58,872 bases of DNA from positions 1 through 58,872 of the IMG/VR virus record IMGVR_UViG_3300033997_000206; one strand, 5' to 3'. The first letter of the stretch is position 1. Every line of letters starts with the position of its first letter. The position numbers were made by a program, and so were the translations under genes. Positions 1 through 58,872 of this stretch are shown here, piece after piece. This DNA comes from a virus. Its lineage: Duplodnaviria > Caudoviricetes. Below the pieces are notes generated by a model. It made no database searches. It saw only the letters and a list, made by a program, of their open reading frames with translations, and was not told where the DNA came from.

Positions 1-79
1 GGGAAGTTTTCACGTTGAGGCTCACTAAATGTTGGTATGTCGTTGGCTGTGCAAGGGTTTCCCCCAAAAACCGTTGCAT

Positions 80-149
80 TCTGGAGTATGGCCGAACGGC
101 TGTCGAATGCCTTATATCCAAAGGGCGTAACGTGAACGAAATTTAATCC
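80..149 (+). repeat. Left att site (copy of the 70-bp direct repeat)
   Basis: TCTGGAGTATGG-C-CGAACGGCTGTCGAATGCCTTATATCCAAAGGGCG-T-AACGTGAA-CG-AAATTTAATCC matches 58733-58802 with 4 mismatches; 93-127 is identical. Confidence 0.93.
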
Positions 150-1336
150 TGTACCAATTCCGTACCAATTACTGCCAATTCCAGCTTGGCAAGTTCTGAC
201 CAGTCGTTGGCTGAATTCAACCACTTGGCGTAGGTGGTGAGCAGCACCTGAACGGAGTGGCCAAGCTGCCCGGCAATGAACGCTGGGTTCATCCCTGACA
301 TGAGGCACATCGTGGCATATGTGTGCCTGCAGTTGTACTGTGGCCTCGCTCTGATCGAGGTTGCCTCGATCGCTTCGTTGAAGTGCCCGCCAGGCGTGCT
401 TGATCCTTTCATGTGGGGCGACCTTCCGGCCGGCTGGAAGACGAATGGAGATTCTGCTGAGACCCGTCTGCCGTTGCGCTTCCTGGCGTCGGCGATCTGC
501 CTTGCTCGTTCGAGGGCTCCCAGGGCCCGGCTGTTGAGCATGATCGTTCTGGTGTACTTGGTCTTCGTCCGCTCCACCACTTGGTTCTCTACGACGATCC
601 GGCATACGTGGGCCGTCTTCTTATCGAAATCGATCTCGTCCCAGCGCAGTGCCATGATCTCACCGGTGCGCATCCCGGTGTAGAAGGCGAACTCATAGAA
701 GGCTGCGAACACCTGGTTACACCGCGAAAAGTTCTTGTACATCCACTTGATCAAGTCCTCCGCTTCTTCCACGGTGAATGGATCGACCTGCTTCTTGATC
801 TTCTGCGGAAGCTGGATCGATGCCGCAGGGTTCCTGTCTACCACCTCGTCATACACCGCTGCGCGGAACATTGCCTTGACCCGGGCGATGGCAGCGCGTT
901 TGACTGTCGAGCTCTTCCACTCGGTCCTTGCGACCACCTCCCTCAGCACCATTGGCGTTACCGCCTTGATCGGCAGTGTCGCCAGGTGGGGCATCCAGTA
1001 GTTGTTCATCAATCCCTTGTAGTTGACTCGAGTGTCGTGCACCACCTCCAGGCTGTTCAGCCAGCTCTGCGCATATTCGCCGAACATCAGTTCGTTGGCT
1101 GGCGCCGTGTAGCTTGAGGCTGGGAACAGCTCGGCGTACCTTTTTTCGTCCAGCACGCCATGCCTGGCCAGGCTGACTACTTGAGCGCGTAGATCGGCTG
1201 CCGCCTTGATCCCCTTGACGGTTTGGGGATATGCGAGCGTTTCGGATCGACGCTCACCGTTCCAAGTAAAACGGATCCGGATTGACTTGCCGATGAACTC
1301 GACTCCAGTGGGTAGCCCCAGCTTCCTTCCAGCCAC
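143..1336 (-). CDS. int: Tyrosine integrase
   Basis: TGMRTGE (catalytic R), RHTYAT (HxxR variant), QLGH, TYAKW (catalytic Y); N-terminal arm-binding domain; start uncertain (GTG 1336 or upstream 1387). Confidence 0.95.
   Translation of the reverse strand: MAGRKLGLPTGVEFIGKSIRIRFTWNGERRSETLAYPQTVKGIKAAADLRAQVVSLARHGVLDEKRYAELFPASSYTAPANELMFGEYAQSWLNSLEVVHDTRVNYKGLMNNYWMPHLATLPIKAVTPMVLREVVARTEWKSSTVKRAAIARVKAMFRAAVYDEVVDRNPAASIQLPQKIKKQVDPFTVEEAEDLIKWMYKNFSRCNQVFAAFYEFAFYTGMRTGEIMALRWDEIDFDKKTAHVCRIVVENQVVERTKTKYTRTIMLNSRALGALERARQIADARKRNGRRVSAESPFVFQPAGRSPHMKGSSTPGGHFNEAIEATSIRARPQYNCRHTYATMCLMSGMNPAFIAGQLGHSVQVLLTTYAKWLNSANDWSELAKLELAVIGTELVQD
151..170 (+). promoter_or_regulatory. Putative integrase arm-type binding sites
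   Basis: Tandem GTACCAATT at 151-159 and 162-170; a related tandem pair lies at 58610-58630. Confidence 0.7.
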
Positions 1337-1533
1337 GCTTCGTATCTCCTGATGCTGTAAAAAATCCGGCCGTCGATCTTCTTCCAAACCCCCTCAGGAA
1401 TCACGCCGCGGCTGCGCTTTCCTTCCAAGGCGCGCTTGGTCGTCCCGATCAGCTCGGCCATTTTTTCCTCCGGGACCTTGTCGGATACATAGGCCACCGG
1501 CTGGCGTTCTTCGTCTTGCATGTTGGTCTCCAC
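1177..1533 (-). CDS. xis: Excisionase-like winged-HTH protein
   Basis: EEKMAELIGTTKRALEGKRSRG..EGVWKKIDGRIFYS pattern; immediately upstream of and overlapping int; likely start 1521. Confidence 0.75.
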   Translation of the reverse strand: METNMQDEERQPVAYVSDKVPEEKMAELIGTTKRALEGKRSRGVIPEGVWKKIDGRIFYSIRRYEAWLEGSWGYPLESSSSASQSGSVLLGTVSVDPKRSHIPKPSRGSRRQPIYALK

Positions 1534-1558
1534 GCCGCCGGTGGCGGCAGGTTGGTGG

Positions 1559-1906
1559 TCAGGTCGTGGCCGCTGCGATGGTCTGCTCGAATCGCGAGGC
1601 CAGCTCGGCGTTGACCTCGGCCTTGGCCAGGCTGTTGGCGGTGCCCTTGGCCCGGTGCAGAGTCTCGTACTTGCGCAGTTGGGCGGCAGCGTCGACCAGG
1701 TCGTCCAGCAGGCGCGGTGCCGCGGCGATCAGCTGGGCGTTTGCCATTTGCGCCCGTGGCGAGTTGCCGAGCACCAGATTGCCTGCGCTCACTGCATTCG
1801 TTACATCTGCAATTCCGAACCGACCTGCGCAGATCGATATCGAGCCGGTGTTTTGGACGACCCCTTCAATGTGCCAGGGGCCTGGCGTGTGATTGTGTTT
1901 CGTCAT
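1559..1906 (-). CDS. Phage early hypothetical protein (HTPGPW...ANAxLIAAAP family)
   Basis: Typical phage motif HTPGPW / ANAQLIAAAP; GGAG RBS before ATG 1906. Confidence 0.75.
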   Translation of the reverse strand: MTKHNHTPGPWHIEGVVQNTGSISICAGRFGIADVTNAVSAGNLVLGNSPRAQMANAQLIAAAPRLLDDLVDAAAQLRKYETLHRAKGTANSLAKAEVNAELASRFEQTIAAATT

Positions 1907-1958
1907 GGCAATAGCTCTCCATGCCCGTTGTTGGCGGGCCTGAGTAGTTGGGGGAGGG

Positions 1959-2282
1959 TTAGGCGGCTTGTTTACGCTTGGGAGGTGACGGTGGATAGCC
2001 GAAATGCATCCGGACACGGCCGGTGTATCCGCATTCTCGGCAGCCGGCCGGCGGGTGGGCGTTGTAGCCATAGCTGCAGCTCGAGCAGTCGCAGCTGCAG
2101 CCTGAGCATTCCATCGAGCACACTCCAAGCACCTCGACCTCGCCCTCCCTGTTGATGGAGTAGTTTTGGCGGCGGTCCAGACGGAACCCGGTGATCTTCT
2201 CGGCCTCCTCGTAGGTTGCCGGGACTATGCGGAAGCCCCACTCGGTAGAGGGATCGGCAACTGTGCGGGTCACCTTCCTCAT
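1959..2282 (-). CDS. Cys-rich hypothetical protein (possible Zn-binding)
   Basis: CSGCSCDCSSC...GCRECGYTG; ATGA-coupled to the upstream micro-ORF. Confidence 0.7.
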   Translation of the reverse strand: MRKVTRTVADPSTEWGFRIVPATYEEAEKITGFRLDRRQNYSINREGEVEVLGVCSMECSGCSCDCSSCSYGYNAHPPAGCRECGYTGRVRMHFGYPPSPPKRKQAA

Positions 2283-2329
2283 CGCGGCGCCTTCCAGATC
2301 AGGTAGGCCATGTAGGCGAGGGCGATCAT
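2279..2329 (-). CDS. 16-aa hydrophobic micro-ORF (MIALAYMAYLIWKAPR)
   Basis: ATGA overlaps at both ends; GAAGGAGG RBS upstream. Confidence 0.45.
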   Translation of the reverse strand: MIALAYMAYLIWKAPR

Positions 2330-2406
2330 TTGCGTTCCTCCTTCGGTGGATGAACCGGGCACGGCCAGCGCAGTGAGCCGTCGCCGGATGGGCAGGTGCA
2401 GGTCAT
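2326..2406 (-). CDS. 26-aa micro-ORF (MTCTCPSGDGSLRWPCPVHPPKEERK)
   Basis: ATGA overlaps at both ends; CxC...CxxH pattern. Confidence 0.5.
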   Translation of the reverse strand: MTCTCPSGDGSLRWPCPVHPPKEERK

Positions 2407-2672
2407 GGAGCCACCTTCAGGCCCTGGGCCTCGATGGCTTCTCGAATCGCGTGATCGCGGATGCAGTTGCCGCCTGGCACAGCCGGGGCCGGCAGCTCCA
2501 CCACCACAGCCTCTCGGGAGGCTTGCCAGGCCCACCAGCACATGCTCACCAACGGCGGATTGGCAGCCAGAGTATGAGCTGCGATCTCTCGCGAACCCTT
2601 CCCCAGAACCCTGACGTACTCCTCGACAAATTGAGCCTCGAACTGCTCGCGCATCTTTTCTGCTTTCGTCAC
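2403..2672 (-). CDS. Phage hypothetical protein
   Basis: MREQFEA...WWAWQASREAVVVELP motif common in phage early ORFs; coupled to neighbours. Confidence 0.75.
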   Translation of the reverse strand: MTKAEKMREQFEAQFVEEYVRVLGKGSREIAAHTLAANPPLVSMCWWAWQASREAVVVELPAPAVPGGNCIRDHAIREAIEAQGLKVAP

Positions 2673-3046
2673 AGCTGATACCTCTCATCATTCCATGCCG
2701 CCGGCGCGGCAGCAGGTGTAGGTTCTGGTTGGGTTTCGTGCGGGGAGAGCTGGCGCTCATTGCCGGCCTGGATACGTGGCCTCAGCATCCACTCAGGCAG
2801 GCAGGACAACGTGCTTCCACCGGCCGACCAACAGAGGACGCCATTGGCTGAGTCGCGATAGACGTTTAGTGTCGTGGTCAGCGTGCGAATGTCCGAGCCT
2901 GGGAAGTGGCGGGTCATCTTCTCTCTGTTGGCCTGAACGCGCGCCTGCTCGCGCTCGGCCTGGCACTGGGCTGGATCGCTACTCCAGCAGTCGGGCTGGC
3001 ATCCGGTCAGTGTGGCCAGCAGCAGGCAGAGGGCGAGGCGGGTCAT
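2669..3046 (-). CDS. Putative lipoprotein
   Basis: Signal peptide with LTGC lipobox; ATGA/GTGA coupling. Confidence 0.7.
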   Translation of the reverse strand: MTRLALCLLLATLTGCQPDCWSSDPAQCQAEREQARVQANREKMTRHFPGSDIRTLTTTLNVYRDSANGVLCWSAGGSTLSCLPEWMLRPRIQAGNERQLSPHETQPEPTPAAAPAAWNDERYQL

Positions 3047-3482
3047 GGCTTAAGCGCCTCCATGCCAAGGTCGATCGCGCGGTCTAGCGCGTCGTTCGCA
3101 AGAATGTCCTCATGCTCGGCGTAACCGCAGATTATTGGGGGCATGTTGTACTCGCTGCCCAGGTCCTCCTGTCCGTCCGGGTCGCGTAACCAGCGGTACC
3201 GCTCTGCGTCAGCCCGGAGGGCGCGGACCTCTGCAATCAGGGACAGCACAACTTCAGGGTTGGCGCTGGTGATGAATTCGGCGTCTGGGTTCTGTGGGAT
3301 GCCGCAAAGGCCTGTTCCCCACCAGCAGACCACCTGGCCGTCTGCGGTGTCGACTCCAGGGTTGGTGGAACGATCTGAGCTACCAAACTCCATGCCGTCG
3401 GAGTGAACACCCACGGGCCTGGACTGGCTGCACGGGCTCTCTGCTCAAGGCTTTCAAGGTCGATACGCTTTTCTTCAGGCAC
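3043..3482 (-). pseudogene. Ead/Ea22-like protein split by a 1-nt frameshift near 3411
   Basis: N-part IDLESLEQRARAASPGPW (3482 frame) and C-part DAEFITSANPEVVLSLIAEV...DAERYRWLRD (3414 frame) are the two halves of one family signature. Confidence 0.65.
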
Positions 3483-3658
3483 GGGGATTCCTTGGCCGCC
3501 ATATCGCGGCAGTGAATAGAGGGGAGAGGGTTTACAGCTGAAAGAGTACGGATGTACTCCTCAGGAAAAGATGTCAAACAATGGATCGAACCGGCGTTAT
3601 TGATGTCAGACTGATGTCCCCCTTGAGAGGACTCTGTTGCAAAATTGCGAGACCTGAG

Positions 3659-3940
3659 ATGCCTAAGTCAGATGAGCGATACATCGCCTACCAACTACTT
3701 CGTGAGCTAGACGCAATCACCTCCTCCATCATGGCCCAGGTAGCCTACGGTCGGTTCGGAAACCCCGCCTGGCTGGCCGCTCAGGTGGCACATCGTGAAG
3801 CCTTCGAAAAATGGATGCTTCATGCTGCGACCCTCAGCCCCCCCGCGAGCGGTTTGGTTTCATCCGATGGGACGTTTGCCGGGGAGGTCCTCGCTACTCC
3901 TTTGAATCCGCTTGGCCTTGACACAGATCAACCACCCTAA
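3659..3940 (+). CDS. Hypothetical protein (opposite-strand moron)
   Basis: ORF in an AT-richer insert; start uncertain (3581/3614/3659). Confidence 0.55.
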   Translation: MPKSDERYIAYQLLRELDAITSSIMAQVAYGRFGNPAWLAAQVAHREAFEKWMLHAATLSPPASGLVSSDGTFAGEVLATPLNPLGLDTDQPP

Positions 3941-4049
3941 ATTTTGCAACGCCGGCTATCGGTATGTTGTTATTTTGGCGCCAATTAAAATTGCGTCTCT
4001 CGAATTGATGGGATAAGTATTTACGAGATTAACGACATGGACGATTGAG

Positions 4050-4352
4050 ATGATCAGGCGAAGAGGCGATTGTTTTTGGGCATGGGGAAACGCAAGCGTA
4101 CACAACAGGAGCCATTGCGAGACGCTTGCAGATGGCTCCCAAATTGATGTGCAGGTCCGGCTTTCGCCTGTCGGTGCTACGCAACTGTTCATTGGGGTTT
4201 ATGCGCCTGATGGAGAATTGGTACACGAGGAGTCATTCGACAGCCGTCCTGGCGAGACCATGACCCGCGCCATGGCTTTGGGTGTCGGAAGAGCTAGGGC
4301 TTTCGCCGCTTCCCGCTCCGGGACCGCTGGCCGGTTCGCAGCTTCGAAGTGA
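4050..4352 (+). CDS. Hypothetical protein, paralogue of 38654-38947
   Basis: Shares RGDxFWxW...VRLS..G.TQLF.GVY...HEE.FDSRPGETMTRA with the second copy. Confidence 0.8.
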   Translation: MIRRRGDCFWAWGNASVHNRSHCETLADGSQIDVQVRLSPVGATQLFIGVYAPDGELVHEESFDSRPGETMTRAMALGVGRARAFAASRSGTAGRFAASK

Positions 4353-4372
4353 AGTAATATTGCAATCTGTGG

Positions 4373-5014
4373 TCAGGCAGGATTAGCCAGCTTGTACTGC
4401 TCGGCCACTTCGTCGCATCGGCAGTCCACGACATTGGTCTCGCCGATCGACTCGCAATGGCAGATTGCATCGGTCAGTTTCTCGAACAAGAATTCGTCCA
4501 TATAACCGGCCACCTCTTCCCGAGATAAGGCGACGGTGTGGCGCTCGCCATCTGCATGCACGTACTCGAAGGTCATTCGCTGCAGCTCAACTGGCGCGCT
4601 CGGTGCTGCGCTGCCCTTGAGCACATCGAGAATGTCGCGGACATAGCCCGTGGCCACGCTCTGCTGGATACCAGCGCATTCAACCATCCGTTGCACGAAG
4701 TCGGTGGCCGTTCTCAGTCGCTCAGCCACGACGGGGTCGACCATCGCGCCCAGTCCAATAATCGGCAGCCCAGTCGCCGCTGAATCCCTCTCTGCCTCTT
4801 CTTTGGTCCACCAGAAGGCGGTACCAACCGTCCAGGCTATAGGCTCGGCGTGGGGCTGCGGGGCTGGCTGGTAGGTGAGCTTACGCAGTTCGGCGGGGAG
4901 GTTGGACCAGGCTCCGGCGGCGACCGCGCCTGTTCCGTTCGCCAGCAGGTCTTCGATGGCCGATGCGGCCTGGCTGATCAGTTCGGTGTTGCTGGATCGG
5001 TTTTCTGTGGGCAT
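4373..5014 (-). CDS. Phage hypothetical protein
   Basis: MPTENRSSNT start with GAGG RBS; in the early operon orientation. Confidence 0.7.
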   Translation of the reverse strand: MPTENRSSNTELISQAASAIEDLLANGTGAVAAGAWSNLPAELRKLTYQPAPQPHAEPIAWTVGTAFWWTKEEAERDSAATGLPIIGLGAMVDPVVAERLRTATDFVQRMVECAGIQQSVATGYVRDILDVLKGSAAPSAPVELQRMTFEYVHADGERHTVALSREEVAGYMDEFLFEKLTDAICHCESIGETNVVDCRCDEVAEQYKLANPA

Positions 5015-5086
5015 GGGGATACCTCGCGGGTATATTTGCATCGCGCTAGCGACCTTGCCGGCGCTAATTAAATACAAGGAGGGGTT

Positions 5087-5368
5087 ATGACTGATCAGAA
5101 GGACTTTGCAGCGCTGGGCAAATATGTAGATGCCAAGGAGCGCGCATCAGGTCTTGAGAGCGAGCGGCACAATTTGGCTGGTGATATTGGGCGGCAGCTT
5201 AAGGAAGCAGTCACAGGTAGCAGCGACTACATCCGCCGTTTTGATCATATAAAGTTGGTTGAAAGCGCCAAGCAGCTTCAAGAGATTAATGAGCGGTTAG
5301 AGGATGCAATTGCCGAGGTCAATCGCTATGCCGAAGCTGCTGAAAAGCCGGTGATTTCTCGACGCTAA
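5087..5368 (+). CDS. Coiled-coil hypothetical protein (opposite-strand moron)
   Basis: Strong AAGGAGG RBS; AT-richer codon use than its flanks. Confidence 0.75.
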   Translation: MTDQKDFAALGKYVDAKERASGLESERHNLAGDIGRQLKEAVTGSSDYIRRFDHIKLVESAKQLQEINERLEDAIAEVNRYAEAAEKPVISRR

Positions 5369-5373
5369 CAATC

Positions 5374-6297
5374 TCAGGCTGCTTTCATCAAGGCCTCTAT
5401 GACGCGCTGCCCGGCCAGCGGTGGCACGGCGTTTCCGGCCATGTGCATGGTCAGCCGATGGTTATCCGGGCGCAGGGTGTCGGCCGGGAACGACATCGCG
5501 GCCAGGGCCTCGTTGGCGCTGAGCATTCGCATGCGGTCGCCGTCGACCAGTGCCCAGCGGTCCAGGGTAGTGATGGTGCCGATCGGCCGGTTGATGTCGC
5601 GGCCGGTGGTGCCGGAGCCGTTGCCGTAGTAGGGCATGATGAACCGGTCGCCGAAGCGCTGTCGTCCGTTGCGCACGCGGTTGAGGGTGGCCTGGGCCCG
5701 GCCAGGTTTCTCGATCTGTGACCAGCGCCCGGCGTCGAAGTCGAGGAAGGTGCTGGCCGGCACATGCTGCTCCTGTGGCAGTTGCAGCATCAGGGGCGCC
5801 TTGCTGCGGGTCAGCACCATGAACAGGCGCACCCGGTGTTGCGGCACGCCGAGGTCGGCGCAGTCCACGATGTGCGGCGCAGCCTGATACCCGAGCGCCT
5901 GTACAGCCTGCAGCCAGGCAGGGTAGAGCACCCAGTCGGCGAACTCCGGTACGTTCTCGATCACTGCTGCCTGTGGGCGGTGGAATTCAAGGGCCGCTAC
6001 CGGCGCCCATGCTGTGGATCTTGACGCATCGTGCTGAGGGTTACCGGACTTTTTCCCGCGAGCTTTTGTGTGGCCTTGGCAGCATGGCGAAGCCAGCATG
6101 ATGTCGTGCGCCGGCACCAGCTCCCAGTTGGCCTGATGCAGGTCTTGGCATTTGTGCTGAGTTTCCGGGTGGTTGGCTTCATGCCAGTCAACGGCGACTT
6201 GCCAGTGGTTTGCTGCCCAGAGAACCTGGACGCCTGCGGCGCGCGCGCCGGTGCTCCATCCGCCGAAGCCGGCGAACAGGTCGATTGCTGTGGTCAT
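5374..6297 (-). CDS. DNA (cytosine-5) methyltransferase
   Basis: Motif I DLFAGFGG, motif IV SPCCQG, VI ENVPEF, VIII QHRVR, X GNAVPP. Confidence 0.95.
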   Translation of the reverse strand: MTTAIDLFAGFGGWSTGARAAGVQVLWAANHWQVAVDWHEANHPETQHKCQDLHQANWELVPAHDIMLASPCCQGHTKARGKKSGNPQHDASRSTAWAPVAALEFHRPQAAVIENVPEFADWVLYPAWLQAVQALGYQAAPHIVDCADLGVPQHRVRLFMVLTRSKAPLMLQLPQEQHVPASTFLDFDAGRWSQIEKPGRAQATLNRVRNGRQRFGDRFIMPYYGNGSGTTGRDINRPIGTITTLDRWALVDGDRMRMLSANEALAAMSFPADTLRPDNHRLTMHMAGNAVPPLAGQRVIEALMKAA

Positions 6298-6300
6298 GGT

Positions 6301-7251
6301 TTACTCGCAGAGGCCATAGGCCGAAGAGCATTTCTGCTTGCTGTCGGTGCGGGCTATCAGGTCGACCATGTCGAACTGGCGGCCACCACGTGATGTGTTC
6401 GCCCAGTCCACCATGCGGTCTATGCCGTGGGTTTGTGCGCTGACCTTGTCGTCTGATCGGACGGTGGGGTCGGTGACGGTGGCGAAGAATGTGGCCGCGC
6501 CACGCTTGCTGGCGATGCTCACGAGACGCTCCCACTCACGCACCCTTGCCACTTCCTCCGGCCACCTGGTGGCGATCTCGCGCAACTCGTCCTTCGCGCA
6601 CATGATGCAGGGCATGCACCCAACGCGGTTGCAGCCCTGCAGGTAAAGTGGGTTGGGCTTGATGCCTGCAACCCGGTGCGCTTCGAAGACTGCCTGGACC
6701 GGCCACTTGAGTATTGGGCGGTAATTGAACAGGCCACCGCCGACCTCGTCGCACTCGGGCAGGTAGCGGCGATTCAGAGACTCATCGGCCCGGACGCCTT
6801 GCCAAGAGAGAACCAGGTTCTCCCCAGTCATAAGCGGCATGAAGACGTCCTCGATGATCGGGTTCCGCTTCAGCTCGTCCGTGCAGAATCGGGCCTTGGT
6901 GCTGGGGAACCGACCTTTCCAGAGGCACATGTCTAGGAACGGGTTGCCCGTGGGGTGCAGCACTTCCAGGGCGGCCAGTACCACCGCCTCCGGCACTCCT
7001 TTCTCGCGCCACTTCGTTTCGATGAACTTGCGCTTGCCAGCGATCTGCCTGGCAAAGTCGGCCTTCACCCAGCGGATCGGCACCCCCACAGCCTCCGCCA
7101 AGTACTGCACGTAGTCATAGGTGGCCGGGTGTTCGTGCCCGGTGTCCGCAAATACGGCGCTGAGGTTTGGCACCTCCAGCTCTCGGGCTACCAGCAGCGT
7201 GGCCGTACTGTCTTTGCCGCCGCTCATGCTGACGATGTTGTATTCGGCCAT
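6301..7251 (-). CDS. PAPS-reductase-family (PP-loop) protein
   Basis: SGGKDS PP-loop, ADTGHE, GVRADES..R, RVGCMPC, C-terminal CSSAYGLCE. Confidence 0.9.
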   Translation of the reverse strand: MAEYNIVSMSGGKDSTATLLVARELEVPNLSAVFADTGHEHPATYDYVQYLAEAVGVPIRWVKADFARQIAGKRKFIETKWREKGVPEAVVLAALEVLHPTGNPFLDMCLWKGRFPSTKARFCTDELKRNPIIEDVFMPLMTGENLVLSWQGVRADESLNRRYLPECDEVGGGLFNYRPILKWPVQAVFEAHRVAGIKPNPLYLQGCNRVGCMPCIMCAKDELREIATRWPEEVARVREWERLVSIASKRGAATFFATVTDPTVRSDDKVSAQTHGIDRMVDWANTSRGGRQFDMVDLIARTDSKQKCSSAYGLCE

Positions 7252-7369
7252 CGGGTGGTCCTTGCAGGCAGGCGCCGCCCTCGCCGGGTCGGCGTTATCG
7301 TTGAATAGGGGAAGGCGCTGGCGGGCAGCGCTGGTATGCTTCGCCGCTTACCAAACAGGGAGAGTGGTG

Positions 7370-7567
7370 ATGCGTTTGCGTGAGAGGCTTCGGGCGTTCC
7401 AGCTATGGTTCAACCCGAAGCGCAGGCGGTTGGCTGGCGTGACCCTGATCGCGCTTGGGGTTGTCGGTATGTTCCACAATCCGGAGAGCCGGTGGAGTTT
7501 GGTGCTTGGAACTGGGATCTACTGGTTCTGCACGGCCTTGCCACCCGTGCTTGGAGGAAAGCAGTGA
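7370..7567 (+). CDS. Small two-TM membrane protein (moron)
   Basis: GGGAG RBS; extended -10 TGGTATGCT at 7332-7340; two hydrophobic segments; flanked by 19-bp direct repeats. Confidence 0.6.
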   Translation: MRLRERLRAFQLWFNPKRRRLAGVTLIALGVVGMFHNPESRWSLVLGTGIYWFCTALPPVLGGKQ

Positions 7568-7592
7568 GACGCTGGCGAGCAGCGCCGGAGGG

Positions 7593-8210
7593 TCAGGCGG
7601 AGCTGAGGCGATCGAAGTCGTTGAGCGGCATCTTGGGCTTGGCGCGGAACTCCTTGAGTGCCGCCTTGTAGCTCGCCTTGGCTTCCTTCATGGTCGGAGC
7701 CCAGTCTCCGGCAACCTCGAGCGGCTCGTAGATAGACCAGCGTTCGAAGTCGTAGTGGCGCCGATACTGGCGGTACGAGCTGCCCCGGAGGTAGCGAACC
7801 ATGCGGTATTCCCACTTACCCCAGCTGCCGCGCTGCTGATACTGCGGCATGTTGATGCCGAGGAAATGAGCGAAGCCGTCGTAGCACTCGCACTCGTCCA
7901 GGTACTCGTCGAACCTGGTGCGCTTGGCCGGTGGAGGGGGCGGTGGCAGCTTGTCTAGGGCGAACTGCTTGCCCTTGTCCGTGGCGCGATACACCACCTC
8001 GTCATCGGAGCAGAAGGCCGGAGCCTTGCCGCAGGTCATCAGGCCGGCGGCCACCAGCACATCCAGGTTGTTCGAGTCGTCGTAGCCGGGACTGGTGAGG
8101 TAGTGGTTTCGGTTGATGCTGCGGCGGTCCGAGCGCTCAGCGCACAGGCCCAGGGTGTGCCAGAGCAGGCCGAGCTGCTTCTCGGTGGCTTCGATCATGG
8201 CTTTCTCCAT
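7593..8210 (-). CDS. Phage hypothetical protein
   Basis: LLWHTLG...RNHY...LVAAGLM...YRATDKG winged-helix-like N-terminus; start 8210 or 8198. Confidence 0.75.
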   Translation of the reverse strand: MEKAMIEATEKQLGLLWHTLGLCAERSDRRSINRNHYLTSPGYDDSNNLDVLVAAGLMTCGKAPAFCSDDEVVYRATDKGKQFALDKLPPPPPPAKRTRFDEYLDECECYDGFAHFLGINMPQYQQRGSWGKWEYRMVRYLRGSSYRQYRRHYDFERWSIYEPLEVAGDWAPTMKEAKASYKAALKEFRAKPKMPLNDFDRLSSA

Positions 8211-8307
8211 GCATGCGCCGCCCTCCGTGCTGGTGGTGGCGTGGTGGCAATTTGGTTTGGGATGGGGTATTAGGGGTGACCGGCACGGAGCCGGATTAGG
8301 AGATCGA

Positions 8308-8844
8308 ATGGCAAACCTGGTTTATGTGGACAATTCCAACGTCTGGATCGAGGGAATGCATGTTGCTGCTTATGCGAACGGGTTGGCACCTGACGTGTGG
8401 GCAGCAGTGCAAAACAAGATCTGCGACCATAGCTGGAAGCTTGATTTCGGGAAGCTTTTCCAGTTTGCAGGTGGAGACAAGGCAGACGTGCGCAAGGCGG
8501 CGCTCTTCGGTTCTCGGCCACCGCAAAATGACTCCGTGTGGGATGCTGCGCGACGCAACGGCTTCCAAGTCACGACCTACGACCGAAACGTCGTAAATCA
8601 TGAAAAGAAGATTGATACGGATATCGTGGCTACGATGATCGAAGATTCCTTCACGGTTCTTCAGCCCGGTGACGAAATCACGCTTGTTGCTGGCGATGCA
8701 GACTATGTTCCGGCCATTGAGAAATTGAAGGCTCGTGGAATTGCAGTCCATGTAGTGTTCTGGAAGCACGCCTCTCGCGAACTCAAGCAAGCAGCAACCA
8801 AATTCGTTGAGCTGGATCCTTACCTCAATCACCTTTCTCGCTAA
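8308..8844 (+). CDS. NYN domain (PIN-like, LabA/DUF88) putative RNase
   Basis: VYVDNSN, EKKIDTDI, LVAGDADYVPAI..LK.RG..V.V motifs; AGGAG RBS. Confidence 0.9.
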   Translation: MANLVYVDNSNVWIEGMHVAAYANGLAPDVWAAVQNKICDHSWKLDFGKLFQFAGGDKADVRKAALFGSRPPQNDSVWDAARRNGFQVTTYDRNVVNHEKKIDTDIVATMIEDSFTVLQPGDEITLVAGDADYVPAIEKLKARGIAVHVVFWKHASRELKQAATKFVELDPYLNHLSR

Positions 8845-9352
8845 CTGGGCAAACGACCTCATCGCCCGGGTCTTGCTGAATCATCAGCATGCTTTTCCGC
8901 GCGAAGGCCAAGGCCAGCCTTGGCGAGATGCTGATTTCGTGCCGCGGCGGGGTGAGAAACTTCGTCGCGTGCAGCCTGCCCAGAGCATGGATGCCGTGAA
9001 TCAGCGCCTCGATCATCTGGCTGTACGTCGTGTTAGCCCAGCCGCAAATCGCTCGCAGGTGCTGGCCAGTTCGCTTCCTGGCTGACAGTCTCATAGGCTC
9101 AGTCCGCGCCACAGATCGGTGAGCTTCTATTTCGTGGCGCGCGATCCTGAACAAAGCATGATGCCCCAGCGCTTCGATGTGGTGAATCATCAGCGTCATC
9201 GCCTCGCCCTGTTCCTCGATTTCGGCCCACTCCATCAGTTCCAGCAGGGCCTGCTTAGTCCCTGGTCGAACCTTCAAGCGCAGGTCTTCTTCCTGCAGGC
9301 GCTCGGCCTTGGCGCGGCGCTTCTCGTCGCGGGCCTGCTGAGACATCGCCAT
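8825..9352 (-). CDS. Hypothetical protein with an internally duplicated RHH-like unit
   Basis: Two similar ~60-aa units, each ending in RHEI; AAGGAGG RBS. Confidence 0.75.
   Translation of the reverse strand: MAMSQQARDEKRRAKAERLQEEDLRLKVRPGTKQALLELMEWAEIEEQGEAMTLMIHHIEALGHHALFRIARHEIEAHRSVARTEPMRLSARKRTGQHLRAICGWANTTYSQMIEALIHGIHALGRLHATKFLTPPRHEISISPRLALAFARKSMLMIQQDPGDEVVCPVSEKGD
9105..9141. repeat. Palindromic motif copy A
   Basis: CGCGCCACAGAT-N12-ATTTCGTGGCGCG; related copies at 18730 and 25716. Confidence 0.8.
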
Positions 9353-9393
9353 ACGGCACCTCCTTCAATCCGCTGGGCGGCAAGTTGAACTGG

Positions 9394-9588
9394 TCACGCC
9401 GCCTTGTTCTTTGCAGCGCGCTTCGGATTTTTCTGCTCAATCTCAAGGTCCATGTCGTTCCAGCCGGCCAGAAACCAGGATCCGTGGAACGTGTGATAGG
9501 CGAATGGGTTGGCCAGCTTGCCGCCACCGTTGCGGCGGCATTCCCGGCCAAGGTAGTAAACGCTGGGGTGATCGCCGTGCTCGCTCAT
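9394..9588 (-). CDS. Small protein, Rmf/CrpP-like pattern
   Basis: YYLGRE...NPF....GSWFLAGW resembles the Rmf/CrpP signature; AGGAG RBS. Confidence 0.55.
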   Translation of the reverse strand: MSEHGDHPSVYYLGRECRRNGGGKLANPFAYHTFHGSWFLAGWNDMDLEIEQKNPKRAAKNKAA

Positions 9589-9591
9589 GGC

Positions 9592-10104
9592 CTACTCCTG
9601 GCGCCGTTGAACGGGGAAGTCGATATCGAACAGGTCGAGGATCCGCACAAGCCGACAGTTGCCGATTCCCAGCTCGGCTATGGTCCGGCATCTGGACTTG
9701 CCGGCGTCACGCAGGGCAATGATCTTGTCGGCCAGGTCGCGGTCCTCCTGACTGGGCTCGGCCTTCACTTTCACTGGCCTGGCAGCCTTCGGCGGACTGA
9801 AGAACCTGAATCCTCCACGCGCCGCTACGCCCCACAGAGCGGTCTTGGTTTCGCCCAGGAGCTTGGCCACTTCACCGCAGGTCATGGTCTTGGCGAGTTC
9901 TGCAATCTGCGCGGCGCGGGCCTTGGCGCGGTGTTTGCGCTCGCCGCCGGGCTCTTGCCTGACTGGCTTGGCCCGCTTTGGCTTTGGTTCAGGGTGCTTG
10001 CGCTGCCGGAATGGCACGTACTGGAAACCCTCAAGCACAACGAGCTGACCGCCAGATGCGAAGAAGGCAGCCTTCGCTGCCTCCAGGTCGATTGATGGGG
10101 TCAT
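9592..10104 (-). CDS. Hypothetical protein with two HTH-like segments
   Basis: AAFFASGG N-terminus; MTCGEVAKLLG and SRCRTIAELGI HTH-like motifs. Confidence 0.75.
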   Translation of the reverse strand: MTPSIDLEAAKAAFFASGGQLVVLEGFQYVPFRQRKHPEPKPKRAKPVRQEPGGERKHRAKARAAQIAELAKTMTCGEVAKLLGETKTALWGVAARGGFRFFSPPKAARPVKVKAEPSQEDRDLADKIIALRDAGKSRCRTIAELGIGNCRLVRILDLFDIDFPVQRRQE

Positions 10105-10868
10105 GCGGCCTTACTCCTCAGCTGTTTTTCGAAGCCGTCGACCAGCAGCTTGAATTCCCAGAGGTCCTGCTCAAGCTGTTCGATGTAGTCGTCATCGCGC
10201 TTGAACTCACGCCACCAGAGCTGGCGGCCAACTGGCTTGAGCAGGGGGCAGTACATCCCGATGTGCCACCACTTCCGGCCGGTGATCCACATGCAGCCTT
10301 GCACCTGGTCGATGACATCACTGGCGTCATTGTCGATGTGGAAGGCGCGGAGCTTGTCCGGCGCCAGGAAGCACTTGTACTCGCTGCCTCCTTCTTCACC
10401 GATGAACCCGTCCGCGCTTGCGCCGAACACGCCGTCGTCTGTTTTGACCAGACCGACCTGCGTAACCAGTAGTCCGGTCTGGATCTCATGCTCCATCCGG
10501 GCTTCCGGCTCCAGTTCGTGGCCGCGGCGCATCTGCCAGGTCTCGAACCCGCCATCGAGCGGGGCGCCGCCGATGCGCTCGACTGCCAGCTCGAAGGCGT
10601 AGGTGAGGGCGGCATTGGACGGCTCGCCGACTTTCTCGCCATCCAGGGCTCGCTGCACAACCTCGGCCTTTGGTGCGGCCTTGTAGCCGGCCAGTTCGCG
10701 CGCCTTGGCCTCGCTGCGGCCGTCCAATATTGCGTCGACGTAGGTGCGCTGCTGGGCGGTGAGCCCGTTCACCTTTGAGCGGGCGGTGCTGAACATGCTG
10801 GCGGTGATCACGCCAGCGCGGGCCTGCAGCCACTCGGGTGAGCCCTGAGTGCAATTGACGATGATCAT
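10101..10868 (-). CDS. YqaJ/lambda-exonuclease family recombination nuclease
   Basis: QGSPEWLQARAGVITAS, MRRGHELEPEAR, GASADG, EYKC, QVQGCMWITGR. Confidence 0.93.
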   Translation of the reverse strand: MIIVNCTQGSPEWLQARAGVITASMFSTARSKVNGLTAQQRTYVDAILDGRSEAKARELAGYKAAPKAEVVQRALDGEKVGEPSNAALTYAFELAVERIGGAPLDGGFETWQMRRGHELEPEARMEHEIQTGLLVTQVGLVKTDDGVFGASADGFIGEEGGSEYKCFLAPDKLRAFHIDNDASDVIDQVQGCMWITGRKWWHIGMYCPLLKPVGRQLWWREFKRDDDYIEQLEQDLWEFKLLVDGFEKQLRSKAA

Positions 10869-11680
10869 TGGCTTGCTCCTGATTGTGGGGCTGCGCTGAG
10901 CTGCGAGCCGCGAGCGCTAACCGCTACCTTCAAGGCCTCGTAGAGCTCGTCGGCCGTTTTCTTGTCAGTGGCCTTCAGGTCTTGGGCGAACTTGACGCCT
11001 GCCTGCCAGACCGCCGTGAGCGAGTCTTTGGAGTCAGCGGCATAGGCCTTAGGTATCCACTCATTCATAAGCTCCCCGATGCTTTGGGGTTGCTCACCGC
11101 CGCCGTTCCCGTCGTTGTCTTCGTTCGTCAGCACGACGTTGAAGATCATCATCGTCAGGTAGCGCCGGGCGTAGCTGTAGGTGGAGCCGTTGGCGTGCAC
11201 GCCGGTCTTGTTGACGCTGCCCTTGATGCCGGTGGAGTCGATTGGCAGGTCTACGTGGTAGCGCTTGGTGTGACCGGCCTCATGCATGCAGTCGCAGACG
11301 GTGCGGATGTGCCCGGCCAGAGGGCTGTCGTCGGTGCCGAACGATAGCGAAAAGCCGTGCAGGGTGTAGGTTGGCGCGATCTTCTTGTCGATCGACTCCA
11401 GGGCCGCGTAGGAACTGTTGGTCTGGCTGTTGTACTTGTCGCGGAACACCGGCCCGATCTCCGACTGGGCGCGCACCATTGCGGCATTGAAGGCGGCCGC
11501 GGCAGAGCGATCGGTGTGCCTCTCGTACATGGCCATCATGGCCTGCATCTTCTCGGTGTCGAACGAAGGGTCGGTAGCGGCGCGCTGGACCATGGTCAGC
11601 ATGGCGGTGGCTTCAGGGGTGGCCGCAGCCGCCGCGATTTGGCGAGACTCGCGGCGCTCGGCGATAGCTGTGGCGGTCAT
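10865..11680 (-). CDS. erf: ERF-family ssDNA annealing protein
   Basis: YAALESI and GSTYSYARRY...EDNDG ERF motif; adjacent to the exonuclease. Confidence 0.88.
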   Translation of the reverse strand: MTATAIAERRESRQIAAAAATPEATAMLTMVQRAATDPSFDTEKMQAMMAMYERHTDRSAAAAFNAAMVRAQSEIGPVFRDKYNSQTNSSYAALESIDKKIAPTYTLHGFSLSFGTDDSPLAGHIRTVCDCMHEAGHTKRYHVDLPIDSTGIKGSVNKTGVHANGSTYSYARRYLTMMIFNVVLTNEDNDGNGGGEQPQSIGELMNEWIPKAYAADSKDSLTAVWQAGVKFAQDLKATDKKTADELYEALKVAVSARGSQLSAAPQSGASQ

Positions 11681-11688
11681 GTCGCACC

Positions 11689-12813
11689 TCAGTAGGTAAT
11701 GGCGATGTTCGGGATCTTGCGCTGGGCGATCAGGGTGACCGCTTGCTTAGCGCAGGCCTCGGGCATGCCGCCGGCAATGAATGCGTCCAGCGCGGCGCGG
11801 TTGATGCTGGCGCGGTGCGCCTTGTCGCGCTCGCGGGCCTCTTGCTGCCGGAGGATTTCGGCTGCTGCTGCATCGGCGCGGCGGCGCTCGTCCTGGCGGG
11901 CTTGCTCGGCCGCTTCTTCCTGTCGGCGCGCGGCGGCCTGGCGCTCTTGCTCCATCCGCTGCTCAGTGGCAACGCGGTCGGCCTCGGCCTGAATGCGAGC
12001 GCGCTCTGCTTGCTCGGCCTGCAACTTGAGCTGGAGGCGCTGGTTCTCGGCTTCGCGCTCTTGGGCGGCAGCCTGGTCGATCAGTTCTTGCTCGCGGCGG
12101 GCGGCGGCTTCACGCTCGGCCTGTTGCGCCTGGGCCACACGCTGGCGCTCAGCCTCGACTGCGGCCTCCTGTGCGAGGCGGATGCGATCTTGCTCCGCGC
12201 GCTCTTCTGCTTCGCGGCGAAGCCGGGCCAGTTCGGCTTGCTCAGCTTCAAACTGCTCGCGCTTCTGCAGCGCTGCCCGCAAGGTGGAAAGAACCTTGTC
12301 CTTTGCGTTTGCCGCCTCGGCTTCAAACTCTTCCCAGTGGGCGCCCAGTTGCATGCCTTCAGCCTCAGCAATCAGGCCTTTGATATGCAGCGAGGACAGC
12401 TCACCTAGGTCGTCAGCAAGCGTCTTGAGCCAGTTCAGGCGGTCGTTGTGGCGGTCGATCCGGGCATCCTCGGCGGCTTCCCACTCGGTGAGCGGCCGGC
12501 GCGTTTCATCCCGCAGCGTGTCCATCTTGGTCACGAAGTCGCGCAGCTCGGCCTCGACCACCTTGGGCATTTCCTTGAGCCGGCGCAGGTAGTCGCGACC
12601 GGGCTTTTCGACCGCGGTCTTCGACTTGCTGACCTTGGCGGCCAGGCTGGCGATGCGCTCGCGGCCCTTGAGGGTGGTCAGATCGGGAACTTCGCCTTCG
12701 ATCTCACCCTTCACCAGGTCGATGAATTGCTGCAGGCCGCCGGCCACGTAGATGGCCGGGGCGTTCGCCTCGCTGATCTCTTCGATAGCGATCAGTTTCT
12801 GTTCTGCGGACAT
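11689..12813 (-). CDS. Conserved coiled-coil phage protein upstream of the recombination genes
   Basis: KGRERIASLAAKVSKSKT N-terminus, long E/R/Q/A coil, IPNIAITY C-terminus. Confidence 0.85.
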   Translation of the reverse strand: MSAEQKLIAIEEISEANAPAIYVAGGLQQFIDLVKGEIEGEVPDLTTLKGRERIASLAAKVSKSKTAVEKPGRDYLRRLKEMPKVVEAELRDFVTKMDTLRDETRRPLTEWEAAEDARIDRHNDRLNWLKTLADDLGELSSLHIKGLIAEAEGMQLGAHWEEFEAEAANAKDKVLSTLRAALQKREQFEAEQAELARLRREAEERAEQDRIRLAQEAAVEAERQRVAQAQQAEREAAARREQELIDQAAAQEREAENQRLQLKLQAEQAERARIQAEADRVATEQRMEQERQAAARRQEEAAEQARQDERRRADAAAAEILRQQEARERDKAHRASINRAALDAFIAGGMPEACAKQAVTLIAQRKIPNIAITY

Positions 12814-12991
12814 TGGGAAAACCTCGCGCCAGGCCGGCGCCGTCAGTTGGAATAGGGAATGCCAGGTCACCCAGGCACGGAGGTACGCTCCAGGCCCTGG
12901 CTGCGGTGGATGGTTGCGCGCTCTCGCCGATTACGCTCCCGGGTGGGTCCGGTTATCCCCGTGGGGCCCGCCGGGCTCGGGTGCGTGTGAT

Positions 12992-13108
12992 TCAGGAAGT
13001 GATGCTGCCGGCCAATGCGCTGGCGAGCATGAAGAAGGTGCAGGCGAAGAGCATGGAGAAAGAGCCGCGCCAGATGACCAGGCGCCGGGCGCGCTGGTAG
13101 CGGGTCAT
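12992..13108 (-). CDS. 38-aa single-TM peptide
   Basis: MTRYQRARR followed by a hydrophobic helix; ATGA overlap with the upstream ORF. Confidence 0.55.
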   Translation of the reverse strand: MTRYQRARRLVIWRGSFSMLFACTFFMLASALAGSITS

Positions 13109-13275
13109 GGCCTGGGCCTCACAGCAATCTGGCCGACCTTGAGAGCCGCGACGATCTCCGGCGGGAGCTTCTGCACCGGCAGTTCTCGCGGCAGGCCCAC
13201 GCCGATGATCTCCAAGCTGCGCTCGATCTGCTCCAGCTGTTCGTCAATCAGGGTTTTAACCGGTGCCGTGCTCAT
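13105..13275 (-). CDS. Hypothetical protein
   Basis: MSTAPVKTLIDEQLEQI; GGGAG RBS; ATGA coupling. Confidence 0.65.
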   Translation of the reverse strand: MSTAPVKTLIDEQLEQIERSLEIIGVGLPRELPVQKLPPEIVAALKVGQIAVRPRP

Positions 13276-13502
13276 GCGACTCTCCCATTTGCGATCTTCC
13301 ATTGCTGGTGATCATCCATGACGAAGCGGTTCAGCCGCTCCTTGAAGTAGCGCTGCTCCTTCAAGTCGATCGCCCCAACGAGGCCGGCAAGGTCGATTGC
13401 AGTGTCGAGCTCGGCCCGAAGCACATCCGTGAACCGCTCCCGCGCCCATTCAAAGCGCGCCTCGATGAAGTCGACAACGTCTTGCCTGGTCTTCTTGTTC
13501 AT
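13272..13502 (-). CDS. Hypothetical protein
   Basis: GGAGG RBS; coupled at both ends. Confidence 0.7.
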   Translation of the reverse strand: MNKKTRQDVVDFIEARFEWARERFTDVLRAELDTAIDLAGLVGAIDLKEQRYFKERLNRFVMDDHQQWKIANGRVA

Positions 13503-13657
13503 GCTGCCTCCGGCTCATCTTGCGCAGCCTTCACCGGGCAGCGCTTCAGGTGTTGCATCAGGGCGAATTGGTTGCATGGCTGAGCCCCGCACCAGGGGCA
13601 TTCGAACGAGTCGTCGTCCGGTTCCAGCCTGTGATCGCCTAGGTACGGGTAGGCCAT
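13499..13657 (-). CDS. 52-aa C2HC zinc-finger-like protein
   Basis: Own translation MAYPYLGDHRLEPDDDSFECPWCGAQPCNQFALMQHLKRCPVKAAQDEPEAA; GGAGG RBS; ATGA overlap. Confidence 0.65.
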   Translation of the reverse strand: MAYPYLGDHRLEPDDDSFECPWCGAQPCNQFALMQHLKRCPVKAAQDEPEAA

Positions 13658-13677
13658 AGTCGCCTCCAGGTGGTGGG

Positions 13678-13797
13678 TTACTTGGTGAAAGCGGCAAGCT
13701 GAAGCGCTTTCATGCGCAGAGCTTTGCGAGCCTTCCGCTGTATGCGGTTTTCAAAGCGACTCTGCTTCTCGAGGCGCCGTGGGCTTTTCGAATACAT
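13678..13797 (-). CDS. 39-aa Arg/Lys-rich peptide
   Basis: MYSKSPRRLEKQSRFENRIQRKARKALRMK; weak GGA RBS. Confidence 0.5.
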   Translation of the reverse strand: MYSKSPRRLEKQSRFENRIQRKARKALRMKALQLAAFTK

Positions 13798-13821
13798 GGC
13801 TTTATCCAGATGGTTGCGTGG

Positions 13822-13893
13822 CCGCATTGGCCAGGCGCCAGGCGCGGGTGACCAAACCCACCGTGAAAGGTGGCCTGGCGCCTGCCAATGCGG
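13822..13893 (-). ncRNA. Bulged RNA duplex H5 enclosing two small hairpins
   Basis: CCGCATTGG-CAGGCGCCAGGC ... GCCTGGCGCCTG-G-CCAATGCGG (minus strand). Confidence 0.6.
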
Positions 13894-13920
13894 TCGAATT
13901 GAAGGGAAGGGGTGAAGCGT

Positions 13921-13947
13921 GAAAGCCCGAGGATTCCCCGGGCTTTC
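13921..13947. terminator. Terminator-like hairpin
   Basis: GAAAGCCCG-AGGATTCCC-CGGGCTTTC. Confidence 0.55.
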
Positions 13948-13957
13948 TTCCATAGGC

Positions 13958-14143
13958 TCAATGGCCTTGCGTCAGAGTCGATAATTTTTGGCGGGACGTT
14001 GACCCCCAGAAAGGCCTTGCCCCGCTGGTACATCGCCAGCGCTCGCTGTGACTGCGCAATGGACCGGTAGGCAGGCCGCTTTCATGATGAGGTTCTGGCC
14101 TCATGTGGCTGAGCGCTGCGCCGATCAGGATGAGAAGGAGCAT
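13958..14143 (-). CDS. Hypothetical protein with hydrophobic N-terminus
   Basis: GGAG RBS; MLLLILIGAALSH. Confidence 0.45.
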   Translation of the reverse strand: MLLLILIGAALSHMRPEPHHESGLPTGPLRSHSERWRCTSGARPFWGSTSRQKLSTLTQGH

Positions 14144-14168
14144 GTGGCACTCCGGTTGGGATGCGGGA

Positions 14169-14390
14169 TGCATCGGTGATTTGATCTGTGCGGAAGGCAA
14201 GCCCCGCTTGGCGCCGACGTCCGCGCCCCGAACAGCCGCGCTCCGGTGATTGCTCACTGCCAGGTCGCGGTCTTGCTTTCTTCCCGAGGTCGCAAACCCT
14301 CGTGTCTCGGCTAGATGCCAGCGCCTTAAAGTTTGCTGGCGGTTCAGATCAAATCCCGATGCACCCTGCGATGGGGAGCAGGGCATCGGG
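14169..14390 (-). ncRNA. Candidate structured RNA: 19/20-nt arms enclosing 156 nt of multi-stem sequence (H4)
   Basis: Arms 14345-14363 and 14169-14188 are complementary with one bulged A; several internal stems. Confidence 0.55.
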
Positions 14391-14413
14391 CCGTCTTTCC
14401 GGCTTTCAGGGAA

Positions 14414-14584
14414 TCACAAGCCTCTCAGTTCCTCATGCCAGTAATAGGCAACTGGGTAGAAATACCTTTGAATATCCAGCCTTACTCCATAGCGGAAAAT
14501 CCCACCGCCAAGCCGTGAGTAGAACTCGGTGGCTGTAATGACTCCCTGTCCGTCTGGAGTTGTCACGCGATCTCCGACACGCAT
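14414..14584 (-). CDS. Small SH3/KOW-like hypothetical protein
   Basis: MRVGDRVTTPDGQGVI...RYGVRLD...HEELR; GGAGG RBS. Confidence 0.65.
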   Translation of the reverse strand: MRVGDRVTTPDGQGVITATEFYSRLGGGIFRYGVRLDIQRYFYPVAYYWHEELRGL

Positions 14585-14606
14585 CGTCTTGCCCTCCAGG
14601 GCGGTT

Positions 14607-14649
14607 GATTTCCCGTCTGGCCCTGTCGCCAAGGCCAGCCAGTGAAATC
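14607..14649 (-). promoter_or_regulatory. Bulged RNA hairpin H3
   Basis: GATTTC-A-CTGGCTGGCCTTG-GCGA-CAGGGCCAGACGG-GAAATC. Confidence 0.65.
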
Positions 14650-14650
14650 G

Positions 14651-14836
14651 TCATGCTGCGAACAACTCGTGCTGCTGTGGCGCCGGCATCAGGTAGGCCA
14701 CCAGCTGCTCTGTCGGCCATTCCGTGACATCGGTCCAGTCTGGATGCATGACCTTGAACACGGTCGGATGCAGCCACTGGCCCTGTTTCTTGTCTGGGCT
14801 GATGCAGAACTTGAAGCCTTGGTCTTTCAGGTGCAT
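14651..14836 (-). CDS. Hypothetical protein
   Basis: GAGGA RBS; WLHP.....HPDWTDVT motif. Confidence 0.7.
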   Translation of the reverse strand: MHLKDQGFKFCISPDKKQGQWLHPTVFKVMHPDWTDVTEWPTEQLVAYLMPAPQQHELFAA

Positions 14837-14852
14837 GTCGTGTTCCTCAGTG

Positions 14853-14894
14853 GATTCCCCCTGATGCGCCCCGCTTGAGGCGCACCGGGGAATC
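14853..14894 (-). promoter_or_regulatory. Bulged RNA hairpin H2
   Basis: GATTCCCC-GGTGCGCCTC-AAGC-GGGGCGCATC-AG-GGGGAATC. Confidence 0.6.
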
Positions 14895-14900
14895 GTCTCC

Positions 14901-15224
14901 TCATGGTTGGATGTCGATCATCCGGGTCAGGCAGCAGGTGCTGGCCTGTCGAATCTCCTGCTCTCTGCGATTCCGAGCCGCGACCGCCAGATGCTTGAAG
15001 GTGGGGTGGTAGTAGCACTCAGGCTTGTGGCCGTCTTTCTTCATGCGCTCCAGTTCGCCAGACTTCACGGCGGCGTTCAGGGCGCTGCGTACTCGTGCCG
15101 GCAGCCCGTTGATGACCAGCCGGAATCGCTCATTGCGAACCATCTGGACGTTTGCCTGATCGGCTGTCAGCTCGCCTTTCTGCATCAGGTCTTGCAGGTG
15201 CTCAACATCGTTCTGCCTGCTCAT
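14901..15224 (-). CDS. First PL-operon hypothetical protein
   Basis: GGAG RBS; VRSALNAAVKSGEL..MKKDGHKPECYYHP. Confidence 0.75.
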   Translation of the reverse strand: MSRQNDVEHLQDLMQKGELTADQANVQMVRNERFRLVINGLPARVRSALNAAVKSGELERMKKDGHKPECYYHPTFKHLAVAARNRREQEIRQASTCCLTRMIDIQP

Positions 15225-15239
15225 GGCTTATCTCCAGTT

Positions 15240-15279
15240 GATTTCCAATGCCGGCTCAGTGAACCGGCATCAGTAAATC
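15240..15279 (-). promoter_or_regulatory. Bulged RNA hairpin H1
   Basis: GATTT-A-CTGATGCCGG-TTCACTGAG-CCGGCATTGG-AAATC. Confidence 0.65.
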
Positions 15280-15457
15280 TTTCTGTCCCATTACCGCCGG
15301 GGTGGCGGGGCGCATTGCATGCCCGGGTCGTTCTCTCGGTTCAGGCGTTTCACCTTCGTCAGCCGTACAGGGTTGTCCCTGTCGTGGGCAGCCTTTCGGG
15401 GCTGTCTGGCGCCGGTCGCCGGTAGAGGCAATGCGGTCTGTTGGTTGTTGCGCTGGC

Positions 15458-15469
15458 TGTTAAAGAGCG
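15458..15469 (-). promoter_or_regulatory. boxA antitermination element (nutL-like)
   Basis: CGCTCTTTAACA on the minus strand, the consensus boxA, ~45 nt downstream of PL. Confidence 0.8.
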
Positions 15470-15517
15470 GCGGCCTGGGAGGGCCTCGGCAGTCCCTGAT
15501 CGGTGACTGCTTGAGGT

Positions 15518-15563
15518 GAAATTTAGCCTCAAGCTAAAATATCGTCAATAGCTCAGAGCTAAA
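15518..15563 (-). promoter_or_regulatory. PL promoter with operators OL1/OL2
   Basis: TTGACG-17-TAAATT on the minus strand, overlapped by TTTAGC-N5-GCTAAA (15522-15538) and AATAGC-N5-GCTAAA (15547-15563). Confidence 0.85.
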
Positions 15564-15629
15564 TTTTTTTCGCCGGGCGACAAACAGCCGGCTGAACCGT
15601 TTTGCCAGCGGATTCGCCTTTACGCTTCG

Positions 15630-15646
15630 TTTAGCACTGAGCTATG
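15630..15646. promoter_or_regulatory. Third operator-like site (OL3)
   Basis: TTTAGC-ACTGA-GCTATG. Confidence 0.6.
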
Positions 15647-15658
15647 ATTCCGATACAT

Positions 15659-15674
15659 CTGTACGGATATACAG
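15659..15674. promoter_or_regulatory. LexA (SOS) box
   Basis: CTGTACGGATATACAG fits CTGT-N8-ACAG, just upstream of 15690. Confidence 0.85.
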
Positions 15675-15689
15675 TAGCGGAGGTAGGAA

Positions 15690-16013
15690 ATGGCAGCAGT
15701 ACTCGAAGACACCTCAATGGCCGCGCGCCCCGAACTGACCGGCCTGGAGCGCCTGGGTTTGCGGGTATCTGCGATGATCAACTCGCCGCTGGCGCAGCTG
15801 GGGAGGAGGGTACTGATCCATCGCCTGGCCACGGACAGTGATCAGGACTGGGAGGCGATCATGGAGCTGCTGGCTGAGACTTACGGCTTGGATATGACTT
15901 TCTGTGATGACGGATCGGTGATCCTGCAATGGGAAAAGCCGGATGACAGCGACCAAGTGGTCGAGCGGGAGGAGATCGAGGAGGGTGGCGAGCCGGAAGT
16001 GGCTCCTTTCTGA
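15690..16013 (+). CDS. DUF1654-like protein, SOS-regulated
   Basis: LERLGLRVSAMINSPLAQ....V.IHRL..D....WE pattern; GGAGG RBS. Confidence 0.8.
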   Translation: MAAVLEDTSMAARPELTGLERLGLRVSAMINSPLAQLGRRVLIHRLATDSDQDWEAIMELLAETYGLDMTFCDDGSVILQWEKPDDSDQVVEREEIEEGGEPEVAPF

Positions 16014-16022
16014 TGCGCAATG

Positions 16023-16046
16023 AAAAGCCCGCCGAGGCGGGCTGCT
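16023..16046. terminator. Terminator between convergent genes
   Basis: AAAAGCCCGCC-GA-GGCGGGCT. Confidence 0.7.
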
Positions 16047-16634
16047 TCATTTGCTTTCTTGATGGGATGCAGGTGCCTGTGCTTCTGCCGACTTTGTCTG
16101 ATCTTTTCCGGCCTGGAAAACTGAAACGGTGGTAGACACTGCTGAGAGCACGTTTGCCTGGTTGGCAAAGTACGCCCCTACGACAATTGCCCCCACGGCA
16201 AGCAACTGAGCTATCACGCTCGCCCAGAAGTGCGTCTTAAGTGTTGCAGCCTCCTTGGCTGAGGCTTCTGCGCTGGTTGCGGCTTGCACCGACTGTTCTG
16301 CAAGCATCCTGAATTTCTGGCTCCATTCGTCCGAAAGCACGATAGATGAACCTAGGCGCTCATTGAGACGCTGGTCTCGCTCCGCCTGGATCGCCAGGAA
16401 TGCATCGATTTTGGCCGAAACAGCCTCGGCACGAGCCTCCATCTTGGCTTCGATGGTTTCGAGCTTGGCGTTGAATTCTTCGCGCGTGATGTCGTTCATG
16501 GGCCTAGCATGGCTTAAATCAGGGGAAGCGTCGAGAGCGTTCTCGGCGCCGCGCTTCTTCGTAGCAGAGGCGTCGTCGCCATCAGCAGGGTGAGTTTTTC
16601 TACCCCAGTGACCGCGGTCTACTACATCACCCAT
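16047..16634 (-). CDS. Coiled-coil protein with C-terminal TM helix (rexAB position)
   Basis: Helical N-part plus FWASVIAQLLAVGAIVVGAYF TM; starts at 16634 (overlapping the upstream gene) and/or 16499. Confidence 0.75.
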   Translation of the reverse strand: MGDVVDRGHWGRKTHPADGDDASATKKRGAENALDASPDLSHARPMNDITREEFNAKLETIEAKMEARAEAVSAKIDAFLAIQAERDQRLNERLGSSIVLSDEWSQKFRMLAEQSVQAATSAEASAKEAATLKTHFWASVIAQLLAVGAIVVGAYFANQANVLSAVSTTVSVFQAGKDQTKSAEAQAPASHQESK

Positions 16635-16959
16635 TTGATGACTCCGTCTGCTCATTAACCCAATCCCTTACCCGCTGAGCAGAGATAGACCTCATCGTTC
16701 CGCAATTGGCGCAGCTCATGACAACGTACAAGCGGAACAGTTTGCTGTGAGCATACGGCTTTTTGTAGAGCGTCATGCGCTCGGTAGCATCGCTATGGTC
16801 CTCAGCGTTGCCAGTATCTGCAAACCAGCCCTCATCCTTCCCGCAGTGTGGGCACACGGTGCTAGTAAACTTGGAATCCATGTACTTAATCATTTCGTCG
16901 TAGGTGATGAAGAATTTAGATTCCTCGAAGTCCTTGACTGATGATGAGTGATCGCTCAT
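16627..16959 (-). CDS. Zinc-ribbon protein (rexAB position)
   Basis: CPHCG ... CANCG; AAGGA RBS; directly downstream of cI. Confidence 0.8.
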   Translation of the reverse strand: MSDHSSSVKDFEESKFFITYDEMIKYMDSKFTSTVCPHCGKDEGWFADTGNAEDHSDATERMTLYKKPYAHSKLFRLYVVMSCANCGTMRSISAQRVRDWVNEQTESSNG

Positions 16960-17007
16960 TTCAAATCCTTAAATTCTCTGGCCGCCCTCGATATGACCCG
17001 CTTAAGC

Positions 17008-17835
17008 TCATACCAGGTGTGCATTCCACACTAGTAGCACCCTAGCCTGTATGTAGGTGTCCTCCCGCCGAATCATCCGATCCTTGTGCTTGCTGTTGTC
17101 CGAGATCATCTCGAAGTGATCCTCGTCAGCGATCTGTAGGCGTTTGATATAGAGGTGATCGCCCCAGGAGAACAGGTAGATCCCGTCGCCAACGAATTCG
17201 CGGATGCTTACGTCGACGATCAGTGGGTCTCGGTGTTTGATGGTGGGCTCCATCGACTGACCCCAGCCGGTGACCAGCTTCAGATGGAAGTGCTCGGTGA
17301 ACTCCACGCCGAGCTCGCGCAGGTGCCGCGGGCTGACGCGCACGTCCTGCAGCATTTCCGGGTAGTCCTGCACCGCCTGGCCGCCGCCCATGGCCGCGCG
17401 GATGTCGTAGTGCGCGATCCAGACCTCATCACCCACTAGGCCAGGGCGGGAGAAGTCGGCGGTGATCACGTTTGTGGCCGCTGGCTCCTCGGCTGCCGCC
17501 AGCAAGCGCTGCCGTGTCTCCTCCGGAATCCCCTTGCCGCTCTTCGCCAGCATCTGCTTGACCAGGTCGGATGCCGATTTTCCGCCGGCATCTAAGCCCG
17601 GCGCTGCCGCGCGCGGCTCTTCATCCGAAGGGATCGAGTCGAACCATCCGCGGGGCAGGCCTTCGATGCCCTCGATCCGCCGGGCCACATCGTCGCCCAG
17701 GTTCTTCGCGGTCTTGTCCGAAAGGATTTGGCTCAGGTGCGCAGGCGCCATCCCCCAGCGCTCGGCGCAGGCTCCCTTTCTTTGCCGGCCAATCAGCTTG
17801 ACCAGGTTGTGCTTGCGAATCTCGTAGATATCCAT
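17008..17835 (-). CDS. cI: CI-like repressor (HTH + S24 peptidase)
   Basis: HTH CAERWGMAPAHLSQI; GQSMEPTI and YIKRLQ (S/K dyad); no RBS and CATTCT 7 nt upstream suggest a leaderless mRNA. Confidence 0.93.
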   Translation of the reverse strand: MDIYEIRKHNLVKLIGRQRKGACAERWGMAPAHLSQILSDKTAKNLGDDVARRIEGIEGLPRGWFDSIPSDEEPRAAAPGLDAGGKSASDLVKQMLAKSGKGIPEETRQRLLAAAEEPAATNVITADFSRPGLVGDEVWIAHYDIRAAMGGGQAVQDYPEMLQDVRVSPRHLRELGVEFTEHFHLKLVTGWGQSMEPTIKHRDPLIVDVSIREFVGDGIYLFSWGDHLYIKRLQIADEDHFEMISDNSKHKDRMIRREDTYIQARVLLVWNAHLV

Positions 17836-17854
17836 GACGCGAAGAATGCCAGTG

Positions 17855-17922
17855 TTTAGCTGGCTGCTAAATGTGCGCAAAGCTAAATTCTCCTTGCTCT
17901 GAAATTAGCCGTGAGCTAAATT
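17855..17922. promoter_or_regulatory. OR operators with PR/PRM
   Basis: TTTAGC-N5-GCTAAA 17855-17871, degenerate site 17871-17887, ATTAGC-N5-GCTAAA 17904-17920; PR TTGCTC-17-TAAATT. Confidence 0.85.
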
Positions 17923-17948
17923 TCGTTCTATGTGTAAGGAGAACCCTC

Positions 17949-18185
17949 ATGAATGATCACCTCCGTGATTGGTTGGGCAGGGCCACGAATGAACGCCGGC
18001 AGCAGGTCGCAGCCGACGCGAAGACCACTGTGGGCCACCTGTGGCAGCTCGCAGGTGGTCACCGGAAGGCCTCTACCGAACTCGCCGAACGACTGCAGGA
18101 CGCCTCGGGCGGCGAGATCACGATCGCCGGTCTGCGCCCGGACCTCATCCCATTCGCCCGAAAAGCGCTGAAAGGCGCCGCGTAA
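17949..18185 (+). CDS. cro: Cro-like (YdaS-type) HTH protein
   Basis: Divergent from cI; TTVGHLWQLAGGHRKAS...LRPD; AAGGAG RBS. Confidence 0.88.
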   Translation: MNDHLRDWLGRATNERRQQVAADAKTTVGHLWQLAGGHRKASTELAERLQDASGGEITIAGLRPDLIPFARKALKGAA

Positions 18186-18215
18186 CCACCTTCAACAGCA
18201 AGGAGCAATCCCCGC

Positions 18216-18404
18216 ATGTATGCCAACCCCAAGCACCTGCATGACCGCGAGATCAAGGTCCGGGTCGACGAGGACACCTTCAACCTGATCCAGGCGCTGG
18301 CGACTTTTCACCGCACGCAGCGCGCTGTGCTGTGCCGTGAGCTGCTGGAGGCGCAGCTGGCTGCCCTGTCTTCGGAGACTACCGCTGAACAAGAAGTGGC
18401 CTGA
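18216..18404 (+). CDS. Ribbon-helix-helix-like regulator (CII position)
   Basis: EIKVRVDEDTFNLIQALA......AVLCRELL; AAGGAG RBS. Confidence 0.75.
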   Translation: MYANPKHLHDREIKVRVDEDTFNLIQALATFHRTQRAVLCRELLEAQLAALSSETTAEQEVA

Positions 18405-18422
18405 AGGCCCGGAGGAGGGCCC

Positions 18423-18602
18423 ATGCCTACTGAACAGGTCGGCCTGGACCAGGGATTGATGGAGCAGCTCGAGCGAGAGGCGGAACGACGGGGTATGACC
18501 CCTGGTGCGCTGGCGGCCGAGCTGATCCGTCGAGAACTGGCCATCCGAACAAAACCCCGAAATCCACGGGGTTCAGTGACGCCGTTCCATCGACGGCCCT
18601 GA
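18423..18602 (+). CDS. Small RHH/CopG-like protein
   Basis: Own translation MPTEQVGLDQGLMEQLEREAERRGMTPGALAAELIRREL...; GGAGG RBS. Confidence 0.7.
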   Translation: MPTEQVGLDQGLMEQLEREAERRGMTPGALAAELIRRELAIRTKPRNPRGSVTPFHRRP

Positions 18603-18688
18603 CCAGGGCCTGATAAGCCCGAATTGCGGGCACAAAAAAGCCGGGATTGCGGCCCGGCTTCTTCAACTGCATATGACTGGAGTCGATT

Positions 18689-19498
18689 ATGCACACCCAC
18701 CAACACGATGTACAGGCCCTGCCCAGGCCCGCGCCACAAAATGCTGGCGGTGATTTCGTGGCGCGCACGATGTCTTCGAGAGAGCTTGCGAGTCTGACCG
18801 GCAAGAGGCACGACAACGTTAGGCGCGACATCCTCGCGATGCTCAGTGACCTTGGGGCTGATGTCCTCAAATTTGAGGACATTTACCTGGATGGTCGCAA
18901 TCGCCGGCAAACCCAGTACCTCCTAGATCGCGAGCATACCGACTGTTTGCTTGCAGGCTACAGCGCACCGCTGCGAATGAAGGTGATCCGTCGCTGGCGC
19001 GAATTGGAAGAGCGCGATCTGGCCAGGGCTGCTACCGGAACCACCGGCACTAAAGTCATCGGCGAGATCGCCATCATGGAGTGCTTCACTCGATTGCTGA
19101 AGCCAGCTCCATCCAGCCAGTTGGCGATGCTCGCCAAGATCGCCGAGAACAACGGGCTCGATCCGCAATTCCTACCAAGCTATGCCATCGATTCCCCACC
19201 AGATGCGACCGGCGGGAGCTCAATGCCAACCATGGCTGTGACAGCTCTGCTCAAGCGCCACGGAGTGAACACGTCGGCCCCTGCCTTCAACCGTGCCCTG
19301 GCCGGGCTTGGCTTCCTCCAGGCTCGAACCCGGCAGAACAGCAAGCGCGAACCTGTGTGCTTCTGGTCCGTGACTGATAAGGGCCTGCGCTACGGCAAGA
19401 ACATCACCAGCCCTCAGTGCCCGAGAGAAACGCAGCCGCACTGGTACATCGATCGTTTCGAAGAACTCGTCGACCTGGTCGGCGTGGGAGCCAAGTAA
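18689..19498 (+). CDS. Rha-family regulator with antirepressor-like C-terminus
   Basis: TMSSRELASLTGKRHDNVRRDI, GYSAPLRMKVIRRWRELE; C-terminal FNRAL...G....VTDKG..YG. Confidence 0.88.
   Translation: MHTHQHDVQALPRPAPQNAGGDFVARTMSSRELASLTGKRHDNVRRDILAMLSDLGADVLKFEDIYLDGRNRRQTQYLLDREHTDCLLAGYSAPLRMKVIRRWRELEERDLARAATGTTGTKVIGEIAIMECFTRLLKPAPSSQLAMLAKIAENNGLDPQFLPSYAIDSPPDATGGSSMPTMAVTALLKRHGVNTSAPAFNRALAGLGFLQARTRQNSKREPVCFWSVTDKGLRYGKNITSPQCPRETQPHWYIDRFEELVDLVGVGAK
18730..18765. repeat. Palindromic motif copy B
   Basis: CGCGCCACAAAAT-N10-ATTTCGTGGCGCG. Confidence 0.8.
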
Positions 19499-20277
19499 TG
19501 GCCGGAGACTGGATCAAAATGCGCGTAGATCTTCAGACGCATCCGAAAGTTTTCCGCATGGTGTCCGCATTGCGTGCGGACAGATTGCGGGTGATCGGCG
19601 GACTGCATGTCGCTTGGAGCATCTTTGACACCCATTCAGCTGATGGAGTGCTGCATGGGTACACCACCGATGCCATGGATGCCGTGATCGGCTGGCCGGG
19701 CTTCACCCAGGCCATGGTTGATGTCGAATGGGCAGATATCGATGAGGAGGGAAGCCTTGTCATGCCTCGCTTTGACGAGCACAACGGGGCCAGCGCGAAG
19801 CGTCGAGCAAACGATAGCGAGCGCAAGCGGGTTTCTCGAAAGGCTGATTCTGTCCGCAATTTGTCCGCAGACGATGCGGACAAATTGCGGACCAGAGAAG
19901 AGAAGAGAAGAGAAGATAAAGAACAAGATCAAAAGACTTCGTCATCGGGCGATGACGGCGACCTGTTTATTCGGTTCTGGAAGCTCTATCCGCGGAAGGT
20001 GGGCAAGGCCAATGCTGAGAAGGCTTGGTCGAAGCTGAAAGTCGACGCCGACCTGTTCGAACGTATGGCTGGCGCGCTGGCTGCCTGGGCGGCTTCGCCG
20101 GACTGGACCAAGGACGGCGGCCAATTCATCCCGCACCCGGCCACTTGGCTGAACGGCAAGCGCTGGGATGACGAGCTGCCGGCGCCAGGCAATGTCCATC
20201 CGTTCCCACCCCGGCGACAGGCCAATGGTCCCGACTTCAACGACACGACATGGGCCGATGACTTGGGGGCGCTATGA
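19498..20277 (+). CDS. Replication initiator (O-like)
   Basis: MAGDWIKMR N-terminus; FWKLYPRKVGK..A.KAW and PHPATWLNGKRWDDE C-terminal domain; carries iterons. Confidence 0.88.
   Translation: MAGDWIKMRVDLQTHPKVFRMVSALRADRLRVIGGLHVAWSIFDTHSADGVLHGYTTDAMDAVIGWPGFTQAMVDVEWADIDEEGSLVMPRFDEHNGASAKRRANDSERKRVSRKADSVRNLSADDADKLRTREEKRREDKEQDQKTSSSGDDGDLFIRFWKLYPRKVGKANAEKAWSKLKVDADLFERMAGALAAWAASPDWTKDGGQFIPHPATWLNGKRWDDELPAPGNVHPFPPRRQANGPDFNDTTWADDLGAL
19851..19920. repeat. Putative replication origin (iterons + purine tract)
   Basis: GTCCGCAATTTGTCCGCA / TGCGGACAAATTGCGGAC inverted iterons followed by (AGAAG)n; more TCCGCA/TGCGGA units at 19553-19590. Confidence 0.75.
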
Positions 20278-21035
20278 GCACGCCGAGCGCTCCTAACAGC
20301 GTCACGCAGATCATGGCCACGGCCCGCAATCTGCCCGCCGAGTTGCAGGCCCCGGCCAAGCAACTCGACCCGGGCACCACCGAAGTGGTTAACGCCCTGT
20401 TCAAGGAGCTGCAGGCCATCTTCCCAGCGTGGAAGCAGGCCTGGCCCGACGATGACGCGCTGAAGGCTGCCAAGCGCAGCTGGATCAAGTCCTTCGTCGC
20501 CGCGGGCATCAACACGCTCGAGCAGATCCGCTTCGGCATCCAGAAGTGCCGGGTGCTGGGTACCGACTTCGCCCCGAGCAGCGGCAAGTTCATCAAGCTG
20601 TGCCAGCCGACCCCGGAAGAGATGGGCATTCCGCCGCTTGCGAGGGCCCTGGCAGAGGCGCTGGAGAATTTCCACCCTAGCAGGGCAGGTTCCCGCACCT
20701 GGTCGCACGCAGCGGTGCGCCACGCTGCCCTGCAGTGCGAGGCGCAGAACCTGGGGTCGATGGAGGTGGAGCGGGCCGAGAAGGTGTTCGCCCGGGCCTA
20801 CGACATCACGATCCGCATGCTGGTCGCCGGCGAGCCCTTGGGCGACATCGCCACTGGCATCGGCCACGACAGCCAGAAGAGCCTGGCCCAGCTCGCCGAC
20901 GAGTACGCCGCACAGCGCCAGGTGCGGCTGCTGGAGATCCAGCAGATCCCAACCAGCGCCGCCCAGTGCCGCGCACACCTGCTGGCCAAGTTGAACATCA
21001 AGCGCGCCGGGCAGCCGGCCGGGGAGGGGGTATGA
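20274..21035 (+). CDS. Replication protein P-like helicase loader
   Basis: VNALFKELQAIFPAWKQAW...AKRSW...F.PS.G.FI..C; follows O. Confidence 0.85.
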   Translation: MSTPSAPNSVTQIMATARNLPAELQAPAKQLDPGTTEVVNALFKELQAIFPAWKQAWPDDDALKAAKRSWIKSFVAAGINTLEQIRFGIQKCRVLGTDFAPSSGKFIKLCQPTPEEMGIPPLARALAEALENFHPSRAGSRTWSHAAVRHAALQCEAQNLGSMEVERAEKVFARAYDITIRMLVAGEPLGDIATGIGHDSQKSLAQLADEYAAQRQVRLLEIQQIPTSAAQCRAHLLAKLNIKRAGQPAGEGV

Positions 21036-21204
21036 AGAGTGAAGTCTTGAGCAGGAAAACTGATCGGCCTCTCACCCGCGATGACACTTTTCCGCAAGGT
21101 TTCCGCGGGCTTGAGGCCGGTGCGCGAGATTTTATAAATCTGAAAAGTGTTGATCAAGAGGTCTGCATGGCTGAGTTAACCGTTCGCTTGGAAGGAGACC
21201 GTCC

Positions 21205-21423
21205 ATGACCATCGACAAGCAAAAGCTCCAGCCCCTGCTGTGGTCGGTAGTCGCCTCCTGGCGCGCCGGCAGTGACGCTCTCGAGCGCCACACGGACGCC
21301 CTGGACGAGTTCCTCGGCGAGACAACGGTGGAGGAGGTCGCGCTGGGCCTGCTGGACGAGATCAGCCAGCTCACCGCCCGGGTGCGTGCCGCGGAGAAGC
21401 AGCTGCAGGAGGTGGCGGTATGA
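21205..21423 (+). CDS. Hypothetical protein
   Basis: AAGGAG RBS; ATGA coupling downstream. Confidence 0.7.
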   Translation: MTIDKQKLQPLLWSVVASWRAGSDALERHTDALDEFLGETTVEEVALGLLDEISQLTARVRAAEKQLQEVAV

Positions 21424-21890
21424 CGGAGAAGATCAGCGTCAACTGCCAGGCAAAGCTCTCCGAGGCCGTGACCATGCTCACCCGCCTGTTCCGCGACAAG
21501 AAGTTCGTCGTCGTCAGCATGCGCCCGGGCAAGGACCGCACCCTGGACCAGAACGCTCTGTGGTTCGCCATGTACGACCGCATCGCCAAGAGCACCGAGA
21601 TGGGCGACATCGAGGACGTGCGCCGGTACTGCAAGCTGCACTTTGGCGTGCCGATCATGCGCGCGGGCTGCGAGGAGTTCCGTACAGGATGGGCCGAGTC
21701 GTTCATCCACCTGCCGTATGAGGTGAAGCTTCGCCTGATGGGGCCGTGCGCCATGTTCGGGCCGGATGGCTTCCCGGTCAGCCGGCTGTTCGACCGGGCC
21801 CAGGGCTGCCAGTACACCGACCGCATCGTGGCTGAGTTCGCGCCGCAGGGCGTGGTCTTCAGCGACCTGCTGAGCGAGGAAGCGGCATGA
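21420..21890 (+). CDS. ninB: NinB-like protein
   Basis: RTLDQNALWFAMY..IA motif; nin-region position. Confidence 0.7.
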   Translation: MTEKISVNCQAKLSEAVTMLTRLFRDKKFVVVSMRPGKDRTLDQNALWFAMYDRIAKSTEMGDIEDVRRYCKLHFGVPIMRAGCEEFRTGWAESFIHLPYEVKLRLMGPCAMFGPDGFPVSRLFDRAQGCQYTDRIVAEFAPQGVVFSDLLSEEAA

Positions 21891-22135
21891 GCGACGGACT
21901 TGGAATCACAACACAAACCACCGTGTTCCTGTCGGCAGATAAGGTCGTGAAGGAGATGGACGCAGAGGACATCGGATCGTTCTGCTCCGCCGTGGCTCAG
22001 CGCCTGGACCAGGAGTATGCGGGGCGCGCTGGTGCGGCAGCGGACTTCGCAAGCGGCTTGAGTGAAATGGGCTGCCGGTTCCTAGCCGAGGTGGTCACGA
22101 GCTTCTACCAGCGCCAGAAACGGGAGGAACGCTGA
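21887..22135 (+). CDS. Hypothetical protein
   Basis: Coupled at both ends. Confidence 0.7.
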   Translation: MSDGLGITTQTTVFLSADKVVKEMDAEDIGSFCSAVAQRLDQEYAGRAGAAADFASGLSEMGCRFLAEVVTSFYQRQKREER

Positions 22136-22737
22136 TGCTCGCCAAGGAGATCAAGCCCAAAAAGTGCAAGGCTCCAGGTTGCGGCAAGCACTTCAAGCCG
22201 ACCATGACCACGCAGAAGGTGTGCAGCATCGCCTGTGCCAAGGCCATGGCCAAGGATCCCACGTTGCAGAAGATCGCGGCGAAGGCCATCACCAAGCAGG
22301 CCCGCCAGGACCTGCAGGAGCGCCGGGAGAAGCTGAAGACCCGCCGCGAGCACATGGCCGAGGCGCAGACAGCGTTCAACGCCTACATCCGCGAGCGCGA
22401 CGCCGGCCTGCCGTGCATCAGCTGCGACTCGAACCCGAGCGACCACGACCTCATCACCGGCAGCCGCTGGGATGCCGGCCACTACCGGTCGGTGGGTGCC
22501 TGCCCGGAACTCCGGTTCGAGCCGCTCAACGTCCACCGCCAATGCGTGAAGTGCAACCGGAACCTCTCGGGCAACGCGGTCGAGTACCGCATCCGGTTGG
22601 TGAAGCGCATCGGCGCCGACCAGGTTGATTGGCTCGAAGGGCCTCATAAGCCCCAGCGCCTGACCATCGAAGATCTGCAGGCCATCAAGGCCCTGTACAG
22701 GCAAAAACTCAAAGACCTACGGAGGGCAGCAGCATGA
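22135..22737 (+). CDS. ninG: NinG/Rap junction endonuclease
   Basis: FNAYIRERD..LPCISC, DAGHYRSVGA.PELRF...NVHRQC..CN. Confidence 0.93.
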   Translation: MLAKEIKPKKCKAPGCGKHFKPTMTTQKVCSIACAKAMAKDPTLQKIAAKAITKQARQDLQERREKLKTRREHMAEAQTAFNAYIRERDAGLPCISCDSNPSDHDLITGSRWDAGHYRSVGACPELRFEPLNVHRQCVKCNRNLSGNAVEYRIRLVKRIGADQVDWLEGPHKPQRLTIEDLQAIKALYRQKLKDLRRAAA

Positions 22738-23423
22738 AGTACCAGAACGTGATGTCCGCGGTAGTGCGCGCGCTGGCCGCCGATACCATGACCGGCGCCG
22801 GCGGTTGCGACTTCGAGCCGAAGGTCCAGGCCTCGAAGCTCAAGGGCGAGATCACCGGCAAGGATGCAGCCATGCTGGTGGATTGCTGGGTGCACGCCCG
22901 CCTGCACAGCAAGCTGATCCCGCGGCACTGGAATGCGCTGACGGCCAGGTTCTCGACCCACAAGGCCAAGAAGGTGGAAGCCATCGGCAAGCTGGTGCCG
23001 CTGATCGCGACACAGGCGCCGAACCTGTTCCGGTACAAGGCAGTCACTGCCTGGGCCATCCCGCCAGTGAGGGGCGTGCAGGCGCAGTCTGGGCATGAGG
23101 TGGCCAGCCGGGCGGCCCGTGAGCGCGCAGAGTTCGACTCGCTGCATGCAGGCGTGACCAAGCACCTGGCGGGCGGAGAGATGCCTGAGGAGGCGGGCCA
23201 GGCGCGCCGCGAGCAGTACGTGAAGCGCTCCACCGACATGATTGTGCTGCCGGCCGAGTTCTACGACATCAACACCTGGGACGGCCAGGGCCTGAATCGG
23301 ACCACCTACTGGCGGTGGAAGAAGGCTATCGAGAGCGTGCTGGATGAGATGGTGGCCGAGGCCCTAGTGGCCGCCGGCAAGATCCTGGAGGACGAAGGCA
23401 TCTTGATGGCAGATGCCGCTTGA
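22734..23423 (+). CDS. Putative late-gene regulator (Q position)
   Basis: Last nin-region gene, immediately followed by a strong promoter and terminator; RTTYWRWKK HTH-like end; function inferred from position. Confidence 0.65.
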   Translation: MKYQNVMSAVVRALAADTMTGAGGCDFEPKVQASKLKGEITGKDAAMLVDCWVHARLHSKLIPRHWNALTARFSTHKAKKVEAIGKLVPLIATQAPNLFRYKAVTAWAIPPVRGVQAQSGHEVASRAARERAEFDSLHAGVTKHLAGGEMPEEAGQARREQYVKRSTDMIVLPAEFYDINTWDGQGLNRTTYWRWKKAIESVLDEMVAEALVAAGKILEDEGILMADAA

Positions 23424-23448
23424 CACTCGTGCAACGATGCAACATTAT
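23420..23448 (+). promoter_or_regulatory. Late promoter (pR'-like)
   Basis: TTGACA-17-CATTAT overlapping the stop codon; TGCAAC repeated in the spacer. Confidence 0.75.
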
Positions 23449-23491
23449 TTGCTCATCCTGTCATTCCTGCGCGTGTTGAGGAGTGATGCAC

Positions 23492-23522
23492 AAAGCCCGG
23501 CCATCGCGTCGGGCTTTTTGTT
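23492..23522 (+). terminator. tR'-like terminator
   Basis: AAAGCCCGGC-CATC-GCGTCGGGCTTTTTG. Confidence 0.75.
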
Positions 23523-23703
23523 GCTCGTAGGAAAGCGCTTGGACTCGTCTAGCACGGGTCTTTCACGCATATAAAGCGCAGATCGTCATTTCGGCCAAGC
23601 TTCGCGCCATAGACGCCAAAAAAAATGTTTCAGGGTGTTGAACGTTTTGATGTCACTTTGCTTCTGATAGTTTGCTTACAAACAACCATGGAAGACCGTG
23701 ATT

Positions 23704-24213
23704 ATGAAAACATTCATCGCTGCGGCGGTGTTCAGCCTCTTTGCCGTGTCAGCTGGCGCTGCCGAACTGTCCGGTGCCATCGGCGCAACGGGCCAAGGTG
23801 GCATTACCGCCCGCGTCGGCCTTGGCTTTAACTGGGATAAGTCCTGGTTCGAGTCGAGCACCGGGCGCCTCACTGGCTACTGGGATGCGGGCTACACCTA
23901 CTGGGAAGCAGGCGATGCTTCTGGTGGTGCGCATTCGCTGTCTTTCTCCCCGGTCTTTGTTTACGAATTCGGCAGCGGCAACGTGAAGCCATTCGTTGAA
24001 GCGGGCATCGGTGTGGCGGTGTTCTCCGGCACATCCGCAGGCGATCAGGAATTCGGTTCGGCGTTCAACTTCGAAGACCGGATCGGTGCCGGCCTGAAGA
24101 TCGGCGAGACCCAGAAGGTGGGCATCCGAGCTATTCACTATTCCAACGCTGGCATCAAGCAGCCCAACGACGGTATCGAGTCGTACTCACTCTTCTACAG
24201 CCATCAGATTTGA
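23704..24213 (+). CDS. pagL: Lipid A 3-O-deacylase
   Basis: Signal peptide, beta-barrel pattern, PFVEAGIG, GSAFNFEDRIGAG, catalytic HYSNAG...N.G. Confidence 0.93.
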   Translation: MKTFIAAAVFSLFAVSAGAAELSGAIGATGQGGITARVGLGFNWDKSWFESSTGRLTGYWDAGYTYWEAGDASGGAHSLSFSPVFVYEFGSGNVKPFVEAGIGVAVFSGTSAGDQEFGSAFNFEDRIGAGLKIGETQKVGIRAIHYSNAGIKQPNDGIESYSLFYSHQI

Positions 24214-24261
24214 ATCAGCAATTTCCCGAAATGCCCGCCTTGTGCGCGTATTTTGCTCCCG

Positions 24262-24292
24262 GGCCCTGGCATCCGCTGGGGCTTTTTCGTTT
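24262..24292 (+). terminator. Terminator after pagL
   Basis: GCCCTGGC-ATCC-GCTGGGGC followed by a T-tract. Confidence 0.65.
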
Positions 24293-24551
24293 CTGGACTG
24301 TCGATGACGTGACCGGGCCGGTCGGGTGAGGCCTTCTGGCCGTGGATGCGGGTGGCTAGAGTAGTTACTGGTTGCATATCCAGTATTTTGCTGAGATAGT
24401 CATTCCACTCCTCGTGTACAAGGCAGTGAGAGCCAGCTGGTATTGCTGACCTGGTGGAACGAGTGAAGGCCCTGAGCTTCGAGCAATCGCCTTTGAGCGA
24501 CATGAAAGCGGAATTCTCCGCGATTAATCATTCAACTCAATAGGTGACAAA

Positions 24552-24884
24552 ATGACTGTACGAGTCCTCGGCAAGCACTTCAAAAATCTGTCTTTCAGCG
24601 GTATGGCCGCCAAAGTTGGCACGCTGTTTACGCCAGAAGAAAATGTTAACGGCATTGTGCTATACGATCTGCGTACCTGGGCCAATAACATCGTAAGCGT
24701 TGGCGTGACAGCCCCGACGACTACCTCGTCCAGGGATCTGCCTATCATTTCTCAGGGTGAGGCGGACTTTCAGCCCATCATCATTCCTGCCGGGCTTGGG
24801 GTTTATATGCAGCTCACCCAGACCTACAACATTCCGGCTCTCATTCGCTGGGACTTTCTGAACCCTGATGGCACTGTTGCGTAA
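24552..24884 (+). CDS. Hypothetical beta-rich protein (moron)
   Basis: TAGGTG RBS; clean 110-aa ORF between pagL and the holin. Confidence 0.7.
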   Translation: MTVRVLGKHFKNLSFSGMAAKVGTLFTPEENVNGIVLYDLRTWANNIVSVGVTAPTTTSSRDLPIISQGEADFQPIIIPAGLGVYMQLTQTYNIPALIRWDFLNPDGTVA

Positions 24885-25075
24885 GCTCTGCTGAATGCTT
24901 TGGGCCCCCATAGCGTGGGGGCTCTTGGCAGAAAAGTGCGACTCTAGCTCAAGTAAAACTTCCAGGTCTTGCCATCGCGCTGGGCCTTTTCTTTTCGGTC
25001 CCGCCGCACTCTTCGCTCTGAGCAGGGAGTGCTGCCTAGGCTACCCATTCTAAGCATGCCCCCGGAGTCGAGCGC

Positions 25076-25405
25076 ATGGAGAATTTTCATCGCCTGCTCG
25101 ACAGGCTTGATCTGCTAATTGCGGGCCTATTCGGGGTTATCGTCGCCAGTTGGTGGCACAAAGACGACCTGACCGACTGGCGCGCATGGATGATCTTCCT
25201 GATCACCGGTGTGGCATGCGCGCTGTACCTGACGGGGATGGTCAGTTCATACCTGGGCGTCACCGAGCCGAATACCGTCGCTGGTGTTGGCTTCCTGCTC
25301 GGCACCTTCGGTGGCTCCCTACTTGCCGCCATCAACCGAGCAATCAAAGCCGCTGACCTTTGGGCGCTCATCCGCCAGAGGTTCGGGGGAGGCAACCAGC
25401 CATGA
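25076..25405 (+). CDS. Holin-like protein (3 TM)
   Basis: Three hydrophobic segments, basic C-terminus, hairpin upstream of the RBS. Confidence 0.8.
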   Translation: MENFHRLLDRLDLLIAGLFGVIVASWWHKDDLTDWRAWMIFLITGVACALYLTGMVSSYLGVTEPNTVAGVGFLLGTFGGSLLAAINRAIKAADLWALIRQRFGGGNQP

Positions 25406-25713
25406 GCCTTGAAACCATCAACACCATCGCCTGCGGCCTGATCGCTTTCTGGGCAATCTGGTGCGTGCTGAGCGGAAGGGTGCGCGACGGGGTGATCGGC
25501 AAGCTGATCTATTCAGCGATCGCCATCAGCGGATTCGTCGTCACCGCCCGCAACCAGAGCCTATTCTTCGGCCAGACCACTGCGGTGCTCACCTTGCACA
25601 CGACCCTGGCCATGGCTGGCGTCCGGCACATCTTCATGGTCACCTGGTGGCCACGGGTCAAGCGCTGGATCTGTCGGCACTTGGACTGCGAGCGCTGCAA
25701 GCCGGCGGAGTAA
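25402..25713 (+). CDS. Second holin-like membrane protein
   Basis: Three TM segments; VRDGVIGKLIY; ATGA overlap. Confidence 0.7.
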   Translation: MSLETINTIACGLIAFWAIWCVLSGRVRDGVIGKLIYSAIAISGFVVTARNQSLFFGQTTAVLTLHTTLAMAGVRHIFMVTWWPRVKRWICRHLDCERCKPAE

Positions 25714-25715
25714 TC

Positions 25716-25752
25716 CGCGCCACAAAATCGAGGTGCGCCGTTTCGTGGCGCG
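25716..25752. repeat. Palindromic motif copy C
   Basis: CGCGCCACAAAAT-N11-GTTTCGTGGCGCG, filling the intergenic gap. Confidence 0.8.
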
Positions 25753-25761
25753 GAGAACTGA

Positions 25762-26190
25762 ATGACTACCATTGCTTACAAGGACGGCGTAATCGCCTGC
25801 GACTCCCGCCAGACCCGCGGCGGCTCGATCGTCTCGGATGACGTTGTGAAGTGCCAGATCGTTGATGGGGTCAGCTTCTTCCTGTCCGGCGCCGTGTGCG
25901 ATGAGAAGGCCCTGATTGCGGCCTACTTCGGCACTCCGTCGCCGGTGCCTGTCGAGTGCTCCGGCTATGCCGTTGATGGCGGCAGGCTCATCATGGTCGG
26001 TCACGACGACAAGACCGGAGTCTGGAAGCAGGACCTCGACCCGGCCAACCCTGACGCTATCGGCAGCGGATCAGCATACGCCCTGGCCGCAATGGATATG
26101 GGCGCAAGTGCCGAAGAAGCGGTGCGCGCCGCCATGAAGCGCGACATCTACACCGGCGGCCAGATCGTGACGTTTTGTGTCGCTGGGTAG
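25762..26190 (+). CDS. Proteasome-beta/HslV-like Ntn hydrolase
   Basis: M-TTIAY.DGVIACDSRQT; AIGSGSAYALAAM; DIYTGG. Confidence 0.85.
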   Translation: MTTIAYKDGVIACDSRQTRGGSIVSDDVVKCQIVDGVSFFLSGAVCDEKALIAAYFGTPSPVPVECSGYAVDGGRLIMVGHDDKTGVWKQDLDPANPDAIGSGSAYALAAMDMGASAEEAVRAAMKRDIYTGGQIVTFCVAG

Positions 26191-26215
26191 GTGTGTCGCG
26201 GTGCAATCTTCTTGT

Positions 26216-26665
26216 TCAGTTCATGCCGTCAAAGATGATCTTGGCACTCACCAGTTTCTGATCGTTGAGGGTCAGCGTACAGACGGATTCAGGAATGATC
26301 TTGCCCGGCTCGGTTTTCAATGGAGCGCATTTCAGCAGCCCGGTCCGATCACCGAAAGGCAGTTTGAAACCTTGAAAGGTTTTGCTGATTTCAAGCTTGA
26401 ACGGTTGGCCGTATCCAACTCCAGCAAAGACCCCAGGCTCGCCATCACTTAAGAAACCAGTGGCTGGAGTAGCGCAGATTGTTCCCTCTGTACGCTTGCC
26501 ATCGATCAGATTTGCGTCTGTGTAGCAGTTAATGAACCCCTTTTGCGTCGCTATGGCACCGATACCTTTATCGGTCCAGGTTGCCGGAGGCCGCATGGCG
26601 CAGCCCGCGAGAAGTGATACGCCAATAGCGGAAATGGCGAGGGGAATGGCTTTAGCGAAGAGCAT
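26216..26665 (-). CDS. Lipoprotein (opposite-strand moron)
   Basis: LLAGC lipobox, four further Cys; own promoter-like TTGAAA-17-TATTTG. Confidence 0.75.
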   Translation of the reverse strand: MLFAKAIPLAISAIGVSLLAGCAMRPPATWTDKGIGAIATQKGFINCYTDANLIDGKRTEGTICATPATGFLSDGEPGVFAGVGYGQPFKLEISKTFQGFKLPFGDRTGLLKCAPLKTEPGKIIPESVCTLTLNDQKLVSAKIIFDGMN

Positions 26666-26738
26666 GAGGGAGCGTCCTTTCTGATAGGGGCGCTACAAAT
26701 ACCGGCAACACGCCATCATTTCAAGATTTAGGTGCCCA

Positions 26739-27347
26739 ATGAGCAGACCAATGCCGCCAGGTGATCTGCTCAAATCGCTTTGGCTGAGCCTGAGCCCGGC
26801 CGCCGATGTTTGGGATTGGGTGCAGAGCGAAATCCTCGCCGACACCGGCAGCATCCACAATCCAGATCACGCCCACCTGATCGATGCCAACATCGGCGTG
26901 CTGTGGGCGTCCAGCGGGTTCGCCAAGCAGGGGCGGGTCGTCCTTGGCCAGGCTGAGCAGCTTATGTTCCGAGCTGGTGGATGGCAGAAGGCTCGGCAAG
27001 AGCAACAGATGCGGGAATGGTTCGGTGAAGAGCCGGACTACCTCATCACCCTGGCTGCCGATTACTGCTACCAGTGCACCGACGCTGAGTTCTGCGCCCT
27101 GGTCGAACACGAGTTGTACCACATCGCCCAGGCGACCGATGAGCATGGCGCACCCAAGTTCAGGCAGGACGGGATGCCCAAGCTCTACCTTCGCGGCCAC
27201 GACGTCGAAGAGTTCGTCGGTGTGGTACGGCGCTACGGTGCCAGCGAAGAAGTCCAGCAGCTGATAGACGCTGCAAGCCGGCCGCCTGAGGTGGCCAAGA
27301 ACAACATTTCGAGGGCCTGCGGAACCTGTCTACTGAAGTCGGCCTGA
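26739..27347 (+). CDS. Putative phage metallopeptidase
   Basis: ALVEHELYH (HExxH) and HDVEEF. Confidence 0.85.
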   Translation: MSRPMPPGDLLKSLWLSLSPAADVWDWVQSEILADTGSIHNPDHAHLIDANIGVLWASSGFAKQGRVVLGQAEQLMFRAGGWQKARQEQQMREWFGEEPDYLITLAADYCYQCTDAEFCALVEHELYHIAQATDEHGAPKFRQDGMPKLYLRGHDVEEFVGVVRRYGASEEVQQLIDAASRPPEVAKNNISRACGTCLLKSA

Positions 27348-27378
27348 TTTTTGGACAGGTTTGGACGGATGATCGCCT

Positions 27379-27855
27379 ATGGCAGCCCTATCAAGTGAGG
27401 TGAAGGTCTTCGTAATTCAGGCCTTGGCCTGCTTCGATACGCCCTCCCAGGTGGCCGAGTCGGTCCAAAAGGAATTCGGCTTGACCATCACCCGACAGCA
27501 AATCGAGTCGCACGACCCCACTAAGGTTTCTGGGAAGGGGTTAGCCGCCAAGTGGAAGCAGCTGTTCGAAGACACTCGCAAGCGCTTCCGCGAAGACATC
27601 ACTGAAATTCCCATCGCCAACAAGGCCTACCGTCTGCGCGGCCTCAATCGGATGGCTGACAAAGCCGAAGGAATGCGGAACCTGGCACTGACGGCGCAAC
27701 TGTACGAGCAGGCGGCCAAGGAGTGCGGCGACATGTACGTCAACCGCAAGATCGAACCCGACAAGCCCCTGGGCTCCCAGGCGGACCAGCAGCACGCCGT
27801 TGCTGAGTACAAGCTGGAGCCAGACGAAGGTGTCCCGACTACCCCGTACCTATGA
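27379..27855 (+). CDS. terS: Terminase small subunit (DUF2280-like)
   Basis: FVIQALACFDTPSQV...YEQAAKE; directly upstream of terL. Confidence 0.8.
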   Translation: MAALSSEVKVFVIQALACFDTPSQVAESVQKEFGLTITRQQIESHDPTKVSGKGLAAKWKQLFEDTRKRFREDITEIPIANKAYRLRGLNRMADKAEGMRNLALTAQLYEQAAKECGDMYVNRKIEPDKPLGSQADQQHAVAEYKLEPDEGVPTTPYL

Positions 27856-29158
27856 CCCGCCGGTGAAGCTGACGCCAAAGCAGGCGAACATCTATTGCTG
27901 GGGGTTCCAGCCCGAGGCGCGCTTTCGAGATGCGGTATGCGGGCGGCGATTCGGCAAGACCTTCCTCGGCAAGGCAGAGATGCGCCGCGCGGCCCGACTG
28001 GCTGCGGAATGGGGAGTGAGCGTCGAGGACGAGATCTGGTATGGCGCGCCGACGTTTAAGCAGGCCAAGCGGGTCTTCTGGCGGCGCCTGAAGCAGGCCA
28101 TCCCTGAGGCCTGGCGCGCTGCCCGACCGAACGAGACCGAGTGCTCGATCACCCTCAAGTCAGGCCACATCATGCGTGTGGTCGGCCTGGACAATTACGA
28201 CAACCTGCGGGGCTCTGGCCTGTTCTTCGTCTTGGTGGACGAATGGGCAGACTGCCCGTGGGCAGCTTGGGAAGAAGTGCTCAGGCCGATGCTCTCGACC
28301 TGCCAGTACACGATTCCCCAGACCGGAGAGTCGCGCAAAGGCGGGCATGCGCTGCGAATCGGCACTCCGAAGGGTTTCAACCACTGCTACGACACCTACC
28401 GCGACGGGCAGCCGGGCGGGGAGCCCGACCACAAGAGCTGGCAATACACCTCACTGCAGGGTGGTAACGTCCCAGCCGATGAGCTGGACGCCGCTCGGCG
28501 CAAGATGGACCCGCGCACGTTCCGCCAGGAATATGAGGCCGGGTTCGAGAACTATGCCGGGGTCGTCTACTACACCTTCGACCGGGTTGAGTGCCGCACC
28601 AGCGAGCGCATCAAGCCAGGCGAGGCTATCCACATCGGTATGGACTTCAACGTCATGAAGATGGCCGCGGTTGTGTACGTGGTCCGTGAAGGGTTGCCGC
28701 TGGCGCTGGACGAGTTTCACTCGGTGCGCGACACGCCGGAGATGATCGAGAAGATCAAGGTGCGTTTCTCGGGCCATAGCGTTTCCGTGTACCCGGACGC
28801 CAGCGGCCAGAACACCAGCAGCAAGAACGCCAGCGAGTCGGACCTGTCGCTGCTCAAGAAGGCTGGTTTCACCGTCGTGGTCGACTCACAGAACCCCGGC
28901 GTGAAGGACCGTATCAATGCGGTCAACGCCATGTTTCTCAACACCTACGGGGAGCGGCGCATGAAGGTCAACATCGACCAGTGCCCGCAGCTCACCCAGT
29001 GCCTGGAACGGCAGACGTACACCGACAAGGGCGAGCCGGACAAGGACCCCAAGAAGGGGCACGACCACATGAACGACGCCGCCGGCTACTTCATCGCCAA
29101 GCGGTTCCCGATCAAGACTCAGTCCGCCGGCACCCGCCGCATCGGAGGTTTGGCGTAA
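27830..29158 (+). CDS. terL: Terminase large subunit
   Basis: GRRFGKT Walker A, VLVDEW Walker B, GTPKG, GMDFN, DHMNDAAGY nuclease motifs. Confidence 0.95.
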   Translation: MSRLPRTYDPPVKLTPKQANIYCWGFQPEARFRDAVCGRRFGKTFLGKAEMRRAARLAAEWGVSVEDEIWYGAPTFKQAKRVFWRRLKQAIPEAWRAARPNETECSITLKSGHIMRVVGLDNYDNLRGSGLFFVLVDEWADCPWAAWEEVLRPMLSTCQYTIPQTGESRKGGHALRIGTPKGFNHCYDTYRDGQPGGEPDHKSWQYTSLQGGNVPADELDAARRKMDPRTFRQEYEAGFENYAGVVYYTFDRVECRTSERIKPGEAIHIGMDFNVMKMAAVVYVVREGLPLALDEFHSVRDTPEMIEKIKVRFSGHSVSVYPDASGQNTSSKNASESDLSLLKKAGFTVVVDSQNPGVKDRINAVNAMFLNTYGERRMKVNIDQCPQLTQCLERQTYTDKGEPDKDPKKGHDHMNDAAGYFIAKRFPIKTQSAGTRRIGGLA

Positions 29159-30609
29159 TGCCTGTTCAATCCACCAACCCAGACTATGACGCTCACATCG
29201 ATGAGTGGCGGATGATGGACGACGCGCTGGAGGGCGAGGGCGCCATCAAGCGCAGTCCGCGCAATCTGCCCAAGCCCAGCGGCATGATCGAGGCCGAGAA
29301 GCTGGACGGCGCCGGCAATGCCTATCTTTACCGGAACTACACCGACCGGGCCCAGTACGAGCACTGGGTGCGAGATTCGCTGCGCTCGATGATGGGCCTG
29401 GTCTCCCGGCTGATTCCCGAGGTGAAGTTGCCCTCGGGCCTGAAGGGTCTGGAGGACAACGCCACGGCGGATGGCTTCGGCCTGACCCAGCTGTTCCTGC
29501 GGATCGTGCGCCAGGCCATCTCCCATGGGCGAGTGCCGCTGGTGGTCAATATCGATGACCAGGGCCAGCCTTACTTCGCCACCTACGCGGTGCGCAACGC
29601 CATCAACTGGGACACTGCCGACCAGGGCGGCCGGCAGGACCTGGTGCTGTCCGTGTTCCGCGAGTTCAGGCGCAAGGAGCAGGATCGCTACAGCCACGAG
29701 TGCGAGACGGTGTACCGCGAGTTCTACATGGATGGCGTGGTCTGCCGCACAGGCGTGCGCAACGAGGCTGGCGAGCTGATCGAGGAGGATCGCCCCCTGG
29801 GGACAGTAGACGGCAACAACAACCTGGTGCGCGGCCTGGGCTACATCCCCGTCATCTACTGCGGTTCCACTGACAACTCGCCTGATGTGGACGAGATCCC
29901 GTTGCTGACCATGGCCAGAGCCGCGCTGAAGTCCTACCAGCTGAGCGCCGACTACTTCACCGCGCTGCACCAGACCAGCCACCCGCAGCCGTGGGTGTCC
30001 GGCCTGGATGAAAGTGTAGAGCTCAGCGTCACTGGCCCTTCGGCAGCCTGGGACTTGGGGCCCAGCGGATCGTGCGGCTATCTGGAGTTCCAGGGTGCCG
30101 GAATCGAAGCTGTCCGCACGGCGATGGCAGACCAGAAGAGCTCGGCCCTTGAGGCGGGCGCTAAGGTCATGGACGTGTCCGGTACGGAATCGGGTGAGGC
30201 CCGCAAGACCCGGCAGAACGACCAGCATGCCACCCTGCACAGCATCGTCATCACTGCGGCGGAGGCCATTGAGCAGGCCTTGCGGTACGCCGCAGAGTGG
30301 ACTGGCTATGACCCGGACGACGTCGTCTTCACGGTCAAGCCGGAGTTCGTCATTCCAGAGGTCAACGCCCAAGTGCTGGCCGAGCTGCAGAAGAGTGTCA
30401 TGGCCGGCACCATCAGCGCTGAGACCTACTGGCAGTACCTCACCACAGGGAAGCTTCCCGAGCACCCCTACGACGAAGAAGCCGGCCTGATCGGCGACGA
30501 CCACGGCGCAGGTGGCATCAACTTGGATAAAGACGATGTCGACGAAACCGGAGCAAACGGCGGACGAGAAGCTGCTGGAGCAGGTAAGCCGCCACTCGGT
30601 GTTGCTTGA
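29158..30609 (+). CDS. Portal protein (DUF4055-like)
   Basis: Follows terL; size; Y..RA.Y and PLL.MA....YQ.SADY...LH motifs. Confidence 0.88.
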   Translation: MPVQSTNPDYDAHIDEWRMMDDALEGEGAIKRSPRNLPKPSGMIEAEKLDGAGNAYLYRNYTDRAQYEHWVRDSLRSMMGLVSRLIPEVKLPSGLKGLEDNATADGFGLTQLFLRIVRQAISHGRVPLVVNIDDQGQPYFATYAVRNAINWDTADQGGRQDLVLSVFREFRRKEQDRYSHECETVYREFYMDGVVCRTGVRNEAGELIEEDRPLGTVDGNNNLVRGLGYIPVIYCGSTDNSPDVDEIPLLTMARAALKSYQLSADYFTALHQTSHPQPWVSGLDESVELSVTGPSAAWDLGPSGSCGYLEFQGAGIEAVRTAMADQKSSALEAGAKVMDVSGTESGEARKTRQNDQHATLHSIVITAAEAIEQALRYAAEWTGYDPDDVVFTVKPEFVIPEVNAQVLAELQKSVMAGTISAETYWQYLTTGKLPEHPYDEEAGLIGDDHGAGGINLDKDDVDETGANGGREAAGAGKPPLGVA

Positions 30610-31627
30610 GCGGCTCAAGGCCGGCGAGGTCAAGAAGTTCGAAACCTACCTGCGCCGCGCTGACACCCACATCCGCGACCAGCTCACCCGCAAGGAGCTG
30701 ACCACCTACGGCCGAAGCCGGCTTGACGAGTTTCTGGGGCGGGTGGGCAGCAAGCTGCTTGAGATCTACAAGGCCTTCAGCGACCGGATGCAGTCCGACC
30801 TGGTTGACATCGCGCAGTACGAAGCCGCATTCGAGGGGCGCAGCCTGGCGGAGGCGCTGCTGATCGATGCGGTGATGCCAGCGGATTCCCTGATCCGGGC
30901 GGCGATCAACACTCAGCCCCTGCAGGTGGCCGGGGTGGATGGCGGCAAGCTGCTCAAACCGTTCCTGAACGGATGGACCCGGACCGAAGCTGACAGGGTC
31001 ACCAATGCCATCCGGATGGGTGTTGTGCAGGGCCAGACCAACGCCGAGATTACCCAGACTATTCGCGGCACTGCGGCGCAGAACTTCACAGACGGCGTGC
31101 TGGCGGTCACGAACCGGAGCGCCCGGGCTGTCGTCCAGACCGCGGTTCAGCATGTGACCACCACGGCGCGCATGGAAACGTTCAAGGAGAATGTCGAGGT
31201 GGTGCCGGGCTATCGCATCGTCGCCACACTGGACCGGAAGACAAGCTTGCAGTGCCGGAGCCTGGATGGCCGCGAGTTCGAAGTGGGCAAGGGGCCTGTG
31301 CCGCCGTTTCACATTCATTGCCGAACCACCATCACGCCAATCACCAGGTTGTCGGCGCTGTTCGGTCAAGGCGCCACGCGGTCCTCCGTTGGCGCAGATG
31401 GCGGCGCACAGGTCGCGGCAAGCCTCAGCTACTACCAATGGCTGAAAACGCAGCCTGCGGCGTTCCAGGACGCCGCGTTGGGGCCGGTGCGCGGTAAGCT
31501 GTTCCGTGATGGTGGGTTGGCGGCGGAGCGGTTCGCGGCGCTCCAGTTGGACAAGAACTTCAAGCCACTGACGCTCGACCAACTCAAGGATCTGGAGCCG
31601 TTAGTATTCGAGCGAGCGGGGCTGTGA
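30536..31627 (+). CDS. Head morphogenesis protein (SPP1 gp7/Mu F-like)
   Basis: ATLDRKTS..CRSLDG...PPFHIHCRT. Confidence 0.9.
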   Translation: MSTKPEQTADEKLLEQVSRHSVLLERLKAGEVKKFETYLRRADTHIRDQLTRKELTTYGRSRLDEFLGRVGSKLLEIYKAFSDRMQSDLVDIAQYEAAFEGRSLAEALLIDAVMPADSLIRAAINTQPLQVAGVDGGKLLKPFLNGWTRTEADRVTNAIRMGVVQGQTNAEITQTIRGTAAQNFTDGVLAVTNRSARAVVQTAVQHVTTTARMETFKENVEVVPGYRIVATLDRKTSLQCRSLDGREFEVGKGPVPPFHIHCRTTITPITRLSALFGQGATRSSVGADGGAQVAASLSYYQWLKTQPAAFQDAALGPVRGKLFRDGGLAAERFAALQLDKNFKPLTLDQLKDLEPLVFERAGL

Positions 31628-31713
31628 GCCATTCATCTCACCCTAGTACACAAGACTCTGTTGGAAGATCATGGCAGTCGCGCATGTTGCGCATCACTGT
31701 CATGGGACGAAGA

Positions 31714-32298
31714 ATGCTGAAGTTGCTATGGATACCCGTAATCGCTTTGCTTGTAGGGCTCGCATTTCTCTTGGGGCTGTCGTTCGGCCTTGGGAAAAGC
31801 AATGCGTCGTTCGTGAATGAGGTGGTTCCGGTTCTCTCCATGCTGGGCGGGTGGGTATCCGGAATCGGTGCACTAGCTGCGGTCATCACCACCCTTTGGC
31901 TCGCAGACAAGCAAAGAAGAGAGGATGTTGAAAACGTCCGCGTCTCTGTCCGATCCGCTATTGCGGATACCGGTGAGGGCGGCTGGTTTATCGCTGTGAA
32001 CATGACCTCAGACGGAAAGAGGCCGGTGAAGGTGATCTCGCTCTCTGTCCACTCACCATTTGCAAAAAAATACATTCAGTTCACTCAGTTTTGGTGGGGA
32101 AGTGATTCTTTGCCTGTCTCCATGTCCTACGGAGACAGTGCTTCGCTTCACTTACCGCCTGGAACCGACCAGCAAATCGCCGCCTTTGTCCGTGACCACT
32201 GCCATGGCAGGGTTAAGGGTCTCAGGTTCGTAGTCCGAACCACGCTGCGCGAGTTTGAGGGAGCAATACACAAAAACCTGCTCACCCTCAGTTCCTGA
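31714..32298 (+). CDS. Two-TM membrane protein (moron in head cluster)
   Basis: Two N-terminal TMs (WVSGIGALAAVITTLWLA), soluble C-domain, own terminator; start uncertain. Confidence 0.7.
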   Translation: MLKLLWIPVIALLVGLAFLLGLSFGLGKSNASFVNEVVPVLSMLGGWVSGIGALAAVITTLWLADKQRREDVENVRVSVRSAIADTGEGGWFIAVNMTSDGKRPVKVISLSVHSPFAKKYIQFTQFWWGSDSLPVSMSYGDSASLHLPPGTDQQIAAFVRDHCHGRVKGLRFVVRTTLREFEGAIHKNLLTLSS

Positions 32299-32316
32299 GC
32301 TACGCGAATACAACAC

Positions 32317-32341
32317 AACCCGGCAATGCCGGGTTTTTTTA
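32317..32341 (+). terminator. Intrinsic terminator
   Basis: AACCCGGC-AAT-GCCGGGTTTTTTT. Confidence 0.8.
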
Positions 32342-32382
32342 TGCCCGCCAGGCGGGTCAATCAATCCCCAGGGGATAGCCAC

Positions 32383-33156
32383 ATGCCTTTTGACTTCGAC
32401 CCGGCCGCCCACGGCCTCACCCTCGACGAAACCCAAACCACCGCGCTGAAAGCAGTGCTGGGCGGCGAGGTACAGAAATTCTTGGACAGTGAGGTCTCGG
32501 GCCTTAAGTCCAAAAACGCCGAGCTGATCGGCTCCAACAAGACCATCAAAGCCGAACTGGACAAGTTGAAAGGTCAGTTCGACGGCCTGGATATCGAAGC
32601 GGTCAAGGGCCTGCTGGCCAAGGCAGGTCAGGACGAAGAGACCAAGCTGATCGCGGAGGGCAAGCTGGACGAGGTTATCAGCCGCCGCACCGAGCGCCTG
32701 CGCACCGATCTGGACAAGCAGGTCAAGGCGGCCAACGAGCGTGCGGACAAGGCCGAAGCCTTCGCAGCCAAGTACAGCGATAAGGTGCTGGCCGACTCCA
32801 TCCGCGCTGCCGCCATCAAGGCCGGCGCGCTGCCCGAGGCTGCCGAGGACATCATCCTCCGCGCCCGCGGCACCTTCAAATTGAGCGAAGACGGCGAGCC
32901 CGTTGCCACCGACTGTGCCGGCGAAGTCGTGTACGGGAAGGACGGCAAGACCCCGCTGTCTCCCCTCGAATGGGCGGAATCGCTGCGCGAGACCGCTACT
33001 CACCTGTGGCCAAGGGCTCAGGGTGCCGGGCAGACCGGCGACAACGGTGGCAAGGCCACGAAGAAATGGGGCGAGTACACCGAGACCGAGCGTGCAGCGA
33101 TGGCTCGTGACAACCCCGACGCTTTCAAAAAACTCCAAGCCACCCGAGGAACCTAA
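32383..33156 (+). CDS. Capsid scaffolding protein
   Basis: Coiled-coil protein (GLKSKNAELI) directly upstream of the capsid gene. Confidence 0.8.
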   Translation: MPFDFDPAAHGLTLDETQTTALKAVLGGEVQKFLDSEVSGLKSKNAELIGSNKTIKAELDKLKGQFDGLDIEAVKGLLAKAGQDEETKLIAEGKLDEVISRRTERLRTDLDKQVKAANERADKAEAFAAKYSDKVLADSIRAAAIKAGALPEAAEDIILRARGTFKLSEDGEPVATDCAGEVVYGKDGKTPLSPLEWAESLRETATHLWPRAQGAGQTGDNGGKATKKWGEYTETERAAMARDNPDAFKKLQATRGT

Positions 33157-33159
33157 CCC

Positions 33160-34137
33160 ATGGCATCTACCCAACTGTCGGACATCTTCGTCGCCGACTA
33201 CTACGGCACTCTGGAGCCGGTGAACTCTCCGGAAAAGACCGCCGTCTACGAGTCGGGCATCATCACCCGCTCGGCCACCTTGGACAACATCGCCAAGAAT
33301 GGCCAGGGCACCTCCGAGATCAGCTACTGGCAGGATCTCGACGCCGACGAGGCGCCGAACATCTCCAACGATGACCCCGACGACCTGGGCGCCGTTGGCA
33401 AGGCCGAGCAGGGCAGCATGCGCGCTCGGACCCTGTATCTCAACAAGGGCTACGGCGTCTCCGACCTGACTGCTGAGCTGGCCAACTCCGAGCCGATGCA
33501 ACACATCCGCAACCGCTTCGGCACGTACTGGACCCGCCAGTGGCAGCGCTACCTGATGGGCGCCGGCCGCGGCATCATCGCCGCCAACATCGCCCAGAAC
33601 GGCGGCGACATGGTCAAGGACTCGGGCGCCTCGATCAGTGCCAATGCCTTCCAAGACGCCGCCTTTACCGCTGGTGACGCAGCCGACATGTTCGCCGCCA
33701 TCGGCGTGCACTCGGTCGTCATGAACCAGATGGTGAAGCAGGACATGATCGAGTACCTGCGCGACTCGCAAGGCAAGATCATCCTGGCGACTTACCTGGG
33801 CAAGCCTGTGTTCATGGATGACGCCCTGACCTACGCGCCGGGCCAGTACCTGTCGCTGTTCTTCGGTCAGGGGGCATTCGGCTACGGCGAGGGCGACCCG
33901 CACATGCCTGTCGAGATGCAGCGCAAGGCTGATGGCGGCAACGGTGGTGGCGCCGAGGTTCTTTGGGAGCGCAAGACTTACATCCTGCAGCCGGCTGGCT
34001 TCAGCTGGCAGGGCAGCGAGAACCGCAACCTCAGCCCGACCGCCGCCCAGTACGCTGCAGCAGCGAACTGGAAGCGCGTTTTCGACCGCAAGCAGGTTCC
34101 GTTCGCCGCGGTCATCAGTGGCACCGCCACCCCTTGA
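33160..34137 (+). CDS. Major capsid protein
   Basis: MASTQLSDIF start; position, size and strongly biased codons; NWKRVFDRKQVP end. Confidence 0.88.
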   Translation: MASTQLSDIFVADYYGTLEPVNSPEKTAVYESGIITRSATLDNIAKNGQGTSEISYWQDLDADEAPNISNDDPDDLGAVGKAEQGSMRARTLYLNKGYGVSDLTAELANSEPMQHIRNRFGTYWTRQWQRYLMGAGRGIIAANIAQNGGDMVKDSGASISANAFQDAAFTAGDAADMFAAIGVHSVVMNQMVKQDMIEYLRDSQGKIILATYLGKPVFMDDALTYAPGQYLSLFFGQGAFGYGEGDPHMPVEMQRKADGGNGGGAEVLWERKTYILQPAGFSWQGSENRNLSPTAAQYAAAANWKRVFDRKQVPFAAVISGTATP

Positions 34138-34184
34138 GCCCATGATGCGGGGCGCCGGCCTGGCGCCCTGCACAGGAGATCAGC

Positions 34185-34625
34185 ATGAAAGTCATCTACA
34201 CCAACACCCCGGGCAGCGAGCGCGACACCTGCTATCGACGCCTGGACCAGTTCTTCGGCGTGATCGACGGCGCCACCTCGGTGTCCGTGCAGGGCGAGGC
34301 TCCGCACATCGGCGAGGCTTACCAGCGCCAGGGCATCAGCGTGAGCGAGATCGAGGAAGGTCTGCGCCTGGACGGGCCGACTATCTCTCAGTGGCTGGAG
34401 CAGGGCTACAAGGCATCTGCCTACCCTCCTGCAGGCTATGCCGCCACCAGCACTGCGGCAGAGATCGCCAAGGCGCTGGAGGAGGAGGGTGACGGCGATC
34501 CCGAAACCGACCCGCACAAGATGAAGGTGCCGGAGCTCAAGGAGTGGCTGACAGCGCAAGGCATCACCTTCGACCCAGTCCTCAACAAGCCCGATCTGCA
34601 GGCCCTGATCCCGTCGAAGGAATAA
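34185..34625 (+). CDS. Head-region protein with C-terminal HeH/LEM-like domain
   Basis: MKVPELKEWLTAQGI.F.....KPDLQALI. Confidence 0.75.
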   Translation: MKVIYTNTPGSERDTCYRRLDQFFGVIDGATSVSVQGEAPHIGEAYQRQGISVSEIEEGLRLDGPTISQWLEQGYKASAYPPAGYAATSTAAEIAKALEEEGDGDPETDPHKMKVPELKEWLTAQGITFDPVLNKPDLQALIPSKE

Positions 34626-34628
34626 GCC

Positions 34629-35006
34629 ATGACCGACTTCATCACCGTCGCTGATGTTGACCAGGAGCTCGGGCAGGGCTGGGCAGGAGACGGTGATGCG
34701 GTCCTCGCCGTTGCCATGGCCAATGCCTGGCTCACGGCCAAGATCAAGCGGCCGGTGCCAGATCCGGTGCCTGACGCCATCGCGAGCGCCGGAGCGCAGG
34801 TGGCCAAGCTGGCTGCAGCCGGCAAGCTGTACAAGGACACACAGCGCGAGGTGCAGAGCAAGACCGTGTCGGCCCAGTCAGGTACTTCGACCAGCAAGAC
34901 CTACGTTGCGGGGTCTGTCGATCGCTCGACCGGCGAGAACTTCGCTCTCGACCTCATCGCACCATGGGCCCGTCGCGCCGGCACCATAATGCTCAAGAGG
35001 ATCTGA
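34629..35006 (+). CDS. Head-tail adaptor
   Basis: Position; ITVADVD...VPDAI..A...VA pattern. Confidence 0.7.
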   Translation: MTDFITVADVDQELGQGWAGDGDAVLAVAMANAWLTAKIKRPVPDPVPDAIASAGAQVAKLAAAGKLYKDTQREVQSKTVSAQSGTSTSKTYVAGSVDRSTGENFALDLIAPWARRAGTIMLKRI

Positions 35007-35009
35007 CCC

Positions 35010-35402
35010 ATGGGCATGCGTGAAGAACTTCAGGCCGAGCTGGCGGAAGCGTTCGATGATCCAGACGGCCTTGCCGACGCGGTGAAGCCCGTAGCCGGGA
35101 GCCGCACGGTTAAGGGCGGATATGACCCCGAGATCGGCGGCACCGTCCCGGCCTCTACCACTTACTACGCCGGTCGAGGCGTGTTCGGCAGCTACCTGGC
35201 CAAGGAAATCGATGGCACGCGCATCCAGACCGAGGACGTGAAGCTCCTGGTCCTCCAGAACGAACTGTTCGAGGGCCAGGCAGGCGCTGTAACCGATGTC
35301 CCAGCGCTGCCCAAGATCGGCGACCAGGTGAGCGGCTACCGCGCACTTAACGTGTCTCAGGACCCTGCCCAAGCGACTTGGACCGTCCAGCTGAGGAAAT
35401 GA
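35010..35402 (+). CDS. Head closure protein
   Basis: Position; YDP..G, PKIGD, DPA.ATW.VQLR. Confidence 0.7.
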   Translation: MGMREELQAELAEAFDDPDGLADAVKPVAGSRTVKGGYDPEIGGTVPASTTYYAGRGVFGSYLAKEIDGTRIQTEDVKLLVLQNELFEGQAGAVTDVPALPKIGDQVSGYRALNVSQDPAQATWTVQLRK

Positions 35403-35403
35403 T

Positions 35404-36078
35404 ATGGCGCGCGGCTCACACATGGCCCAGCGATACGGTGGACAGCAGGGTGGCTTCGCTGAGGCAATTCGGGCATTCGCCGAGCAGGCGGAGCAAGCCC
35501 TGGACGCCACCTTCCGCGAGATCGTGATCGAAATCGGCAGTAGCGTCATCCGCATGTCGCCGGTAGGCAATCCCGAGCTCTGGGCGGCCAACGTTGCACA
35601 CCGGGCAAAGGCGACTAGGGCTGCCGATGACTACGACTTCAAGGTCGCGGTACGCAACACACTGATCAACTTGAACCAGGAAAACTTCACCAAGGCCGGC
35701 AATCTGCGCAAAGGCGTGAAGTATGCCAAGCCCCTCACCAAGACCGAGCGCGAGCAGAACTTCGCCACCAATGGCCTGGTAGCAGGCCAGGGCTATGTCG
35801 GTGGGCGGTTCCGGGGTAACTGGCAGTTCTCCATCGACTCGCCTGCGACCGAAGAGCTAGACCGTATCGACCCATCGGGCAGCGAAGCCATGACCGCGCT
35901 CATCACTCAGGTGCAGGCGCTGACCATCGGCCAGACAGCCTACATCGTGAACAACCTGGCGTACGCGGTGCCGCTGGAATACGGCCACTCAACCCAGGCC
36001 CCGGCCGGCATGGTCAGGGTTACCCTGGCCAACTTCCAACGGATCGTTGACGAAGCCATCAGGAACAACAGCGTATGA
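35404..36078 (+). CDS. HK97 gp10-like neck/tail completion protein
   Basis: SPVG...GRFRGNWQ, NNLAYAVPLEYGHSTQAPAGMVR. Confidence 0.85.
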   Translation: MARGSHMAQRYGGQQGGFAEAIRAFAEQAEQALDATFREIVIEIGSSVIRMSPVGNPELWAANVAHRAKATRAADDYDFKVAVRNTLINLNQENFTKAGNLRKGVKYAKPLTKTEREQNFATNGLVAGQGYVGGRFRGNWQFSIDSPATEELDRIDPSGSEAMTALITQVQALTIGQTAYIVNNLAYAVPLEYGHSTQAPAGMVRVTLANFQRIVDEAIRNNSV

Positions 36079-36503
36079 GCCATGCACGTGCCCGTCAGGC
36101 CATCGAGATCAAACTGGCGGCCTGGGCTTCTGCCCGACCCATAAGGGTGGCGAACTTCGAGCAGGCTTTCGAGCCAGGCCCCGACGAAACCTACCTGCGC
36201 GCCTTTCTGCTCCCGGCCAGCGCCACCTGCCGCTACTTGGGCGGTGAGGCCTACGAGTACACCGGCATCTACCAGGTCAGCATCACCTGCCCGGCAGGCC
36301 AGGCGCTGGCGACTGCTGAGGCCGTGATTGATGAGCTCACCAGTATCTTCCGTGTCGACAGCGAGCTGAGCCGCAACGGCTTCGAAGGCCTGGTCGTCGA
36401 GCCGGTAGAGCAGAGCCCCACCATCCCCGAGCCGTCGACTTACACAGTCCCGGCCAGCTTCACCTACCGCGGCATCGCGGACCAACCGCCCGCTGGGGCA
36501 TAA
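36075..36503 (+). CDS. Tail terminator-like protein
   Basis: Immediately upstream of the tail tube gene; GIYQVSI..P.G pattern. Confidence 0.75.
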   Translation: MSHARARQAIEIKLAAWASARPIRVANFEQAFEPGPDETYLRAFLLPASATCRYLGGEAYEYTGIYQVSITCPAGQALATAEAVIDELTSIFRVDSELSRNGFEGLVVEPVEQSPTIPEPSTYTVPASFTYRGIADQPPAGA

Positions 36504-36539
36504 CACCGCCGCCCGGCGGGCTACCAAGAGGAAACACAC

Positions 36540-37193
36540 ATGGCCGCACGCATCCCGCTGCCCAACGGTTCTGTGCTGGAGATCGCCAGCACCCTGGGCA
36601 CCGCTGTGCCTTTCACTGCCCTGACCAATGCCAAGCCGCCAGTGGCGAGCGCGGTAGGCCACAGTATCGATGCCGACGACATTCTGCTGATCAGCTCCGG
36701 CTGGGCTCTCATCAACGACCGCACCGCCAAGGCCGCCAACGTCACCACCGACGCGTTCTCGCTGGCGGGCCTGGACACCACCAACACCGACCGGTACACC
36801 GTAGGTGCCGGCGTTGGCTCGGTTGTCCCGGTGTCGGGCTGGACGCAGATCTCGAAAGTGACAGGCTTCACGGTCTCCGGCGGCGAGCAGCAGTTCCTCA
36901 CGGTCGGCTACCTCGAGAACGACGACGATCTGCAGTTCCCCACCAACCGCAACCCGATCAGCGTGTCGGTGACGGTCGAGGACCAGCCGACCGCGTTGTA
37001 CGTCCCGGTCGTGGAGGGCTACGACGATTCCAAAGAGCTAACGGTGATCCGCCTCAAGCTTCCGGGCGGCGGTCAGATCCTGATGCCTGGCTACGTCAGC
37101 ATCACCAGCACGCCGACCATGGAGCGGAACCAGCTGATGACCCGAACCATCTCCGTAGGCCTGTCTGGCCGTCCGACCCGTTACAGCGCCTAA
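36540..37193 (+). CDS. Major tail (tube) protein
   Basis: LPNGS start, SGGEQQF; position before the chaperones. Confidence 0.85.
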   Translation: MAARIPLPNGSVLEIASTLGTAVPFTALTNAKPPVASAVGHSIDADDILLISSGWALINDRTAKAANVTTDAFSLAGLDTTNTDRYTVGAGVGSVVPVSGWTQISKVTGFTVSGGEQQFLTVGYLENDDDLQFPTNRNPISVSVTVEDQPTALYVPVVEGYDDSKELTVIRLKLPGGGQILMPGYVSITSTPTMERNQLMTRTISVGLSGRPTRYSA

Positions 37194-37202
37194 GGAGAGC
37201 CC

Positions 37203-37586
37203 ATGGCGAGGATCAAGATCGCGCAGAACCCGACCTTCACTGCGGTTGTGCAGGTGCCGCGTATCGGCGGCGAGCCGGTGCCGGTTGAGTTCCAGTTCCG
37301 GTACATGGACCGTGTGACACTGGCCGGCATGTTCGACCGCTGGAACAAAGCGCGCGACACCTGGGCAGAAAAGGCCCAGAAGGATGGCGTGAGCTGGGAG
37401 GAGGTCACTGCCGGTGAAATCACCCTGCAGGCCGAGCAGCTGGGCGAGATCATCACCGGCTGGGATCTGGAGGACGAGTTCAGCCAGGAGGCAATCGTCG
37501 AACTCGTGCGCACCTGCACCGGCGCGCCGAAGGCAGTGACCGATGCCTACCAGGCGGCCTACAGCCCGGCCCGCTTGGGAAACTGA
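37203..37586 (+). CDS. Tail assembly chaperone (G-like)
   Basis: NPTF.A.V..P, GWDLEDEF; ends in a slippery site. Confidence 0.85.
   Translation: MARIKIAQNPTFTAVVQVPRIGGEPVPVEFQFRYMDRVTLAGMFDRWNKARDTWAEKAQKDGVSWEEVTAGEITLQAEQLGEIITGWDLEDEFSQEAIVELVRTCTGAPKAVTDAYQAAYSPARLGN
37577..37583 (+). other. -1 ribosomal frameshift site G GGA AAC
   Basis: XXXYYYZ heptamer just before the stop; the -1 frame is open to 37900. Confidence 0.8.
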
Positions 37587-37900
37587 GGGCGGCGGCTCGG
37601 GCGCTGTATGAGCGCGGCCCGTCCGCCGAGCAGTTAGCGGCCATTGGTTTGACCCTGGCCGACCTCCCTGAGGAAGTGGTGGAGGTTTGGCCAGATGCTT
37701 GGCCGTCCCTCCTGGTATTTGAGGCATTGGGCACGCAGTGGCGCTTGGGGCAGGGCGGACCTTCGGGATTGGACTACACAGCCATCCCCGCGGTCGCGTC
37801 GATGCTCGGAATCAAGCGCCGAGAGCTCACCGAAATTTTCCCCGATCTCCGCATTATGGAGCACGAAGCTCTGGCCTTGATGGCTGAGGCGGCGGAGTAG
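37583..37900 (+). CDS. Tail chaperone frameshift extension (T-like, DUF1799-type)
   Basis: EVWPDAW...F..L.TQWR.G..G..GLDY...LRIMEHEAL. Confidence 0.8.
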   Translation: MRAAARALYERGPSAEQLAAIGLTLADLPEEVVEVWPDAWPSLLVFEALGTQWRLGQGGPSGLDYTAIPAVASMLGIKRRELTEIFPDLRIMEHEALALMAEAAE

Positions 37901-37937
37901 GGCAACGACTGACGCGGCTAGGCCGCAGGAGAGGGAT

Positions 37938-38147
37938 ATGAGCAAAGAAGTACAGGTGACGCACTATCGCACCGAACGCTTTACGCTGACCAAGGAGGAG
38001 CTGATGGAGGCGCTGCGGGAAAAGTACGGTGACGAGCCAATCTTTTCAAACGGGCAAATCGACATGGTGACTCACCAGCAGCTGTTCCAGCCCACTGATG
38101 AGACACAGATCTACTTCAAGGAGGCCCTGCCTGGGCATACCGGCTAG
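37938..38147 (+). CDS. Hypothetical protein
   Basis: AGGAGAGGG RBS; 69 aa. Confidence 0.6.
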   Translation: MSKEVQVTHYRTERFTLTKEELMEALREKYGDEPIFSNGQIDMVTHQQLFQPTDETQIYFKEALPGHTG

Positions 38148-38338
38148 AAGGGGATCTTTATTTCGGCGTCGTTCAGGGCGCGCTCGAGGTTCTGAATTCG
38201 GCGCTCCATGTTGTTGGTCACAGCTCTGAATGCCTGCACAACAGTGTTCAGCTCTGGCGGCACCTTACCATTCACAGCTTTGTTGGCGATGTCCTGCAGA
38301 GCTTTATCCAGATTTTCAATTGCGATGTGATCTCGCAT
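38144..38338 (-). CDS. Hypothetical helical protein
   Basis: GGAGG RBS; 64 aa. Confidence 0.65.
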   Translation of the reverse strand: MRDHIAIENLDKALQDIANKAVNGKVPPELNTVVQAFRAVTNNMERRIQNLERALNDAEIKIPF

Positions 38339-38653
38339 ATCGACCTCCTAGGCCTCAATGCCCCAGTCCATGGGCTTTCCGGCAACGGACCGGGGCGGTT
38401 CGTTGGGAGGCACAACGCTACTACGCCCCGGCCAGGGCCACGTACTGGCTTTCCGTCCAGGGTGGAAGGGTGGACAGGAACAATCCGCTTCGCTTGCATT
38501 AGCGGCCTCCAGTGGAAGCATGAGCAGCACTATAGGAAGCCGTTCCGACTGTCGGTTCGCTGAGATTTTTTGGCGCCAAAGTCTTGTGCGCGTACCTCAC
38601 AGCGCTATGGTGGGAGAGCACTCACACATAGACCAAAGTCAAAGGAGGACGGC

Positions 38654-38947
38654 ATGAAGATACGTGGGGACGTGTTTTGGAAATGGGCTGATCCCACCTT
38701 GCACCACCGGGATCACGATGAAATGCTCGACGATGGAACCTCAATAGAAGTTGAGGTACGGCTGTCGCGAACGGGTAGCACACAGTTGTTTTTCGGAGTT
38801 TATGGCCCCACCGGGCAAGCGGTGCACGAGGAAGCCTTTGATTCTCGACCTGGTGAGACCATGACTCGAGCTCTTGCCTGGGGCGTAGGTCGTGCCAGGC
38901 AGATCGCCGTTGAAGGTCCGACTAAGAAAGTCGCGGCCTGTGTTTGA
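38654..38947 (+). CDS. Hypothetical protein, paralogue of 4050-4352
   Basis: AAGGAGG RBS; clear similarity to 4050-4352. Confidence 0.8.
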   Translation: MKIRGDVFWKWADPTLHHRDHDEMLDDGTSIEVEVRLSRTGSTQLFFGVYGPTGQAVHEEAFDSRPGETMTRALAWGVGRARQIAVEGPTKKVAACV

Positions 38948-38966
38948 CAGCCGAGGGCAAGAAATT

Positions 38967-38992
38967 AAGCCCAGCCATGCGCTGGGCTTTTC
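38967..38992. terminator. Terminator between convergent genes
   Basis: AAGCCCAGC-CATGC-GCTGGGCTTTT. Confidence 0.75.
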
Positions 38993-39003
38993 ACGTCCGA
39001 AGG

Positions 39004-39558
39004 TCAGTAGCCAGCCGGCTGGTCAGTGAGCCCTAAAGAGGCCAACACGAAGTCAGCACGCTCGGCCACGCAAACTTTGGGCACCAGCGATACCGAATAG
39101 CCTAGAGAAGGATAAGTTGTCTGGAGCCGTTCATATTCACGCAGAGCGGCAGTCATGTCGTGGCGACGCTCATCGTCCTGCACGTAGATTTCAGGCCATG
39201 GGGGCGTTAGGAAAACGTGTGAATGGTAGCGATTCTGCTGACGTAGTTTGTCGAGTAGGGGCTCATCGGTCAGCGCTTGAAGGGCCGCAGCTGCATCAAC
39301 TAGACCCCGATCGAAGAACACCCAGTGAGAACCGCAGGCTGGTGCATTGGCATAGTCATCCAGAGCTACATTGATTGCGCGCCGCAAGAAGGCCTCCATG
39401 TCGAGCCATGGCAACGCTTGTCCTCCAGTATGTATTTGCTCTTGCACGACGCGCCGCCCCGGCTCTTCGATCACGGCGTATCCGCGTCGCTGAAGCTCGG
39501 AGAGAAGCGTGGATTTGCCTCCGCCTGAGCAGCCGGAAATGATGACAAAATTGCTCAT
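39004..39558 (-). CDS. P-loop NTPase/kinase-like protein (AAA_28/NadR-type)
   Basis: ISGCSGGGKST, EPGR, FFDRGLVD, PPWPEIY..D.ER. Confidence 0.88.
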   Translation of the reverse strand: MSNFVIISGCSGGGKSTLLSELQRRGYAVIEEPGRRVVQEQIHTGGQALPWLDMEAFLRRAINVALDDYANAPACGSHWVFFDRGLVDAAAALQALTDEPLLDKLRQQNRYHSHVFLTPPWPEIYVQDDERRHDMTAALREYERLQTTYPSLGYSVSLVPKVCVAERADFVLASLGLTDQPAGY

Positions 39559-39729
39559 TATGATGTGCCCATCCTCTACGAATGATTGCTGTGACAGATC
39601 ACGGTTTAGCACGCCAGCGTATAGCTAATCGGTGCCGCTGTTTCACCCCCCAGGGATCACCAATTCCGAATGAATTTTTTGGTTCAATTTGTACTCCATC
39701 AGCCGTGGACTGAGAAAGGAGATGGCTTG

Positions 39730-40014
39730 ATGGCAGGGCAGCAGTTGTATGTGATCGAGTATGAGTTCCGCGGTGAGTACCGCACCTTCATAATCCGACT
39801 TGAACGGATGGACAATGTTGAGGCGTGGCACTGGGCGAGCTGTGATGCTGGAGTGGGTATAATCCCGCGCTTTGGTCAGCACAAGATCAAGAAGGTCAGC
39901 CGTCCTATGGCTGAGCGTTACGGAATTACTAATGTGCGGTGGCGGGCAGCTGGTGATGGCCCGGAGTTTGTCGCACCCGCTATCGATACGAAAAAATTCA
40001 GCAGCGCTGATTAA
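39730..40014 (+). CDS. Conserved hypothetical protein (DUF6555-like)
   Basis: MDNVEAWHWASCDAG.G.I..F.....KK.S.P.AER.GI..V.W; family name recalled, not searched. Confidence 0.65.
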   Translation: MAGQQLYVIEYEFRGEYRTFIIRLERMDNVEAWHWASCDAGVGIIPRFGQHKIKKVSRPMAERYGITNVRWRAAGDGPEFVAPAIDTKKFSSAD

Positions 40015-40230
40015 AGTTCGGGCTGACGGCGCCGGGGCGTTTCGGCGCCCTGGAAGTCACCTTTGGGTAGAGACAGTCGTCGTTTACCGTCCGCCGCTGT
40101 GGCTATTTGGCCGTTATCCGACCTGCCACAGAAGCATTATCGCGCATTCGCGAAATTGCCGCTTAGGCAAAGCTTGACAGTCCGCTTCATTGTTTGGGTC
40201 ATCAGCGATGCATTGCCATGTACAGAGCTT

Positions 40231-40461
40231 TTAATTTGGGCCGTTGTTTTTTTCACGTACCACTCTGACTGCGCCGGTTAATTCTGCCTCGGCATCAGCC
40301 GTAGATTCGTCAGCTACCCATCCCCAGTTTGGACTAAGTGACAGACCTGCAATTGCCTTCAGGCGCATATCGTCTGCGGTGATTCCGTATTGTTCAGACG
40401 CTGACAGCGCTGCATACAACGCTTGTTCTAAGGCGGCGATACGCTTGGACTCGGCGCTCAT
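40231..40461 (-). CDS. Hypothetical protein
   Basis: AAGGAAGGAG RBS; 76 aa. Confidence 0.65.
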   Translation of the reverse strand: MSAESKRIAALEQALYAALSASEQYGITADDMRLKAIAGLSLSPNWGWVADESTADAEAELTGAVRVVREKNNGPN

Positions 40462-40592
40462 GCTTCGTACTCCTTCCTTTCTGAAGCACGTTACTGCGCC
40501 CCATATCTCTGGGGACTATACGCCCTGCAGGTGGTGCGGAAGGGAAAACAAATGCCCGACGGCTGGCGCTTGGCTTCGGTCCGTGTTTGTGG

Positions 40593-40787
40593 TCACCCCT
40601 GACCCCGCCGCGCCCACGCATAGTGTTCCCATAGCGCGCTCGTGTGGAAAGCCCGCATCAGATGCATGTTTCGTAGCTCTTCGATTTTGGCAATGGCCTC
40701 GGCCCGATCCCTGGCGCGGATCGCATCCACAGCTTCCGCCCAGTGCTCCAGCGCCTCGGCAAATCTCCGCTTCTCATCGTCGGGCAT
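40593..40787 (-). CDS. Hypothetical protein
   Basis: MPDDEKRRF..; GAAGGG RBS; preceded by an early-operon-like linker. Confidence 0.5.
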   Translation of the reverse strand: MPDDEKRRFAEALEHWAEAVDAIRARDRAEAIAKIEELRNMHLMRAFHTSALWEHYAWARRGQG

Positions 40788-40924
40788 CTTCGCACCCTTC
40801 ATGTGAGTGGTTGGGGAGGGTAAGGGTAGACCAAATGGGCGTGATGGCGGATGGCGCTTGTCGGCGAGCGCCGGCGGTGGACGGGCTGTGGTAGATTGCC
40901 CTCATTAACAAGGAGTGGTCTGCT

Positions 40925-41278
40925 ATGTCCAGCGATTCAAGCCCGGTACTTGGGTTTCTTCTTCTAGCTCTGGTGGTTGTGGTGTATTTCGTTCCAACCA
41001 TCGTTGCAGGGAAGAGGGGGCACCCAAATGGAACCCCCATTTTCCTTCTAAACCTCTTCCTGGGGTGGACTGCTTTAGGCTGGCTTGCAGCCTTGATATG
41101 GTCGGCATCAGCTATCGCTGATCACGCTGCTCCAGTTACTTCACCACTCCAAACCACTGACCCGGCGACAGATGATGAGCCGTACCTGAAGCTTGAAAAG
41201 CTTGCTGATCTGAAGGAGCGAGGACACCTCACCGCTGAGGAGTTCGAGGTCGAGAAAGCCAAAATCCTGAAAACTTGA
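40925..41278 (+). CDS. Superinfection immunity protein (T4 Imm-like) with C-terminal SHOCT domain
   Basis: YFVPTIVA..R.HPN...IFLLNLFLGWT.LGW.AALIWS; LEKLADLKERG.LT.EEFE..KAKIL. Confidence 0.9.
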   Translation: MSSDSSPVLGFLLLALVVVVYFVPTIVAGKRGHPNGTPIFLLNLFLGWTALGWLAALIWSASAIADHAAPVTSPLQTTDPATDDEPYLKLEKLADLKERGHLTAEEFEVEKAKILKT

Positions 41279-41296
41279 TTAGACCACAATCGAACC

Positions 41297-41320
41297 AACC
41301 CGCTTCGGCGGGTTTTTTTA
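41297..41320 (+). terminator. Intrinsic terminator
   Basis: AACCCGC-TTCG-GCGGGTTTTTT. Confidence 0.85.
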
Positions 41321-41335
41321 TGCCCGGAGAAATGC

Positions 41336-44300
41336 ATGACCACCATCGCCTCCCTTGGCCTACAGATTGACTCCGGCGATGCTGTCGAGGCGAAAGACAA
41401 CCTCGATCAGCTAACGGACGCCGGCAAGCGCAGCGAGGAGTCGGCTGGACGAACTGGGCGCGCCTGGGAGACAGCGCTGGGCGGCCTGCAGGGTGACACA
41501 CGGCAGATCGTTCAGGAGCTGCAGGCTCTCAATGCCAAGCAAACCGAGCTGGCGCAGCAGATGGCTACAGTGGGTCGTGCTGTCACCAGCGCATCTACGG
41601 CGTTCAGCAGTGCCGCAGCGAATATGGGGGCGTTCCGGACCGAGGCTGCGCAGGCAGGCAAGGTGCAGGAGGCACTCACCGGCGCAACGGACGCCGGCGC
41701 CCAGGCCGGGCGGCGCGCCGCCGAATCTGCCGACGAGCAGCAAGCCAGGATCTTGGCCGTGGCCAAGGCCTCGCTGGAGGCCAGCCAATACGTCCAGTCA
41801 CTGAACCGGGCGACCGAACAGAGCGCCGAGGTCACTGCCAAGGCGAATGCTGTGCTGTCTGACAGCGCCAGCCGCCAGGCGGCCATCAACAGCCGGGCCC
41901 AGGCTCTCATCGCTACGGAGGAGCGCCGGGCAGAGGCGGCGAAGAAGGCCGCTGGCGCCCACCGGGAAGAAGGCCAGGCGCTCGAGGAACTGCTCGGCAA
42001 GATCGATCCGACCGTGGCTGCCATGGGCCGGCTGGACCAGATGGAACAGAAGCTGAGGAGCTTCCGCACAAGTGGTGCGCTAGATGCGGAGACGTTTGGC
42101 GAGTATCAGGCGAAGATCGACCAAGCACGCACTGCACTGGGCGGAGCCGATGCTGCGCTGAATAAGACCGGCATGTCGGCCAAGGCCACTGCAGCTGCAC
42201 TACGCGGCGTGCCAGCGCAGTTCACCGATATCGTGGTGTCTCTGCAAGGCGGACAGGCCCCGCTCCAAGTGCTGCTGCAACAGGGCGGGCAGCTCAAGGA
42301 CATGTTTGGCGGCATTGGCCCTGCCGTTAAAGCCCTCGGCGGTTATGTCTTGGGTTTGGTGAATCCGTTCACCGTGGCAGCAACTGCGGCTGGTGTACTG
42401 GGATACGCTTATTACTCGGGGAGCGAGGAGGCTGTCAGGTTCCAGAAAGCGCTGATCACGACCGGTAATGCTGCTGGCACAACCTCCGACCGGCTATCTG
42501 GCATGGCGCGCGAGGTTTCGGCCACTGTCGGCACCACCGGCGCAGCATCCGAAGTGCTCACCAAGCTGGCAGACAGCGGCAAAGTCGCCTCCGATAGCTT
42601 CGTCGGGATCACAGAGGCCGCTCTCGAGTGGCGTTCGGCGACTGGGCGGGCGGTCGAGGAAACCGTCGCTGAGTTCGTCAAAATCGGCAAGGACCCAGTG
42701 GCCGCCGCGAAGGATCTAAACGACCAATACAGCTTCCTGACTGCGGCGACCTACTCGCAGATCCTGGCATTGAAAGAGCAAGGCGACACCATCGGGGCGG
42801 CCAAGCTACTAACCGACACCTACGTCGACACCATCAAGAACCGCAGCAAAGAGGTCACTGAGAATCTTTCCATATGGGAGCGAGGATGGAAGGCCCTGCG
42901 CGGGGAGGTCGCTGCCACCGTGGACTCGGTCAAGAACATTGGCCGGGACCAGGACCTCGCAAGCCGTATCGTCGAGACTCGTCAGCGTGTCGCCGCGGCG
43001 CAGAGCGCTGTAAATGGTGACCCGGACGACACGGCAGCACAAAAGAAGCTGACCGATGCGAGCCTCGAGCTGAAAGGGCTGATTCAGCAGCGTGACACCC
43101 TGGAGTCCGTAGCGAAGGCACGGGAGCTGGACGTCAGGCAGCAGAAAGCGGCAACGCTTGCCATGGACAAGATCGATGCATTGGAGAAGTCTGCCAGGAC
43201 AAACGCCGAAAAGCGGGCTGATGCGCTCAAGGAGTACCAAAAGTCCCTGGATGCAATTCGCAAGGCGAACCCGAACGACGATCGCCTGAAACCGGAGAAC
43301 ATCGCCAGGGTTAAGGGCGATATTGCCAAGCAGTTCAAGGATCCTGCCGGCCGAACAGCATCGGTCGACCTTTCCGGGTTCAACGACCAGAAAAACGCGC
43401 TGAGCGCCATCCTGGCTGAGTACAAGAACCACCAGAAGGAGCTGGATGCGGCGCAGAAGGCCGGGATCATCTCCCAGGAGTCGTACGCCTCTCAGCGCGC
43501 CGCGATCATCGAGCAGCAGAAGGCGGAGGTCACCAACGCCTACGAGGCCGAAATCAAGGCCCTGGAGGACGCCAAAGGTCGTAGCAGCACCAGTGCGCAG
43601 CAGCGCATCCAATTGGACCAGAAGATCGCCGACGCCCGGGCCGCCATGGTCAAGGCGCAGAAGGATGCTGATTCGGAATTGGCCGTGCTCGCCACCAATG
43701 AGCAGGGCCGCCTGGCCAAGCAGGCGAGGGCGGTGCAGACCTACACTGATGCCCTTGATCAGCAGGTCAAGGCCCTGAGGCTTCAGGGGCAGCGAGCTGC
43801 CGATGGCCTGGGCCTTGGCGACCGCCAGCGCGCCTTGCAGGACCAGCAGAACGGCATCACCGACCGCATGAACCAGCAGCGCCTGGACCTGGCCAACCAG
43901 TACGGCGACGGCTCGCGCGGCATGAGCCTCGACGAGTACAACCAGAAGCTGGCAGCCCTGAAGAAGACTGAGCGGGACCTACAGGAAACTACCGTCGCCA
44001 ACTACGACGCCATGACGGCGGCGCAGGGTGACTGGCGCAGCGGGGCATCATCTGCATTCAGCAGCTACCTGGAACAGGCCCGGGACGTCGCCGGCCAAAC
44101 CCGTACCCTGTTCAGCAACGCTTTCTCCAGCATGGAGGACGCTGTGGCGAACTTCGCCATTACCGGCAAGCTGTCGTTCTCCGACTTCGCCAAGTCGGTG
44201 CTGGCAGACATGGCCAGGATTGCGACCAGACAGGCGATCACCGGCATCGCCGGTAGCCTGTTTGGGTCGGCCATCGGCGGGTTCTTCGGCGGCGGGGCTT

Positions 44301-44755
44301 CGGCGGTCGGCGAGGGGACCATGACGGGGTTCAGCGAGGGCTCTTTTGTGCCCAACGCCAAGGGCGGGGTGTACGACTCGCCGAGCCTGTCCCACTTTAG
44401 CAACCAGGTACACAGCTCGCCGCAGTTCTTCGCGTTCGCGAAGGGGGCAGGCGTGTTCGGTGAGGCTGGACCGGAGGCGATCATGCCTCTGACCCGGGCT
44501 CCGGATGGAAACCTTGGGGTGCGTGCCCTGGGCGGTTCGGCTGGCGCGTCGAGCGCTGGAGCGGAGCAGAAAATGGAGGTCACTATCAATATCAACCGAG
44601 AAGGTGGCGGCGATGTGTCCGCTGACACAGCGATGGGGCAGCGGCTGGCGCCGCAATTCCTCGAACTGATCCGCGCCGAGATTGCGGCAAACGAACGCAA
44701 GACGTTGAGCCCAAGTGGCGGCGCAACATGGCGAGCCATTCAAGGGAGGCGATGA
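41336..44755 (+). CDS. Tail tape measure protein (lambda H-like)
   Basis: 1139 aa, Ala-rich; QFTDI..SL.GGQ.P..VLLQQGGQLKDMFGG; NAKGGVY, GEAGPEAIMPL. Confidence 0.95.
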   Translation: MTTIASLGLQIDSGDAVEAKDNLDQLTDAGKRSEESAGRTGRAWETALGGLQGDTRQIVQELQALNAKQTELAQQMATVGRAVTSASTAFSSAAANMGAFRTEAAQAGKVQEALTGATDAGAQAGRRAAESADEQQARILAVAKASLEASQYVQSLNRATEQSAEVTAKANAVLSDSASRQAAINSRAQALIATEERRAEAAKKAAGAHREEGQALEELLGKIDPTVAAMGRLDQMEQKLRSFRTSGALDAETFGEYQAKIDQARTALGGADAALNKTGMSAKATAAALRGVPAQFTDIVVSLQGGQAPLQVLLQQGGQLKDMFGGIGPAVKALGGYVLGLVNPFTVAATAAGVLGYAYYSGSEEAVRFQKALITTGNAAGTTSDRLSGMAREVSATVGTTGAASEVLTKLADSGKVASDSFVGITEAALEWRSATGRAVEETVAEFVKIGKDPVAAAKDLNDQYSFLTAATYSQILALKEQGDTIGAAKLLTDTYVDTIKNRSKEVTENLSIWERGWKALRGEVAATVDSVKNIGRDQDLASRIVETRQRVAAAQSAVNGDPDDTAAQKKLTDASLELKGLIQQRDTLESVAKARELDVRQQKAATLAMDKIDALEKSARTNAEKRADALKEYQKSLDAIRKANPNDDRLKPENIARVKGDIAKQFKDPAGRTASVDLSGFNDQKNALSAILAEYKNHQKELDAAQKAGIISQESYASQRAAIIEQQKAEVTNAYEAEIKALEDAKGRSSTSAQQRIQLDQKIADARAAMVKAQKDADSELAVLATNEQGRLAKQARAVQTYTDALDQQVKALRLQGQRAADGLGLGDRQRALQDQQNGITDRMNQQRLDLANQYGDGSRGMSLDEYNQKLAALKKTERDLQETTVANYDAMTAAQGDWRSGASSAFSSYLEQARDVAGQTRTLFSNAFSSMEDAVANFAITGKLSFSDFAKSVLADMARIATRQAITGIAGSLFGSAIGGFFGGGASAVGEGTMTGFSEGSFVPNAKGGVYDSPSLSHFSNQVHSSPQFFAFAKGAGVFGEAGPEAIMPLTRAPDGNLGVRALGGSAGASSAGAEQKMEVTININREGGGDVSADTAMGQRLAPQFLELIRAEIAANERKTLSPSGGATWRAIQGRR

Positions 44756-45093
44756 TGGCCATTGAAACCTTCCGCTGGGCTACTGAGCGCGGCGAGACCC
44801 CCGATATCCAGTACCGGGTGCGAGAGTCTCGCTTCGGCGGTGGATACCGACAGGTCGTTGGCGACGGCCCGAACAACAAGGAAGACAGCTACCCGGTGAC
44901 CATCACCGGCAGGAAGGCCCGGGTGAAGGAGGTCATGGACTTTTTCGACCGGCACGCTGGCGCGAAGGCGTTCCTCTGGAGCACCCCGCTTGGCGAGCTG
45001 GGCCTGTTCACCTGCGTCGATCCCAAGCCGACGCCGATGGGCGGCGAGCAATTCAAGGTCACCGCCACCTTCCAGCGGGCCTTCCACCCGTAA
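44752..45093 (+). CDS. Minor tail protein M-like
   Basis: FGGGY.Q...DG.N, F..RH.G.KAF.W. Confidence 0.88.
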   Translation: MMAIETFRWATERGETPDIQYRVRESRFGGGYRQVVGDGPNNKEDSYPVTITGRKARVKEVMDFFDRHAGAKAFLWSTPLGELGLFTCVDPKPTPMGGEQFKVTATFQRAFHP

Positions 45094-45102
45094 GGAATCA
45101 CC

Positions 45103-45852
45103 ATGACCCTGATCAAAGACATCCAGCTGCTCCAGCCGGGCAGCGAGGTGCTGATGTTCGAGCTCGACGGCTCGGACTGGGGCGCCGACATCCTGCGCTT
45201 CCACGGGCACGCGATCCCACACTCGCCCGCAGAGCTGGCAGCGGCCGGCGTGGATGCCGACCAGCTGCCGGCCAAGTCGATCTGGTGGCAGGGCAACGAG
45301 TACGACGCCTGGCCGATGCAGATCGAGGGCATCGAGGCGAACTCGGACGGTACCGCAGTGCGGCCGACGATCTCGGTCGGCAACGTCAATGGCCGGATCA
45401 CCGCCCTCTGCCTGGCCTTCGACAACCTGCTCGAGTTCAAGCTGACGATCCGGCAGACCCTGAAGCGGTACCTGGACCCGGTGAACTTCCCCGCCGGCAA
45501 CCCTGAGGCCGACCCGACCCAGGAGAGCACGGAGGTCTGGTACATCGACCAGAAGGTGTCGGAGAACGGCACGACGGTTTCTTGGGAGCTGGCCAGCCCG
45601 GGCGACGTCGGCGGCGAGAGCATCGGCCGCCAGATGACCCAGCTCTGCCATTGGGCCATGACAAACGGATACCGAGGCCCGAACTGTGGATACACCGGTC
45701 CTTACTTCGACTTCGACGGCAACCCCACGGACGATCCGGCCAAGGACCAGTGCAATGGCTGCCTGGATACCGGCTGCGCCGCGCGCTTTGGCCAGGGCAA
45801 CCAGCTGCCTTTCGGCGGCTTCCCAGCCGTCTCCCTGATCGCCAGGAGCTGA
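45103..45852 (+). CDS. Minor tail protein L-like
   Basis: CHW...YRGPNCGYTG...D.C..C...C..RF.....FGGFP. Confidence 0.92.
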   Translation: MTLIKDIQLLQPGSEVLMFELDGSDWGADILRFHGHAIPHSPAELAAAGVDADQLPAKSIWWQGNEYDAWPMQIEGIEANSDGTAVRPTISVGNVNGRITALCLAFDNLLEFKLTIRQTLKRYLDPVNFPAGNPEADPTQESTEVWYIDQKVSENGTTVSWELASPGDVGGESIGRQMTQLCHWAMTNGYRGPNCGYTGPYFDFDGNPTDDPAKDQCNGCLDTGCAARFGQGNQLPFGGFPAVSLIARS

Positions 45853-45854
45853 TC

Positions 45855-46610
45855 ATGCTGAAACACATCCTCGCCGCCTTGCAGCAGCACGCCGCGGCGG
45901 AGTACCCACGCGAGTGTTGCGGGCTGATCTTGGCCGTGGGCCGCAAGCAGGTGTACTTCCCCTGCGCCAACGTGGCCACCGAGCCGACCGAGGAGTTCCG
46001 CATCGCGCCGGAGCAGTATGCCGAGGCGGAAGACCAGGGACAGGTGATCGGCATCTTGCACTCGCACCCGGACGCCACCAGCAGGCCTTCGCCGCGCGAC
46101 CTGGCCATGTGCGAGGCCACGGGGCTGCCATGGCACATACTATCGTGGCCGGAGGGCGACCTGCGGACGATAACTCCAACCGGCGATACGCCGCTTCTGG
46201 GCCGGCCCTTCGTGCACGGCGCCTGGGACTGCTGGCAGGTATGCGCCGACTGGTACCAGCGCGAGTGGGGCTTGGGCTTCCCGGCCTATGCCCGCGAGGA
46301 CGGCTGGTGGGAGCAGGCGGCCGGCCCGAGCCTTTACGAACAGGCCTACGAGGCAGCGGGGTTCTACCAGGTCGACCGGCCCGAGCGCGGCGACATGATC
46401 GTCATGGCCGTCGGGCGGACGGCGCACCCGAACCATGCTGGCATCTACCTCGGCGGCGATCCCAAGATGCCCGGCGAGCAAGCAGACCTGTACGGCCCCG
46501 GCCCGTTCCTCCTGCACCACCTGTACGGCAGGCCGTCAGAGGTGATCATCTACGGCGGGCCCTGGCATGACCGGGCCCGCCTGATTCTGCGGCACAAGGA
46601 GGCCCGATGA
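45855..46610 (+). CDS. Tail assembly protein K-like (JAB + NlpC/P60)
   Basis: YPRECCG, HSHP.....PS..D, G..DCW, NHAGIYLG. Confidence 0.92.
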   Translation: MLKHILAALQQHAAAEYPRECCGLILAVGRKQVYFPCANVATEPTEEFRIAPEQYAEAEDQGQVIGILHSHPDATSRPSPRDLAMCEATGLPWHILSWPEGDLRTITPTGDTPLLGRPFVHGAWDCWQVCADWYQREWGLGFPAYAREDGWWEQAAGPSLYEQAYEAAGFYQVDRPERGDMIVMAVGRTAHPNHAGIYLGGDPKMPGEQADLYGPGPFLLHHLYGRPSEVIIYGGPWHDRARLILRHKEAR

Positions 46611-47191
46611 GCGCAATCGCCTACAAGCCCATGACGACCATCAAGCTGTCTGGATCGCTGGCCCAGAAGTTCGGGCGCACCCACCACCGGCAGCTCGATA
46701 GCGGTGACACCTGGGAGGTGTTCAAGGCCCTGAAGGCAACGCTGGCCGGTTTCGAAGAGGAGATTCGGCGCCTGGACGGCATGGGGCTGCGTTTCGCGGT
46801 ATTCCGGAACCGGCAGAACGTTGGTCTTGATGACTTCGAGCGCGGCGGTGTCCGCGAACTGCGGATCGTGCCAGTGATCGGTGGAAGCAAGCGCGGGGGG
46901 CTGCTGCAGACGATCGTCGGCGTGGTCATGGTGGTTGCCGGCGCTGTCACCGGCCAGGCGTGGGCGATGCAGATCGGTGCGGCCATGGCGCTTGGTGGCG
47001 TCATCCAGATGCTCAGCCCGCAAGCCAAGGGGCTGTCGCAGAGCGCGGCGCCGGAGAACAGGCCGTCCTACGCCTTCGGCAGCGCGAATAACACCACGGC
47101 ATCCGGCAACCCGGTGCCGATCTGCATTGGCGAGCGCCGCTGGGGTGGGGCGATTATCTCGGCGTCGATTTACGCGGAGGATAAAAGCTAG
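46607..47191 (+). CDS. Tail assembly protein I-like
   Basis: L.G.LA.KFGR, RIVPVI.GSK, SYAF....NT...G.PVP. Confidence 0.92.
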   Translation: MSAIAYKPMTTIKLSGSLAQKFGRTHHRQLDSGDTWEVFKALKATLAGFEEEIRRLDGMGLRFAVFRNRQNVGLDDFERGGVRELRIVPVIGGSKRGGLLQTIVGVVMVVAGAVTGQAWAMQIGAAMALGGVIQMLSPQAKGLSQSAAPENRPSYAFGSANNTTASGNPVPICIGERRWGGAIISASIYAEDKS

Positions 47192-47220
47192 GTACTGTTG
47201 CGCTCTAAAAAGGAGGCAGT

Positions 47221-47679
47221 ATGCGCGCGATAGTACTATCAGATGAAGGATTTCCAGCGTCCTACGTAAAGTCTGGCATAGTCAGGCTGGATTATGTCCC
47301 GCAGAAATTGGACTTTCCATTCCTGCTCTTGGCCGACATTGACCCTTTTGAAGCGCCGAAACGCTTTAAGTGGCTGGCGAGGGTAAGCAGCTGCAGTATA
47401 AAACCAGGGGTGGAGGCCGTTGAGGTTCAGCTAGATGGGTATTGGGCACTTACTGGCACTTCGCGTGAACTCCAGTCTTTGATTGAGCTGGATTATGTCG
47501 GCTCTAAGTATTACGCCACGCTTAAGGAGGAAATCTGGCAAAAAGCCGGAGCTCCTTCTCCTGAGGGCAACCCACCCAGCGAGTCGCCAGGTTTCCTGAG
47601 CCTGAAAGAGGCAACTCTCCGATTGGCCTCAAGTTATGGGGTTCCGGAATCATCAATCAAAATATCGATTACAAACTAA
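47221..47679 (+). CDS. Hypothetical protein (moron between I and J)
   Basis: AGGAGG RBS; AT-richer; own terminator. Confidence 0.75.
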   Translation: MRAIVLSDEGFPASYVKSGIVRLDYVPQKLDFPFLLLADIDPFEAPKRFKWLARVSSCSIKPGVEAVEVQLDGYWALTGTSRELQSLIELDYVGSKYYATLKEEIWQKAGAPSPEGNPPSESPGFLSLKEATLRLASSYGVPESSIKISITN

Positions 47680-47682
47680 ATC

Positions 47683-47709
47683 AAGCCCGCAGATTGCGGG
47701 CTTTTTTTT
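47683..47709 (+). terminator. Intrinsic terminator
   Basis: AAGCCCGC-AGATT-GCGGGCTTTTTTTT. Confidence 0.85.
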
Positions 47710-47723
47710 GCCCGGAGGAAAGC

Positions 47724-50700
47724 ATGGGCGCAGCACTTCAACCTGCCGTCACTGGCGCCAAGGGCGGCGAGAAGAAGCCCAAGGCGCCCTACGAGGCCCC
47801 GGACAGCCTACGGTCGACCAACATCGCCAAGATTCTGCTGGCCGTTGGTGAGGGCGAGTTCGACGGTACCCCGACTGACCGCGATATCTATCTCGACAAC
47901 ACCCCAATCATGGACGTCAGCGGCAACGTGAACTTCCCGGGTGTGAAGTGGGAGTTTCGCCGCGGCTCAGTCGAGCAGGACTACATACAGGGCATTCCAT
48001 CTATCGAGAGCGAGACATCTGTCGGCGTGGATCTGCGCAGTGATCAGCCGTGGACGCGTGCGTTGAGCAACACCAAGTTGTCGGCTGTGCGCCTGCGCTT
48101 CAGCTGGCCACGCTTGCTCCAGCAAAACCCAACAAATGGCGACACGACCGGCTACACCATCGAGTACGCGATCGACATCGCCACCGACGGCGGCGCCTTC
48201 GTCGAGGCACACCGGAACGCGGTCAGCGGCAAGACTAGCAACGGCTATCAGCGCTCTGTGCGCGTCGACCTGCCGGCGGCGACCTCGGGCTGGGTGATCC
48301 GCGCCCGGCGCCTCACGCCGAACGCCAACACCGGCGCCATTGCCGACACGATGACCATCGCGGCCTACACCGAGATCATCGACCAGAAGCTGCGCTACCC
48401 CAACACCGCGCTGCTCTACATTGAGTTCGACGCCGAGCAGTTCCAGAACATCCCGTCGGTGACCGTGAAGTGCAAGGCCCGGCGCTGGCCGGTGCCGACC
48501 AACTACGACCCGATCGCCCGCACCTACACCGGCACCTGGGACGGCACCTTCAAGCAGGCCTGGACCAACAACCCGGCCTTTGTCACCTATGGCCTGTGCG
48601 TCGAGGACCGGTTCGGCCTGGGCAAGCGCATCAAGTCGTGGATGGTCGACAAGTGGGAGATGTACCGCATCGCCCAATACTGCGACCAGCTGGTGCCGGA
48701 CGGGGTAGGGGGCCAGGAGCCGCGGTTCCTGTGCGACATGAACCTGCAGGCCAAGGCGGAGGCCTGGACGCTGCTGCGCGACCTGTCGGCCATCTACCGG
48801 GGCATGGTGTATTGGGCGCAGGGCGTGCTGTTCATGCAAGCCGACATGCCCAGGGCGCAAGACTTCGACTACGTGTTCACGCGGGCGAACGTCATCGACG
48901 GCGAGTTCACATACGGCGGCGCCGAGCGCAGCACGCACTACAGCCGTGCCCTGGTCAGCTACGACAACCCAGGGAATAACTACGACACCGACGTGATCCC
49001 GGTCACCGACCTGACGCTGCAGCGCCGGTACCAGGACCGGTCTATCGAGATCTCGGCCATCGGCTGCACACGCGCTTCCGAGGCCCAGCGCCGCGGCAAG
49101 TGGGCGCTGCTGAGCAACAACCAGGACCGCACCGTCACCTTCAAGACTGGCATGGAGGGCCGTATCCCGCTGCCTGGCCACGTCATCCCGGTGGCGGACG
49201 AGTTGCTTTCGGGGCGGCCCAATGGTGGCCGGATCGCTGCGGCGGCCGGCAAGGTCGTGACCCTGGACCGTGACACGCAGATCAAGGCCGGTGACCGGCT
49301 GATCATCAACCTGCCCAATGGCAGCGCCCAGGGCCGCACCGTGCAGTCAGTGGCCGGTCGCGCTGTGACCGTGACCACGGCCTACTCGGTCCAGCCGGAG
49401 CCCGAACTGCAGTGGGCGATCGACGCTGACGACCTGGCCATCCAGCTGTTCCGGGTGCTGAAGACCTCGCGCACCGCCGAAGGCGAGTACGAGATTACCG
49501 CGCTGGAGTTCAACCCGAGCAAGTTCGCCGCGATCGACACCGGGGCCAAGCTAGAGGAGCGGCCAATCAGCGTAATCCCGGTGACGACCGTGCCGCCGCC
49601 GGCAAGCGTGACACTGACGTCCGACTACGCGATTGCCCAGGGCCTGGCCGTCAGCACGATGACCATCGCCTGGCCCGCCGTGGAAGGGGCCGTGGCCTAC
49701 GACGTCGAGTGGCGCAAGGACAGTGGCAACTGGATCAGGCTTCAGCGCACCGGTACCGCGTCGGTGGACGTGGTCGGTATCTACGCCGGTCAGTACCTGG
49801 CCCGTGTGCGTGCGGTCAGCGCCTTCGACATCACTTCCACCTGGCGCAGTTCGGTGCTCACCGACCTGAAAGGGAAGGAGGGAACGCCTCCGGCGGTTAC
49901 GTTCCTCACGGCCACCAGCGAGATTTTCGCCATCCGGCTGAAGTGGGGACTGCCGCCCGGGGCCGAGGACACGCAGCGAACGGAGATCTGGAGCAACCCG
50001 ACCAACGACCTGACCAGCGCCACCAAGCTGGCGGACCTGGCCTATCCACAGTCAGAGCACGTGATGTCCGGCCTGGCCGCTGGTGCTGCGTTCTTCTTCT
50101 GGGCGCGCCTGGTCGACCGGACCGGCAACATAGGCCCGTTCTTCCCGGTTCCGCCAACGGCGGTGCAGGGCATCGCCCAGACCGACCCAGGCCCAATCCT
50201 CGACATGATCTCCGGCGAGATTGACGAGTCCATGCTCGGCGAGGAGCTGAAGAACAAGATCGACGGGCTACAGGACCAGATCAACGCCCTGGACGGCCTG
50301 AAGGCCTACGACAAGGGCGAGCCCTATGAGGAAGGCCAGATGACGGTGGTCGATGGCCGGATCTATCAGGCTATCCATGACGTACCAGCCGACCCGAGCG
50401 GAGCCAATGCGCCGCCAAACGCTTCGTTCTGGATCGACGTTGGTCAGTCCATCGAGTCGGCCAATGGCCTCGCCCAGCAAGTGCAGACCAACACCGCCAA
50501 GATCGAGGAGGTGGACGGGAAGGTCGAAGCATCAGCCAGCCAGTTGAGCGCGCTGCAAGCGGCCTGGCGCCCTGACAGCGCGGAGGGAGAGCTTGCGGAT
50601 GCGCTCGCGGGCTGGAGCTCCAAGGCTCGTCTGGCTCGCGAGCAGATGGTCCGAGCGAGCGAAACCGAAGCGCTTGCGCGCAGCTCCGAAACGCTCGACG

Positions 50701-51200
50701 CCAAGATTGGCCAGACCAACGCAACGGTCCAGACCGTCAGCCAGGCCCAGGCCAACCTCGAGGGCAAGGCCAGCACGATGTGGTCGGTCAAGATGCAGCT
50801 GAACGCCCAGGGGCAGTACGTCGCCGCCGGTATCGGTCTCGGCATCGAGAACGGCCCGGCGGGCCTGCAGAGCCAGTTCCTGGTGTCGGCTGACCGGTTC
50901 GCCGTGGTGAACAACATCAACGGCACGCTCTCGTCGCCGTTCGTTGTTCAAGGCGGTCAGGTGTTCATCAATCAGGCGCTCATCAACACGGCCTACATAC
51001 AGCAGATTGTCCTCGGCATGACGCTCAGATCGCAGGCGGTGAACTCGCAGGGGCAACCGCTGATCGAGCTGAACATGGTGACAGGCGCCGTGGCGATTCG
51101 CGGACAGGATGCCAGCGGCTCGACCCTCATTACCAACGGCCAGGTCAACACCTACTTCACCAGCGGCAACCCGGCTACCAAGATGGGTATCGGCATATGA
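47724..51200 (+). CDS. Central tail tip / host-specificity protein J-like
   Basis: GAKGG start, WTNNPA, A.YCDQLVPDG.GG.EPRF, FnIII-like repeats, SQFLVSADRFAV. Confidence 0.95.
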   Translation: MGAALQPAVTGAKGGEKKPKAPYEAPDSLRSTNIAKILLAVGEGEFDGTPTDRDIYLDNTPIMDVSGNVNFPGVKWEFRRGSVEQDYIQGIPSIESETSVGVDLRSDQPWTRALSNTKLSAVRLRFSWPRLLQQNPTNGDTTGYTIEYAIDIATDGGAFVEAHRNAVSGKTSNGYQRSVRVDLPAATSGWVIRARRLTPNANTGAIADTMTIAAYTEIIDQKLRYPNTALLYIEFDAEQFQNIPSVTVKCKARRWPVPTNYDPIARTYTGTWDGTFKQAWTNNPAFVTYGLCVEDRFGLGKRIKSWMVDKWEMYRIAQYCDQLVPDGVGGQEPRFLCDMNLQAKAEAWTLLRDLSAIYRGMVYWAQGVLFMQADMPRAQDFDYVFTRANVIDGEFTYGGAERSTHYSRALVSYDNPGNNYDTDVIPVTDLTLQRRYQDRSIEISAIGCTRASEAQRRGKWALLSNNQDRTVTFKTGMEGRIPLPGHVIPVADELLSGRPNGGRIAAAAGKVVTLDRDTQIKAGDRLIINLPNGSAQGRTVQSVAGRAVTVTTAYSVQPEPELQWAIDADDLAIQLFRVLKTSRTAEGEYEITALEFNPSKFAAIDTGAKLEERPISVIPVTTVPPPASVTLTSDYAIAQGLAVSTMTIAWPAVEGAVAYDVEWRKDSGNWIRLQRTGTASVDVVGIYAGQYLARVRAVSAFDITSTWRSSVLTDLKGKEGTPPAVTFLTATSEIFAIRLKWGLPPGAEDTQRTEIWSNPTNDLTSATKLADLAYPQSEHVMSGLAAGAAFFFWARLVDRTGNIGPFFPVPPTAVQGIAQTDPGPILDMISGEIDESMLGEELKNKIDGLQDQINALDGLKAYDKGEPYEEGQMTVVDGRIYQAIHDVPADPSGANAPPNASFWIDVGQSIESANGLAQQVQTNTAKIEEVDGKVEASASQLSALQAAWRPDSAEGELADALAGWSSKARLAREQMVRASETEALARSSETLDAKIGQTNATVQTVSQAQANLEGKASTMWSVKMQLNAQGQYVAAGIGLGIENGPAGLQSQFLVSADRFAVVNNINGTLSSPFVVQGGQVFINQALINTAYIQQIVLGMTLRSQAVNSQGQPLIELNMVTGAVAIRGQDASGSTLITNGQVNTYFTSGNPATKMGIGI

Positions 51201-51502
51201 GCACAGGTTTTCTTGCTTTCGGAGAAGATGGATCGGTCGTAACTGACATGACAGTGCTCGTCAGTCAGACGCAGGGAAGCGTAGTGACTGACAGCGCGAA
51301 TGGAAGTGCAACGATGCCGCCTGTACCCGCCGGGCGGCAACGTTTCTACATGATCGTTCCGCTCGTTGACATGAACAGGGAAAAGGGGAAAAGGCCAGGC
51401 GTTAGTATTTCAGAAAACACCATAACCTGGACGTATTCATTTAGTACCAACAACTGGGGGTACTTTTCGGCTAACTGTCGAATTTACTATGGGTATTACT
51501 GA
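51197..51502 (+). CDS. Tail-tip associated protein
   Basis: ATGA-coupled to J; ends IYYGYY. Confidence 0.7.
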   Translation: MSTGFLAFGEDGSVVTDMTVLVSQTQGSVVTDSANGSATMPPVPAGRQRFYMIVPLVDMNREKGKRPGVSISENTITWTYSFSTNNWGYFSANCRIYYGYY

Positions 51503-52359
51503 TGGCCGGTAAATTTGTTGCGTATCGTGAATCGGATCAGCAGCTGTTATTTGATACTGACTTGATTTGCTATGGGCTTCGAAAAAGCGGATATCTACAG
51601 TTTGTAGAAAATTGGCCTCAGAAGTATCTGAGGTCTGCTCAGCTTGATCCAAATAATGGCGCAAACTGGACCAACGACCCAACCCCCAAAGAGCCAATTT
51701 ATGGAATCTCGCTGTCAAGTTGGCGCTCTCCTATTGTGTTCCTTGTGGGTGATGGTAGTCCGTGTGGGGAAATGCTTGACTCTGGAATTAAAACTCTACT
51801 GTTTGTCGGAGCTTCGGCTAGCACAAAAGCCTACGTCTTTGACCTGATGACTGACGATGGTCCGATAACTGGGCTTAAGTGCTACAAGGAAAACCCCTGG
51901 GAGCTGACGTTCAACTCAGGGCAACCGCCACTTAACATCATCGCCTCAGTACAGGCCCCAGGCCTTGGCAGGTTAGTCAGTCCAAACTACGACGACCGAT
52001 ACGAGGCCTATGACGGCGGTTACAACTCGATGATTGGAACCAACGGCGGGACAACTTACTTTCAAATGAAGTCTTACGTCGATGTGCCGGTAGTGGCTGG
52101 AGAGCTAGCTGCAGCCATTACGTTCACGCGCTCAGCAGGTTGTAACGGGTCCTTTTCAGGTGCTGGCGGTTTCGAGTTCGGGTGTCAGGAGGGGTGTGGT
52201 GGTTACAACGGCGGTGTCAGGTTCATGTTTACGGTTGCAGCGGCAACTACTCGGGCGATCGTTGGTAGCTTTCCATACAACTACTGGCGGCAGATCCCTG
52301 AGATATTTCCTCATGCCCTCGTTATTAAAACGGCCGGCCTTCCATTTCCATTTAACTGA
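51502..52359 (+). CDS. Tail-tip associated protein
   Basis: Coupled ORF between J and the fibre gene; AT-richer. Confidence 0.7.
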   Translation: MAGKFVAYRESDQQLLFDTDLICYGLRKSGYLQFVENWPQKYLRSAQLDPNNGANWTNDPTPKEPIYGISLSSWRSPIVFLVGDGSPCGEMLDSGIKTLLFVGASASTKAYVFDLMTDDGPITGLKCYKENPWELTFNSGQPPLNIIASVQAPGLGRLVSPNYDDRYEAYDGGYNSMIGTNGGTTYFQMKSYVDVPVVAGELAAAITFTRSAGCNGSFSGAGGFEFGCQEGCGGYNGGVRFMFTVAAATTRAIVGSFPYNYWRQIPEIFPHALVIKTAGLPFPFN

Positions 52360-52368
52360 GACTTGTAT

Positions 52369-53238
52369 ATGCCATGGTATAGACAGGGTACTGTCTCGAT
52401 CACCGCTGGGCAGACAACGGTGGTTGGTGTCGGAACAGATTTTCCCGCTAACAGTCGCGTGGGTGATGCGTTCATTGGCCCTGATGGGAAGGTTTATGAA
52501 CTGTCCAACATTGCCAGTCCGACGGTAATCAGCATCCTTCCAGCCTATCAAGGCGCGACGGTAACAGGCGGGCGGTACGGGCTTGCCCCCATGCAGGGCT
52601 ACGTAAAAGAATCCGCCGACCGCCTGCGGCAGCTTGTTGACCAGTTTGGCTCAACCATGGCCCTGTTTGGTGGAGCCGCAGATATTGCCACCCTGAGGGT
52701 GAACATCGGTGCAGCTGGGCGCGGGGTAAACAGCGATATCACATCCTTGACCGGCCTGACCACGGCGCTCAGCATCGCCCAGGGCGGGACAGGGGGGAAG
52801 ACGGCGGCAGAGGCACGAGCTGGCCTTGGCCTGAAGTCCGCAGCTGCCGCAGATATCGTCGGCACCGTCAGCCAGGCGAGCGGCGTGCCCACGGGGGCAA
52901 TCATCGAGCGCGGTAGCAACGCAAACGGCGAGTACACGAAGTATGCGGACGGAACCCTCGAATGCTTCATCACTGGCTCCAACTCGCAATCGGTCGCAAC
53001 CAACACGGGTGTCGAGATCAGCGTGACATTCCCGGCGCCGTTCATCGGCATCCCGACGCCGACCGGAAACGCTGGCCTATCGACGAGCGTGACCACCGGC
53101 CTGGCGGCACGCATCACCGTTGGTTTCCCGTTCACCGTCTCCGGTGCGAGCTCGATGCGCGTGCACATCTTCAACACCACCGGCATCACCATCGGTGGCT
53201 TCTCGTACTTCTTGCAAATCAAAGGACGGTGGTTCTGA
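52369..53238 (+). CDS. Tail fibre protein
   Basis: MPWYRQGTV start, NSDITSLTGLTT.LS..QGGTG, IERGSNANGEY.KYADGTLEC, KGRWF end. Confidence 0.88.
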   Translation: MPWYRQGTVSITAGQTTVVGVGTDFPANSRVGDAFIGPDGKVYELSNIASPTVISILPAYQGATVTGGRYGLAPMQGYVKESADRLRQLVDQFGSTMALFGGAADIATLRVNIGAAGRGVNSDITSLTGLTTALSIAQGGTGGKTAAEARAGLGLKSAAAADIVGTVSQASGVPTGAIIERGSNANGEYTKYADGTLECFITGSNSQSVATNTGVEISVTFPAPFIGIPTPTGNAGLSTSVTTGLAARITVGFPFTVSGASSMRVHIFNTTGITIGGFSYFLQIKGRWF

Positions 53239-53834
53239 TGATCATCAAGCTTTCACCTGTTCGCTCTGATGCTCAACTGTCGGTGTTCCGCCTGGGCGAC
53301 ATGTTGACGATCAACAATGTTGCGCTGGACCTCGCCCGCTTGCCTGAGGGTGCCTCGCTTCCTGCGTCAGCAGTGGGCAGCGCGTTCATGCACGATCCGA
53401 TTGAGCGTCACGACGGCAAGCTGATTGTCACACTGCGCCTGCCGCACGCTGCTGATGCGACGGAGTCGGCGCGGTTCCCGGTCGATATCGTTGACCCTGC
53501 TGAAGGCCCAGTGCAACTGCCAGGGCAGGATGTGCGTGACGCAGAGCCGGCAGCTACAGGCGTCATCGACTGGAGTCAGGTCATCACAGCAGAGCAGAAG
53601 GCGGCGGACCTGCTTGAGCAGCAGCGTCTGGAAGCCGTGGCCGAGATTGCGCGCCGCCGTGTTCAGGCCGACCAAGCGATTGCCCCGCTGCAGGATGCCG
53701 TTGACCTGGACGAAGCAACGGAGGTCGAGGCCGCGCTGCTCAAAGACTGGAAGCGCTATCGCGTTGCGCTCAACCGTGTGCTCGAACAGCCAGGCTATCC
53801 CATCGAAATCGACTGGCCCGCGCCGCCGGCCTGA
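53238..53834 (+). CDS. Tail fibre assembly chaperone
   Basis: IAPLQDAVDLD.AT..E...L..WK.YRV.LNRV..QPGYP..I.WP..P. Confidence 0.9.
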   Translation: MIIKLSPVRSDAQLSVFRLGDMLTINNVALDLARLPEGASLPASAVGSAFMHDPIERHDGKLIVTLRLPHAADATESARFPVDIVDPAEGPVQLPGQDVRDAEPAATGVIDWSQVITAEQKAADLLEQQRLEAVAEIARRRVQADQAIAPLQDAVDLDEATEVEAALLKDWKRYRVALNRVLEQPGYPIEIDWPAPPA

Positions 53835-53891
53835 TCCACACCAAACCCACCGACCGCCCGAGAGGCGGTATTTTTTTGCCTGGAGAAAACC

Positions 53892-54314
53892 ATGACCAAA
53901 TTGCTTCCCCGCGGCGTGCGCAATCGCAACCCGGGAAACATCGATTTCAACCCCGCCAACAACTGGGTTGGCCAGATCGGTAAAGAGCCCGGCGGCCGAT
54001 TCTGCATCTTCGACACGCCGGAGAATGGCATTCGTGCGCTCGGCAAGCTGTTGCAGACCTACTACAACAAGCACGGCTTGCGCAATGTGGCAGCGATCAT
54101 CAAACGCTGGGCGCCGGAAATAGAGAACGACACCGATGTCTACATCCGCACCGTGGCGCAGCGTTGCGGTCTTTCCCCGAGCGATCCGATCAAGGACATC
54201 AAGAACCAGCAGGTCCTAGGCGGTCTGGTGCTCGCGATCATCAAGCACGAAAACGCGAATTACGAGTACCCGCCGGCGGTGTTCGCTGAGGGCTTGCGAA
54301 GGGCGTTAGCTTGA
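53892..54314 (+). CDS. Putative endolysin copy 1 (lysozyme-like, NPGNI family)
   Basis: RGVRNRNPGNI, F..PENGIRAL, RWAP..ENDT..Y, II.HEN. Confidence 0.8.
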   Translation: MTKLLPRGVRNRNPGNIDFNPANNWVGQIGKEPGGRFCIFDTPENGIRALGKLLQTYYNKHGLRNVAAIIKRWAPEIENDTDVYIRTVAQRCGLSPSDPIKDIKNQQVLGGLVLAIIKHENANYEYPPAVFAEGLRRALA

Positions 54315-54449
54315 ATAGCTGGGGCGTGCGGGTGACTGCAATGCTAGCGGTGGCCGGGTCGTATTGGCCCGTGTACAAGCACGGTCGATCTGCAGGGCTC
54401 GCAAAGAGCAACGGCGCGTCGACGCGCAAGAGGAGGTGAGGGCGAATGC
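54311..54449 (+). pseudogene. Degenerate Rz (i-spanin) remnant
   Basis: MNSWGVRVTAMLAVAGSYWPVYKHGRS, then a frameshifted KEQRRVDAQEEVRANA; both match 56267-56791 with an internal deletion. Confidence 0.8.
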
Positions 54450-54550
54450 GGATTTTCAACTCCACGTTTTTGTATTCCACAAAATTTTAAACGCTCAGCA
54501 TGATAAAAACATGGTGCTTCCATCCCAGGGGGCGAAGTTAAATTTAAATA

Positions 54551-54575
54551 AAAAGCCCGCGATAAGCGGGCTTTT
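54551..54575. terminator. Bidirectional terminator
   Basis: AAAAGCCCGC-GATAA-GCGGGCTTTT. Confidence 0.85.
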
Positions 54576-54600
54576 CAATGATATGTAATGTGCTAGGAAC

Positions 54601-55674
54601 CTACAAAGTCGACGACGCAGCAAGAGGTGTTTCGCGAGGTGCGATCTTCTTTTTTAGCCACTTGCGCAGGGTCAAGTGCTTATCTTCTAGCAGCCATGCA
54701 CAGACTGCCGAGAACAGAACGCAGATAAGGATAGATAGCCAAGCATTGAGAGGCTTTGCAGAGTTCATTTGCGTGCTCAGCAACACCCGGATTGGCTCAT
54801 GCGTCAGGTACATTGCATACGACAGGAACGCGCCTTTGGTAGCAATCCACTTAACAGGAGTAGAAACGCGAAGATTGGTGCTCGCAAGGATAATGAACAT
54901 CATGGCCACACCAGTTAGAAGCAAAAGCTGCTGATCATACATATTCATGTGGCTAGCAAGGGAAAGCTTTTTGAATCTCCACAGCAGGCCGAAGATTACA
55001 GCTGCAAGTGGAACGAGTACTTGCTTCCAGTTCACCCGAGGCATGAATACGTAAATGTATGCGAAAGCGGCACCAAGGAACCACTCCCACGCTACCGACT
55101 CCCAAATCGTGAAGTACCCAACTACCAAAGTTGCAGGGATGGCGAGAACAGTAGCAAACATTCGCTCAACAGCGGACATGTCACGCCAGAAGAAAGCGAT
55201 GCCGAAGAATACGTACAGCCACCACTCAACGGCAATTGTCCAGAGAACGGTATTGCCACCAAATACGGTAATTGGTGGTATGCCGTCTATCATTCGTGCA
55301 AATGGCGTGTGCTGCAACTGCAGTAGGTGGCCAATCCAGTCCCAGGCCGTTGGGGCAGTCCGGCCAATAAATAGAACAAAAACCAGGAAGGAAATTATTA
55401 GTGCAGGAACGTACAGGACATAAATTCGGCTGAATCTGTCAATCATGTACTCACTAAAACTGTATTTTTCGCGGGTCAGGCAATGATAGGTAATTAGAAA
55501 TCCTGATAGCCAGAAAAATACTACTACCGCTAAGCTCTGAAAGGGCATTATTTTGCCAAACCAACTTATAGGTGTGACGCCCGATAGTGTATGGCCAACA
55601 AGTACGGCAAATGCCGCCAATGCTCGTATTGCGTTAAGTGTCGTAGATTGACCAATGGTCAGTGTGTTGCTCAC
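54601..55674 (-). CDS. Acyltransferase-3 family O-acetyltransferase (Oac/OafA-like)
   Basis: LNAIRALAA.AV.VGH, VVVFFWLSGFLI, RFSRIY, LWTIAVEWWLY, SYAMYLTH; ~10 TMs; extended -10 TGGTATGAT at 55729-55737. Confidence 0.92.
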   Translation of the reverse strand: MSNTLTIGQSTTLNAIRALAAFAVLVGHTLSGVTPISWFGKIMPFQSLAVVVFFWLSGFLITYHCLTREKYSFSEYMIDRFSRIYVLYVPALIISFLVFVLFIGRTAPTAWDWIGHLLQLQHTPFARMIDGIPPITVFGGNTVLWTIAVEWWLYVFFGIAFFWRDMSAVERMFATVLAIPATLVVGYFTIWESVAWEWFLGAAFAYIYVFMPRVNWKQVLVPLAAVIFGLLWRFKKLSLASHMNMYDQQLLLLTGVAMMFIILASTNLRVSTPVKWIATKGAFLSYAMYLTHEPIRVLLSTQMNSAKPLNAWLSILICVLFSAVCAWLLEDKHLTLRKWLKKKIAPRETPLAASSTL

Positions 55675-55817
55675 GTGGCAGTCCCTTCCTTAGAAATTCT
55701 CAAGGCCGATTTTTTTGATCAAACGGCCATCATACCAAAATTTCGCTTTCAGATACTATTGGTGATTTTGGCTGCGCGCCCGACAGGTCGCGGGCTTTTC
55801 TCGCCAGGAGAAAATCC

Positions 55818-56270
55818 ATGACCCGATCCACCGCACGCGGTGTACGCAACAACAACTCCGGCAGCATCGACTACAACCACCACAACGCTTGGCAGGGGCA
55901 GTTGGGCATCGAGGTCGGCGTGGCAAAGCCGCGCTTCGCCCGTTTCGACTCGGCCGAGAATGGCATCCGTGCCCTGGGCAAGCTGCTGATCAACTACCGC
56001 GGCAAGGACGGCATGCCCGGCGTGGGCGAGAAGGGCATCGACACGGTGCTGGAGACCATCAACCGCTGGGCACCTAGCAACGAGAACGACACCCAGGCTT
56101 ATGCCGCTTCTGTGGCCAAGCGCCTGGGGGTGGGCATCACCGACCCGATCGATATCAAGGATCGCTACACGCTGTGGGTGTTCGTGGAGAGCATCATCAT
56201 CCACGAGAACGGCGGCAACCCGTACAAGGGCGCCGTCATCGATGAGGGCGTACGGCGGGCGCTGGCGTGA
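55818..56270 (+). CDS. Putative endolysin copy 2
   Basis: Paralogue of 53892-54314 (ENGIRALGKLL, RWAP..ENDT, IIHEN); directly upstream of the spanins. Confidence 0.8.
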   Translation: MTRSTARGVRNNNSGSIDYNHHNAWQGQLGIEVGVAKPRFARFDSAENGIRALGKLLINYRGKDGMPGVGEKGIDTVLETINRWAPSNENDTQAYAASVAKRLGVGITDPIDIKDRYTLWVFVESIIIHENGGNPYKGAVIDEGVRRALA

Positions 56271-56791
56271 AAGGCTGGGGCGTGCGCGTGATCGCGCTGC
56301 TGGCCGTGTTCGGGTCGTACTGGCTCGTCTACCAGCACGGTCGGTCGGTGGAGCGCGCCGAGGCAGCAACAGCATCTGCGCAACGGGACAGCGGCGATCG
56401 CCTGGCCGAGGTGCTGGGCGAGCGGGGAGAACGCCAAGAAGAACATCGCCGCGCCGCGGCACACGAGGAGGTGAGGGCGCATGCTCAGGGACAACGAACG
56501 ATCGCTGAAACCGCTGCTGCTGGGGCTGATGCTGCTGGCCAGCGGCTGCACGACGAAGCCGGCAACCTCGCTGCCACCGTCGGTTGCCCCGGCCCGGATC
56601 CCGCCGTTGCCGCTCGAGGCGAGGCAGCCCGCCGCGCCGCCATGGTGCTCTCCGACCTGCTCGCACGGGCTGATGCTCGAGCGGGAGAGCTGGCGTCAGC
56701 GTATGACCGAGCCCGAATAGCTGGCCTGGCCTGCGAGGCGTCCTATGGCAGCTTGTTGGAGGAAGGTCGTCCTTTGGTACAACCAGAATGA
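56267..56791 (+). CDS. Rz: i-spanin (DUF2514-like)
   Basis: N-terminal TM plus Ala-rich coil; YDRARIAGLACE. Confidence 0.85.
   Translation: MKGWGVRVIALLAVFGSYWLVYQHGRSVERAEAATASAQRDSGDRLAEVLGERGERQEEHRRAAAHEEVRAHAQGQRTIAETAAAGADAAGQRLHDEAGNLAATVGCPGPDPAVAARGEAARRAAMVLSDLLARADARAGELASAYDRARIAGLACEASYGSLLEEGRPLVQPE
56481..56720 (+). CDS. Rz1: o-spanin lipoprotein embedded in Rz
   Basis: +1 frame inside Rz; GAGG RBS; LASGC lipobox; Pro-rich. Confidence 0.85.
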   Translation: MLRDNERSLKPLLLGLMLLASGCTTKPATSLPPSVAPARIPPLPLEARQPAAPPWCSPTCSHGLMLERESWRQRMTEPE

Positions 56792-57033
56792 ACCTTGATC
56801 TGTGGTGTTTGGTCGCAACCAGATTGCGATGGTTTCGGCGTTAAGCGGGCAAAGGAGAGGTTATGCGAAGGAATGATCTGAAGAGTGAGGCAGAGGCGTG
56901 GGCAATGGTTGCGCTCTGGGTCTGCGTTATTGCACTGGCTACTTTGGCATGGCATCGGATGTTGACTTAAAGCGGTGTCGGTTGCGGCGGGCTTGGACCT
57001 ATACTGCTTTGGTCAACGTACTGGGGCGGTGTC

Positions 57034-57243
57034 GTGAAACGAACGATCGAGGGAATGGTAGAGGCGGGAGAGCCGTTGTTGCTCGAGGCACTTGAGGCGC
57101 TGCGTACTTACCACAATGCTCAAGCCGCCGGGGTTCCTGCAGAGGAAGTCGAGCGCCTTCGGGTGATCGCAGAGTCCGCTTACCAGGCTGTGACCGACTA
57201 CCAACTCTACGCGCTTGGGCACCAGCCTCTGACCCGTCACTGA
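57034..57243 (+). CDS. Hypothetical protein
   Basis: AGEPL...A.EALR.YH.AQ..G....EVERLR; convergent with SRAP. Confidence 0.7.
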   Translation: MKRTIEGMVEAGEPLLLEALEALRTYHNAQAAGVPAEEVERLRVIAESAYQAVTDYQLYALGHQPLTRH

Positions 57244-57902
57244 GCCGGCTCTATCAACGCTGATCCCTGGTTCCGCACGTTGCCAACGGCAATTCCAACG
57301 CGGTACCACTCGAACGCCTCTGCCGGCTCACCCAGGTTCAGCACCAATTGTTCCGCGTGTTCGCTGGGCATGCCTGCTGCGATCCATTCAACCGCCAGAT
57401 CAGGCGACAGCACGACCGGCCGGCGGTCGTGCACATCGACCAGGCCGCCCTGGGCGTCGGCAGTGATGATCACGAACCCGTCGTGCTCATTGCCGGCGAA
57501 CTGACCTATTGAGGCGCACAGGGCAGGGCGCCCATCTCGCCTGCGGATGTAATAGGGCTGCTTCTTCGGCCCGCCTTCGTCCACCCACTCATACCAGCCA
57601 TCCACCGGCGTGATCGCTCGATGCGGCCAGATCGCCCGAAAGAAGGGGCCGTGCGCCACCTTCTCGACGCGGGCGTTTATCGGCGCGGCGCGGTCGGTTG
57701 CCCAGTGCGGCCTCCACCCCCATCTCACCAGGTCCGCCCTCGGGCCTGCGTCATCTACCCGGAGCACGGCGACCTGTGTGGTCGGCGCGACGTTGTACCG
57801 CCCCAGGTCCTGGTCTCCGACGTTGTTCCGCCAGGCTTCTGGCATGCTCAGCGTCTCAACGAAGTCATGGATCCCGCGGTACTGGGTCAACCTTCCGCAC
57901 AT
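57237..57902 (-). CDS. SOS response-associated peptidase (SRAP/YedK/HMCES abasic-site protein)
   Basis: M-CGR N-terminus, RYNVAPT, INARVE, GWYEW, VHDRRPV. Confidence 0.93.
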   Translation of the reverse strand: MCGRLTQYRGIHDFVETLSMPEAWRNNVGDQDLGRYNVAPTTQVAVLRVDDAGPRADLVRWGWRPHWATDRAAPINARVEKVAHGPFFRAIWPHRAITPVDGWYEWVDEGGPKKQPYYIRRRDGRPALCASIGQFAGNEHDGFVIITADAQGGLVDVHDRRPVVLSPDLAVEWIAAGMPSEHAEQLVLNLGEPAEAFEWYRVGIAVGNVRNQGSALIEPAQ

Positions 57903-57980
57903 GTCCGGTCCTCCTGCTTGAGCCAGAAGCATAGCCCGCCGGGCGGTACTGGCCTGGTCATCCGTTTGAATGGTCAAATA

Positions 57981-57996
57981 CTGTATAGATATACAG
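57981..57996. promoter_or_regulatory. LexA (SOS) box
   Basis: TA-CTGTATAGATATACAG-TA between divergent genes. Confidence 0.9.
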
Positions 57997-58008
57997 TATT
58001 GGTGCCGC

Positions 58009-58302
58009 ATGTACTTCCTCCTTGTTCGCCGTCGAGAGCGCGGCGTAGCGATCCCCAACGAAAAGCTCGCGAAGGTCAAACCGCTCAGGGCCGACGTTCA
58101 CCTACACGAGTGCCATAGCGCAGCTCTTGGGCGCTGCTGCATTGAGGCCTGGGTGTTCAATCCGGCCCCGGGCGAAGACATCATCCCGCGCCTGTTGGAT
58201 GCCAAGGTGAATGGCATGGGCAGTCTTGGGCTGAACATCACGGGCGTTGAGGATGTAGACGGTGTGCTCTATGCGCAGTCCTGGTGGTGCCGTGTTGAGT
58301 AG
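58009..58302 (+). CDS. SOS-associated hypothetical protein
   Basis: [11 protein letters not shown]...PRLLDAKV...GVE.VDGV.YAQSWWC; just downstream of the LexA box. Confidence 0.75.
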
Positions 58303-58606
58303 CCTGGCGGGCATACCGCAGCCGTGGCTGGACGAGCTTTACGACAGTTCAGCCATGGTCACGGACCCGGATGGGCGCGCCGCGGTGCTCAATGAAATGG
58401 CCTATGCCGCCAGCCGGCGAAAGGAAGTCGATGCCAGCGTGCTGTCCGACATGCTGGAGCTTGCCGAGGCAGCCAGGACGTGGGCTCTACTGGAGCACGA
58501 AGAAGCCTGGGCCATGGGCCTGTTGAGGTATGAATCTGCAGAGGAGTGGGAGAGGGACGAGCCAGGACGGATCGTGGTCGGCAGAACGCCGGAGAAGGGG
58601 ATGTAG
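58295..58606 (+). CDS. Hypothetical protein
   Basis: Overlaps the upstream stop; [14 protein letters not shown]. Confidence 0.65.
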
Positions 58607-58609
58607 CTC

Positions 58610-58630
58610 GTACCACTTTTTGTACCAATG
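58610..58630 (+). promoter_or_regulatory. Putative integrase arm-type binding sites
   Basis: GTACCACTT / GTACCAATG tandem, same motif as 151-170. Confidence 0.65.
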
Positions 58631-58660
58631 AGCGTGTTTTGTCGTGTGGCACAGAGTTTT

Positions 58661-58705
58661 GCAGAGTGGCGAAACGCCCGAATTCATTGGGTTTCGCCAC
58701 TTTGC
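58661..58705. repeat. Inverted repeat in the right att arm
   Basis: GCAGAGTGGCGAAAC-N15-GTTTCGCCACTTTGC. Confidence 0.7.
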
Positions 58706-58732
58706 CAAACTCACCAAAACGCGGAAAACATC

Positions 58733-58802
58733 TCTGGAGTATGGTCGAACGGCTGTCGAATGCCTTATATCCAAAGGGCGCAACGTGAAGTAAATTTAAT
58801 CC
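58733..58802 (+). repeat. Right att site (copy of the 70-bp direct repeat)
   Basis: Matches 80-149 with 4 mismatches. Confidence 0.93.
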
Positions 58803-58872
58803 GGCGGGCTTTGCGCCGCATTCCCATATGGTCAACCGGACGACCTGCCATGACACTCCGTATCGATTTCAC

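Follow-up and report, generated by a model that had tools for sequence, protein, structure and literature searches.

Organisation of the early-left region

The window analysed here covers positions 1-58,872 of the IMG/VR record IMGVR_UViG_3300033997_000206. The hairpin array lies on its minus strand and belongs to a lambda-like Pseudomonas prophage, in whose repressor-controlled early-left operon it takes up the hypervariable part next to the promoter. The promoter, the structured modules and the cargo ORFs between them are listed in Table 1. All six duplexes of the preliminary description (H0-H5) were recovered, with the strands of H4 (14345-14361 and 14171-14188) 2 nt inside the ends given there. 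H1-H5 were also confirmed to stand shortly before a ribosome-binding site (RBS), with 16-28 nt from the end of the duplex to the ATG and GGAG or GGA ahead of the ATG. A hairpin before nearly every gene was found for the first five cistrons, in the promoter-proximal 1.7 kb; to the left, starting at 13657, neighbouring genes touch or overlap one another and there are no hairpins.

Table 1. Features of the early-left region, with positions in the window
Feature	Position	Strand	Basis or remark
Sigma-70-like early-left promoter (TTGACG, 17 nt, TAAATT)	15520..15548	-	Promoter scan
H0, hairpin at predicted transcript 5' end	15489..15510	-	Fold; ~10 nt after -10 hexamer
boxA-type element CGCUCUUUAACA in leader	15458..15469	-	Single exact copy in window
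Conserved structured leader core	15282..15470	-	20-sequence alignment
H1, A-type hairpin, 16 nt upstream of g1 ATG	15240..15279	-	R1 50.6 bits
g1, 107-aa cargo ORF	14901..15224	-	Without Pfam or PHROG family
H2, deviant A-type hairpin: no 5' bulge, 2-nt 3' bulge	14853..14894	-	R1 34.6 bits
g2, 61-aa cargo ORF	14651..14836	-	17 relatives
H3, A-type hairpin, commonest type, GCGA loop	14607..14649	-	R1 58.1 bits
g3, 56-aa cargo ORF	14414..14584	-	No relative among fetched loci
Module C, near-invariant hairpin; 3' arm is the outer 5' strand of H4	14355..14390	-	23 sequences
H4, long-range 17-bp helix with bulged A, around a ~170-nt conserved, probably non-coding unit	14171..14361	-	Strand pairs of relatives
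Small hairpin GAUGC-AUCCC-GCAUC, immediately upstream of g4 SD	14160..14174	-
g4, 61-aa ORF, weakly supported	13958..14143	-	Partial DNA relatives in L033, L040
H5, second hairpin family: 21-bp outer stem with bulged G, plus inner hairpin	13822..13893	-	43 sequences
g5, 39-aa Arg/Lys-rich ORF after H5	13678..13797	-	Without family match; relative after H5 in L132

Promoter and boxA leader

Promoter-like sites within 12800-18300 were confined to 15511-15648, and none was found at H1-H5. Palindromes of the form TAGC-N5-GCTA overlap the early-left promoter at 15524-15536 and 15549-15561, and the type recurs at 15632-15644 and, between cI and cro, at 17906-17918. The promoter scan and the palindromes together bear out the earlier naming of this promoter as PL and place it in the repressor-controlled type.

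A conserved leader with an rrn-type boxA has H0 as its 5'-terminal hairpin. The hairpin was kept in the closer leader relatives only and was not matched by the covariance model R1 described below. The boxA, CGCUCUUUA at 15461-15469, was invariant in 20/20 aligned leaders and qualifies as the boxA of a lambda-type nut site; rrn boxA UGCUCUUUA and lambda boxA CGCUCUUA, as printed in PMC2724277, were used for comparison. The 20 sequences of the leader core were 81-95% identical, with 1-nt and 14-nt indels. Its 45 predicted pairs were 97.9% paired, with both sides changed in 5 pairs. The consensus fold has no hairpin within ~10 nt of boxA, and a 5-bp stem with a CCGAAA loop lies ~55 nt downstream. 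Leader homology stops exactly at the foot of H1.

Folding of the duplexes

Minus-strand RNA folds reached −12.6 kcal/mol for H0 (z −4.0), −24.2 for H1 (z −6.9), −32.0 for H2 (z −5.7), −27.6 for H3 (z −6.8) and −52.6 for H5 (z −6.0), with 0/200 shuffles as stable in each case. The plus-strand folds of H1, H2 and H3 were 7-9 kcal/mol weaker (−15.0, −24.6 and −18.2 kcal/mol). The preference for the minus (sense) strand that had been proposed for the duplexes was thus found for H1-H3, where fold energies, G·U pairs, GNRA loops and covariation agree, and was absent from H0 and H5. U tracts are lacking at the hairpins, as stated earlier, and the scan called none of the duplexes a minus-strand terminator; the sole minus-strand terminator-like site, 16026-16043, is at no hairpin.

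The pattern GATTY..RAATC was found 8 times against 3.9 ± 1.95 expected, a mild enrichment, and a loose regular expression for the hairpins (CYSRTS..SAYYSG) matched mostly noise. The strength of the case lies in structure and conservation rather than in the GATTY..RAATC count.

The A-type hairpin family

The covariance model R1 was built from H1-H3 and 16 relatives. Within the window it matched only H1, H2 and H3, with E-values of 1e-12 to 1e-6; the next matches were their own antisense at 17.3 and 14.9 bits, and noise was at or below 10.3 bits. H0, H4 and H5 are therefore different elements, and the single related family proposed initially is replaced by at least three structural families plus the leader. 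A local duplex is common to H1, H4 and H5, in different loop topologies: CYGAUG faces CAUYGG and has a bulged purine on its 5' side. The recurring core first described holds for these three, while H3, the commonest type, retains just the A bulge with CUG/CGG.

Members of the A family are 42-48 nt long and form 16-19 bp (mode 18), usually with a bulged A above an AU-rich lower stem, and the consensus ends are GAUUUC and GAAAUC-AAC. The family was found in >119 IMG/VR contigs, in Pseudomonas temperate phages and prophages, as 1-4 clustered copies. The 189 non-overlapping matches came from 112 sources, none of which had matches on both strands. Each of 5 whole phage records had its 3-4 sense copies together within 0.95 kb and none elsewhere. 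Near-identical copies of H3 are carried by phi297, LESphi3, phiPSA1, psageK9 and others. A hairpins are not essential to the operon, since some phages with the same leader have none (L003) or one (phi297 and LESphi3).

Of the loci, 80 were fetched by a pattern that fixes the lower stem; a set of 50 sequences was obtained via neighbouring proteins. In the alignments, which were fitted to the model and contain many related rows, pairing was 94.4% and 12/15 pairs were changed on both sides; doubly changed cells numbered 165, where shuffles gave 55 ± 6 and sliding of the partner gave 20-32. Two U·G pairs were retained in 42/50 rows, and the sense fold was the more stable in 136/142 unique sequences, by a mean of 7.3 kcal/mol. 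GNRA loops were present in 19/50 of the set fetched through neighbouring proteins. Covarying stems and variable cargo were thus found as anticipated; the conserved bulge was not universal, the bulged A being present in 34/50 of the unbiased set.

An energy scan of the whole window was not discriminating in this 60% GC DNA, in which hundreds of 60-nt windows reach −24 kcal/mol. Such ease of folding would suit hairpins that arose as palindromes by chance, or as terminators of inserted morons that have since decayed, and that share no function. That explanation is extremely improbable; it is contradicted by the R1 E-values, by strong covariation, by occurrence in >119 IMG/VR contigs, by the conserved order and position of the elements and by the lack of U tracts.

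A search of the whole window against Rfam 15 at the gathering score, one of the checks suggested beforehand, gave 0 matches. At E up to 10, the interval 13400-15700 gave 7 matches, all well under threshold (best 19.1 versus 59.5 bits), and the A family is absent from Rfam. No published description of these hairpins or of the leader in Pseudomonas phages was found, although supplementary files might hold annotations. The hairpins and the leader are uncatalogued RNA motifs.

Context of the A hairpins

A Shine-Dalgarno sequence (SD) and start codon lay 12-21 nt past the end of the model in 174/180 unique contexts, with peaks at 13-14 and 19-21 nt. Stem and SD are separated by a conserved single-stranded AAC(C), and the upstream stop codon usually lies within ~10 nt of the 5' arm or inside it. 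In some subsets hairpin and RBS travel as one unit up to the ATG; a 61-nt H1+RBS unit was found ahead of other genes in L017, L029, L038 and L039. This tightly fixed arrangement is what would be expected if the hairpins were uncleaved and served as insulators or enhancers of translation initiation, keeping the RBS unpaired with any recombined upstream ORF. We consider that role unlikely, because the SD is never within the stem, which leaves no logic of masking and unmasking, and because homology mostly stops <3 nt past the hairpin, before the SD. It also leaves H4, with its non-coding cargo, and module C, which is followed by an RBS in just 4/26 contexts, unexplained.

Recognition by a protein was also considered. 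The duplex core (bulged purine with C-G, Y-G and G-Y pairs) might be what a phage or host RNA-binding protein recognises, for example a factor for antitermination or regulation that acts together with the boxA leader, the hairpins then being boxB-like. The loops are very diverse, which argues against boxB-style loop recognition, and individual hairpins have no boxA; g1-g6 gave no match to an N-like or any other family in Pfam or PHROG. Nor was there a universal upstream partner gene, the 63 contexts including the leader in 22, DUF1654 in 30 and a cI-like gene in 17. Such a binding site seems quite unlikely, even though a consensus boxA is invariant in the leader, the core around the bulged A is conserved under a variable upper stem, GNRA loops are frequent and a small Arg/Lys-rich ORF follows H5.

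Module C, H4 and H5

Module C is nearly invariant across its sequences and consequently shows no covariation. The H4 duplex has a predicted energy of −25.3 kcal/mol. Among relatives, 10/12 unique strand pairs form 15-18 bp, with at least 8 covarying variants; the inner 10-11 bp vary by locus yet stay complementary, and cognate strands reach −25.9 kcal/mol versus −14.7 for non-cognate strands. One sense frame of the enclosed unit was open in 3/3 copies, with 13, 6 and 9 substitutions at codon positions 1, 2 and 3. As the substitutions are not concentrated at third positions, the cargo of H4 is taken to be probably non-coding. This cargo differs between phages, and the architecture of the closing helix is kept.

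The H5 module, which extends over about 13805-13912, had both sides changed in 13/27 pairs among its 43 sequences, with 45 doubly changed cells against 12.8 ± 2.8 in shuffles. An SD and start codon lay 14-25 nt after H5 in 28/34 contexts, with 9 protein clusters downstream. In relatives, the GAUGC-AUCCC-GCAUC motif was also seen ahead of H5 modules and of an ORF.

Variable cargo, fixed order and mosaic joints

Comparison with relatives supported the earlier proposal of interchangeable units, small ORFs and at least one non-coding unit, delimited by conserved structured signals. The genes downstream of A hairpins fall into 71 protein clusters, and one hairpin type stands ahead of 46 of these. 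Conversely, the g1 family, with 19 relatives in IMG/VR, is preceded by 5 hairpin types, as are the relatives of g2. Defence-system models gave no match to the 10 cargo proteins searched. A CsrA/RsmA operator was rejected as an identity for the hairpins, CsrA being just 1 of the 71 cargo clusters and the loops having no GGA.

None of the 296 module matches was on the opposite strand. The order leader, A(n), C/H4, H5 was kept in 62/62 loci with at least two module types, with unrelated intervening DNA. Contigs from RNA libraries matched the modules only, again in order, with 278-803 unrelated letters between modules, and one such contig covers 14848-14898 (H2) within unrelated flanks. Contigs of 42-44 nt equal to H3 were not accepted as RNA species and are better read as assembly units of a repeat common to several contexts.

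Pairwise comparison placed the hairpins at mosaic joints, as had been suspected, with near-identical hairpins in unrelated flanks and homology breaking there. For 1338 near-identical hairpin pairs, homology was lost <3 nt past the model in 1033 downstream and in 1122 upstream. Flanks of 300 nt were compared for 1300 such pairs; in 47 of these, one flank is shared over at least 100 nt and homology on the opposite side is lost at the hairpin. In the loci compared, the modules are far more conserved than the intervening DNA and mark homology breaks between phages. As proof of targeting the joints are weakened, since selection acting after untargeted, illegitimate recombination may produce mosaic joints at gene boundaries (model quoted in PMC3233612).

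The elements might also work as DNA, either as recombination linkers or as single-stranded hairpins for a recombinase (integron-like or IS200/RAYT-like), with the RNA folds as by-products. Near-identical 48-nt islands in unrelated flanks, an imperfect palindrome with a bulged base and the presence of Erf and an exonuclease in the same operon are consistent with this. G·T pairs and GNA/GNRA-type loops can stabilise single-stranded DNA hairpins too, and for that reason a DNA-level role keeps some probability. We nevertheless rate it very unlikely, as the transcribed strand carries 189/189 copies, with a fixed spacing to the SD, and no integrase is encoded other than an ordinary phage enzyme of the arm-binding type (143-1387), 12 kb away.

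Three classes of DNA element were rejected in particular. Target-site duplications of at least 5 nt were found in 2/180 contexts versus 3 in the control, which does not fit a MITE or transposon. REP/BIME elements and attC sites resemble the hairpins in being ~40-nt imperfect palindromes with an extrahelical base between genes or cassettes. The REP/REPIN type, however, is scattered through the host chromosome in tens to hundreds of copies, whereas only 1, 3 and 1 matches were found in three Pseudomonas genomes of 5.0-6.5 Mb (150 of ~1600-2200 first-look candidates scored per genome), and here all copies are on the transcribed strand of one operon, without target duplications. The attC core consensus is GTTRRRY/RYYYAAC; it is absent from the hairpin consensus, and no IntI-type integrase lies beside the array.

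Comparison with known RNA systems

RNase III processing sites are found in the T7 early region (R0.3 to R1.3) and in the lambda N leader. Like these, the array consists of related, imperfect, U-tract-free hairpins between cistrons of an early polycistronic RNA, each shortly before the next RBS and with conserved sequence around the stem irregularity. The hairpins here have 16-19 bp and a single bulged A, unlike the internal loop between two ~10-bp helices of the T7 and lambda sites; there is no sequence relation, the cargo is hypervariable and cleavage is only predicted.

In the dicBF operon of the Qin prophage, processing of a polycistronic early-left RNA yields the DicF sRNA. The array likewise has a non-coding unit between ORFs of a prophage early-left operon, beside RNase III-type stems, but the host and sequences are different and the enclosed unit varies while its closing helix is kept. 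In rRNA operons, 16S and 23S RNA are excised by RNase III at long-range flanking helices. Both have a boxA after the promoter (boxA sequences from PMC2724277), a long untranslated structured RNA and a long-range helix, here H4, around an RNA unit. The operon described here differs in being mostly protein-coding, and Nus dependence and excision would apply to it only by analogy.

In the PeSLs of T4-type phages, described in PMC2839356 and PMC4122927, a strong sigma-70 promoter is joined to a stem-loop that acts as a terminator. They too are small conserved stem-loops between small non-essential ORFs of hyperplastic regions, at points of exchange, gain and loss (same sources). The present hairpins have neither promoter nor terminator, stand with an SD inside one operon, belong to several module families in fixed order and covary at the RNA level. 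Conserved intergenic sequences have likewise been proposed to target homologous recombination to gene boundaries; unlike those sequence patches, the modules are structured, strand-specific RNA elements with compensatory changes.

Proposed role of the modules

The structures are selected on the sense strand. Between the small cargo units stand structured RNA modules in a colinear series of fixed order, running from the boxA leader through 1-4 copies of the 18-bp bulged-A hairpin and the C hairpin with the H4 closing helix to H5. These modules may act as punctuation in the early transcript, most likely as sites for a double-strand-specific endonuclease of the RNase III type and/or as stabilising or insulating hairpins, which would allow the individual cistrons and the H4-enclosed RNA separate fates. 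Their near-identity between phages would provide patches of homology at which recombination could swap cargo. We consider it moderately likely that the modules combine sense-strand RNA punctuation, by processing, stability or translation insulation, with service as homology patches for cassette exchange.

RNase III cleavage at the hairpins is plausible by analogy. The usual substrates of the enzyme have roughly two helical turns of double-stranded RNA. The outer stem of H5 has 21 bp and H4 has 15-18 bp; the A hairpins, with 16-19 bp and a bulge, are shorter than this and may count against the RNase III reading. A more specific and tentative proposal, which we would not expect to hold in full, is that H1-H3 (hairpin topology), H5 (inverted) and H4 (long-range) all use one duplex signature (bulged purine beside C-G, Y-G and G-Y pairs), and that this signature marks the cut sites of a single double-strand-specific nuclease on the boxA-licensed early transcript. 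By analogy with an rRNA operon, cleavage would yield individually stabilised mRNAs together with a small RNA cut out of the transcript, and the modules would double as crossover points for a slot-by-slot trade of early accessory genes and RNAs among Pseudomonas temperate phages.

Implications

Whether phage mosaicism arises by targeted exchange at conserved linkers or by random exchange followed by selection is an old open question (PMC3233612). In the loci aligned here, related phages keep the order of the modules while swapping the genes between them. Their linkers are short RNA structures that covary, are specific to one strand and follow a fixed order, and the question of targeted exchange thereby becomes testable. 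A natural data set is available in a cultivable host genus, with >119 IMG/VR contigs, 71 cargo clusters and many isolated phages, including phi297, LESphi3 and phiPSA1. The hairpins may also be useful as natural insulators in the design of Pseudomonas operons. The slot system that the modules flag holds unknown early genes by the dozen, and it is among genes of this class that functions in host takeover and counter-defence usually turn up.

Prophage setting and putative early-left promoter

The whole window, itself a complete IMG/VR virus record, is a lambda-like Pseudomonas prophage with Erf and an exonuclease encoded farther left than the cI/Cro block and a lambda-P-type replication gene in the right arm. 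A C-5 cytosine DNA methylase and a PAPS-reductase/QueC-like protein, which may be DNA-modification functions, are also encoded in the left arm (5374-7251, minus strand). The early-left promoter lies ∼2 kb from cI, with other genes between (16047-16959 and the DUF1654 gene), and is overlapped by TAGC-N5-GCTA palindromes (15524-15561). Palindromes of this type were also located before the divergent DUF1654 gene (15632-15644) and in the cI-cro gap (17856-17918), and are probably the operators of a single repressor. Because the sigma-70-like site is overlapped by palindromes that recur in the cI-cro gap, the 'PL' of the preliminary description is plausible as a repressor-controlled early-left promoter. 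Its transcript is predicted to have its 5' end at H0, the first of six bulged duplexes (H0-H5, 13822-15510, minus strand). Comparison of the region with the fetched relative loci (L-numbers) by BLAST gave discrete islands of identity, which are listed with the other features in the table.

Table. Features of the window and of cargo genes in relative loci
Feature	Position	Strand	Remark
Tyrosine integrase	143-1387		arm-binding
H5 island	13912-13805	minus	BLAST identity
H4-enclosed unit island	14367-14169	minus	BLAST identity
Module C island	about 14408-14344	minus	BLAST identity
H3 + RBS island	14649-14582	minus	BLAST identity
H1 + RBS island	15280-15220	minus	BLAST identity
Leader island	15510-15282	minus	BLAST identity
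Sigma-70-like promoter	15548-15520	minus	TTGACG, 17 nt, TAAATT
DUF1654 gene	15690-16013		divergent; between repressor block and hairpin array
Terminator	16026-16043		bidirectional; between repressor block and hairpin array
cI-type repressor	17008-17880	minus
Cro-like gene	17871-18185	plus
Phage CsrA homologue	L118:7670-7864		cargo behind A hairpins, 4 contexts
Alginate lyase	L113:10464-11135		cargo behind A hairpins, 6 contexts
TerB-domain protein	L074:7338-7772		cargo behind A hairpins, 7 contexts

Folding of the duplexes and the A-hairpin family

All six duplexes were found in the window and the observation was confirmed, H4 being especially vindicated. Five were more stable than shuffled sequences (z -4.0 to -6.9; 0 of 200 shuffles equally stable), and H1-H3 folded 7-9 kcal/mol more stably as minus-strand than as plus-strand RNA. 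U-tracts had been described as lacking, and a T run follows none of the duplexes; the reported placement of hairpins just before an RBS also held, with ends 16-28 nt 5' of an ATG preceded by GGAG or GGA. Rfam returned zero matches over the whole window at gathering thresholds and only noise at E-values up to 10.

Relatives of two ORFs between H1 and H3 were located in 19 and 17 IMG/VR loci on differing sets of contigs, flanked by similar hairpins whose upper stems differ. The H3 sequence was found before relatives of cargo ORF g1 (14901-15224), not of g3 (14414-14584). The covariance model R1, built from 19 seeds (48 positions, 15 pairs), matched only H1-H3 in the window (50.6, 34.6 and 58.1 bits, respectively) and gave 65 matches in 39 protein-anchored or phage loci and the window. 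The alignment was fitted to R1 and is therefore biased in favour of structure; 94.4% of its cells were paired, both sides had changed in 12 of 15 pairs, and doubly changed cells numbered 165 (55 ± 6 after shuffling, 20-32 after sliding the partner). Of its 50 distinct rows, 42 retained two U·G pairs. As modelled by R1, H1-H3 are one family (A hairpins).

A pattern in which only the lower stem was fixed matched more than 119 IMG/VR contigs, the first 80 loci of which gave 127 R1 matches. Pooling yielded 189 non-overlapping copies from 112 sources (1-4 per source), with copies on both strands in 0 of the 112. All 3-4 sense copies in each of five whole records lay within 0.95 kb, with none elsewhere in those records. 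Among the 142 unique sequences, stems measure 16-19 bp (mode 18), with 3-4-nt loops and 2-3 G·U pairs, and 136 fold better in the sense orientation. Since the lower stem is preset in copies obtained by pattern, bulges and loops were counted again in the protein-anchored set; a single bulged A occurred in 34/50 and a GNRA loop in 19/50.

Position, cargo and taxonomic range

Of 180 unique contexts, 174 had an SD-led start (ORF of at least 25 codons) 12-21 nt past the model end; the spacing peaked at 13-14 and at 19-21 nt. The upstream ORF usually stops ∼10 nt or less from the 5' arm or within it. Downstream proteins fell into 71 clusters, mostly without family; the commonest hairpin type stands before 46 of these, and five hairpin types precede the g1 family. 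Defence-system models gave zero matches to 10 cargo representatives.

Among loci that the pattern matched, R1 was passed by 18 of the 19 in Pseudomonas genomes and by 1 of the 61 non-Pseudomonas ones. The latter (L192:3085-3132) is a typical A hairpin on a 2.86-Mb contig labelled Gordonia, and the cargo behind it is related to a Pseudomonas-phage cluster; the assembly may be mislabelled or chimeric, or the host may be an unexpected one. Three whole Pseudomonas genomes contained 1, 3 and 1 A copies among the part of the first-look candidates scored. H3-type copies occur in isolated phages including phi297, LESphi3, TC7, BUCT566, phiPSA1, psageK9 and MD8; phi297 and LESphi3 have a single A copy each, with a gene start 20 nt on. 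The slot behind the hairpin in LESphi3 is occupied by a gene annotated as a T3/T7-like RNA polymerase inhibitor.

H5, hairpin C and H4

With the minimum-energy structure of the window imposed on 43 H5 sequences, the outer and inner stems covaried. Both sides had changed in 13 of 27 pairs, and doubly changed cells numbered 45 (12.8 ± 2.8 after shuffling, 2-14 after sliding the partner). H5 stands ahead of an SD and start (within 14-25 nt) in 28 of 34 contexts (9 protein clusters). In the window a 39-aa Arg/Lys-rich ORF lies immediately 3' of H5 (13678-13797, minus strand), with a relative behind H5 in L132; its composition is reminiscent of arginine-rich RNA-binding peptides, and searches gave zero family matches. 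A G+C-rich hairpin 3' of the putative ORF g4 (13918-13950), followed on the plus strand by TTCTTCC, may be a weak plus-strand terminator or a further structural module.

Insulation of translation initiation by the A and H5 modules is a serious rival to processing, and leaves C and H4 unexplained. Hairpin C (14355-14390) is near-invariant and an RBS does not follow it. H4 proved to be general when the C-to-H5 intervals were aligned: its 5' strand consists of conserved CAUCGG and a 10-11-nt segment varying among phages, and 78-190 nt on, its 3' strand comprises the exact complement, a bulged A or C, and CCGAUG. At least 8 distinct complementary variants were found, and 10 of 12 unique strand pairs form 15-18 bp. 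Mean energies were -25.9 kcal/mol for cognate versus -14.7 kcal/mol for non-cognate pairs, 3.8% of the latter attaining the cognate median. The 3' arm of C, GCAUCGG, doubles as the outer 5' strand of H4 and can pair either locally, with the 5' arm of C, or over a distance, with CCGAUGC (14171-14188). Since this strand is common to both, the pairings compete, and the predicted mutually exclusive structures might form a switch.

The H4-enclosed unit (14190-14345, minus strand; ∼170 nt) has 82-83% identity in L010 and L014. Third-position substitution bias was absent among these three sequences, and the unit is predicted to be extensively folded (-74 kcal/mol for 185 nt); it is therefore probably non-coding and a phage small-RNA candidate. 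What the helix encloses in other phages (78-190 nt) is unrelated to it.

The recurring core of the preliminary description is real for H1, H4 and H5, because these three share one local duplex, a bulged purine 5' of CYGAUG opposite CAUYGG, with the loop on differing sides. Only the A bulge and CUG/CGG are kept in the commonest A type (H3).

Leader and boxA

The leader core (15282-15470) was aligned from 20 sequences with 1-nt and 14-nt indels; its 45 predicted pairs were 97.9% paired, with both-side changes in 5. It opens with CGCUCUUUAACA (15458-15469, minus strand), invariant in 20/20, which is identical to the rrn boxA (UGCUCUUUA) at 8 of 9 positions and to the lambda boxA (CGCUCUUA) except for an extra U (reference sequences as printed in PMC2724277). 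The conserved, structured, boxA-containing leader extends over roughly 190-230 nt and tolerates indels (15282-15513). It is absent from Rfam, an N-like protein was not recognised, and a second boxA (at most 1 mismatch) was not found on the rightward operon. The boxA leader would fit Rho-resistant transcription through long untranslated stretches, as in rrn operons. Just past boxA is an invariant A/C-rich run, CAACAACCAACAGACC (15436-15455, minus strand), which is reminiscent of A-rich Hfq/Crc target motifs of Pseudomonas.

Module order and mosaic joints

Module hits across viral and phage loci numbered 296, with 0 on the opposite strand, and the order leader, A(n), C, H5 was kept in 62 of 62 de-duplicated loci with at least two module types. 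Metatranscriptome contigs from four soil or other libraries matched the window at the modules only, in the same order, with unrelated stretches of 278-803 letters between; record 14 of RNA-library run X17 reads leader/H1, 506 letters, H3, 302 letters, C, 278 letters, H5. These contigs, for which DNA carry-over is possible, are evidence of the mosaic and not of transcription ends.

Among 1338 near-identical A-hairpin pairs, ungapped homology was lost less than 3 nt past the model in 1033 downstream and 1122 upstream. Neither flank was shared in 1186 of 1300 pairs with 300-nt flanks and both in 5, while 47 shared a single flank for at least 100 nt and lost homology at the hairpin (for example, the window and L025). 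Pairs with a shared flank but different hairpins numbered 33. Target-site duplications were not found at A hairpins. Fixed module order, unrelated DNA between modules and homology breaks at hairpins lend comparative support to the earlier proposal of cassettes with recombination joints, and because of this mosaic pattern the modules may have a role in exchange.

Relation to known systems

Transcribed-strand structure, G·U pairs, GNRA loops, fixed SD spacing and confinement to a single operon indicate that the modules probably act in the RNA. Related RNase III hairpins lie between the early cistrons of T7, the closest functional picture for the array, and a role of RNase III here would be by analogy; the A stems are short for this enzyme. 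H4 may be likened to the long-range stalks by which rRNAs are excised. The exchange-linker concept of the promoter-early stem-loops (PeSLs) of T4-type phages, as given in PMC2839356 and PMC4122927, matches the exchange role, but the modules here are without the promoter and terminator that define PeSLs. The boundary-sequence model (PMC3233612) also agrees. A description of these elements was not found in the literature searched, which excluded supplementary files. The array resembles known kinds of element, namely intercistronic processing or punctuation hairpins and PeSL-like exchange linkers, and is made up of several uncatalogued RNA motifs that keep a fixed order.
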